From the NCBI GenBank assembly GCA_048213135.1, contig PS015020.1:636055-696305 (forward strand): DNA of 60,251 nt, given 5' to 3'. A program made the position numbers and the translations under genes. The notes beneath the pieces were generated by a model. The model was not told where the DNA came from, did no database searches, and saw nothing but the letters and a program-made list of their open reading frames with translations. The number at the start of each line of letters is the position of its first letter. Position 1 is the stretch's first letter. Shown one piece after another: positions 1 to 60,251 of this stretch. The DNA comes from Reclinomonas americana ATCC 50394 (lineage: Eukaryota).

Positions 1-21
1 AGCGCGGGAGGCAAGTCACAC

Positions 22-65
<44 letters not shown>

Positions 66-87
66 ACTCTGACTCTCTCACACACAG

Positions 88-1575
88 GACTGTGTTGCAC
101 TATGCTGCTGTGTGTGGCGACCCGTCTGTGGTGGACTTTCTGTGCGCGCGCTGCTCATCACTCACGCGCACGAGCGTGGACGCGGAGGGATTGAGCGCGT
201 GGGAACTTGCTCTGCGCGCAGGTCGCCAGTGTGAGGCGCGCATTCTCCAGCGATGGGCCTCCACTGGCGCAGTGGTGACTCTGAGAAGTGGAGCTGCGCA
301 GGCGTTGGTGTTGCATGCGCTGGCCGCCTCAGGTCAATCACAATCACTGACATTATCACCAACATCATCAATCTGACTTAAGATTGCCATTGTCATTGTC
401 TGCGTCGTAGGTGAGATTGATGCGTTGATGGAGGCTGTGGAGCAGGGCGTGGATCTTGCGGGCGTGTATGATCGTGAGCAACGATCGTTGGTGCACACGG
501 CGGCTGCGGCCGGGCAGCTGGCCGTGGTGCGATACCTGGTCGAGGAGTGCGGCTTGTCTGTTGAATCGCGTGATCGGTTTGTGTGTGTGTGTGTGTGGGC
601 GATGAATGATGGGGGAGAGTATTCAAAACCGATGTGGTGCAGGTGGGGATCGTCGCCGGTGGCGGAGGCGCTGGATGGCGAGTTTATCGATGTGGTGGAG
701 TACTTGCAGTCGAGAGGTGCTGTGCGTGGTCCGCCGCTCTTGAGTTGCGTTTTTTTTTTTGGCCGGGCGAGTGCGCGTGTGCGTGTGCTGATGTGGTGTT
801 GTGTAGCGGTCAAGCAGCGCATGGGTTGCTTGTTGTGGGCGGCGGCGGCGCGGGGTGATGTGCTGGCGGTGCGGGCATTGCTGGCGGCAGGTGCCGATGT
901 GAATTACATGAATGAGGATGGCCGGTGAGTCGCTGCCGTCGTGCGGGGAACATGGAGTGCTGGCACTCGACTCACCTCGAGTGCGCAGAACGGCATTGCA
1001 TATTGCGTCGTCGTACGGGCACTTGGAGGTGGTTCTGGTGCTGCTGCAGGCCGGTGCAGTGCGCCATGTGGCCGATCAGTGGGGTTCGCCACCACTGCAG
1101 GATGCAGTGCGGCATGGACACACTGGTGAAGGGGGTTGTTGTTGAGGGTGTTGATCGTGAGTGTGACCTTTTTCTGACCTGAGTTTCTTGTGTTCATGTG
1201 TGCGCAGCGATTGCTGCTCTCTTCCAGGGCAATCACCCGTCTGTGCTGATGCAACTGCGGGCGAGCACGCAAGGTGGCGGCGCCGATGATGACGACGATG
1301 ATGGGGATGATGGAGATGATATGGGGGACATGGCAAGTGAGGGAACTGGTGTCTCGCTTCTCGATCCCGTAAGGGTATGGCACGATAACTCGTTTCGTGT
1401 GCGTGTGTCGACTGTTTGCGCTTACCTTTACAATTTAGGCCCGTGAGGCGCCCACGATTGCGTTGGAGGTGAGTCGATCGGTTGGGATTGGGGAAGAGGA
1501 TGCACGTTGTCTCACATTTGTTTGTTTGCATGACTCTCGGTGCAGATGGATGATCAGGTGTGTACGCGCGCGCGC

Positions 1576-1664
<89 letters not shown>

Positions 1665-3098
1665 TTGCATCCGCTTGTTGTTGGTGGACTCTTTATCACT
1701 CTTTCTTCAGGCACAGTCATTAGCGGATACCGACATGGTCTCGATGCCGCCACTAAGACCACTGCCGCGTGGTATCCCGCCGCTGCCGACGTCCCCGAAT
1801 CAGAGATTATCGCACGCTGCCGCAGAGTTTGCGTCAAGCTCGGCGGCCGCGTCGAGTCATTCAGCAGGTACCAGCTGCTTGCAGAGTTCACATTTTCTTC
1901 ATGCGCCTAACCTGTGTTTGCGCACGTAGCCGAGGTTGCAGAAATGGGCTGGGACTCACCGGGAGCTCCCGCCGAACACGGCAGCAGCAGCAGCAGGAGT
2001 CGACTCGGTCTTCTGGACGCCGGCTCTCCGTATTCGATCGGTGAGCGTGATCGTGATAACCCTCTCCACTCTTTGGTTGGCTCATTCTGTCGGCGGTAGA
2101 TTCGCGTCGTTCACACGACTCCAATCCGGCCGTGTCACCGCCGCACGTGGTGGTACAGTCGGATGCAGAGTGCGAGCCGTGCTCCAATCTCTTTCACCAC
2201 AATGCTCGGCGGTACCACTTGCTGTTCGACACGCTCTTTAGTCAGCTGTGCGATCAGTATGGATGGGACTATGGCGAGGTGGGTGGGATGCTCGGAAGCA
2301 TGTAATCGATGGCATTCCTCTCAACACCCCGTGTTGCCAGGTGTGGATTCCCATTTTTGAGGAGGGTGCGTTCAGAAAGCTGGAATTGTGTCGCCGCTGC
2401 TGCTTCGTCTCCGAGTGCGATCCGTCGCTGGTCGAGTTTTACGAATCGTCATCGCATCTGCCGTTTGACATTAATTGTGGCCTGCCGGGTCGTGTGTTTG
2501 CCACGGGAGTGCCAGAATTGCAAAAACGTTGCGCTCGCCACTGCCCGACCCCCGTTGTAGTCATTGAAGACTGATGATCGTGCTCCTTCGCAGATCTGCT
2601 CACATCATTTCAAGGATCATTTCTGCGTGCGCCGTTTGCACGCAAGTGCCGGTTGCTGGAGGCGTTTGGGTTCCCGGTTTTGCACGAGGGCACTGTGGTG
2701 GCAGTGGTGGTGTTTTTCTCGCGCGCCACCAAGGTGATTCGCGGCACTGCGCGACGACAACGACGACGCACCACCCCCTCTCTATCCTTCCACTTACCTG
2801 TTGTGCTCGCAGGACGAGGGTATCATGCACATGTATCAGTCGTTTGCGGATACACTGGAGAGCATTGTCTCGGCGCTCATCATCTCGAGCCAGCGCCATC
2901 ACAGTCGACCGCAGCTGTACCCGGTGTTGGCGAATATTGTGTATGAGAGTGGGCATGTTGGTGAGGCGCGAGGGAGGGATGGAGAGAGGGGAAGAGCGAA
3001 TGAGGCTGGATGCGCCAGAGTCTGGGAGCTGGGGGAATAGAAGACAGGGCGTTGCATGTCTGCTATTGTTGTTGTCGTTGTCCTTGTAGTTGTTGTCG

Positions 3099-3168
<70 letters not shown>

Positions 3169-4850
3169 GCGTGTGTTTGTGAATGTGCGCGTGTTGTTGA
3201 GAGTGATACGCTCTGCGGCGCGTGAGCAGGATTCGTCCTCACTCGCTCTCACCCTCCCGTTCCTCACTTGTCGCAGGTATCGACACGCTGCCCATTATTG
3301 TCAAGTTGAAGCTTTTGAATGATGTATACCGCTCCGCCTCGTCGATGGTGTCGGTGGAACACCAGGATGCGGTGCCAGTTCTGGTCGCGCTCGTGCATCA
3401 GGTGGAGAGAATACGAAGTTGCGTGTGGGTGTCACGTGCGTGATTGTGTGGTATTGTTGTTGGTATTCACACCATGTTCATGTGCAGCGCTATCGCTCGA
3501 CGCGCGAGTTTTTGCGCCACTCGTGAGTGCGCTGAAGCATTTGGCGACGGTGAGTCCCACCGAGTCCAGTGCCACCCCGGTGCGGCTTCTTGCGTGGGAA
3601 GCGTTGTACACACTGCATCGATGTGGCGTCCTTGGTGCGTGCCGACTCTTATTAAAGTTGTGTCGGCGCTCTCGTTCCCTCACCGGTCGCTTGCAGCCGC
3701 GGTGGAGAGACCATTCTACTCTCCCACGTCACCCTCTCCGGTGCGCAAGCACATTCGGCAGTGGATTTTGGAGGCGGAGGCCTCGTTTTATGCCGCATTG
3801 CCTGAGCTGCACGCCATGTTCCCCGTGCGGTGCGTGGAGAGTCGTGCCCTTTTCTGTTTGTTTCATTTGTCGCCTCCTTCTCACTCGCCTGTGTTGCGTC
3901 ACAGTGTGACCGACAAGCCGTACACCGACGGTGCAGTGTGTGCCATGGTGGCGGCAACGGGTGCCAGCGCGGTCGGCACCTCCACCGAGCTGCTGGTGCG
4001 ACGCATCACGGACGTGTTGAACGACTTGTGGAGTCGTTGTTCAACGGCGGAGCATTCTACCGCCGGTTCTCCATCGTCGTCGGCGGTATCGTCGTCATCG
4101 CCGTTGTCGACACCAATGGCTGCGGCTGCTCGGTCGGGTGGTGGCGATGTGCACGACATGCTGCGAGAGCTGCTGACGCTGGAAAACGTGCACGCCATGT
4201 ACGCACAGCTGCGCCCGGTGCCTGTGGCTGGTGCGTTGAACAGCTTCTTTGCCTTCGATCCTCTCACATTTGCATCTCACGGGTTATGTGCAGGCGAGTC
4301 AAACAATGCCTTCCGAGCGGAACCACTGGTGCGAGTAATGCGCATGGCACCGGGCACCTACCGCACATTTCTGCCGTCGGAGGAGATCATGGCCGCCACG
4401 CAGGACCTGCTAACGTGGGTCACGTGGTGGCGGCCGACCAGAACTAGTGGTGGTAGCCGTCACGGCGGCGGCGGCGGCAGCAGCAGCAGTAGTAGTAGTA
4501 CAGAGCGCGGGACCGGTGGCGAGCAGCCACCCGATTTGACATGCGTGCTGCGTGCCTTTGTGCTGGCGGTCGTGCTGATTGACTACGTGTGCCCATTCGG
4601 CTCCGACAATGAGCGAGTGGCACGGCTGCTGTCGTCGCTGGTGCTCCGTGCCGGCGGCTTGCCGGTGACCATGTTGCGGTGGATTGGCGATCGGGGTGAT
4701 GCCGATGAGGCGACCTTGTTATCGGCCGCCGTATCGTCGGCGTCAACCATCGCTGCCACCGCATCGTCATCGACGTATGCGCCCGTGTCGACGTCGCTGT
4801 TTGAGGACGCCATGGATTTGATTCGAGTGGACTGGCAGGCGGTGCAATAA
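88..4850 (+). CDS. Ankyrin-repeat + GAF-like + degenerate Fic (Fido) domain protein; multi-exon, 5' end before the window
   Basis: Spliced exons give ankyrin repeats (TVLHYAA, RSLVHTAAAAGQLAVVRYLV, DGRTALHIASSYGHLEVVLVLL), a GAF-like segment (WDYGEVWIP...GLPGRVFATGVPE...FLRA...EAFGFPV...VVAVVVFFS) and a C-terminal Fic-like segment with motif VCPFGSDNERVAR. Stop TAA at 4848-4850. Confidence 0.75.
3066..3168. repeat. Intronic (GTT)n microsatellite
   Basis: Direct reading of the sequence. Confidence 0.95.
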
Positions 4851-4956
4851 GGAACCGTATATATATGTAATGCAACTAATGGTCGTCGCTGGGGAGAAAG
4901 GGAGTGGGAGGTGATACGTGGCACGATTACGCACTGATCCATTCAACTCTCTGCAT

Positions 4957-6748
4957 TTACTCGAGAGTCTCTTGCAGCAACAGCAGCACCTTGCGACGAT
5001 TGTCAGAGTCCTGGAACAAGGCACAGATGAGGTTCGACAACTCCATGGCGCGGAACTGCTTGGCCGTGAGTTTGCCACGCCGCAGCATCTTTTCAATGTC
5101 GGCCAGCCGCGAGTCCAACAGCACCACGAGTTGCTGGAAGCGTGACCAGCAGGGAACATACGACTGCACACGTTGGCTGCGTCAGCATTCGGTACAGAGA
5201 GAAACACGAGGCGGGGCAGAACGCACGCACCTCCACAGCGCCGCCAAAGTAATCTTGCACGCCGTAGAGCACGCTGAGCGACTTGTGCAACATCTCCGAG
5301 TAGCGCGCCGAGATTGTGTCGAGTGCGAGGAGCTGCGCACACACGTGTCGCAGCACGTGTTCCACCACGGTGCCGAGGTGGCGTAACCGAATATCGTCTG
5401 CCGGCAGCACGCGCAGCTGCTGGTGCAACTCGTCCAACGCCGTGACGCACAAGTCCAATTGTGCGTGCAGGGCGTCCTCCGAGAGCACTTGCTGCATGGT
5501 GAGGCGATCCGACAATGTTCGTGCTTGCCACTCCTGAGGGAGAGTAAGATTAACAGGTGCGTGCATCTGCCATCTGTCGGCACACACTCACCATCACTCG
5601 TCCGACCGAGTGCTCGGCCACCAACCGCAGTCGCGACTCGACTCCGGCCAACTCCAATGCAGATTCGCCTTGTACGGCAACAAAGGCGTGCACGATGCGC
5701 TGCACGCAAAGGGCGACACAGAGATAGTCGTTGTGCAGCAACAGAACCGCGCCGACTGTGTTGACTGACGTGCGCAGGCGCGCGTGCGCCAACGGTGTGT
5801 CGGCCGAGTAGGCCAGGGGGGCAGCGGCGTGCGACTGCGACGAATTTCAGTGACTGAGATACGCGAGTGGAGTGTGGCGCAAAAACCTTGGCAGTGGCGG
5901 GATCCACGAGATACAACGAGTGCAACAGGTGCACAATGTCGCGCACTGCCGCCAAGTACACCAATGCCACCCGCCGTTGTGACCTGCATGGTTCGGCAGT
6001 GTAAGCGACGCACACCACGGTGAGAGCGACGTGGGAGCGCTGACCTTGCGGTGTAGACCAGCGGACGCACGATCCGATCGGCCAGCACGCGCAGCACTTC
6101 ACAGCACAGCGGCGACACGGGCGCGCGTGCCAAGGCCAGACCCACTGAGCGCAGCCAGTCAGATTCCTCGTCGCTGAACGCGAGTGTGGACGTTGGCGCC
6201 AGCGCCTCGTCCACCGCCATCACGGCATCGACGCCCGACGGTGCCGGATCGCCTGCGCGTGGAAGAGAATGCAGGCACTCGAGTACCTCCGTGCGTGCCA
6301 TGTCACACACGCTTTGTGCGCACACGAGTAGCAGCTGCATTCGCCCAGTCAATCACACGAGAAGAGAAAAATGATGAGGAAAGAGGAGAGGGAATGAAAC
6401 AGACCCGCTCCTCTGAAAACGCCTGGTGCAACTCGGCGACGGTCGCATCGGCCTCCAAACCGGAGCTGCGGCTAATCCACGCACACAAGTCGGTGACGGC
6501 CTGCTGCACCTCCGAGGCATGGGAGGGTGTGGGGTCGGCGGCCAGTGAGCGATGCAGTGCGGTGGCCAGCGGACACTCTTGCCTCTGCAGGAGTGTGTGT
6601 GGAGTGAGCAGCGGGAGATGCGTGGCTCACCGGCGACGAGACACATACCGTGGAAGTGTTGAGAAGATAGGCCAGCACGGTGTGGGAGGCGGGATGGGCG
6701 TCGGAGACACCGCGATTCAACTGCGACACGGCAGTGAGGTACAAGAAG

Positions 6749-6797
<49 letters not shown>

Positions 6798-7680
6798 CTA
6801 CAGAATTGTGTGACTTCCCTCTCTCCTCACGAACCGCCACATCCACATGCTGCACCGTAAACTGCAGCAAACACCGCACAGCCTTCGCCACACGCTCGTG
6901 CCTGTCCGCCGTCGCCTCGCGCTCCCCGACTGCCGCCACTTGCACGGCACACGCACCGTCATCGACCGACAGCTGATCCTCTCGCGGAAACGCATGCTCT
7001 CCCTCGTCACCACAGCCACGCAGCAGCGTCCACGCAGCCTCGGCGAAGCGCTCCAGAGTCTTGCCGGCCACGCCCAACTCTTGCGCCACGACATAGCTGT
7101 CGCGCAACGACTCTGCCCATCGCGGTGAGCGCGCAAGTCGGTGTGACAACAGCAAGCAGCAAGGCGCACCGCGATTGGTCACGCGGAAGCCCGTGTCTGT
7201 CACTGGCAATGTCGACAAGACGCGATCGCTGGCCTTGCTGGCCAACAGCGACAGACGTGACGCAATCTCCTCCTGCTCTCCACGCGCGTGAGGCAAAAAG
7301 AGTGTGTGTGAGAGAGAGAGTTGCGCATACACTCACCAGTCCAGTTGACACGGGCGCCCATGTGCCGACATCGGCCAGTGTGTCGCGCACATGCAGCAAG
7401 TGTGCGCGCTGTGTGTGGTGTGTGTGAGCGCATGTATGTGTGCATGAGAGAGTGAGAGAGACACGCAACAGCCTCGTGAAGCAGCGCGAGTCCGCCAGCA
7501 AGAGGGTCGCCAAGGGAGTCGTACTCGGTGACCAGTGAGTGTGCCTGTGTAAGGGGGACAAGAGGAGAGAGAAGAGTGAGTGAGAGAGGGAAGAAGTGAG
7601 AGAGAGGGAGAAGAACGTGAGGCAGAGAGTGAGTGAGTGAGTAAGTGAGTGTGAGTGTGTGTGTGTGCGTGAGAGAGAAA

Positions 7681-7715
<35 letters not shown>

Positions 7716-8002
7716 CGGGGAGCGCGCGCACATCAACGTGAGTGACTTGTCTCTCTCCCTCTCTCCTCCATTCCCCTTCTCTCCTCCACACGCACTCTTA
7801 TGGCCCTCTCCAGCACATCAGCAACAGTGCGCTCCCGTCGCAACTCGCGCCACGCCTTCTCCTCGGCGGCCTTATCCTCGCGATCAGTGGTCGACTGTTG
7901 TTGCTGATGTTCTCTGTGTGCCTCGCGGAGAGCATCCTGCGCCGCACGTTCACTCTCTCGAGCTGCGCGAACGAGCGCATGTGTCTCGCTCACAGACTTC
8001 AT
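4957..8002 (-). CDS. ZW10: ZW10/Dsl1-like kinetochore and ER-tethering protein; multi-exon, start uncertain (8002 or 8053)
   Basis: C-terminus WSRFQQLVVLLDSRLADIEKMLRRGKLTAKQFRAMELSNLICALFQDSDNRRKVL matches the ZW10 C-terminal pattern (L...L.EI...W..G....F...EV..LIRALFQ.T.RR). Also HNDYLCVA, similar to HNNCMYIA, and QLLALDTISA. Confidence 0.75.
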
Positions 8003-8087
8003 TGGTGAGAAGAGTTTTTCGTTGATTGAGTTGTCCGCCGCAAAACTCTTCATGAAGACCCGTCCCCAACTGGTGTTGTAACTCTCC

Positions 8088-9352
8088 TCACATGACGCTG
8101 CATCCGCGATCCACACCACGACGGCGGTCCCGTTTGCGACGGCGGCTCTCCCTCTCTGCTTTCCTCATCGCCTTCGCCTGCAGCTTCTGCTTATATTCCG
8201 CCTTTTGCTCACGCGTGCCTTCCAGCTGTGCGTGCGGCGATGAGCAGAGTGTAATAAATAATACCATCAGCACGCTTGTGAAAACCGGAACGCACCTCCA
8301 CTTTCATGCCCCTCGCACGAAGGTTTGCCGGTTCAGTGCCATCCAGACGAGCGGGAGCAACGGGCTGTAACAAACACAAACATGAGAAACCATCGCATGC
8401 CAGCAAGCTTCCGCACGCACGCAACAGCGGCTGGCTTGGGCATCTTCTTTGGCGGCTGCACCAAGAAACCAGCGGGATTATCAATGAGACAGAACATGGA
8501 CCGCCGCAAAAATACGTACCTTGTCCTCCTCGACGTCGTCATCGTCGTCATCAACGCTCGTTGAGTCGTACTCGTCGCTGCTGCAGTCATCGTCGTCGTC
8601 ATCGTCGTCATCAACGCTCATTGAGTCGTACTCGTCGCTGCTGCAGTCATCGTCGTCGTCATCGTCGTCATCAACGCTCGTTGAGTCGTACTCGTCGCTG
8701 CTGCAGTCATCGTCACCGTCATCGTCGGAGTCGTCACTCTCCTCTCCACTCTCTTCGTCATCACTGTCGTCGTCTTCTTCCCAGGTCGACATCGAGGCCT
8801 CAGAGGCATACTCACGAGCTTGAGGCGCGGCTGCGGTCGGTGCGACCACAGGTACACGAGCTCGAGGCACGGTTTCAGACATCGCGACCTTGGGCACGCG
8901 AACTTGAGGCGCTGCTGCGGCCATCGCAACCGCAGGCTCTTCGGTCGCCGTCATCTCCTCCGCGGAGCGCTTCCGAGACTGAGAGAGACGGCGACTATGA
9001 TTCTCAGCCGCCTTTCACACGCACACACACAATGTGACGAAACTTTGGGAGTGTGCAGGACCTCCGGCTCGCCGCGCAGACGAGCCAGCAGTTGCGCACG
9101 AGTGCCCGTCACCTGTGCACAGCTCTCGTGAGAATGACCAACTCTCTCTCTCTCACACACACACACGCACCCGCATGTAACGCTTGCGCAGTTCATCCTG
9201 TCGACACAGAGAGAGAGAGAGTAAGTTAACTTCATGCACACACTCAAACTTCATGTGTCGCGCGTCACCTTCAGCTCCACCACTCTCATCCTGTCATAGT
9301 CAGCAGAGGAGGGACCAGCACCGCTTCCACTCGCACCGAATGAGTGTGCCAT
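8088..9352 (-). CDS. SAP-domain acidic/basic protein with C-terminal CaaX (CSVM); short tandem paralogue B
   Basis: Exons give MAHSFGASGSGAGPSSADYDRMRVVELK|DELRKRYMR|VTGTRAQLLARL (SAP-like helix-extension-helix), a long Asp/Ser tract, then ...ESRRRKRDRRRGVDRGCSVM* with the stop at 8088-8090. Confidence 0.65.
8533..8720 (-). repeat. 60-bp coding tandem repeat (about 3 copies) encoding DDDCSSDEYDS(T/M)SVDDDDDD
   Basis: The lines starting 8521, 8581 and 8641 are near-identical with a 60-nt period. Confidence 0.95.
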
Positions 9353-9677
9353 CGCTCGCACTTCAACTCGAGAAAAGGTTTGCGTTCAATTGTCCCGAGC
9401 GGGAAATGCTCGCGCTCCACCCACTGTCCCAAATCAAAATCGACGACTCACTCACCGTTCGGTCTCCAAGGACGTGCTCTGCCAGGCACTGGAGCTGGCA
9501 CCGCAACCGCTGCACGCATGCGCAGGGTCCGGACTCTGTATTTCTCCTCCGGTCCAATGCACCATCGCCCCACTCATAGGCACAGGGCAGGCGGGGACAT
9601 CAAACACAGACCTTTCACAAACAAACAACAAAGTTCATCGGTGTAACAACTAATTCTCCTCTGCGAGCTCCTCCATT

Positions 9678-12189
9678 TTACATGATGCTGCACTCGTCGT
9701 CGGCGCCGTTCTTGCGGCGACGACGGCTATCACGTTTACGACGGCGGCTCTCCATCTCAGCCTTCTTTGCCGCCTTTGCCTTCTGCGTCTGCTTGTGTTT
9801 CGCCTTTTGCTCACGCGTGCCATCCAGCTGTGCGCGGCGATGAGCAGTGTGTAAAGCAGCACGCTGCTGAAAACCAGAACGCACCTCCACTTTCATGCCC
9901 CGCGTTGAGTTCTCGAAAACACTGCACAACTCGTCGTTGAATGTGCCCGTGGCCGTGATGAGGAACATCATCAGGTGGTAGTTCGACAGCATGTCGGCGG
10001 TGACAGCATTGCCAAACAAGTGCTCTCGCAACGCCTTGGCATCGGACGGCTTAACATGCGACTTGCCCGGCATGAGAATCCTCTTCCCCTCCTACACCGT
10101 GAATGACGATTGATGAGATGCAAGAAACACAGCGAACTCGACGGCCACAGAGCACTCCTCACCGCCTCCGTCGCATCCTGTTTGGCCTCGAGCAAATCTT
10201 CCGCTCCGCGCAGGCGGTAACAGACCTGGCCATTTCGCTCCAGCGACTCCATCCTACAGATCCTCCCCCTTTAGCCATCACGTCCTTCACAGAGCACAAC
10301 ATGCTGTGCCACGCACCGCATTCGATAGTGCATGTCCAGCTTGAAGTCGACCGAGTTCAACGAGTTGGGCGAGTAAATGCGCATAACAATGGTGGCGTCG
10401 CGGAACCTGTCGTCGTCATAACTGGGGTCGAAGAACACGCAGCACGGTGCCTTCGAGAGGGCATCCACAAAGCCAGCGGGCACTGCGAATGAATGAGAGA
10501 ATAGACACACGCAGACGGAAAGGAAGGTGAGCGGCGACTTACATTTCTTGCCATGCTTCTGCAAGTACTTGGCGGCCTGATCACGGCAGCTGTTGTTCCA
10601 GAAGCACTGACCGATATCATCGTGGCTAATGTCATCGTAGACTTCGATCCACTCGTTTCCACGCACGGGACCTGCGTTTCTCCCCGGGTGAGAGAATGTG
10701 CGGGCACAGCGGATGGCGATAAGAAGGTGCACCTTCAGTCTCCAGATCGTTGCGCTCCGCCTCGTACTTGCGGAACTGCTCGTCGGTGCCTGCAGCGGCG
10801 CTAAGAGAGGCCATGCTCCAGCGCTTTTTGATGCTCTCTGAGGGAGAGGGAGGGAGAGGGAGAGGGAGAGAGTGAGGGAGGGGGAGAGGGAGGGGGAGAG
10901 GGAGGGGGTGAGGGTGAGGGTGAGAGAGGGAAGGGAGGGAAGGGAGGGAAGGGAGAGGGAGAGGGAGAGGGAGGGAGGGGGAGAGGTGAAGGTGAGAGAG
11001 GGAGAGAGAGGGAGAGAGAGAGAGGCCGACTGCGGAAAGCGACGAAACCCAAGTCGCCAGAGAGATGGCACTGGGAGGAGAACGCGAGAGTATGAGTGGA
11101 ACAGTGCCCATGGGTAAAACAAGGATGGAAGGGGGTATGTTGGGAGGAGAGTGGAGAAGGCAAGAAAGAGGACGGCGAGCTGTCACTCGGTGGAAGGCAC
11201 CCAAACAAGAAGAAACGCACTAAGGTTTGCCGGTTCGCTGCCATCCGGGCGGGCACGATTGACGGGCGGTTTCTGCGACAAACATAAGCATGAGAAACCA
11301 TCGCATGCCAGCAAGTCCCTGCATCCACGCAACAGCGCTAGCGGCTGGCTTGGCCCGCTTCTTGGGCGGCTGCACCGTGGAAAACCCAATCAGAATACGG
11401 ACCGCTGCAAACACAGACACACACACACACCGAATCCTCCTCGTAGCTGTCGTCATCATCGTCATCCACGCTGTCGGCGTTGTATTCGTCGCTGCTGCTG
11501 TCGTCGTCGTCCTCCTCCTCCACGTCGCGATCGCCACGGCAAAAGTCACGGAAATGTTGGCGGAAGCGCCAGTCACCGTCGTAGTCGTCGTCACGCCCTT
11601 CTCCATACTCGTCGTCGTCGCTCGCGTGATCCTCTTCCCAGGTCGAAATATGTGCAGCAATGGCATACTGACGACCTCGAGGCTCGGCTGCAGCCATCGC
11701 GACCGCAGGCTTCTCAGTTGCAGTTATCTCCGCCGCAGGGCGCTTCCGAGACTGATCGAGGACGGAGACAACACAACCGAGATTCTCAGTCGCTTTTCAC
11801 ATACATGATGATGATCATCCACAAGTGACGAAACTTTGGGAGTGTGCGGAACCTCCGGCTCGCCGTGCAGACGAGCCAGCAGTTGCGCACGAGTGCCCGT
11901 CACCTGTGCACAACTCACGCAGTGAGAATGACGCGATCACACAAACACAAACAGACACAAGCATTCACCCGCATGCCACGCTTGCGCAGTTCATCCTGTT
12001 GGCACACACAGCGAGTAAGCTCACTCATACGCACACACACAGAGGCACACACAATCTTCACGTTTGAGGATGCATGATCACGTGTGTGTGTGTGTCGCGC
12101 GTCACCTTCAGCTCCGGCATTTTCATGCTGTCAAAGTCAGCAGAGGAGGGACCAGCACCGCTTCCACCAGCAACGAGTGAGTGTGCCAT
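9678..12189 (-). CDS. SAP-domain acidic/basic protein with an unrecognised central domain and C-terminal CaaX (CSIM); full-length tandem paralogue A
   Basis: Exons give MAHSLVAGGSGAGPSSADFDSMKMPELK|DELRKRGMR|VTGTRAQLLARL, an acidic tract, central exons (EWIEVYDD, ATIVMRIYSPN, ALREHLFG), then ...ESRRRKRDSRRRRKNGADDECSIM* with the stop at 9678-9680. Confidence 0.7.
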
Positions 12190-13080
12190 CGCGCGTCTGG
12201 GGGGTTGTTTGAGAGGGTTTGTGGCAATTGTCCCGGGCCTTGGCGGCAAGGAGATGGAACCGCGGGAAACGGTCCTTTACGTAAACTCGTTTACAGAACC
12301 ACTCGATGATGAGCGGATGGATATCGGGCGACGCATGCACAGCACAGGCGCAGCAGACGATTATTGTGGATTGTGGACAACTGTTGAGAAGGTGTGCATA
12401 TCCATTGGAATTCCCGGCCAGGTTGACTTATGTCGACGTCGTCATGGATCATGACGCAACAGCGCAACCTGGAGCCCTTGAATAAAATTCTGGTTTCACA
12501 GAATCTTTGACCGCAGGAGCGTGGGTCCAAGTGTTTTAGAGAGCAATGCACTTGCTGTTCGAATTCGGTTTTCGTCGACTGGTCGAACGAAAAAGTTGCA
12601 GGAACCGGCGTCTCTTTGCTGTGCCTGGCACAGAAACAGGAATGTGTCGTCAAATGCACTGTTTGGCCACGCTTTATCTGACGTGTATCGCTGTTTTCGA
12701 TAAGTTAGAAGCTCAGAGAGCGAACACGCCCATGAGAAATCATTCGCTTTCGCCAAGATTGCCCGTTGCATTGACTCTCGGGATAGTTTCAGCTTGTTTG
12801 CCGATGAATGAATTGTTGTGTTGCCCGACGACGAATGCGTATCAAGAACCCCACGCAATCGCTTGGGTCATCGAGATGTCTCGTGTGCCCACGCAAGATG
12901 GTGTTTTCCTGCTGCTGTTGCTGTTTGGACTAGTAAGTTGACAGCTGTTGATGGTTTGTTGGTGAATGAATTGTTGTTGTTGTCGCCTCGCCTCATTGTG
13001 TACACTCCAACCTTCTTCACCTCTAAACCCCCACCTACTCTCAATCCCTCTGCCTGCAACTCTCTCTCCATCTCCCCTTT

Positions 13081-14077
13081 TCACCGCTTTGGTGACGAGG
13101 CCGATGCCGGCGGGCTCGGATGCCTCGGTGGTGTCACCGCCGGCGATGCACTGGGCGTCGGCAGCCGTCCGTACGACAACGACGGCCGCAGTGTGCTGTC
13201 GGCCAGCGCGGGAATGTGGCGGAACAAGTCCAGGCTGGCGGGGTTGGCCAGCGCCTCACGATTGGTCGGCTCCTCCAGCCCATTGATGATGCGCTTCACA
13301 GCCACCTCCACCTTTTTTCCGTTGAGAGTGTATGGAATGTCGGCAATCGGCAGCACGAGACTCGGCACGTGTCGCGGACTGAGTTCGTTGCGAATGGCCG
13401 TCTTGATGCGTGACACCAAATCCTTTGTTTACAGAACACGAACGGGGGTGAGCAACTCGTGACGGAACCACACACACATGCAGCGCCGCTCTCTCTCTCA
13501 CTCTCTCTCTCTCTCTCTCTCTCACCGGCGTCAGCTCCTGGTCCTTCTTCATCAGCACAAAGAGAATCACCCGCTCGTCCTCCTCGACACGTTGCCCGAC
13601 GGCCAAGCTGTCGGCCACCTCCTCGAATCGCTCCACTGCGGATGCGGTGAGTCATCCACAGCAAGGTGACGGAAAAAGATAGTGGCGCCACGTACCGACA
13701 TTGTACAACTCGGCACTGCCGAAGCGCACGCCGGCGGGCTTGAGAGTGGCATCACTGCAGTAGTGCAGAGTGAGTGCCGATGCAACACGCAGGCAGAGTC
13801 TTCGCAGCACAAGCAGTCCTCGATAGCATTTTTTCTGCTATGCCTCCTGAGACAGAGGCAGACATTGCTCTCTCCGCCTCCTTGTTTGTTACTGCCAGGT
13901 CTCTCTCTCTCCGCCTCCACTACTTTCGCAAACGACTCTGTCTCTCATCCTCAACGACAAGCATCATACACGAGACAGGGCGTCTTGTCCCTCATTCTCT
14001 CTCTCTCTCTCTCAAGCACAGCGGTCTCCTGAGAAGAAAAATTCAGACAGCCTTCATTGCTGTTTCTACGCACTGTA

Positions 14078-14149
<72 letters not shown>

Positions 14150-14448
14150 CTACTCCTACTCTCTACTCTCTCTACTCTACTACTCTCTCTCTCTACGTCT
14201 CTCGTCCTNNNNNNNNNNNNNNNNNNNNNNNNNNNNNNNNNNNNNNNNNNNNNNNNNNNNNNNNNNNNNNNNNNNNNNNNNNNNNNNNNNNNNNNNNNNN
14301 NNNNNNNNNNNNNNNNNNNNNNNNNNNNNNNNNNNNNNNNNNNNNNNNNNNNNNNNNCGGTACGTACGTACGTAACGTAACGTAAACGTAACGTAACGTA
14401 ACTACGTACTACCGTACTTACGTTCTCGTTCGTTCGTCGTACTACGTC

Positions 14449-14514
<66 letters not shown>

Positions 14515-14587
14515 CACTACTTTCGCAAACGACTCTGTCTCTCATCCTCAACGACAGGCATCATGCACGAGACGGGGCGTCTTGTCC

Positions 14588-14626
<39 letters not shown>

Positions 14627-17481
14627 AAGCACAGTGGTCTCCCGAGAAGAAAAAATGCAGACAGCCTTCATTGCTGTTTCTACGCACTGCAGTCATTCTC
14701 TCTCTCTCAAGCGCACTTGCCTGCTGAATAAGGAGACTGCAGACAACTGTCTCTCTCACCCTCGATGCAGTCTCCATGCACAACAGTCTGTCTCTCTTTC
14801 TCTCTTTTCTCTCTCTTCTCTCTCTTTTCTCTCTCTTTCTCTCTCTCCCTAACCCCCCCCCCTCTCTCTCCCTCCATCACCCACCTGCGACCGTGCATCC
14901 AAATACCCCCCGTCGCCGCATTGATCGTGATAAAGTCACCGTGCGCCCACTTGCCCTCAAACATGGCAAAGTAGGCGTTGTGGTACTTTTGACCGTCGGC
15001 ATCATTCCAAAAGTAAATCGGCATGGACGGGAACGGAACGGTGCACACCAATTCGCCCTCGCGGTCATGCACCGGCTGGCCTGCACGCAGAGCAGAAAAG
15101 AGTGAATGAGCGCACGTACGATCCGCAACAGAGCTATCGGGAGCGGATATGTTCACGCACCCAGCGAGTCGAACGCAAAGACGGCCATGCCCAAGTGACG
15201 TGCCTGAATCTCGCCACGATGCACCGGCATCATCGGATTGGAGCCCATGAAGCAGCCGAGAATGTCGGTGCCACCTGGTGCATGCAGGCAAGAATGAAAA
15301 AATGATGAATATCGTGTGATAAGATGACGGCGACAAGAGAACGGCGGCCTCACCAGAAATGGAGCCGAGCATCACATCGGCCTTGATGGAGCGATAAATG
15401 TAATCAAAACTCTCCGACTTGAGCGTCGAGCCAGTCGACAGCACGGCTCGCAGACGGCGCAGTTGGTGTGTCTCGCCTGCGCACATGCACGGGACAATGA
15501 GCAACAACAACACAGCAGTCGCAGCTCGCCACGACCGACGCAACGAGGGCAAGCGCCGGCCTCCTCCAGAGCAGAAAAGTACTTGGCACTGGCGCCAAAC
15601 ACGGAAATGTCGTGCGCATCCACCATGTCCCACAGCACGCTGCAGCGCACGTGAGAAAAATGGGATGCAGCATTACGACGAGCGCAACCTGCAGCGCAAC
15701 TTGCAATCGGGCATGAACGGATTGCCGTCGTAAAGCACAAGCGTGGCACCGGCCACCAGGCCGGAGACTAGCCAGTGGAACATCATCCACGCGCACGTGG
15801 TGAAGAAGAACAGCGTGTCGTCGGCTCGCAAGTCCGACTGCAACAGGTGCTCCTCCATGTGCTTCAGCAGTGTGCCGCCAGCCGAGTGCTAGCACGCACC
15901 AGCTAGTTAGTAGGACTGCGAGGTGGAGGCGACAATAGCAGCAGCAGCGAGAGCGCAACGACAATGCACTTGGGCTTGCCGGTCGTGCCCGACGAGTACA
16001 AGATGAACAGTGGATGACTGCTCGGCAGCTGCTCAAACTCCAGCGGTGGCACTGTGCCATCAGCAGCTGTGCCCTTGGCCATAAAGTCGCTCCAGTCCAT
16101 GCTGCAAGGGGAGGCAAGGGGAAAGTGAGAGCACAAGAAAAGAGAGAGCGAAATAGAGCGGGTGCAGATCGCACACCAGTTGGGAATGACTGACAGGTCG
16201 TCCACTTGTGGAATCGGGCAAGGTGTGAACACGACGACGGCTTCGAGGGTGGGAATGGCTGCGCGCAGAGTTCATCGGTGAGGTACGTAGAGAAAGGAAG
16301 AACGCCTCGCAGAGTATCGAACAGAACAAGGAACACATCACACACGCACGAGAACAGCCACGCACACAAACATAAGCAGACGGCCATTCACACACCCACA
16401 CGCACATGCGCACTCACAGACACGAGAAGTCAGTCATTCACATATTCGCCCAACGCGCCCACAAACACGCACACGCGCTTTCCCTACGGCACACAGAACA
16501 GTCAAGTGTACAACTACGACAAGGACGACGAGAACCCAACACACGTACCGGCACAAATGAGAGCAGGCAAGTAAACAAACACGACACATCATCACAGCAT
16601 GTACAAAAACAATTTCCCAGACCAACGCACAATGCCACTAACTCTAACTCACATACGCGCGAGCACACAACTGCAGCCGCAATTCCAATCTCTGTCTCCC
16701 TCCCTCCCTCCCTCCCTCTTTCCCTCCATGATGCGCTCACCATGCGCAATCTCCACAATCTTGTCAAACAACGCATGCGTCTTTCCACGATAGCACTGGG
16801 AACGCGAGGCAAACAGTACACGCGGACCAATCTGGCTGAATCGGTCGACCACCGCCTGCGCCCTCACGCACAACGGTAAGCGTGCACGCACACACACCAA
16901 CTCTCCTCGCCACGCCAAACTCACCGACACGCCGAAATCCGGCGACGTGGTCGAGTAGACGGCACCGAGTGCACCGCACGCCAGCAGCACAATGGTGGCC
17001 TCCAAAGTGTTGGTGACAAAGCCGACAACACGGTCGCCGGCTGTCACACCGAGCGCACGCAGTGCGTGCTCACACTGTGCCACTTGCTGGCACAGTGCGA
17101 AAAGAAGGTGTGAGGCGGAGAGACACAGCGGGGGAAATCGCGGAGAGAGCTCACCTCGCGCAGCTGTGCGTACGTTAGGCGCTTGACATCGGCCGAGTTC
17201 TCCACCAGCGAGATCAAGGCCGTGCGGTCGTCGCTGCCGGCCGCCAGCAAATTCTCGGTGAAATTGAAACGAGCGTCCAGGAACCAGCGGGGGATCTCGT
17301 TCATGGGCTTGTCCTCGAGCACCTGGTGCGTGTGAGCGGGTGAGAAAGGGGGAAGAGGGGCCATACGACGAAGAGAGAAGAGCTTTCTTAATCGTACTTT
17401 CTCTCTTACTGCTCCTGCTGATTGCCTTGCCTCTCAGTATCTTGCTTGGCATCCTCCTTGTTAATTCTCTCTTGTTTACGT

Positions 17482-17532
<51 letters not shown>

Positions 17533-18580
17533 TACTCTCTCGTACCCCTCACCCTCTACCTCTCTCTATCATTTGGCACCACAAGAGACAATAATCGGAA
17601 GGAAAAAATGGCAGCACTCCCAGCCATACACACCTTGGTGAACGGAACGGAAGCGCGCACGCCGCAATACTCCCACAGCACGCCCCACATATCGGCCGGA
17701 TGATCGATACTCCACTGCCACAGCTCGGGATAGGTGGCTGTGCAGGCGAGTGAGTGAAGGTGACGTGGAGAGAATGAGAGCGCAGAATGCACAGTGTACT
17801 ACAGCTCGCTTTGCAGATGCACGCGAAAGATGTCGGTGCAGAACAGCGGTGAGATATCGCAATGTTGCACTTCAGCGCATCGGGAACACAGACGGGATGC
17901 ACCGAGGACAGGATCACAACGCGAGACATGTCTGACTGTCTCCGCAGGAGAGTGCACTGAAGTCACACAAACGAGAGGCGAGTTCTCACTCTGCGTTTGG
18001 CTCACGGAATCAAGCACGTAACAGGAGAATGCACGATACGACGCAAGAAGGATGACGGCAGACACTCAACGAGAATGCATTGCGAATCCCCCGACGACAC
18101 TCTCTCTCTCTCTCTCACTCTCTCTCTCTCTCTCTACTCTCTCTCTCTCTACTACTACTACTACTCGTACTACTACNNNNNNNNNNNNNNNNNNNNNNNN
18201 NNNNNNNNNNNNNNNNNNNNNNNNNNNNNNNNNNNNNNNNNNNNNNNNNNNNNNNNNNNNNNNNNNNNNNNNNNNNNNNNNNNNNNNNNNNNNNNNNNNN
18301 NNNNNNNNNNNNNNNNNNNNNNNNNNNNNNNNNNNNNNNNNNNNNNNNNNNNNNNNNNNNNNNNNNNNNNNNNNNNNNNNNNNNNNNNNNNNNNNNNNNN
18401 NNNNNNNNNNNNNNNNNNNNNNNNNNNNNNNNNNNNNNNNNNNNNNNNNNNNNNNNNNNNNNNNNNNNNNNNNNNNNNNNNNNNNNNNNNNNNNNNGTAC
18501 GTACGTACGTACGTACGTACGTACGTACGTACGTACGTACGTACGTACGTACGTACGTACGTACTACTACGTACTACGTA

Positions 18581-18679
<99 letters not shown>

Positions 18680-18989
18680 CGCATGCATGCACTCTCGGAA
18701 AAACATCATGCATGATGAAATGCCACGATGCCACTCTCTCTCTCTCCCTCTCACACACTCTTCCCAACTCTCGGAAAAAACAACATGCATGATCGATTGC
18801 CACGATGCCACTCTCTCTCTCTCTCTCCCTCTCATTCTTCCCCTCTCCTCCACCCTTCCCATCATTCTCCACTCAACTCATCGACAATCCATATCGCTCA
18901 TTGACCAACACACGAAAGTGATTCAATCGCGACTGCTCCACTTGCGCAGCACTCGGCTGCCACAGCAGCGAATCAAAGGCATCACTCAT
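13081..18989 (-). CDS. AACS: Acetoacetyl-CoA synthetase (acetoacetate-CoA ligase, ANL adenylating family); multi-exon, spans two gaps
   Basis: [13 protein letters not shown]...[24 protein letters not shown]-loop [81 protein letters not shown]. Confidence 0.93.
14209..14357. other. Assembly gap (N run); further gaps at 18177-18496, 22823-22934, 38356-38857 and 58794-59443
   Basis: Runs of N, each flanked by (CT)n/(GA)n. Confidence 1.
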
Positions 18990-19570
18990 GGCCTATTAAT
19001 AGCTACGGTCACTAGAAATGCGTGCGTGTGTGCGAGGATGCGAAGGGAGCACACCACGGCGTTCTCGCGTGACAAAATACAGAAATCAATCTGTCCTGCG
19101 CGCTGGGGACAGCGACGAAGCTTGACGTTTCTCTCCCACATCCGCCCATCGCCACCTCACGAGCCTCATCGATGCACCACCACTCCCCCGCGCGCACCGC
19201 TCTTCATTCTCCCTTCCCCCCGTTCTGCGCACAACATTCACCGACCCAGCCGACCAACGGGCCAGCCGACCGTTTCGAATGGGGGTGTTGCTTGCCACAA
19301 CCGAACAGCACTGTCCCTCGATTTTTTCCACCTCACCCTCTCTAGCTCTCTCAACACCTCGCTCGCCCCCGTGTTCCTCGTTGCTTCTCCTCCCGGAATA
19401 CCCGAGTGGTGAGTTGCTCCGATGTGTCTGGAGTGCGGCAACTGCCGTGCAGATAAATGCGTCTTTGGCAGTTTGCGCGCGAACGACCGTTGGATCGCTT
19501 TCGGACAGGCCAATCATCCCGCGAGCAGCCGTTGCAGTTCTTTTCACGTCATTTTTTTATTGACTCGTGA

Positions 19571-21577
<2,007 letters not shown>

Positions 21578-21923
21578 ACACGCGTTGACTCGCGTGTCGA
21601 GTAGAGTGGAGGGTTGTGGTGGCGGTATTGCTTGTCAATGTCGCTGCTGCATCTCTTGTTGTCTCCACTACCCGACTGGCTTCCTTCTTTGGCTTGTTTT
21701 GCGTTTGCTCCAGCGCGTTAACTTTTTCTTACCAACACGCAAGCAATTTGCTGAATCCCCTACACCTTGGAAATGAAAAAAAAGACGAAAACCTTTAAAA
21801 ACAAATCACGGGGAATCGAAGGGAAGAAGAAGAAAAACAAAGCCAAACAAAGCCAAGCCACTTGCGACGTCCGATCAAATGTCCTCCTTCGGTCTGTGGT
21901 CTTGAAATCGCTCGACAATCAAG

Positions 21924-22967
21924 ATGGTGGCGGTGGCAGATGAGCGGCATGTGACCGACCTGCGTGGCATGGGCTTTGATGAGCACATGGCGCGGCGTGC
22001 ACTCGAGGTGTGTGTCAATGCAAGAAGAGCAGGGTGTGTGTGTGTGTGTCCAGCGCAATCGAGCATGTCACGCAGACGCCCCGCTTGCACACTCGCACGC
22101 ACACAGAGGCACTCGCTTGGTGCTAGGAGGGAGTGGGAGAGAGAGAGAGACAGGAGGGAGTGGGAAAGTGTGCGAGGATTGGCTATTTCTCTTGTTGTCT
22201 GTTGTCTTGTCTCGCGCCACAAGTGAGAGAGAGAACAAGGAGAAGGGAAGAGAGTGCATGTGCTGTGTGTGCGTGTGTGAGAGTATTTCGCAATGCGCTG
22301 TTGTCTGCAATGCAACAACTCATCACTCTATTTTCTCTCTCGCGCGCGCAGCAAGCGGATAACAACATTGATCGTGCCATTGACTTGCTCACCTCCGGAG
22401 CCTTGGCGGGTGCAGCGGGGATGCCGCCGCCGGGTCCTGTGGTGAGTCGAAAGAAGAAATGATCTCTTGGAGGTCTCTCTCTCTCTCTCTGACTCGCTCA
22501 CTGTCTTGTCTCTCACGCGTCGCAGCAAGGACCCGTCAGTGCGCCCGTGACTGGCAGTGCTGCTGATGATGACATGGCGCGAGTTGAGTTGCTGCTGGTG
22601 TTTGTGTGAGGGAGAGGGAGATTGAGACAACTCGACACAGCTCTGTGTTTTCGCGCTTCCCTGTCTCTCTTTCATCTCTTGTGCGACAAGTCCTCACATG
22701 CGAGACAACTCGACACAGCTGTGTGTGTTCGCGCTGCATCCAGTCTCTCCCGTTCATCTCTTGTGCGACAAGTCCTCACATGCGAGACGTCCGTCTCTCT
22801 CTCTCTCTCTCTCTCTCTCTCTNNNNNNNNNNNNNNNNNNNNNNNNNNNNNNNNNNNNNNNNNNNNNNNNNNNNNNNNNNNNNNNNNNNNNNNNNNNNNN
22901 NNNNNNNNNNNNNNNNNNNNNNNNNNNNNNNNNNTCCGGTCCGGTCCGTACGTCGTCGTCGTCTCTC

Positions 22968-23014
<47 letters not shown>

Positions 23015-26000
23015 ATTGATGTTGTCATGCTCATCCTCGCCTCACCTCTCTTCCCCCAGTACGATGCCTCGTTGAACGAGGCCATTGCACAGTCGTTGCA
23101 GCAGCCGCAGGGTGCAGCTGGTCTCTTCTCGTCGTACGAGGTGGAGAATCCGCACGAGAGAAAACGAAAGGATACCACGTGAGTGCGAATCGGCGTTCCG
23201 CTTGTTTTTGCTGGGTTGTTGACGCCTTCTCATGTTGCTGAGCAGACCCGTCGGCGTCAAGAATGTCGGCAACACGTGCTACTTCAACTCGCTTCTGCAG
23301 GTCAGAGTTGTTTCGCTCGAGTGAGTCGTCCTTTCTTGTTGTTCACGGTCCCGCTCCAGACGTACTTTTCGATTCCCGACTTCCGCTACATGGTGCTCCG
23401 TGCCACCATTCCCGAGGAGGACAGTCCGCTCCCCGATGCCGCCGCTGGTGGCAGCGGTTCAGCGGCAGCACCGAGCACGTCGGGTGTGGAGGTATGTCGT
23501 GCGAGCAAGAGAGATCTCTCTTTCCCCCGTTTTTTTTTAAATTGTGTCGCCGTGTTAGCCCATGGAAACAGACGGTGACATGCCAGTGTATGGTCCGCTG
23601 AACCGTGGTGCGTTTAACCCGAATGAAGCACTCGACTGCGTCTCTCTAGTCGTGCTGACCGACTGCCCTCCGCAGATGACGACAACAACAAGGAGAACAA
23701 TGTCGCGGCGCCGCGCTTGACTGCCCGCCAGCGTGCCGCCAAGAGTTACTTCCTATCGCAGTGTTTGTCGTGGATGTCACCGCAGCGTGCTGAGTGTGGC
23801 TCTCGTGCAGCACTCCGAGCCTTGCAAATTTTGTTTGGCGAGCTGATGTACACGAAGCGCCAGTATGTGGATCCGTCTGCTCTGTTGAGCAGTCTCACCG
23901 ACAGTGCTGGCAATCAGATCCGCATTGGCGAGCAAGAGGACGCAGGAGGTGTGTGAGGGTGTGGGTATCAGAAGAGGCCGCGCGTGCCTCACTCTCTCCG
24001 CTCGCCACAGAGTTCCACAACCTGTTCTTGGATCGTTTGGAAGACATTCTGAAGCACGAAATGGTCCCTGCCACTCCCGTGCCTGGCGCCGTGCGCACTT
24101 TCGATGGTGCACTTGGTCAGACGTTTCTTGATTGGTCATGAGTTCTCTCTCTCAGTTGCCCTTGCTGCTACAGATCCCGACGCCATGGACAGCTCACCGT
24201 CACCGTCCATTGTGCTTCGTTCGCCCGTGTCCGAGTCCGAGAACGTGATTCAAAAGTACGTGGTGGCTTTACGCCACTGTTGTCACTGCTGTACATTCAT
24301 TGTTGCTGTCGACAACAGGCTGTTTTACGGACGCACTGTGGACTTCCTGGACACCAAGGAGGAAGACGGCACGCCGGTGCATTTGCGTGTCGACACACGC
24401 GTGTCTGCACTGGTGCGGTTTCTGCATGGGAATTCCATGATCTCTGCTCTCGTCTCACGCTTCCCCCCCATTGCTGCAGCACTTGCCGCTCGTGGCCGAC
24501 GCACCCGACCTGCACGCTGCGCTGTCTCGGGAAATGTGCGACGAAGTTGAGTTCAGCACGCCGTTGGGATACAAGACAAAGGCGCACAAGACGAGATGGT
24601 TGGAGCGTTCGCCGCCGGTGCTGTTTTTCCAGGTCCAGGTGTGTTTCGTTGACGGCGTTCGGGGGTTCTTTGCGCCCTGCATTCTGCTTGTCGCTCTCTG
24701 GTTGTCGCGCTTTGCTTACAACTCATTGCCTGTCACTGTTGCTTCTCGCTTTCTGCTTGTCGCTTTCTGCTTGCCGCTCTTTGCTTCTCGCTCTTTGCTT
24801 CTCGCTCTCTGCCTGTCGCTCTGCTTTTCGCCTTGCTTGTCGATCTTTGCTTGCCGCTCTCTGGGTGTCGCTCTCTGGGTGTCTCTCTTTGGCTGTCCTC
24901 TGCTGTCGCTCTCCTTCCCTTTTACTTCCCCTCGATTTCTTCTTCCTTCGCCTTATTTGCTCTCCCTCTTTACCTCCCCCTCTCCACACTCTGACGATGC
25001 GCTTTCTGTGCAGCGCGTCTCATACGACAAGGCCAAGTCGGCGCTGACCAAGGTCGATCTGCCGCTCTCGTTCGACACCGACATTCTCATGGATCGGTGT
25101 GTACTTCCTTTTTGGACTCGTCACATTGCCCTCCCTCACACGTGCCCCCTTTCTTCGCACAGATACATGTACTCGAATCGCGACAGCGTCACTCGCCGTC
25201 GTGTCGAGGAGGCGGAGTTGCGACGACGGATGGAGGCTGCTCGTGCACGTCTTGCCGAATTCGTCAGCTACAAGGGCAGCGGTGTGAGTCTCAGCGCGAG
25301 TCTGCGCAACACGGCCACCTACCTGCAGTCGGTGCTGGAGGGCGAGGTTGGTGGATCACTCTACCCTGTTTCCTGTTTCATTTCCCCTCTGAACTCTCTG
25401 CGGCACAGGCCTTGGCGCACGTGGCCGACGCGTCTGCCGTTGAGCGCGAGGTGCTCACCGACGCCATTGGTCGACTTGACGGGTTCCGCACGCAGGTGGA
25501 CGCCGAAGTCGACGGTGTGTGTGTGTGTGTCTCTCTGTGTATATGTAAGATGCCTCTGTCACCCCTTTCTTCCATCGCCCACTCCTCGTGTCGGTATGGC
25601 ATGGCAGCTCTGGAGGCGGAGATTGCCAACTTGCAGAAGGAGATCGATTCCAAGTACGCCGACATGCAGCAGAACAGATACACGCTCACCACCGTCATGA
25701 TCCACGTGGGAAGCGCCGGCAGCGGTCACTACTATGCGTACTTGCGCGACCCGAACACCGACAAGTGGTGGAAGTACAACGATCGCATTGTCATTGAGGT
25801 GTGTGTGTTCCGCTTGCGTCTGTTTGTTGGCCACCAACATCTCATGTGGGTGTTTGTGTGCATCAACGCAGGCCACCTACGAAGAGGTAATGACCGACAG
25901 CCGTGGTGGCACCGGACCGAACGGCGCCGCCGCCTACTGCTTGGTGTACATGGATCCGCACCGCGTGCATGTTGCTGGTGGGTGATGGTCGCGTGTGTCG

Positions 26001-27907
26001 AGGCGTGACAATTCTCATTATGCTCATGACCGCTGTCTGTCGTAGACTATGGTGTGCCGTCGCCGCTGGAGCAGTTGCCGGAGTTTGTCAAGGCGCACGT
26101 GCTGAAGGACGCGGATGCATTCGAGGCGGAGCTGAAGAAATGGGATGCCGACAATCGGGAAAAGTTGATGGCCAAAGTCTCCGAAGTGGTCAGCAAGCAT
26201 GCCGACTTTTTGCGGGAGGTGGAGACCAAGTACAAGGAGGGATTCGAGAAGGGTGAAAACAAGGACGGCAGAATCGACAAGTTGCGGTGGCTGCGCTCAC
26301 CTATTCACTTCGCTCCTCCTTTTTCACTCATTTCGCTGCTGTGCTGTCGATGGGTAGCTTTTACGCCTTTGTGTATTCGGCTGGCTTTGGCGACATTCTG
26401 CGTTGCATTGCCATTCGCGACGCATGGAGGTCAGTGTTCAGCACGGACATCAAGGTGAGCACTCTCTCTCGTCTTCTCCTTTTGCTCTCTTCATTCCCAC
26501 TCACTCCCCCCCTTCCACAGAATGAGGTCAGTTCGCCGTCCTTTGAGGCTCTCCAGGGCATGTTTGTCGGTCAGCGACTGCTGTTGACTGAGGAGGACGA
26601 CGCCGAGCTGAAGGTGGGTGGCGACTGCGCGAGTCATAATGTCCTTTACCGCACCGCTCACCCTCGTCCGCAGAAACTCGAGGAGCAACACGTGGTCTTC
26701 AAGGAGGCCACGCGCTGGTACGCGGCGCTGCTGTGGGACCTGAACATGCGCAATCTCGATCGCGTACCGCCGGTGCTGATTCAAGCCAAGAAGATGGATG
26801 ACCGCATTATCTATCCGACTGCATCGCGCTCTGTCCACATCAAGGCCGCTGCCAAGATGTTCATGGGGGTTTGTCATGCGAGCTTTTCCCTCTCATTGTC
26901 TCTTTCCTGTACCTGCCTCTCACACAAATCCGCTCGCTCTCTATCTCCTTTTCCTGTTCACAGCCGCTGGTGAACCAGACCCGCAGCTTTGTCACTGAGT
27001 TGCTCGACCGGCGGCACACGTATCCGTCTTCTGTCTCGCGCATCTACGCATACTCGGCGGCGTCGGTGGAGAGAGTGCTAAAGTCCATTCGCACCATGAC
27101 AACCGTTCTGTTGCACGTGTTCGACCAGGCCGAGCCGATTTTCGACGTGCTGCAGCAGATGCTGTTTGAGTGGCTGGTCAATCTGGTGGAGGTCAACGGC
27201 CTGATGAATGGTTCGCTTCGCCTCGCCACGTATCGGTCGGTGGTCTTCCATTTGTTGTGCCCGCTGATCTCACTGCGCATCGTCACACAGAGGCCGAGAG
27301 CATGGAAGCCGAAACCCTGATGGGCGCTCTGGCCTCTCGCGTCCCCGAATCCATGGTGCCGCCGCCCATACCGGCCGACACCAAGGAGGACGACCCCAAG
27401 TGCTACTCGCTGTACTTGTCGATGCGAGAGAACGATTTGCGAACCAAGGCCCAGTTTGACGTGGACGCCATCTTGGCACTCGATCCCTCGTTCGAATCCT
27501 TCCGGCATCACTCGATCGTCAACCCGCAGCCACCGTTGCTCGCCGCCCCGCCGGTCGCCCCAGTCGCTCCACCTGTACCGGCCTCTGCAGGACCCTCCGC
27601 ACCACCGGCTCCGTCGGCCTCTGGAGCTCTGCCACCCCCGCCCCCACTTCACCCCTCGGACCCGCCGCCACCACCACCACCGCCACCACCAGCAGCAGCA
27701 GCCGCCGAGGTCGAAATGTCGCCGGCGAGAGCAGAGGACAACGCGACCGCCGATGCAGCAGCGCCAGCTGTCGACGACGACATGGTCACCTCGATGGTCA
27801 CCGACGAAGACTCGAACGACAATGCACTCCCACCGGTGAATTCAGGCGCAGCCGCAGCAGCCGCAGCCGCCGCAGCCGCCGCCTCAGCAGCAGGTTCGTC
27901 CGAGTAA
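21924..27907 (+). CDS. USP25/USP28-like ubiquitin-specific protease (UBA + UIM + USP); multi-exon
   Basis: UBA (LRGMGFDEHMARRALE|QADNNIDRAIDLL), UIM-like DASLNEAIAQSL, Cys box NPHERKRKDT..VGVKNVGNTCYFNSLLQ, QEDAGEF, His box VMIHVGSAGSGHYYAY...WWKYND, AAAYCLVY. Confidence 0.9.
22624..22790. repeat. Intronic tandem repeat of about 78 bp (2 copies) next to a gap
   Basis: gagacaactcgacacagct...ttcatctcttgtgcgacaagtcctcacatgcgagac occurs twice. Confidence 0.85.
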
Positions 27908-28099
27908 AGAAAACGTCGCAACGTGCAAGAGACTCACCTTTTTATTTGATTGTGCGCAGAGCCTCCACCCTCGGTCCAATGAGGCATGTGTGCTTGCCAT
28001 AGGCGCAGACAATGAACAGAGAGAGAGAGAGTGACAAAAGAAAAATGAAGTTGTCCTGCAATCAGAAATGTCCGTTACACAAAAACCGCCTTGATCACA

Positions 28100-31000
28100 A
28101 TGGAGGATCGAGCTCCTCCACCGACGACCACGCTCGTCACTGCACAGTCGCTGACGGACTTTCAAGTTGAGAGAAAGAGATCACCTCTCACTCCCCTTTA
28201 CACACTCACTGACTGTGCACACGCGCAGGTGGAGTCCATTGGCTCCTCCTCGTCGCTGCCCACACTGGCCGCGCCCATTGCAGCCACCAACGCGACTGCT
28301 CCTGTCACAGGTGAGAGCCCACTGTCTCACTCTCTCTCTCCCTTGCTCCCCCTGTGTATGTCTGACTCCTGTGCACAGCAGCACCCGCTCTGCTCGACAG
28401 TCATGATCGCGTGACACGCGCATTCTCAGAGGCCATTGATGCCGCGTGTCCTCCTCCTCGCGCTCGCCCTTCTCCTCCCTCTCCGTCTGCATCTCCTGCT
28501 GCTCGTGTTGAGACGCCTCCAACTGCGACTTGGAAGTCGCCACTGATGACCATGACGCCGACCTCGGTGAGAAGGGAGCAGGGCGCAGGCGCACAGGTGG
28601 AGGATGCAGTGGAGGAGATCGCGCAGCCAGCGTCGAGAGAGGCAGCTGTGATGAGACCAGTGGCTTCGACGCAGCGTAGAATGATGCCGGGAACGCGACA
28701 GTTTGTGGAGGAAGAGGGCGGAGCTGCATCGCATGTGCATCAGCGCAGCACGTCGTTGCAGCCGGCCCTCTCGCTGCCGTTGCCGGAGGGGCTTGGAGGG
28801 GAACAGCAGCAGGGGGGAGGGCGACCGCAGTCGGCGTCTGCGCGAGCGAGTGCGAACAATAGTGCACGGCGTGCGGCTCCGTCTGTGGCTGGATCGACGG
28901 CACGTTCGTCGGCTGCCGAGTCGCAGTCGTCGTCTGCCTTGGCCACGGCGGCGCGAGAGCCGTTGTCGGTGGCGGAGGTGTTGACTACGGCGGTCACTGA
29001 TGCGCCACCTGCGGCTGCCGTTGTTGACAATGATGATGATGAGGATGTGCGTGGGAACAACGACGACCACCACGACGACGACGATGCCGACGAGAAGGCA
29101 GAGGAGCGAGTCACGGGTGCTGAACCGGGCGACGATTCGGCACCACCACCTGCACCAGCACCAGCTCCAGCAGTCGCCGCATCGGCGCCACCACCGCCCA
29201 CAGCCACCACCGCGCAGATTGACCGCGTAGTGGACGAGGATGAGGAAGACGATGAAGATGATGACGACAGTCACGGTTCGGGTCACGGCAAGCCGCGCGA
29301 GGGATGCATCGAGTTGTGGCGCGAATGCTGCAGTTCGGCCGTCATGTGGAACTGGTTGACGTGCGGAATGGTCGAACTGTGTCGCGAGCAGGCCGATGTG
29401 GCGGAGAACAAAATGTTGCGACACGCGCGGTAACGCATTTCGGTACTCGTTGGTCTCTTGTCGCTTACCCTATTACACAGTCGTTCAAGACCGACCATGC
29501 GTGATGGACCTGGCATCGATCCCGACGGCCTCTTCAACTTCTACTGGGGCCTCTTTGTGTTTGTTCTCGCTGTGTACACACTCCTCGAGGAGCCCTTGCG
29601 TATTGGCTTTGGTGTGCGGGTGCGTTGATTGTGTCCATCTTCCCCACTGTGTGTAATCACAATCCTCACACTGATTCTGTGTGCTCCAGGGCGACGACAT
29701 TGGTGCGCTGACGTTCAACACCCTGGTGGACATAGTGTTTGTGGTCGACATGGTGCTGCGGTCGTACACGGGATTCGAGACGTTGGAGCGAGTGATCTTA
29801 ATTCAGCAGCCTGCAATGCGGCGCAAGTACCTCACCAGCATGCTCTTCATTCTCGACATTCTCGCCGCGATTCCACTAGATTTCATCGGCATCGCCATTG
29901 GCCTCGAGTTGCGTCTCCCTCTGTTGCTACGCACGAGCCATGCCGTCTCTTATTGTTTCCTGTTCTGCCACAGTCCCATATTGCGTGTCAACAAGCTGTT
30001 GCGTATCACACGCGTCTCCGACTGGTTTGCACTGTGGGTGAAGAACACCGAGTTGAATCCGTCGCTGCTGCGCATCACGGTGCTTGGCTTCTGGATGTTG
30101 GCCATTATCCACTGGTTACGCACCCACTGCTGTGCCTCCTGAGTCGACACGCGAGATTCCATCTCACACCCGTGGCTGTGTAGGTTTGCTTGCTTCTTTT
30201 TCCTGACGGTGCGACTCAGCGAGGACAAGGACGCCGACTCGTTCTCGGTCACCGCGCATGTCAAGACGCTGGAGGTCGGACCGCAGGTCCTTCGCTCGCT
30301 ATATGTTGCGTTTCGCCAGTCCGACAAATGCTCTCTCTCTCTCTCTCTCTCTGCGCTCCCCTTGTTCTGACTATTTCGTGGGCGCGCGCAGGTGAGCCTG
30401 TTGAACATTGTCGGTTTCGGTAATCTCACGCCACGCACTGTGCCGCAAGCCGCCTACGCCATTCTACAGACTCTTGCTGGTGCCGGCATCTTTGCGTGCG
30501 TCTTCCATTCGTGGTCTCTCGCGTTGTTGAGATGCGACACTCACACTTCGTGATGCAGCGCCATTATTGGTGTCGTGAATGTGTTGCTGACCAATCTCAA
30601 CTCGAGCTACACGTTTTTCCGTCACACGCTCGACAGTGTCAATGACTATATGGCGTTGCGTGAGATACCCAGCAGGCAAGGGGTGGTCTCTGATAGCTAA
30701 AGGATCGATTGCAGGTTCCGAAAGCTGCCGCAGGGCATTCAGAAACACGTGCGCAACTACTACCTGTACTTGTGGAACTCGGGTCAAGGCGTGCAGGGAT
30801 CTAGCGTGCTGGACGATTTGCCCTTTGCGCTGAAGCGTGAGTTGCTTGCCACCCTCAATCGCGATGCTGTGAAGAAGGTCCGTGTTGCGCCTCCGTCTGC
30901 GTCACCACTGTGGCGGCAACTGACGGCGAGATTCGGTGCTGCAGGTGGCCATTTTCGCAAACGCCGACGACAATCTGATCGACACCATTGCCGCTCGATT

Positions 31001-31516
31001 GAAACCTGTCGTGTTTCTGCGCGGTTTCAACGTTGTGCGGTGCGTGAACTCTTCTGTTCCTGAACTGTTCTCCGTCTCGTTCTTACGCACTGAGCGACAC
31101 AGTGAGGGCGAGCCGGGTCGTGAAATGTTCTTTATCCACAAGGGCTCCGTGGAGGTCGTGATCACCAACGGCACTGTGGTGGCCACCCTCGGTCAGGGTG
31201 CCTTCTTCGGCGAGGTGGCTCTCACCTTTTCGAGTTGCGCCAAGGCTACTCGTACATGCATGTGCGACGCCTCGCTGCTCACCTCCGTGTCTTGGTGTAC
31301 AGCGCGACGCAATGCCTCGATTCGCGCCAAGGAACTGTGCGAGCTGTTCATCCTCACCAAGGACGACTTTGACACTGTCATGCGACAATTCCCCGACCAG
31401 AAGGAAGAGGTCTGCACTGGCTACGTACGGGTCTCTTGCGATGTTTACCTTGCACTCACTCACTCCTCATCCCTCGCACGCAGATCGTGCGCATTGCCGA
31501 ATCAAGAAAAAAGTAA
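28100..31516 (+). CDS. Cyclic-nucleotide-gated-type cation channel (6TM + CNBD) with a long low-complexity N-terminus; multi-exon
   Basis: IDPDGLFNFYW, LDILAAIPLDF, S4 PILRVNKLLRITR, pore SLY|VSLLNIVGFGNLTP, C-linker VNDYMAFRKLPQGIQKHVRNYYLYLW, CNBD EGEPGREMFFI...GAFFGEVAL...RRNASIRA. Confidence 0.9.
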
Positions 31517-31650
31517 TCATTACTCATATGTACATGGCTCATGTTTTGCTGTTAACAAGGTGGTGGGAGGTGATAGTGTGTGCATATGTTACGCGAATCG
31601 TTTATTGAACAAAAAAGAAAATCCATTTGCGCACACACCCCGTGCGTGGC

Positions 31651-34600
31651 TCATGCTGTCCTGCACTCGCCACGAGTGAACAAGTTGAACTTCTTGCCCT
31701 TGGCCTTGCTCTCCCACTTGGTGATGTTCTTCCGGTCTTCGGCCTTCATCAGTCGGTCGGCCAAGTCCTGCGCCTCATCCCAGATGGCCTTCAGTGCCTC
31801 GCCTTGCTCCTGCTTCGGCACCTCCAGAATCTTGCCAATGGTGCCGAGCGATTGCATTAACCGTACGCGGATGCGCGCAAAGTCGGCGTGCATGGTGTTG
31901 TTGTCCTTCTTGCGTTCTCGGATTTGCTTGCCGAGGCGCGTGAAGAAGTCGTCCTTCTTATTCGCCGAGGCCGCAGGCGGCGGCGCCGCAGGTGCACCGC
32001 CAGCGGGCGTCGCGGCCTGTGTCACCGCCTCCACGATGGTAGACGCCTGCCGCAAGCCGGATCGGTTCCACAGGAACACCTCGCCGAAGCTTCCCGACTG
32101 CCACAGGACAAGAACATGCAGTGAGTGTCACTTTCACGAGACAAGTGCGTTTCTTCCTTCGCACCTTGATGCCAATGTCGGCCATGAGGCACGCCTGACG
32201 GTTGTAGCGCGGACGCACCAGTGTCGGAATGTCGACCTCGAACAGAGAGACGCGGGCGGCCACACCGCCCTGCGCGAGACGCAGCGTGATGCCGACATCG
32301 GCGGTGATCTGCACGCCAAGCAGTGCCCGCATGCCACCAGTCACAGCCGGTGACTTGCCGCACGGGTACTCGGCGAGTGCGGAGAACTGGCCCAGTGAGG
32401 CCGTCAGCAAGACTCGGCCCTTGACGCAAATGGCGTCGTCTGCACCCAACACGATCATCAGTACGCAAAACGAGGAGCAAAAAACCAACAAATAAGTTGT
32501 GGTGGGGAACGAAACGATAGCAGTATTGGCCCTGCAGTGCGTGACTGCTGGTGAATGACTGGCGTGCCATGATATCCTGCGTGGTGGAGGAGGAGAACAC
32601 GTTCAGGCGGCGATCAACATTGTGGAAAAAAGAGGAGACAGGCGCTCACCGAAGCCTTTGGTGGTGCGCCGAGGAGGCACTGAGCACCGACGGCACTGAT
32701 TTGCGAGATGCGACCGACTTGTCGTGTCAGGTCCTTTTGCACGACGGCGACGCCAAAGAGCTGTGCAAATATGAGCCGGTGGAGGAGAGGCGTCAGTGAC
32801 ATGGACGAGGCGACATTACCTTGGTGCGGAACTTGGCACTGGCATCACCACCAAAGTACGGATACTCGGCGTGCACTCCTGCGCAACAAGCGGTGAGTGC
32901 ACGAGAGACGAGGCAACACACAGAGTGTCGTACGGCACCTGCACTGATGGCAATGCCTGTGTACTGCCAGAAGGAGACCGGCGTGCGCACTTTGGCATCC
33001 ACATGAGCACCCTCGGCACCGTTCACGCTGCGGCAAGAGAAAGAGCGCAGAGTGAGACGGCAGGTCAGTGTGCAACGGCAACTCATCGTTGAGTAAACAA
33101 TCACCTCGTCAATGGCACGGCTTGCAGCATGACGTCGAAGCGGCCGCCGAGATCACGCTGTATGATGCACACACGCAGTGAGACGGGAGAAATGGCACTC
33201 GCTGTTGTTCTGTGATGATGCAGACCTTGCCGTACGGTCGGCCCGCGTAGCGCCTATCATCACAGTGAGCGATCCCAAGCACCACAGAAAGAACAAGTCC
33301 ACAAGTGTAACTCACCACAGCCAGTCGTTCTTCTCAGTCTTCAGTGTGACGGCGCCGGTCTGAGCTTGAGACTGCGGCTGCACTGGTTGTGCGCCCTGTC
33401 CTTGCCCCTGTCCCTGCTCCTTCTGCTGCTGCTGCTGCTGCTGCTGTTGCTGCTGCTTCTGCTTGTTCTTCTCAGCTTGGGCATCGACACCGCGGCCCTT
33501 GCCTGACCAGTTGACAAACTCAGCGGCCAGCGTCTCGGCAATCTCCTCGGCGTGTCGGTCACGCTCGGGCATGCGCGCCGCAAAGATGTTGGCCAGGCGC
33601 TCCGTCAGACGCTCCTCCACTTCAGGATCGCGAGTGCTCTCCGAAATCATGACCAGCACATCATTCAGTTGCGCATTCGTCAAGTGCCTGCAGACACCAA
33701 AAACAACAGTGTCATCACACCCATGAGAAGCAGCTTCGCGTGCTGACGACGCTGTAAAGGTGCGCAACTGTTGCAACAAGTGCTGGAGTGCCGACGACGA
33801 CGTATCGTGGTGCGCCTTGTTGTCGACGGCCAGCGAGAACAGAGCCGACGAGGCCGACTTTTGCTCCAGCTCGCTGAGGAGTTCGACGCCGAGCTGGACG
33901 TGTTATCGAAGCGATTAGAAAAAAGAGTGGCATGGGTCTCGAAATCAGTGAGAACACACCTTGCGCACGGACGGGTTGGCGTGCAATGCGGCGGTGTTTT
34001 GGATGGCTGCCACGGCCGTGGTCGACCCGACGTTGGAGAGTGCCGACAGCAGTAATGAGACGCGGTGAGTCTTGCGGCGGTCACCGTCCTGTACCACACA
34101 CGCACACATTCATATGGCATTAGTATTAGGCACAGGTCGCTCAACACGCTGGTCACCGCAGCCCTCACTCACCGCGCCAAAGGCGTCGGCCAGCTGGCGA
34201 GTGAGCGAGTCGACAATGTGACGGTGCGCCGCGCGGCGAGGCGTGGTCTCAATGTTGCCCAACACGCCGCACAGCACCATCAGAGCCTACACACCACCAC
34301 CACCACCACCACCCAAATCAGTAATTAAATTACCAGGTGTAACCAACAACAAAAAAAAAGCAGCACCTGCTCATCGCCCTCCTCCTCCCACATGTTGTGG
34401 AGGCGGCGCACGGTGTCGTTGGAGTGCTGCTCGGTGCCAGTGTGGTACGCCCGGCGTGGCTTGACCAGGCCCAGCAGCGCTGCATTGCGCAAATGGTCAC
34501 CGGCTCTGCGCGACTCGGCCACCGCCAGCAGCGCACTCTGCGCCGTGGGCGTGTTGTGTGCGCCGATTGCGGAGAGAAGCTGCGGAGGGACATTGTCAGG

Positions 34601-37600
34601 AGAAGAGAGGGAGGAGACAGGGAAAGGAGGGAGAGAGAAAAGAGAGGTTGAGAGCGACAACGGCGCGAGAAAAGGTCGACTGCGGCGGGCACCATGCAGT
34701 AACACATGCAACACCCGGTAACCAAAGCCTACGAGGGAGAACTATGCTTCTGAACCAAGGGCAGCAGCAGCAGCAGAAGAAAGAGAGCACAAGAGAAAAA
34801 TACAGGTGCAAAGCTTCGGTTACAAATAAAGCAGAAGACACGAAGAGAACGAGACAGGTTGAGAAGCTGACACTTCTCAAGTACTCAAGTGCAGCAAAAT
34901 AAGAAGACACAGAACAACGTTTCAGTTACAAGTGCAGCAGTAAGAGAAGAAGAGAGGAAACTGGTGACAACGGAACAATGTGCACCAACAACTCACCGCT
35001 TGCAGCAACTCTGGCGCACAGCGCGACTCGTGCTGCGGCACGAGCTGGACCAGACGCAAGACGACTTTGTCGCGGTTTGTGTGCTGCGCCAACAAGTGGT
35101 GCAGCTCGGCGGGACTCATCTTGCCAGCGCAGGCACTGAGGGTCGAGAAAATGAGCGCACTCGCGACGCGAGGGTAGACAAGCATCAGCAACGCACCGCT
35201 CCACTTCCGCCTCAATGTCGTCGGCCGACAAACTCACAAAACCGAGCATCGTCGCGCCACGAGCATTGGCAGGCGACGTGTCGGCACGCGACGAGTAGCC
35301 GACTGGAATTCCAGCGGCGCGGAAGCGAGAGCGACGGGTGGCCAGCAGGTGGACCGTGTGCAGAATGCGTGTGCGCGTCATGAATCCCGGAGGCTGTCGT
35401 GTGGGGGAAATGGTGATGAGCCGGGAGAGAGCAAAGGGAGAGAAGTACGACAACAAAGGACAGGATAAAGAGAACCAATGACAGGGAACAGACAGACGTG
35501 GAAAAAAGACGACAAGTGAACGACAAGAGAGGATCATGAGGATTATCTTCTCCCTTCTCTTAAAAAGAGTCGTGTGACGCACCTGCTGGCCGGTAAGGGC
35601 TTCCACAATCTCCGCGTCGTGAATGCCGACTGTCGTATGGCATGACAAGAATCAGCAAAACACATTACCAGTCCGACAAAATCAGTGAGTGCCCACGCAA
35701 CACTCGGTGCGGTCGGCCAGATAGTGATCCACAAACGGCTTGGCACTCTGCGCATTGGCATTGCCGAATTCCACCTGCACAACTCCTGCGGTGAGCTCCC
35801 GAGTCAAGCGAATGCACAGAGAACCGTCACACACTCACCACTGCCTTGTCGGACATGGACTTGATGACACCGTGCTCAATTTCAGCATTGCCGCGCGACT
35901 GTTTCCGGCCCACAATAATGAGCAGAAAAGAACAAAAAGCAACAAAACACTTGTCGACGACGCACGCACCCGCACAGTGCCCTGCAGTTCCACGCTGAAT
36001 GTGGCCGACAGCGTCTCGAACGGGTAGCTGGCTTTGACATCGTTGGGAGCTGTCGGACCCAGGGCCACGGCAGCGGTCTCCACCAGCAAGACATTGGGGT
36101 CCGTGGGATGCATCATGACATCCGCACTGGAATGCGAAGAGGAAAGTGAGATATGGAACACACAGCGCGCACGCATGCACCGACTCACCGGCGCAGCATC
36201 GGGTGCGACGTGTACTCAGTATCCAAGAACTCAATGCTGCTTGGCGGTGGCGCTGGCGCCGGGGCTGCGGCCGGTTGTGCAGTCGGCGTCACCGGCTTGG
36301 TCAGCTGATCAGCGGGCACTGCCACGGCGGCGCCACGCAAGAACATGCCCTTGATGGCGGCAGCCTCGACGGACTCGTTCTTGTGCTGCCAAATCTTTTC
36401 AATGCGTCCAGTCTGCGACACACATACACACTCGCGCACGTTAGCCAGCACGCGCGACAACGCCATCTCCCGTCGCGACTCACCGGTGTCTGCAGCACAT
36501 ACAAGTCGTACTTGCCGAGGTCATCCATGAGGAGATTGGTCGACACAATGTCGAGCGAGCAGCGTCGGTACAGCCAGGCGTCGTTGGCTTGCACGCGGAA
36601 GACCACACCACCCGGTCCAACGTCCTTGAGCTGCGGAGTGGGGATGAGCAACTGCACTGCAACTTATTCCTCGGCCCACTTTGCCACATCTACGCAACAT
36701 TGCGCACAGGGCTGACGATCCACTCAATGCCAATCTTGCGTGCGTAGCAATTGTCGGCCTTGTTGACAATCGGCGTCTTGACGGCTGCAGTGCGCATGTC
36801 GGCAATGTCCTCCATCTCAACACTGGACTTGAAGAGGCAGTCGGTGCCGGCGCGGCACAGCAAGGCGCGCGCCAAGCGACCGTTCTGTGTGCACCAGATC
36901 GGGTCAATCAACAGAAAAACCGGAGTGGGAGTGGAGGAAACTCACCTGATTGATATCCTGCACCGACCACGCCTTTGGTCGCATGTACGCGGGAGCCTTC
37001 GGGTCGAACTTGAAATCGTCGAGCCAGCCGTCAATGGGGTTGCGCTTTGGCGGCGCGCGGCGTGCAGGTGCGCCACACGACGACGGCGGCGCTGCGAGAT
37101 CACCCGGGGGCGTGGTCGGCTGCACGGACGGAGGCGGTGGGGGCGGCAGATCCAGATCGTTGACGTGCGGCATGCCGTACGAGTCCGGGTGGTGCGTGAG
37201 GCGCGGAGGGCGAGGGGCGCGATCGGCCGGCACCACGTCGGCCGGATCGACACTCCACGGCCATCGAACCGGCTTCCTCTCGCCCGCCTGCTCGTCGTCA
37301 TCCACGCCTTCTGGCTCGCGCCGCTCATCCACCTCGTCGAGAGGATCGCGATTGCGGCGAGTGCGACGGCGACGGCGACCATCACTGCCACCATTAGCGT
37401 CGCTCAGCGGGTCGTCCATGCCCAAGTCGGCGTCGTCCTGCTGTCGCCGCCGTCGTTGGCGCCGGCGAGGCGTCAGCAAGTCGTCCAGCTCGTCCTCCGG
37501 TGACGAAGTTGCGCACTTTTTCACCGGCGACCACGCATCCTCATCAACAGCACCAGCGGCAGCGCCACCGTCAACATCGTCGGCGCCACGACGGCGACGG

Positions 37601-37926
37601 CGACGACGACCAGAAGCAGCAACGTCGTCGACGAGAGGATCGCGACGCTTACGCCGCCGCTCACCGTCCACCTCGTCGCGCAGCAACTTGTCTTCCTCGG
37701 CACCATCTTCGTCGTCATCCAGCGGCTGATCATGCTTATCGTCAACCACCAGTCCATCCGAGTCCACCACACGCTTCAGTCGGTTCACATCGCGTTGCTC
37801 CTTGCGCAGCGATCGCAGCGACTCGCCACCCACATCTTCATCACGCTGCGCCGCCGCGTGCATCACCAGCAGCGACAGGAGCACCATGCACAGCAGCACC
37901 GCCACGAGTGGTCCCAGGTCGCGCAT
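31651..37926 (-). CDS. Large secreted protein, possibly large-lipid-transfer-protein (vitellogenin N/MTP)-like; many exons
   Basis: Signal peptide MRDLGPLVAVLLCMVLLSLLVMHAAA, an acidic/Arg low-complexity region, LYVLQTP|TGRIEKIWQHKNESVEAAAIKGMF (resembles the LLTP N-sheet), helical LLSAIGAHNTPTAQSALL and LLLSALSNVG, then a beta-rich C-terminal half. The gene is well supported; the family call is tentative. Confidence 0.5.
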
Positions 37927-38275
37927 GCGAGAGACGGGGACTGCGGAGAGGGAAAGGAGAGAGAAGGGAGAGGTGAGCAAGTGGAGACTCTCGTGTGCAG
38001 ATCCTTCTCTCTTATCTTTCTCGTGTTTCTCAAGCGTTCTCCCACATGCTTGTGTGTGAGAGAGAGAGAGGGGAAGAGCGCAGAGAAGTGATGCAAGTTG
38101 ATGAAGGGTGAGATGGGGGCATGGAAGGACAAGGGTGTGGGGCGATTCAGCACAAGAGTGAAGGAGAGAGATAAGAGATGGCTGACGAAGTGAAGGGTTG
38201 GAGTAGAGAAAGAGAGAAAGAGATGTGTGTGTGTTTGGATGCATGCTTGACTCTTGCTCTCACTCTCACTCGTAT

Positions 38276-38355
<80 letters not shown>

Positions 38356-38941
38356 NNNNNNNNNNNNNNNNNNNNNNNNNNNNNNNNNNNNNNNNNNNNN
38401 NNNNNNNNNNNNNNNNNNNNNNNNNNNNNNNNNNNNNNNNNNNNNNNNNNNNNNNNNNNNNNNNNNNNNNNNNNNNNNNNNNNNNNNNNNNNNNNNNNNN
38501 NNNNNNNNNNNNNNNNNNNNNNNNNNNNNNNNNNNNNNNNNNNNNNNNNNNNNNNNNNNNNNNNNNNNNNNNNNNNNNNNNNNNNNNNNNNNNNNNNNNN
38601 NNNNNNNNNNNNNNNNNNNNNNNNNNNNNNNNNNNNNNNNNNNNNNNNNNNNNNNNNNNNNNNNNNNNNNNNNNNNNNNNNNNNNNNNNNNNNNNNNNNN
38701 NNNNNNNNNNNNNNNNNNNNNNNNNNNNNNNNNNNNNNNNNNNNNNNNNNNNNNNNNNNNNNNNNNNNNNNNNNNNNNNNNNNNNNNNNNNNNNNNNNNN
38801 NNNNNNNNNNNNNNNNNNNNNNNNNNNNNNNNNNNNNNNNNNNNNNNNNNNNNNNNNAGAAAGGAAAGAATGTGTTGTGTGTTTTGGTTAGTTGTCACTG
38901 TCTTCGTACTCTTCGTCTCTCTACTCTCTACTCTATCGACC

Positions 38942-38980
<39 letters not shown>

Positions 38981-39077
38981 GTGTGTGCGCGCATGTGCGT
39001 GTGTCTGTTTGGATGCACGCTTGACTCTTGCTCTCTCACACTCTCACACCCATGTCTCGCGCTTCTCCTGTCTCTCG

Positions 39078-39110
<33 letters not shown>

Positions 39111-39478
39111 GCTTCCCACACTCACCCGCACAACGTGTGCGACGATACACCAACTGCGCAGAGACTCCCAACGGAATGCACTCTTGTGCCTTTGCAGCAA
39201 CACGAGGGTGCACACTCTCCTCCATCACACGAAGGAAGGAAGGTGGGGATTCACACACGTCAAGTGGCTAATCACAAAAAGGAAGAGGTGCTTTGCGCAG
39301 AACAGAGAATTCCCGAACTCAAGTGATTGAGATATCTGGGCGCGAGCGTGCAATTGTCTCTGTCCAAGGGGGGACAAAGAAATTTGTGAGATATTCAGGC
39401 GAAGGAAGGAGGAGAGAGAAGGGAGAGAGAGAAGAAAGAGAGGGAGGAGAGAGAGACAGAGTGTGTGTGTGTGAGCTC

Positions 39479-39512
<34 letters not shown>

Positions 39513-39643
39513 AAGAAAGCCGTTTGCACTGCACCCGCTCGTACTATTAGAGAAACACCTGCTCGTGGACACGAAGCAGCCAGGCGTGCGATCGACGTCC
39601 GACGACTTCCGAACACTCGACGTCGTGTCCCTTTATTCGTCAA

Positions 39644-40499
39644 ATGTGCTGGTCAGCGCGCGTGTCTGTGACGTTTGCCGTGGTGGAACTGGCGTTGTGT
39701 GCCGTGCTGTGGCGACGTGCACGGCCGTTTGATCGATTCGCGTTGCCGTTTCTCGTGTTGTTGGTGAGCAAGCTGTGCTCTTCCTCTCACTCCTCCCCTC
39801 ACTCCTCCGCTGACCTCTCTCACTCAGGCGCTCATGGAGGCCACCGAGGCCTTGCTGTGGACTGTCGCCACCCCACACATCACAATCGAGTGCCCATCAC
39901 GCACCAATGTGTGGCTGACGCGCCTGGTCGGTGTCAACCTCTTCCTGCAGCCAGTGGCCGTCAACTGGTGGGCTTGGGGCACCACTGGTGGTGGCGAGCG
40001 TGCTCGTGAGCGCTTCTGGTGCGCTCTGCTGCTGAGTGCGGTGACTGCAGCTGTGGCCACGGCGACGCACCTCACCGGCCACTCGCTGGAGTCACTGCTG
40101 CTGCTCACCAGCAACAGCGGTGTGTCGGCGGTGACACCCGAGGCCGGACTGGCGACATGGCACTCCCTCGGCTTGTCGACGTGCACGTTTGTCGGGCCAC
40201 AGGGCCACCTGGTGTGGAAGTTCGCCGCGGGCGCCAGCAGTGCGGCCGTCGATGTGGCGCTGCTGCCCAACCAGTTTGCCTACTTTGTGCTGCTGCTCGT
40301 GCCAGTGGCGCTCTTCTATCGACCGCGCTGGCTCGGCTTGGCGTTCCTGGCGCTGCTGGTCGGCCTGCTGGTGGCCACTGTGGCGTGGTTGCGCGGTTCA
40401 CTGGCCGAGGCGTTTTCGGTGTACTGCTGGGAGGCACTGGTGCTGCATGTGCTCGTGCTGGCAATGTCGCTGTTGAGAGTACAGGCGAAGACCGAGTAG
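39644..40499 (+). CDS. DUF5765-like multi-pass membrane protein; one intron, 39764-39827
   Basis: N-terminal MCWSxxxS, then LMEATEALLW...C....N..LT, LQPV, and C-terminal EAFSVYCW. From memory this is the pattern of a family found in bacteria and giant viruses. Confidence 0.6.
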
Positions 40500-40542
40500 A
40501 GTGACGACGGAGTGTGTCCCGCGCGCCATTCATACCATCATC

Positions 40543-41409
40543 ATGCGCGCCGAAAGCGTTCGTTTCAACTTCTTCCTCACGGGCGTCATTATGCTCTTTG
40601 TGGGCTGCTACATGCCGCTGCTTGGCGGTCCGTACGTCGTCAACTACCGGTACATGGTGACGGTGCACTTGGAGTTTGTGACGAACGGGCTCATGCTGCT
40701 CGGCCTCGCTGCTGCCTGCACGTACATGCATCTGCCGTCGTTTGTGTGGACGCTCTACTGCATCGCTGCGCAGTTTGGCACGTGGCTCAATGGTGGCGCC
40801 TTTGTGGTTGGTGAGTGCAGGGAAGAGAAGAGTGTGCGAGAGGAAGTGAGAGAGAGAGAGAGCGAGCAAGAGGGGGAGAGAAGGAGTGTGCGTGTATGTG
40901 TGTGTGTGTGTGTGTGAGAGAGAGAGTGCGTTGATGACGTTGGCAGGGAAAGTGTGTTTTTCCGCTGTGTCGTGATCTCAGCAGCACTGCGACGCCGCCG
41001 GCATGTCCGACTTGGAGTTGTGCTTGCTGTCTCTCATGCGCCGCCTCTTCTCTCCTCTCCACTCCTCCTCCTGTCTTCCTCGCACCTCGTTGCGTGCACC
41101 GACGTTGAGATTCTCCTTTTTTGCATTGATTTTGCGCACCAAAACAGCCTTTTTCCGCAGCATGTGCACGTGTCTCATTTGCTCCTCCGTGCAGGCGCCT
41201 TCACGGGCTCGGCATCCAACCTCGGCCCCCTGGCCAACTCGCAGTCCAAGGACGGCACTGCCAACACCAACGGCGCTTACTCGGGTCTCATTGACGGCAT
41301 GCTCATTGGCTGCGTCATTGCCCTGCTGGTGGTGTTCCCTGTTGCGCTGTGGGGCTTGGTGGCTGGACGCAATGCCACCGGTACCAGCAAGGGCGCCAAG
41401 GGCAACTGA
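40543..41409 (+). CDS. Small multi-pass membrane protein, styrene-oxide isomerase (StyC)-like; intron 40811-41194
   Basis: About four hydrophobic segments. Motif TVHLEFVTNGLMLLGLA (H-x5-NG) and a downstream GTWLN resemble StyC-family AH..P..NG and GW.N. Confidence 0.5.
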
Positions 41410-41584
41410 CGCGCATGAGTGAGACGTTCGACGTCGAGCTACTTGCAGCTATTACAAGAGCACGAGATGCTTTCAATGAAGAGTACGCAGTCAGTCGCAC
41501 GTGCAACAGCTGTGCTCCCCCACCGCTGCTTTGCCAGAGTGCATGTGCGCGGGACACTCAAAATATCTCTTTACTTTTTTTCTC

Positions 41585-44268
41585 ATGGCGACTCGACCAC
41601 TCGCTCTCCTCCTCCTTGCCTTCTCGCTGCTGCTCTCTATGGCTGCTGCAGATGTGCTTGTCGACAATGGAGAGGACGTGACGCAGCTGGTCATTCGTGT
41701 CTGCTACGATCCGAGGGTATGCAAAGAACAACCACGAACTCACTCACTCACTCACTCACTCTCACTCCCTTCCTCCCTCCCTCCCTCCCTCCCTCCCTCA
41801 CTCCCTCACTCGCTCACTCACTCATTCACTCACTCTCTCTCTCTCTCTCTCACTCTCTCACTCACTCTCTCTCACTCGCTCGCTCTCTCTCTCTCTCTCA
41901 CTCCCTCTCTCACTCACTCCCTTCCCCTTTTCCCCTTACTTCCCCCCTCCTTCATTCTTCTCATTATGATTGCTCGTGTCCGCCATTCATTCATTTCCCC
42001 TCCGACAGTCCACCAGTGACATGTTTCTCCGCGGTGACGGCCTCGGTCTCTCGTGGACAGTCGGCACTCGCATGACTCCGCTCTCGTCGCATAAGGGCTG
42101 CTGGGCACTGTCGTTTTCGGTGCCGACCTCGGCGGCGGGCACTGTGCTGTCGGTCAAGGCGCTGCTTGATGACAGCACGTGGCAGACGGGGCCGAACTCG
42201 CTGATTCTGATGCGCGTGGAGGGTGCCTTCTCGATCACGCTGTATCCGTCGTTCTTCACGTTGAAGGGGAGGTGAGTGGGAATGGGGAAAGGGGGGAGGG
42301 GGGAAAGAGGGAAAGGGGGAGGGAGGAAAGAAGAAACAGGAATGCAAGACAGCAGAGACGAATGCTCGAGGAAGGACAGCAGCAAACAAGCACGCGAAAA
42401 GAGTCCGAGAGGAGGAGAGATGAGCAGAACATGGAAGCAAGCGCAAGGGAGCAGTAATTCAATCAGCACGCGAAAGGAGTCGTAATGCAAGCGAAGCGGG
42501 CTGAGAAGAAGAGAAGAGAGCAGCAAGAAATGCATGCAGCAAACCGTGAGAGATGCGAGGCATCCGGTGAACGCGAGGGATAGTAAATGCTGCTAGATGT
42601 CAGCAACAAGAAGACGAGAGACGAGCGGAGCAAGGGAGGGAAAGAAGTATTCAAGGCCGCAACCAAGAGCACGAAAAGCGGGCTGAGCGAAGAGAGGAAG
42701 GCCAAGAAGTGCAACACATGGAGAAAGCGAACCAAGAGATGTGCAACATGAAGCGGAGAGTGCAGACGGAGGCAAGCATGCGGCATGAGACACGAAGGAA
42801 AGGAAGCATGTGTATCTCGCGCACGAGAGCGAGTACACAAGTGCCCTCTGACCATGAATTCCTTCTATCTTTCACTTTCTGCCTCCCTTTTCCCCTTCTC
42901 TCCTCCTTCCCCCTCATCCCCCCTCTCTGCCTCTGCACAGACTCGATCTCGTGGACGGCTTCTACTCGAAGCAGCTGAACAACACGCGGTCGATCATCTC
43001 GTACTTGCCGCCGAGCTGTGCGTTTCACCGTGCTGTCTCCATTCGTTGCCTGAGAATAACAATATTCATTGTGTGGTCTTGCTCACCCCAGACACCGAGA
43101 ACCCAAAGTCGGTGCGCATCCTGGCCACTCCCTTTCTCTTCCCCCTTTGTTGCTTAATCGTGGCGCGCAGGAAATTCGCCACGTCCTGTTCATGCACGAC
43201 GGACAGAACCTGTTCGACCCCTCCACCGCCTTCCTCGGTCAGGCGTGGATGTGCCAAGACACAGTCAATGACCAGTTTGTCCGCGGCAACATGGAGGAGG
43301 TGTGTGCCTTCAACCCGTGGACACTTTTTTTGCCATGACTTACCATCCATCCACTACCTGCAGGTCATGATTGTCGGCATTTACAACACGGCCGACCGCA
43401 TCGACGAGTACACGTACTCGTACGATAAGGTGCGTGTGCCTGCATTTGCTTCTCCGTGTGAAGCCACTCACCATCCCTCTCTCCTTCACCTTCCTGCAGT
43501 CGGTGCCCGGTGGCGGCAAGGCCGACGTCTACCTCAACTTCCTCGAACTCGAAATCCTCACGTATGTCAAGGTGCGTGTCTCTGAAACTGTTCTCCCCAC
43601 TCTCTCTCTCCCATCATCGTCTCCCGCAGATTAACTACCGCATCGCCGACACTGCCGACTTTGGCATGCTCGGGTCGTCGCTCGGTGGCCTCGTCAGCTG
43701 CTACGCTGGATGGACGCGCCCCGACCTCTACAGCAAGGTCGGTTGCATGAGCTCCAGCTTTTGGTGGAACGACGAGGACTTCAACGGCACCATCCTCAGG
43801 AAGCCCGTGCCGTTGCGTCTTCTCACCTGCTACCCTCCCACCCTGTCTCCTTTCTCCGCGCTGACATGTTGCCGCACACATCACAGCGTCGTGAAACCCA
43901 CCATTTACCTCGATTCGGGCGATGCTGGTCCCGACGACGACGACGTGACGCAGACGACGACTGTGTGGTTTGTGCATCGTGTGCACACACTCTCCCTCCC
44001 CCCTCTTCAAAGCTCATGGTTCTGGGTGCGCAGGCAACATCTGAAGCAACTCGGCTACACCGACGACAAGAACCTGTTGCACTACGTCGATCACGGTGGC
44101 CAGCACTCGGAAAAGTACTGGTGCGTTCCGAGAGGGAGAGCGCGCTCTCTCGCACGCAGTGCGTGGTTCTTACTCTAATCGACCTGTAGGGGTGCGCGCT
44201 TCTGGCACCCAATGACGTTCCTGTATGCGCCGACGCCGCAGGTGCCCTCCTCCGTCACCAACGAGTGA
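41585..44268 (+). CDS. Secreted alpha/beta-hydrolase (Fes/IroE-type putative esterase) with an N-terminal beta-rich domain; multi-exon
   Basis: Signal peptide, SKQLNNTRSIISYLPPSY, VLFMHDGQNLFD, nucleophile elbow GSSLGG, MSSSFWW, IYLDSGD, GGQHSEKYW. Confidence 0.88.
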
Positions 44269-44315
44269 TTCCCCCCTCGGACGCCATCAAACTGCGTAAT
44301 TGAATGAATCTCCCT

Positions 44316-46539
44316 TCACAACTTGGCTTTCGGGGCACCCAATCGCTGAGGCAGTACGTCAATGGCTCGCCCCAGAGCCCGATACTGCTGCATGCTGTTG
44401 TAAATGTGCGCCGAGATGCGCACGTACAGCTGTTCGTCGAGACACTTGATCGGCACCTCGATGCGACACACGTAGTGCAGATAGTCCTGCACCACCTTGG
44501 CGTCGGTCGATGTCGCTCCGCGTTGCCCTGTCGTGCGGTGAATGAGACTGTCGGGCGAGAGACACTGCAATAGTGGCACGCACCGTGACTGGAGTTGCCG
44601 TGTGTCGCATCACACTGGATAAAGCCAAAGTGTCACTCCACCATGACATCAAAGAAAAAACTCAAGGTGTGCGTATCGATGCACCAACTCACCCACTGCT
44701 TCACAAAACGAACGACATTGTCGGGCAGGCGCACACACGCCATGTTGGCCACCATGGACAGGGGGGCCACAAGACCCGATGACCACTGCCGACTCAACAT
44801 GGTGGCGGCCTCCGACACGAGCCGATTGGCAAACGCTCGCGCACGCTCCAGACCACCCAGTGACTCCCAGAAGCGCACGGCGGCCGGCAGCGACAAAGCA
44901 GCACTGTAGTCACGGCAGCCGTCCCATATGAATCCAGACAGGAAGCCGGCGCCGTAGCCGTGCTGCGGGGCGGTAGGAGATGATGAGCTCGCATCGCGAT
45001 GATTTCTGTAATCTCTTGCTGTGCAAACGAACCGAGATGATGAGCGGCTTCACCGCGGCTTGGTGGTGCGTCGGCACCCACATAAACGCGCATCCTTTCG
45101 GTGTGCAGAACCACTTGTGGCAGTTGCCGCAGTACACATCGGCGTCGATTTCCGACAGCGACAAGTCGCGAATGCTGCCGAGAGCGTGCGCGCCGTCCAC
45201 AATCACCTGGCAGATGCGTGAGATGAGGGAGCCACACAGAAGGGCGGTATGCCGACAGACCTTGCATCCGTGCTTGCGACACACGCGCACCAACTCACGC
45301 ACAGGCAACACAAAGCCGGCGTTGCTGGTGATATGATCCACCACAAAGAGACGAATATTCGGATGCTTCGCAAAGGCCTCCTCCACACGCGACACCAACA
45401 TAGCAGCGTCATCGATCGGCAACGCAATGCCGATCTCCACATACGCCGCTCCACAGTCGACACAGTGCTGCTGCATGAGCTTCTTCACCGATCCTGTCCT
45501 CGGCCTCGCACGCGTGAGCTAACGCAACGAGAGACCGTGGACGGAGAGCGTCTCTTACCGTAGCCAATGGACAGCGCAGCACCGGCCTCGCCGGGCTTGA
45601 GAGGAAACGCCCGCACGGCACAATTCACACCAGTGGTGGCATTCGGGACCAGTGCCAGCTCCGACGGAGCCGCATGCAACAGCGGTGCAAGTGCGCGGAT
45701 AGAGTGGACGAGATGTGGGAAGAGCTCACGGTCGTAGAAGCTGCGACAACGCGAAGGAGGCGATCAGAAGGACGAGAGGGAGGGAGGGAGGAGGAGGAGG
45801 AGGCGGAGGCGGAGGCGGAGGAGGAGGAGGAGGGGAAGGAGGAGGAGGAGAAGAAGAAGAAGAAGGAGAAGAAGATCATGAAGAAGAAGAGGAGAAGGAG
45901 AAGGAGAAGAAGAAGAACAACAACAACAACAACAACAACAAGAAGAAGAAGAAGAAGAAGAAGAAGAAGAAGAAGAAGAAGAAGGACGAGGAGGAGAAGA
46001 AGAAGGACGAGGAGGAGAAGAAGAAGAAGAAGAAGGAGGAGGAGGAGGCAGGGGAGGAGGAGAAGAACAGGTGAATCAAGCAGTACCGCAATGGTTGCGC
46101 CTCGCAGTGTCGTTGCCACTGCACAGCCACATCCCAGATATCACGTGCAGCTGCCCCGAACGCTCCATGATTGATAAAAGTCCACACAGACGAGTCAATG
46201 AGGAACAAGCGTTGTGCTGCTCCACTCCCGAAGGCCACTCTACGCGCTGTGCATGTGAGCAGCTCACAGAGAGCGAGAGAGACACAGAGAGAAGAGGCGC
46301 AACAGAGGCTTGACAGTGGAGGAGCAACGAGAACGCGAGTCCACTGTAAAGGGCGTTGGTGGAGGCGAGTAAGCAGTCGGGTCGAGGCGAATGAGGTCTT
46401 CCACATTGTCGGAGTGGAACGATCCGAAGCCGCGATATCCACCGGCGCCGACGGGTGCAGCAGCTAGCGGAGGCGATGATAAGTGCAGGAGAATGGCAGG
46501 TGAGGGGGAGGAAAAACAGACGCAACGAGGAGAGGTCAT
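44316..46539 (-). CDS. Class V PLP-dependent enzyme (L-cysteine desulfhydrase / isopenicillin N epimerase / Egt2-like) with C-terminal AKL
   Basis: FINHGAFGA, VPNATTGVN, DHITSN, VDGAHALG, PLP lysine in GNCHKWFCTPKGCAF, PLIISHGYG, WDGCRDYS, YVRISAHIYN; ends APKAKL*. Confidence 0.88.
45775..46066. repeat. Intronic purine-rich compound trinucleotide tract (GAG/AAG/AAC)n
   Basis: Direct reading; it lies within an intron of the class V PLP gene. Confidence 0.95.
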
Positions 46540-46713
46540 TCTCGAGATCAATGAAATCGGACTTCGGAGGACAGAGAAGGAGAGATGCATCTGCACAGCT
46601 TCGTGTATACAAGACGATGTTCTCCTTTCGCAACACAACTCGGATCGCATCACAATTCACGCATTCCTTCATTCGTTCAACCGTTCGTAGTCGCTGCTGC
46701 TGCGACAAAGTTT

Positions 46714-48275
46714 TCAATAGTATCGGAACTCGAAGCGAGACAGCAGCTGCGGGATGGCGGCGATGCGGTTGCCGAACTGCCGGTGATTGTCGTGCAGGTC
46801 GATCAGTGGCACCGCCAGCAGCTCCCAGTTGCTGGCCACCGCAAAGTTGCCTGTCAATGTGCGTGCGTGAGAGGCTGGAGAGCAGGGGAAGAGACGGTGG
46901 CGTCGAGCGCAACATTTTTCTGGTAGCGTGACGCAGTACATGCGACAGCACTCCTTGTGACGCGCAATGTGTGGCAGGCGATACGGATACTGTGGTGAGA
47001 GACAAGAGAAGTGGCGACATGAGCGCTCCAAGGTCGACGCAGTGCCATGAACACCACCACGTTGCTCTGTTGCGTTCTCTCACACACCGCTACCTTCACT
47101 CGTATCGCCTCCGAGCTGGACTACTACTTTCTCGACTTCAACTCTCCATACTGCGCTGCATTTTCCCTCTTTCAATGCAACTACGAGCTGCACGATCGCC
47201 ACGGTTGTCGCCTGCAGGTTTCCAGATCCAACACAGTGCTCTCAGCTTCCTTCACATCTGCTCTTGACTGCCGTACGCTCTTTTCGCCTTCTGCAACTAC
47301 GAGCTGCACGATCGCCACGGTTGCTTCCAGATCCCAAGCACCACCTGCGCTCTGCTTCCTTGCACACCTGCGCTTGACTACCGTGCGCCAAGTACAACTA
47401 CGATGCTCTGACTTCTTCTCTCACACAGCTGCACGGTCGCCACGCTCATCGCCTGCTGCTTATGATCCATAAGTACCACCTCAGTACTCTGTCACCTTGC
47501 TCTATCGCCTCTCCCAACCTTCCCCTCCCTCCCTCCCCTCCCCCTTTCACCCCTCCTCACACACCATCACCGGCGTAAAGTGCGGCCGCCACCACTCCGC
47601 CACCAACTCGCCAACCGTCCACTGCGGCGCCAAGTCACCCTCCGGCAACGCCAATCGCCGCCGCAGCTTTCCCAACAGCCCTTCCTCGTCCGACAAGCCC
47701 GGACGCACCCGACCACCAGGTCTGCCACACACCTCGTAATAAACACAAAGAGACAACGACTATCACAGACACAATCACCACATACAGACGCAACAGCTCA
47801 TAGTGCGATCGCCCGATGCGCAAGAGCAGAATGTGTGGTGTTCTGCATGACACGCCAGAGAGTGAGAGAGAGTGAGAGACAGAGAGAGCACAATGCAGCG
47901 CGAAACTCATGCTGATGCACGAGGAGAATGCCTTCCACTGAGCGTCGCAGTCCTTCTCTTTGAAACTTGGTCTCCTGAGACACCAATCAGTGACTGAGTA
48001 CTCACTCAATCACTCTCACTCCATCTCTCACTCACATACGAGGCAAATCGATCCTGCACTGTTCTCGACTTCTCCATGTGCTTATCCTTCACATGAATGC
48101 TGTAGTTATCCTGCGGATAGAGTGCCACAATCGGTCGTTCCACCGACGCCATCAGTGCCTCCTCTGTGTCCTCTGCAATCGCCTCTGCTGCAGCCACAGA
48201 CTGCGCAGCCTCGGCCGCCTGCTGCTGTTGCTGTTGTCGCAGGTCTTGTGCAAGGTCTCCCAGGAAGAATGACAT
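46714..48275 (-). CDS. NUDT21: Divergent cleavage factor Im 25-kDa subunit (Nudix fold); multi-exon
   Basis: LYPQDNY...EKSRTVQDRF, GLRRSVEGILLVHQH, PHILLL...ELPGG, WWRPHF...YPY..PHI...KE, VPLIDLHDN...FG..IAAIPQLLSRFEF, collinear with CFIm25. Confidence 0.85.
47170..47490. repeat. Degenerate tandem repeat of about 115 bp (about 3 copies) in a CFIm25 intron
   Basis: tgcaactacgagctgcacgatcgccacggttg at about 47177 and 47292, with a decayed third copy at about 47394-47445. Confidence 0.8.
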
Positions 48276-48717
48276 TCGTTGGTGCACTACATGCAGGACT
48301 GACGACGTTTTGCGCGCGAGGGTTGCTCCTGGCAGAGTGTCTTGCAAAGTGCGTTGTTGTCTATCCTCTTCTGAACCCCACTTGCGAGGACGTAGCCCAT
48401 CGATATCCTTGATTGCAAGACAACTGCAAGCTGAAGGTTTGAAGCTGCCACAGCAACGTGTCGCTTTGATCGCGAGCTCATGCAGCATGCTTACTTCCAA
48501 GTGGCCCAACTGTGAACATCTTGAGCCACACTGTGCTGATCCGGACGTCGAGCTCATGCAGCAAGCATTTTGCGATGGCGCAGCGGTGCCTGGCGGGTCC
48601 AATTGCTGATCCCGAATGCTGTCAAGTTCCCAGCGACCAAACGTGTGCTGATCCCTATCGCGTTGTGTGATCCAGCAAGCCAACCAACCATCGACTCGAG
48701 TTGAACGACTTTCTTGT

Positions 48718-50671
48718 TTATGAGAGGCAGTCACACCATGCCACTGCGTTCTGCGTGACGCCACACAAAATTGCACGCGTGTCGGCGTGCACCGTCGCGC
48801 ATGTGCCGTGCGATGGCAAGTCGATGGAGCTGCATGGTAAGAAAAGGTGGGCGCGAAGAGAGACACGAGTTGCCAGCGCAGCACGCAACATTTTGGTCCA
48901 CTGCAGCGCGCCACCCGCCACCATGCGTGCAAACTGCAAACTCGGGCGGTGAATGGACGGCACCAGCACCACACTCTCTTCTTCCATCACCGCCATGGAG
49001 CGACGAGTGACGGAGGGAGCCTTGGGGACGCCGGCCAGTAGACCTGCGCCAGCCAACAAGAAAGTGAGTGGGATCGACGCACACGAGAGAACACGAGGCT
49101 ACACGCAACTCTGCTCGACAAACAGCTCCACATCCGGTGGCGGCTCTGGTGGCGGACACAGCGACAATGCCTGGTGGCCCGTCAGATCGAGAGAGCACAG
49201 TGCGCCACTATCCGTCTGCGTCAATCCTCTGTCAGCACGCACTCACACGAGGGGCGCAAGAGACAAGCGACGCACATCAACAATCACGTGCGTCTCCGGG
49301 AATTGCGGGTGGAAGCGGAGGCAGCGCACGCCCCAGGCCGAGGTGGGAGCACCCACGGCAAAATCGACAGCCGACGCCATCTCCGCGGAGAAGTTGATGC
49401 GCGGCGCCAGTGCTGAGAGCGAGTGTGCACGAATTGGTTCCGGCATACCGCGCATGTCCACGACGCCGACACTGCCGTTCTCGGTGCCATACACGGCGCA
49501 GTTGCCGTCCGACGCCAGCTGCGACACGAATCAATCGCACACACACAAAAGTAGTCCACGAGGGCACGACATTACCTCGAGCGCACTAATGGACACCGAG
49601 GTCCGCGAGATACCAATGGTGCGCTCCGGATGCCGCTTCGCACGCAAGTCCCACATGTACAGACGACCGTCCTTGCCGCCGACCATCAAGCAGCCGGCGT
49701 GTTCTGCACGAAAAAAGTCAACCTTTCCACCCATTCTTCGCACTCGCTCTTCTTCACGCAACGAGGCACAAAGGCGACGTCGCACAGGCCGAGAATGCGC
49801 GTGCTGGAGGTCAGCTCGGTGAGCGGGCGTCGCTCGTACGTCTCCAGATCGTACAGCAGCACCTCGCTCGAGATACCCGACGAGCACGCAATCACATTCT
49901 GGTTCATGGGATCCCACTTGACACAGCGTGGCCGGAACTGCGCCCCAGCCGGACTGCACTGACTGCACAAGAAACGCACATAAGAGGCCGCACGACGAAC
50001 GCCGTGGCGGAGGGGGGAGGGGGCCACGCAACGTGCGCACGCGAACCACCTCGGCCGCCTCCCGATCCAACTGCACCTCCTGATCGGTGGAGTCGCGAAA
50101 GCGTCGAAAGTCGCACACCGACACGAACCCAGAGGTCGACGAGGCCGCAAAGAGGTGGTTGACTGCGTCCAGCTCGATCGCCGACACGTACTGACTGCAA
50201 TCACCAGAGAGAAGATCGGAACAACTGCCTTGCAAACACAGTCAGGAGGCACTCGCTCGCTCACCCTCTCCACTCTGAGCGCCCTTCCAATCGCGCGGTT
50301 CCACACTGTGCGCCAGCGATCATTCAGCGCTCTCTCATCTCTCTCACTCATTCACTCTCAGAGAGAGACAACTGACTGACCAGTGCATAAGAGTCCACGA
50401 TCGTGGCGGAGAGCCATCGCTGCGCACTGAGAGCATGCCGCCTGCTGTGTCGCATGGTCGCACAGGAGGAGCGCAGAGAGAGTGCGTGACACACATTGTG
50501 ACAGCGGAATGCGTCAAGGGGTTTGCGATGAACTCTACTGCTGCTATTGACTTGTTCGTTCTTCTCCTCTGACTCTTCCACTTCCTCTACTTCTTCCTCG
50601 TCTTCTGCCTCCGCTGGCTGCTCAGTTCCGTGAGAGGCGCACAGCTTGAGAGGAATAACAAAACGATCCAT
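48718..50671 (-). CDS. WD40-repeat protein; multi-exon
   Basis: VSAIELD...LFAASSTSGFVSVCDF, CVKWDPMNQNVIAC...VLLYDLE, VGGKDGRLYMWDLR, GTENGSVGVVDMR. Confidence 0.75.
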
Positions 50672-50742
50672 TCTTCTCACGAATGCGTGTACAAAATAAC
50701 AAAAGGAGGACAACTGCGTGTCTGCTGGTGACGTCGGGCTCG

Positions 50743-53347
50743 TCAGTGCTTGAGGAAGCGAATACCAAAGTAGGCCAGCGTGCGCATGAAGATGATGAGG
50801 GCGAGCAGAACACCGATGCAGCCACCGATTGTGATGTAGTTGAGACCGAGAGTGGCAATGGTCTGGTTGCCCGAGGTGATGGGGCAGGCGCCGTTCACCA
50901 GCTGCGACGGAGTGCACACGATGGGCAGGTCCTGCAGCTCATTCAGCCCGATGCCCACGTACGAGTACCTGTGCGATGTGTCAGCAGCACGACACGAGCA
51001 AGAAGTTGGGAGTGGGTGAGCAACTTGAACAGGCTCAGTGCGTCCAGCCACGAAAAGTACTTCGGCAGGCTGGCTGGCGACAAGAAGAAGCCACCAAAGA
51101 GGCGACAAATCTGTTTCACACTCAATGATCAGCGACAGCGACACTCGACAAACAAGACAGTGCACACACCTCAAAGTACATGGGCAGCACAGCCATCGAC
51201 GCCGACGTCGTGCGGCACAGCGCCGAGACGGCAAGCGCCAGCGAGGTGGCGGCCAGCGAGCACAGTACCATGAAGAACATGAAGAGGAAGAAGTTGCCGG
51301 CACCGGCACGCAGACCCGCCATCCAGTACACAATGATACTGAAGGTGATCTGCAAGAGACGATATTCAGAACAACACGACTCTCCTCCCTCCTCCCTGCG
51401 TGTCGCCACTCACCGGTGTAAACACCTGCATCACCAGCTCGGCCGACATCTTGGCACAAAAATAGGCCGACGCCTTGTAGGTGCCGGCCAGACGCTCTCG
51501 CAACGACAGCACACGCTCGGCGGGGAACGAGTTGACGACAGCCAGTGACGACGACAGGCCCTGGTTGATGCAGCAGAAGAAGAGGAGTGGGTTGCGGCGG
51601 ACCACACTCGTCTGCGTGTTGCCGATTTGGAAAAAGACGCCGCCGATCAGCGCAGCGAGGATCATGTTCTGGCCCCAGGCGACGAGCAGATTGAATCGCA
51701 TGCGCCACTGTTCGCGTGCACACCGATTGAGCAGCGTCGAGAACTGCCGCCACCAGGTGGCACGCTGAGATTTCTTGTCAAGGCCGCTGTCGGTTGCCAC
51801 GTCGTCGACACCGGTGCCGGTGCCGCCCGGCGCCTCCAGGTCGTGCTTGGTCGACTGGTCGCCCGTCTGCGGCTGCTTGCCCGTGCGACCCTCGGCAAGG
51901 TGAGAACCCACCGACAGGTCCACGTCTGGCATCACCAGCAGGCTGCGCAGGCGGGCCTCATTGTCGGCGGCCACTCGGCGCGCCGCAACCGGGTCCGTCT
52001 GCAACAGCTCCAAATCCGGCGAGATGACGTCCATCAAGTGATCGGCCGGGTTGCAGAACGGCGGCAGCGGGAAGCCAGCGTGTGCGTAGTAGTTCATGGC
52101 CTCGCTGGCGGGGCCCTGGTACACGGTCTCGCCATGATTGAGCAAGATGACCGTGTCTGGCGCACACATGCGCACCCAGCACAACGACAACAAAAAATAT
52201 CGACGAAACACAAGTCAGCCACACAGTACGCAGTCGCGCGCCATCCTCATTGGCACACGCACACGCACACAAAGCAAAGCACGCACGCACCAAACATCTC
52301 AAAAATTCTGGCCTGCGGCTGGTGAATGGAGATGAGCACCGTGCAGATGCGCTGATCGGCGAGTGCGCGCAAATAAGTGCACACGGAGAGCGCCGTCACC
52401 GAGTCGAGACCCGAGGTCGGCTCGTCGATGAATAGCATCGACGGGCTGCACAGCAGCTCCATGGCCACACACAGACGCTTCCGCTCACCACCGGAGATGC
52501 CCTTGCGCAGCGCACCGCCGACAATCGTGTGACGAGTGTGCGTCAGACCCATTTGCTGCAGCACGGCACTGACGCGCCGCTCCAACTCCTCCTGCGACGT
52601 GGAGCTGGCGAGACGCAGACGTGCCGTGTAGTACAGCGTCTCCTCCACCGTGAGGTTGCCGTTGAGCAGATCCTGCTGCATGACGTAGCCGGCGGCGACC
52701 TTCAAGTCGGCCAGCGAGTATCGCTCGCCATTCAGACGCATCTCGCCCTCGTACGAGATGTGGCGATCCAGGCGGCACGCCAGCGTCGACAGCAGCATGC
52801 TCTTGCCGGAGCCACTGGGCCCGAGAATCGCCGCAAAGCCACCAGGGAGCTGACACGAGCTGTTGTTGACCAGCGTCTTGCGCGTTCCATCGCGTTTGCG
52901 CGACTCGGTAAACACCGTCAGGTTCTTCCACGAGAGCACACACGGCGGCGCATGCGGCAGCTCCGCCATCTGCGTCACAGTGTGCTTATCCGGCAACGAC
53001 TCGGTCGCCGTCACCGCCATGAGCTCGCCCGGCGCAAGCGCCGAGTGACCCGCCATCCGCGAGCCCGAGCGCCCGCGACCAGTCACCACCGCCTCCTCGG
53101 CCTCGTCCAGTGGCAACATGCGCGACCCCGAGCGCGGACGACCCACCAGTGGCACAGCTGATGCACTGCCTCCACCTGCTGCTGCAGCAGTGGTCGCCGA
53201 GGAATCCGCAGTGGCGACCTCGGGGTAGCGACGAGTGGAGGCTGCGCGTGGTCGCGGGTCGACCAGAGAGCGCGCGGCCGCCGAGGGTGTGTCAAAGTCA
53301 ATCGAGTTCGAGTTGGGAAGACCTCCACTGCTCTCCGCGTCCGTCAT
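50743..53347 (-). CDS. ABCG (White-like) half-transporter, tandem paralogue 1
   Basis: Walker A GPSGSGKS, Q-loop YVMQQD, signature GISGGERKR, Walker B FIDEPTSGLD, SIHQP, FCNPADHLMD, FPAERVLSLRER, then the TMD; ends FLKH*. Confidence 0.95.
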
Positions 53348-53661
53348 GATGATTGATAAAGTATGTGCGTGCATGTGTGCGCCTGGTGCTCACACTAGCA
53401 CGCACCCCATCAGCACCGTTGGCGCAACTCCCTTTTCCGAGGTGCGCGCGCACCCTTTGGTGTTGCTCGTTGTTCAATGAACACACTGAGTGCGCACTCG
53501 CAAGTCATGACGAATGGTGATGCGCACACGCGCGCGAGGAGAGTGCATCATGACTGCAACAGATCCATCAACAAAGTGGACGTCAAAGTGACTCTGCGTT
53601 TGCCTCGCTCAAAGAAACAATGTAAATGCAAATTGCAGAGAGTACAAAGTTGTCCACTGAC

Positions 53662-56024
53662 TCAGTGCTTGAGGAAGCGAATGCCAATGTAGGCCAGCAG
53701 GCGCATGAATATGATCAAGGCGATGAGTGCACCGATGCAGCCGCCGATGGAGATGTAGTCGAGTCCGAGCGTTGCAATGGTCTGATTACCGGAGGTGATT
53801 GGACATGCGCCGTCCACCAGTTCCGCAGAGGTGCACACCAGTGGGAGGTCGCGCAGTTCGTTGAGTGAAGCGCCTACGTATGAATATCTGCAGCGGGTGT
53901 TGGTGGATGAATTCGCATGAGGGACTGAAGAGGAGGTGGTTGCGCAACTTGAACAGGCTCAACGCGTCAAGCCACGAAAAGTACTTGGGTAGCATGGCCG
54001 GCGACAGGAAGAAGCCACCAAACAGGCGACTGATCTGCGCCACACGAAATGCTGCGGTGAGAATGCTTCTCATGACGCGAAGGGGCTGACAATGACAAAC
54101 CTCGAAATACATTGGCAGCACGATCATCGACACCGATGTCGTGCGGCACAGCGCCGAGACGGTGAGGGCCAGTGAGGTGGCGGCCAGCGAGCACAGGATC
54201 ATAAACAGCATGAAGAGGAAGAAGTGGTCGGCACCCGCACGCAGGCCCGCCATGAAATACACAATGATGCTAAAGGTGACCTGCAAGGGACGATTTTGAG
54301 AAGAGCACGAATCTCCTCCCTCCTCCTACCCTGCGCGTCACCACTCACCGGCGTAAACACCTGTATCACCAGCTCGGCCGACATCTTGGCGCAATAGTAC
54401 GTCGACGCCTTGTAGGTACCGGCCAAGCGCTCCCGCAACGAAAGCACACGCTCGGCGGGGAACGAGTTGACGACAGCCAGCGAGGCCGACAGGCCCTGGT
54501 TGATGCAGCAGAAGAAGAGGAGCGAGCTGCGGCGCTTGATGCTCGCCTGCGTGTTGCCAATGTGGAAAAATACGCCGCCGATCAGCGCCGCCAGCAGCAT
54601 GTTCTGGCCCCAGGCCACCAGCAGCGTACATCGCATGCGCCACTGCTCGCGTGCACACCGGTGAAAGAGCGTCGAGAACTGTCGCCACCAGGTGGTGCGT
54701 TGGGCCTTCTTTGGACAAGCGGTCTCTGCTGCTGTTGTATCACTGGTGCTCGGCGACTCCACGTCGCACGCCACCACCGCCTGCATCGGCATCGATGGCG
54801 GCCACTTGCTCTTGCTCACGCCGCCGTCGTCATCGTCCACCGAATCGACTGCGCCCACCGACAGATCCACGTCGGGGAGCACGAGCAGACTGCGCAGTCG
54901 GGCCTCATTGTCGGCGGCCACACGCCGCGCCGCGACTGCATCCGTCTGCAGCAGCTCCGGGTCCGGCGAGATGACGTCCATCAGGTGATCGGCCGGATTG
55001 CAAAATGGCGGCAGGGGGAAGCCGGCGTGCGCGTAGTAGGTCATGGCCTCGCTGGCGGGGCCCTGGTACACGGTCTCGCCGTGATTGAGCAAGATGACCG
55101 TGTCTGGTGCGAGAAACAAGTGAGTGAGACCAACAAAACGGGGACAAGAGACAAAGAACAAACAAGCAGGCACGCACCAAACATCTCAAATATTCTGGCC
55201 TGCGGCTGGTGAATGGAGATGAGCACCGTGCAGATGCGCTGATCGGCCAGCTGCTTGAGGTAGGCGCACACGGAGAGCGCCGTCGACGAATCGAGTCCCG
55301 ACGTCGGCTCGTCAATGAATAGTATCGTCGGGCAGCACAGCAACTCCATCGCCACGCACAGGCGCTTCCGCTCACCGCCAGAGATGCCTTTACGCAACGC
55401 GCCGCCGACAATCGTGTGGCGCGTGTCTGACAGGCCCATCTGCTTGAGAACGGCACTGACACGGCGCCGCAACTCGTCTGCCGAAATGGACCCGGCGAGA
55501 CGCAGACGCGCCGTGTAGTACAGCGTCTCCTCCACCGTGAGGTTGCCGTTGAGCAGATCCTGCTGCATGACGTAGCCGCCAGCCACCTTCAAGTCGGCCA
55601 GCGAGTACCGCTCGCCATTCAGCCGCATCTCGCCCTCACAGGCCATGTGCCGATCCAGCCGACACGCCAGCGTCGACAACAGCATGCTCTTGCCGGAGCC
55701 ACTGGGCCCGAGAATCGCCGCAAAGCCGCCACACAGCTGACACGAGCTGTTGTCGACGAGAACCTTGCGCTTCTTCGCGTGCTTGCGCGACAGTGCGTAC
55801 ACGGTCAAGTTCCTCCAGGAGAGCACACACGGGGAGGAGCGTTGCAGCTCGGCGAGAGGAGGCACCGCAAACTCGTCGGGGAGCGACTCGGTCGCCGTCA
55901 CTGCCAAGGCCTCTGCGGGCTCCACCACCGAGTCACCGACCACGCGAGATCCCGAGCGCACGTCCACTCCGCGACACAGTTCCAGTGGAAGCACCACCAG
56001 TGAGGCAGAGTGTGCGCGACTCAT
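53662..56024 (-). CDS. ABCG (White-like) half-transporter, tandem paralogue 2
   Basis: Same NBD and TMD motifs and matching intron positions as paralogue 1; ends FLKH*. Confidence 0.95.
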
Positions 56025-56657
56025 GCGGACGAGGATCGTTTGGTGCGTGCGCCTCTCACGCGCGCTCAAAAGTCACGTGTATTCCCAATGTGGAAGACCA
56101 GTGGCGCGCGTCCATGATGGCAAGTACATGGTGGAGATAGGAGCTCTCTGTCTCTGCAGAGCGCGCGCGCGAGTGTTCGTTGCAAAAGAGAGAGAGTCTT
56201 GAAAAGAGATGACTGAGTGCATCAGTGTCAGTGTGTGTGTCAGCAGTGGGTGGGTGCGCGCGCCCAACACGGGAAGTGGGAGGTGTGTGCGGAAAGGGAG
56301 GTGCGCGCCCGAACGGAGGGTGTCATGGCGTGGGTGACAGAAGAATCAAACGATGAGAGGTTGACTTCACAGGCTTCTTTGTTTTTCCGTGACAGGGCGA
56401 CGGAGAGAGGAGGGTATGTGGTGGGAGTACATGCAGGTCTGTGAGGAACTATCGCCACACAGGCAAGGTTCAGGAGAGTCCATCGACTTCGTTGTCTTGC
56501 TTTCTTGACTTCCCGATAAGTCGACGTTGAGAGGAGGGGGAGTGTCCGTGAGGGAACAGCCTCTGCTGATGTTGTTGCCAAACCGGCGAGGTTCAAGAGA
56601 CCTCCCACAAAACAGGGTGATGAAAAAAGCAAGAAGCGATACCGGGGGGAAAGGGGG

Positions 56658-58719
56658 TTACATTCTGAGGTGGGGAGGCGCAGTGCGTCGAATCCTCTTC
56701 TCTTCTCTCTTCCTTCCCTCTTCGCGCGACGCGGATTAATCGCTGTGTGTGGAAGACAGAAAAAAGTGAGCAGCAGACCGGGCGCCAAAGTCCCACTGGA
56801 GCATGGGGGAGGAGTACGCACTCATCGTCATCCAGGTCGAGGTGCTGTTTGAGCGCCCACTCGGCAAACTCGTCAAAGAGAATAAAGCCACCTGCAGATG
56901 GGAGAGAAACGGTGAGGCGCGCGGCGCGCACGAGAAGAAAACAGGCACCTGAAACCGAGAGTTAGCTCACCGCCGTTGGTGTCGATCTCCTTGAAGACGG
57001 CGTCGGCCGATTTGGTGGCGTGGTATCCCCAGGCATACAGCTGCGGCATGGCAGCGCGCAGCTCGTCGGGAGCGATTCTGTGTGTTGGGATTGGATGAGG
57101 GAACGCAGCCAGAGAGGAGACGGGCGGGAGAGAGAAAGAGAGAGAAGGGGGAGAGGGAGGAGGGAGGAGGGAGAGAAAGAGAGGCAGTACATACCGTCGA
57201 TCGTGCGACGTGTCCATGCGAGCAAACATTTGGTACAGCTGTGAGAGTGGAAGTGAGCGACATTTCACAGATACAAAGCATGCACAAAACCACGCACGCG
57301 CACATGGGCATACACGGGTTCACTCTCTGTTTCTCTCAGATGCACAAGCGGACATACACATATTCGCCACTCACTACACTCACACATGCATACACGCGCA
57401 CATATGCACCAGCGAACACACGCGGACGCGAAGACGCACACAATGCACTCGCACAAACACACACACGCGCGCGCACGGGCACACATGGTTTCACTCGCTT
57501 CCTCTCTCTCATACACCAGCGAACACACGCGGATACAAAACGCACTCACAACCCCCGCTCACTGCACTCGCGCGTACACACGCACACATGGACCCACACG
57601 GGTTCGCTCACTGTCTCTCTCACACACACATGTACAACCGAAGACGCACATACACACAATCCCCGCTCACTGGACTCGCACGTACACAATCGCGCACATG
57701 GGCTTAATAAGTCACTCGTATTCTCTGTCACATGCACAAGCGGAGGTACGTACAAACAAAGACACACACAATCCCCGCTCACTGGACTCGCACGTACACA
57801 AGCGCGCACATGGGCTTAATAAATCACTCGTATTCTCTGTCACACATGTACCAGCGAATCACACATGGCACACAAGCACGCACAAAGCTGCACATACTCA
57901 CGTTCTCCTCTCACTGCACATGTGTGTGCACACACACATACATGCAGATAGAAATACACAAGCATATACGATCTCTCTCTCTCTCTCTCTCTCTTTAACA
58001 CACCTCAAAATACTCGCGCAGGTAGCGCAGCAGCAGAGCAAACTCCACACGCTGCACGTAGTCGTCACCGCGACGGCTCTTGCCACGGTACGCAGCCTTG
58101 GCGGCCTGTGCACGAGACAATAAAAGACGAGTCGCCAACCAAAACAATGGGATGTACAATCACGCCGCGGACATGCCTGGAAAGCGCGCATAATGGCCGG
58201 CTTGCAGTCGAACAGCATGTCCAGGCGCAGAATGTCGCGGATGCCCTTGTCTGGAGTTGGGGAAGAAAGGGGAAGTGAGGAGGAATGAGGGGAAAGGGGA
58301 ATGAAGTGCTTCTATCGGAAAGGCCGCACAGGGAAAGAGAGAGAGGGCGTGACGCACAAGGAGACACACACAGAGAAAAGTGTCGTCTTGCCGATCTGTT
58401 CTCTCCTACTCCTGCTTCCCACATGCTCTCTCACTCATATCACGCAAGCTCCCTGGTAGAGCCATCTGTGTGTGTGAAGGAGAGACAGAGATGCAGCATG
58501 AGATCTGCGCAAGCTCTTGCTTCCCACGTACATTCGCACTCTCACTCATGACACGACAGCCCGCGAACAGACGTGCGTGTGTGTGTGTGTGTGTGTATGT
58601 GTAGAGAGAGAAACAGTGAAGCAGAGTGAGATCTTCGCATCAGTTGTCTCAAAATCTGCTTCCCACGTGCATTCTCACTCTCACTCACGACACGTTGGTC
58701 CTCGAACAGATGTGCGTGC

Positions 58720-58793
<74 letters not shown>

Positions 58794-59443
58794 NNNNNNN
58801 NNNNNNNNNNNNNNNNNNNNNNNNNNNNNNNNNNNNNNNNNNNNNNNNNNNNNNNNNNNNNNNNNNNNNNNNNNNNNNNNNNNNNNNNNNNNNNNNNNNN
58901 NNNNNNNNNNNNNNNNNNNNNNNNNNNNNNNNNNNNNNNNNNNNNNNNNNNNNNNNNNNNNNNNNNNNNNNNNNNNNNNNNNNNNNNNNNNNNNNNNNNN
59001 NNNNNNNNNNNNNNNNNNNNNNNNNNNNNNNNNNNNNNNNNNNNNNNNNNNNNNNNNNNNNNNNNNNNNNNNNNNNNNNNNNNNNNNNNNNNNNNNNNNN
59101 NNNNNNNNNNNNNNNNNNNNNNNNNNNNNNNNNNNNNNNNNNNNNNNNNNNNNNNNNNNNNNNNNNNNNNNNNNNNNNNNNNNNNNNNNNNNNNNNNNNN
59201 NNNNNNNNNNNNNNNNNNNNNNNNNNNNNNNNNNNNNNNNNNNNNNNNNNNNNNNNNNNNNNNNNNNNNNNNNNNNNNNNNNNNNNNNNNNNNNNNNNNN
59301 NNNNNNNNNNNNNNNNNNNNNNNNNNNNNNNNNNNNNNNNNNNNNNNNNNNNNNNNNNNNNNNNNNNNNNNNNNNNNNNNNNNNNNNNNNNNNNNNNNNN
59401 NNNNNNNNNNNNNNNNNNNNNNNNNNNNNNNNNNNNNNNNNNN

Positions 59444-59481
<38 letters not shown>

Positions 59482-59592
59482 GAGAGAGAGGCAGAGAGAG
59501 AAACACAGAGATCGATCTTCGCATCTCTTGTCTCCTCTTGCTTCCCACATACACTCTCACTCTCACGCATGACACGCGAGCCCTCGAGCAGA

Positions 59593-59649
<57 letters not shown>

Positions 59650-59742
59650 AAGTAAGTGATCTTCTCATCTGTTGTCTCCTTCTCTTGCTTCCTACGCGCT
59701 GTCACTCCTCCTCATGACACGCTGGGTCTCTACCACAGCGCC

Positions 59743-59783
<41 letters not shown>

Positions 59784-59966
59784 TGTGGGTGTGTGTACAT
59801 ATGCGTGTATACGTGTGTGTGAATCCTTGTCTCTCTCTCTCGCTCTCTCACTCACCGACTTCAGCCAACGACAACAAGCCATTCCCATTGGGATCAAACA
59901 GATCAAACAGGCGCGCGCGCTTGGCCTTATCCGCAGCACTGCGACCGCAAGGCAATGCCTCACGAA
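56658..59966 (-). CDS. Flagellar calcium-binding protein (FCaBP/calflagin-like EF-hand protein); 5' end beyond the window
   Basis: EALPCGRSAADKAKRARLFDLFDPNGNGLLSLAEVDKGIRDIL, KPAIMRAFQA, DDYVQRVEFALLLRYLREYFELYQMFARMDTSHDRRI, AVFKEIDTNGGGFILFDEFAEWAL. Confidence 0.88.
57290..57860. repeat. Degenerate minisatellite of about 110 bp in an FCaBP intron
   Basis: cacaatccccgctcactggactcgcacgtacaca...cacatgggcttaataa at about 57655 and 57767, with related copies upstream. Confidence 0.8.
58380..59720. repeat. Repeat of about 125-140 bp with a (GT)n/(GA)n tail, several copies on both sides of gap 58794-59443
   Basis: gcttcccac...ctctcactca..gacacg...cga.caga.gtgcgtgtgtg recurs at about 58413, 58519, 58658 and 59540. 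Confidence 0.75.
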
Positions 59967-60092
59967 CTGCCAAAATAAACAAACAAACAATCAATGAGAG
60001 ATTGCGTAAACAGCACTGAATGTGTGTGTCTCTCTCTCTCTCTGACTATCAGTTGCGTGTGTCTGCGCTTGTCTCTCTCTGTCAGTTCGTCT

Positions 60093-60134
<42 letters not shown>

Positions 60135-60218
60135 TCAGTCTGTCTCTGACTCTGTTGTGTGTGTCTGCGCTTGTCTCTCTCTGTCAGTTCGTCTCAGTAT
60201 TTTTCTCTCTCTTCTCTT

Positions 60219-60251
<33 letters not shown>

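Follow-up and report, generated by a model that had tools for sequence, protein, structure and literature searches.

Two neighbouring genes of the protist Reclinomonas americana raise the question of whether a DNA-binding motif and a lipid anchor in one protein can link chromatin directly to the nuclear envelope. Their predicted products begin with a SAP motif and end in a CaaX box, a combination for which no report was found in the literature searched; a SAP protein with a lipid-attachment signal may fasten chromatin at that membrane's nuclear side or otherwise to the nuclear membrane. Recognisable lamins are missing from many eukaryotic lineages, in which, according to the sections of PMC5630835 that deal with this point, novel lamina configurations are expected and unidentified. 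Non-lamin farnesylated nuclear-membrane proteins are also few, the relevant part of PMC2947476 (2010) naming only Kugelkern. The locus lies in strain ATCC 50394 (GCA_048213135.1, contig PS015020.1, forward positions 636,055–696,305), and this whole stretch of 60,251 nt is referred to here as the window. We favour, at a probability of roughly 45%, the reading that genes A and B are tandem genes for nuclear SAP proteins that would be farnesylated, held at the inner nuclear membrane and tie chromatin to the envelope.

A and B are neighbouring tandem paralogues on the minus strand, with GT-AG introns only in the predicted models (table 1); genome searches found no further copies. The introns of B are short (58–71 nt), lie at positions common to A and suffice to join the SAP motif to the CaaX box. 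The weakest joints in the model of A are the atypical donor of intron 5 and the 383-nt intron 6, which if read through leads to a stop and is followed by a Met early in exon 7. These features would suit an explanation in which the CaaX boxes are unused, either as products of chance or tail capture, or because the models are wrong (A being two genes split at intron 6, and B a young decaying duplicate). The same explanation could draw on a possible donor kept at the deletion junction of B, the use of which would remove the tail, and on the gap of only 34 nt that separates the stop of B from the first ATG at which the ZW10 gene could start. However, intron 6 has the same donor as three other introns, its last 200 nt are 93.5% pyrimidine and its CAG is in frame. 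Tight spacing is not limited to B and ZW10 either, since a CAF1-family gene of this genome starts approximately 85 nt behind the apparent stop of its neighbour. A decayed ZW10 start in the spacer that follows A was considered and rejected, with a score of 22 that 789 of 1000 shuffles also reached.

Table 1. Features of genes A and B, in window positions.
Feature	Position	Strand	Remarks
Gene A	9678..12189	-	12 exons, 478 aa, end CSIM; predicted: single open frame, 11 GT-AG introns
Gene A exons	12189-12106, 11995-11969, 11903-11835, 11751-11431, 11369-11334, 11272-11221, 10837-10733, 10671-10543, 10482-10317, 10253-10163, 10091-9885, 9827-9678	-	
SAP motif of A	11868..12129	-	aa 21-49, interrupted by introns 1 and 2
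Acidic tract of A	11431..11637	-	~aa 99-167; charge profile
Internal NLS-like PPKKRAK of A (KKMPK in B)	11349..11369	-	motif scan
Orphan central domain of A	9885..10837	-	aa ~197-429, ~230 aa, exons 7-11
Arg-rich basic cluster of A	9711..9746	-	acidic spacer DDE, then cysteine
CaaX box CSIM + TAA of A	9678..9692	-	
TTTCCCGC	12262..12269	-	E2F-like site, 73 nt upstream of A ATG
Gene B	8088..9352	-	7 exons, 291 aa, end CSVM; predicted: single open frame, 6 GT-AG introns
Gene B exons	9352-9269, 9197-9171, 9112-9044, 8978-8520, 8455-8426, 8364-8296, 8225-8088	-	
SAP motif of B	9074..9292	-	aa 21-50; Tyr in place of Gly after first helix
Acidic tract of B	8523..8780	-	charge profile; lengthened by 60-nt tandem repeat, 8530-8727, 3.3 copies
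Deletion junction in B	8296..8325	-	exon 6 end + old donor joined in frame to last 18 nt of A exon 11
Arg-rich basic cluster of B	8118..8144	-	
CaaX box CSVM + TGA of B	8088..8102	-	
TTTCCCGC	9399..9406	-	E2F-like site, 47 nt upstream of B ATG

A Pfam scan of single exons returned no family for any of the eight pieces, because the SAP motif is spread over exons 1–3. A surrogate profile, made from six distinct domains of the same genome that pass Pfam PF02037, was run on the spliced proteins. A scored 20.1 bits and B 11.6 bits, above all controls (at most 6.9 bits when residues 1–60 were shuffled 2000 times, with 1586 shuffles reported, and at most 6.2 bits for 1134 window frames). This profile run bears out the N-terminal SAP-like motif that the initial annotation had proposed for both copies, as the charge profile does for the long acidic tract that follows. 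The motif is weaker in B, and in its core the copies are set apart by nine non-synonymous and no synonymous changes. Among 15 SAP matches of the genome, no CaaX-stop was found within the 49–1500 nt examined downstream.

At the other end of the proteins, the basic clusters described in the initial annotation as NLS-like are present on the minus strand (9746–9711 in A and 8144–8118 in B). Measured against what we take to be the NLS consensus, A has further such motifs apart from the tail, at aa 60–65 and 168–174, and exon 4 opens with a second basic motif, RKR, in both copies. A charged, helix-like stretch (~38 aa) precedes the CaaX box; a coiled-coil rod is evident in neither copy. With the predicted splicing, the annotated CSIM at 9678 and CSVM at 8088 both stand directly before the stop, an end to which most of the alternative acceptors also lead; the alternative MEELAEEN end of A needs acceptors at least ~160 nt past the first CAG, and its frame is stopped in B. 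These are the only two C-x-[IV]-M-stop ends among the 2428 six-frame stops of the window. Given the composition of the 1081 coding residues, the chance of C-x-[IV]-M is 4.7 × 10−5 and that of a looser CaaX 1.2 × 10−3. The genome-wide count of C-x-[IV]-M-stop is uninformative, at 227 against 220 in a codon-swapped control (not above) and 95 in a reversed control (above). Other genes of this genome have CaaX ends too, some with KKK-C, where A instead has acidic residues beside the cysteine. One of them, the CAF1-family nuclease, likewise combines basic motifs with a CSIM end, so a basic tail with CaaX is not special to a tether.

Comparison of the copies adds two points to the initial annotation. 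The central domain of A (exons 7–11) is absent from B through an in-frame deletion that leaves the frame of B intact to the CaaX box, and the CaaX boxes of A and B are the product of a single ancestral event rather than two independent ones. B is thus, as predicted from its frame, a minimal protein of SAP motif, linker, basic cluster and CaaX. Coding length changes between the copies kept the frame in six of six cases, and dN/dS was 0.46 over 133 ungapped codons (p = 0.013) and 0.31 in the basic tail (38 codons, p = 0.025). The initial annotation had stressed that the CaaX box is kept while the residues upstream differ. Both copies do end in C-x-[IV]-M, but this retention is no more than overall similarity predicts: with 17.6% divergence, the two differences seen in 15 nt have P = 0.49, and compared with the 15 nt upstream the contrast is of borderline significance (p = 0.050). 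CaaX retention between A and B, being non-significant by itself, would also fit unused boxes; the composition chance of about 5 × 10−5, the link from SAP to CaaX by short introns in B and the frame-preserving length changes all speak against them, and we regard that explanation as very unlikely.

Farnesylation of the CaaX cysteine in A and B is likely. On a microsatellite-rich contig, the genome carries a fragment coding for a farnesyltransferase beta subunit, with a best E of 3 × 10−29 compared with 5 × 10−21 for RabGGT beta and 4 × 10−12 for GGT-I beta. The assembly also contains matches over cut-off to PF04140 (ICMT family), for which host and contaminant origins are both possible. CSIM and CSVM are both entered as farnesylated human termini in the table of PMC7674641, in agreement with their annotation as farnesylation-type ends. 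Of the proposed prenylated DNA-binding protein at the nuclear periphery, the first part is therefore well supported, judging from the SAP profile, the CaaX box and the farnesyltransferase beta subunit, while the peripheral tether is a leading reading only.

In that leading reading, both proteins would be farnesylated at the CaaX cysteine, probably imported via their basic motifs and held by the farnesyl group at the inner nuclear membrane or rim, where the SAP motif, on its long acidic linker, may bind DNA and so link chromatin to the envelope. A would be a tether with an added orphan globular domain and B a stripped tether. The gene models, the SAP and basic motifs, the CaaX box at the stop, the farnesyltransferase beta subunit and the kept frame of B are the elements seen in the sequence that favour it. 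Against it stand the unexceptional CaaX retention, the purely non-synonymous changes in the SAP core, the lack of an evident coiled-coil rod, the absence of homologues in the fragment searches described below and the similar tail of the CAF1-family nuclease. The rod matters for comparison with Drosophila Kugelkern, as described in the portions of PMC2947476 that concern its localisation: this non-lamin protein, like the proposed tether, has an NLS and a C-terminal CaaX, is farnesylated and acts at the inner nuclear membrane. It differs in that the coiled coil is required beside NLS and CaaX for membrane localisation (without it the protein remains in nucleoplasmic puncta), and no SAP motif is named in those portions, by whose description we set it apart. 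They also report that GFP-NLS-CaaX acts on the nuclear membrane.

The tether would resemble LEM-like/HeH proteins whose transmembrane anchor had been replaced by a lipid. The HeH/LEM-like proteins with an MSC domain (yeast Src1/Heh1, Man1/Lem2 and Dictyostelium Src1; PMC4810098, PMC5630835) share with A and B an N-terminal two-helix motif of SAP/LEM/HeH type, a long linker and the proposed role of tying chromatin to the envelope. They differ in having two transmembrane segments and MSC, whereas A and B have no MSC match and their anchor would be farnesyl. By eye and charge profile, hydrophobic stretches are lacking in B, and in A there is only one short apolar run (aa ~399–407). Lamins, including prelamin A, whose last four residues (CSIM) are those of A, and Dictyostelium NE81 (PMC4448529, PMC5630835), share the basic NLS-like motif and CaaM end; all have an alpha-helical rod, and they carry an Ig-like tail. 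A and B have neither, and between SAP motif and tail are acidic, low-complexity or alpha/beta. They are not lamins, and not LEM/MSC proteins. TbSAP of Trypanosoma brucei, compared by its description in PMC8034637, is likewise a protist SAP protein with disordered regions, shows enrichment at the periphery of the nucleus and represses genes; the main text of that paper has no mention of CaaX or prenyl.

An exon-wise search of the genome of limited sensitivity returned 15 matches to the Ig-like lamin tail domain (LTD, PF00932), none at this locus, and no lamin with rod, LTD and CaaX among them (10 inspected). One intron-bearing LTD match, on C327, is not a lamin, lying directly behind a frame that we take to be TAM41-like. 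For the rod (PF00038), none of nine matches was over cut-off and there was no match at this locus. MSC (PF09402) had no match in the genome, this locus included, though the search controls also went without a match.

The Arg-rich tail could instead be part of a prenylation switch of the K-Ras4B/CaM53 type, in which the farnesylated protein sits at the plasma membrane or endomembranes, keeping a DNA-binding protein off chromatin, and the unmodified or released form is nuclear, with the same stretch serving as NLS. The net charge of the 20 residues that precede the cysteine (+5 in A, +7 in B) would suit this, and CaM53 is at the plasma membrane if prenylated and in the nucleus if unmodified (PMC12197051). 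Yet A has three acidic residues between basic cluster and cysteine as well as its further NLS-like motifs, and studied SAP proteins are nuclear, so we consider a switch rather unlikely. The plant proteins CaM53, AtNAP1;1 and APETALA1 resemble A and B in combining a basic region or chromatin function with a CaaX box, and prenylation shifts their localisation; their folds are unrelated and no SAP motif is described for them in PMC12197051.

AtNAP1;1, which is farnesylated and nuclear, and APETALA1, a farnesylated transcription factor (PMC12197051), lend themselves to a further explanation: a nucleoplasmic chromatin factor or enzyme, either DEK/NAP1-like by its SAP motif and acidic tract, or with a SAP motif that brings nucleic acid within reach of the orphan domain, which may be a nuclease. 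Farnesyl would then mediate a protein contact or tune import, and would not be a stable membrane anchor. The long acidic tracts and the CaaX tail of the CAF1-family nuclease would be in keeping with this. So would the Atlas neighbours of exon 11, which are mainly restriction-endonuclease families, at values (0.76–0.79) that are chance level. On the other hand, the fragments searched matched no NAP, DEK or nuclease family, and B kept its frame without the central domain, which is thus dispensable for whatever B does. We judge this explanation distinctly unlikely.

All central-domain queries were fragments of the domain: exon 9, either by itself or joined to exon 8 through the intron between them, and exon 11, either with the tail or lacking it. 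Remote relatives may therefore be missed. With these fragments, no relative was found in a set of 5.8 billion proteins, phmmer against 1.84 billion representatives gave nothing at E 0.001, and neither Pfam, NCBIfam and PHROGs (one row at E 0.13) nor PDB sequences (one row at E 0.83) yielded a match. The Atlas gave no relative (best 0.80 and 0.82), and viral and prokaryote contigs yielded none either. A lone metagenome match (L055) was rejected because it lies antisense to an insertion-sequence ATPase gene. A low-confidence single-sequence model of part of the domain (mean pLDDT 42) is mixed alpha/beta, and a fold search with it gave nothing at E 0.001.

If the tether reading holds, a lipid-anchored SAP protein would be a one-piece link between chromatin and envelope, in a protist with no lamin or MSC protein detected by low-sensitivity searches, and the short copy B would show which parts suffice. 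The more specific proposal of a lineage-specific, lamin-independent tether, with farnesyl for the transmembrane anchor, B naturally minimised and A carrying an undescribed domain, is a tentative one. Should the lipid keep the protein outside the nucleus, the protein would be a DNA-binding factor gated by prenylation, a less novel case. Upstream of each gene lies one copy of TTTCCCGC, which we take to match an E2F-like consensus; these are the only two copies in the window, a count at chance level.

Genes A and B are tandem paralogues on the minus strand, which upholds the duplication proposed in the initial annotation: the six intron positions of B are all common to A, and GT-AG borders were found at all 17 introns of the two predicted models. 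Searching the 108-Mb assembly at both the DNA and the protein level turned up no third copy. The A/B locus occurs once in this assembly; many other matches came as near-identical pairs on two contigs, which are haplotype duplicates, and the largest contigs have a bacterial look. In A, intron 5 has an atypical donor, and intron 6 might mark the border between two separate genes, but this 383-nt intron has a common donor, a 3′ part that is 93.5% pyrimidine and an acceptor in frame. A possible donor is kept at the deletion junction of B, and its use would remove the B tail.

Features of the A/B locus and its neighbours (window positions)
Feature	Position	Strand	Details
ZW10 gene	4957-8053	-	PF22766, E 2.7e-13
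Gene B	9352-8088	-	predicted, 7 exons, 291 aa, ends CSVM-TGA
Gene B, exons 1-3	9269-9044	-	
TTTCCCGC site	9399-9406	-	just upstream of B
Gene A	12189-9678	-	predicted, 12 exons, 478 aa, ends CSIM-TAA
Gene A, exons 1-3	12106-11835	-	
TTTCCCGC site	12262-12269	-	just upstream of A
Upstream neighbour gene	13081-16400	-	one scanned fragment, no Pfam match

In the last exon, the frame ending in the CaaX box has 26 of 36 residues identical between A and B, against 22/35 and 20/35 in the other two frames, both of which contain stops. Most alternative acceptors lead to the same CaaX end. An ending in MEELAEEN, raised earlier as a possible terminal frame, would require introns of at least 214 nt; in A and B alike, splicing to the first CAG leads into the CaaX frame. 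As first described, both predicted proteins end in a CaaX box; of the 2428 stops in the six frames of the window, no others follow C-x-[IV]-M. PMC7674641 tabulates CSIM, from lamin A, and CSVM, from a Rheb, among farnesylated termini, and a farnesylation signal is likely in A and B, as predicted from their termini. A gene for a farnesyltransferase beta subunit is present, and the assembly holds 10 ICMT-family matches (PF04140), host and contaminant contigs taken together.

Given the composition of 1081 coding residues, a particular protein end would read C-x-[IV]-M by chance with probability 4.7e-5 and match a looser CaaX with 1.2e-3. Among eukaryotic proteins, roughly 0.5-1% are true CaaX substrates; from this comparison we infer that a functional CaaX is much likelier than a chance one, the boxes of A and B counting as one event. 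Their 15 nt differ at two positions, which the local divergence predicts (P 0.49); the 15 nt upstream differ at eight, a borderline contrast (p 0.050). Genome-wide, the CaaX pattern was counted 227 times; a codon-swapped control gave 220 and reversing the pattern gave 95, so that the count favours neither use nor chance. That the motif is unused, or the gene model wrong, is improbable. Exact C-S-[IV]-M-stops number nine: A, B, three KKK-rich tails, one CAF1-family nuclease and three others. The CAF1-family ribonuclease gene (L074:5620-8752 on contig G000:C89, plus strand; PF04857 matched 3/3 pieces), presumably PARN-like, has two basic NLS-like motifs followed by CSIM-stop at its end, so that this genome has another protein acting on nucleic acid whose tail is of the farnesylation type. 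C-P-[IV]-M-stop patterns are clustered on several contigs (G000:C51, C56, C89 and C176).

Pfam gave no match for single exons of A or B because two introns interrupt the SAP motif. An own-genome PF02037 search yielded 15 matches, nine over the cut-off, from which a profile was built on six distinct domains, leaving out three identical twins. Spliced A reached 20.1 bits and spliced B 11.6 bits against this profile, compared with a best of 6.9 bits among 1586 reported shuffles (2000 made) and 6.2 bits among 1134 window frames. Of the N-terminal SAP-like motifs attributed to both proteins, that of A is real and that of B is weaker.

B lacks exons 7-11 of A: its exon 6 continues across what is left of the former donor and joins the sequence matching the final 18 nt of exon 11 of A, with the frame kept. 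All six coding length changes (84 nt, a net 54 nt in the acidic tract, 6, 6, the large deletion and 12) preserve frame; as a small control, three of the five introns that differ in length likewise do so by a multiple of three. Between A and B, dN/dS was 0.46 (p 0.013) over 133 ungapped codons, excluding the repetitive acidic tract, and 0.31 (p 0.025) over the 38 codons of the basic tail. B has probably been maintained as a SAP-linker-basic-CaaX protein, although such pairwise values measure constraint on the two copies jointly and not on B by itself. Exons 1-3 show the opposite trend, with 13 non-synonymous and two synonymous changes (nine and zero in the SAP core) and a dS of 0.04 versus 0.4-0.7 elsewhere. 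Recent conversion could explain this pattern, as could divergence of the SAP motif or selection on it.

The central domain encoded by exons 7-11 of A has approximately 230 residues of ordinary globular composition. Its fragments had no relative among 5.8 billion proteins or 1.84 billion representatives, and nothing in Pfam, NCBIfam, PHROGs, PDB or Atlas, or in viral, metagenome or prokaryote contigs; a single-sequence structure model of part of it was unusable (pLDDT 42). On these fragment searches the domain is provisionally an orphan. SAP and CaaX in one protein were not found in the main texts of the literature covered, a scope outside which most subscription papers fall; one paper that contains both terms employs them in separate contexts. 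We conclude that this duplicated orphan gene carries a genuine combination of domains that had not been noted before.

Assignment as a lamin was rejected, the rod being the sole domain common to all lamins according to a passage in PMC4448529. PF00038, the rod-type family, gave nothing over the cut-off in an exon-wise genome search of low sensitivity, and no lamin was seen among the 10 of 15 own-genome lamin tail domain (LTD) matches inspected, which were bacterial-looking, Cys-rich repeat or TAM41-linked. Six stretches (L041-L046; G000:C9521, C2227, C2697, C9451, C3453 and C2698) encode a family whose long Cys-rich repeat proteins close with a bacterial-type LTD. In L047:4340-7060 (G000:C327) and L048, an intron-split LTD match directly follows a frame that we take to be TAM41-like, possibly as one fused gene. 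A HeH/MSC protein was likewise rejected, since members of that class have an MSC domain and span the membrane twice (PMC4810098, PMC5630835); PF09402 had zero matches in an equally insensitive exon-wise genome search. By analogy, A and B may nevertheless work similarly, with a lipid anchor like that of Kugelkern.

If A and B are farnesylated on the CaaX cysteine, imported into the nucleus through their basic motifs and retained at the inner nuclear membrane, the SAP motif, on its acidic linker, would be able to keep chromatin at the nuclear rim, a reading that we hold tentatively (probability about 0.45). In the relevant section of PMC2947476, GFP-NLS-CaaX acts on the nuclear membrane by itself, and NLS plus CaaX is insufficient in Kugelkern without its coiled coil. 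In A, NLS-like motifs lie apart from the tail and acidic residues adjoin the cysteine. A switch between plasma membrane and nucleus, by analogy with CaM53 as outlined in part of PMC12197051, is conceivable though unlikely; still less probable would be a nucleoplasmic factor using its prenyl group for protein contact, like AtNAP1;1 or APETALA1 (same part).

The first candidate ZW10 ATG lies only 34 nt behind the B stop, so the 3′ UTR of B must overlap the 5′ end or promoter of ZW10. The upstream regions of A and B gave no significant alignment, and TTTCCCGC, by consensus presumably an E2F-like site, has its only two copies in the window there, one for each gene; a cell-cycle promoter element is possible. 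The upstream neighbour presumably resembles acetoacetyl-CoA synthetase.
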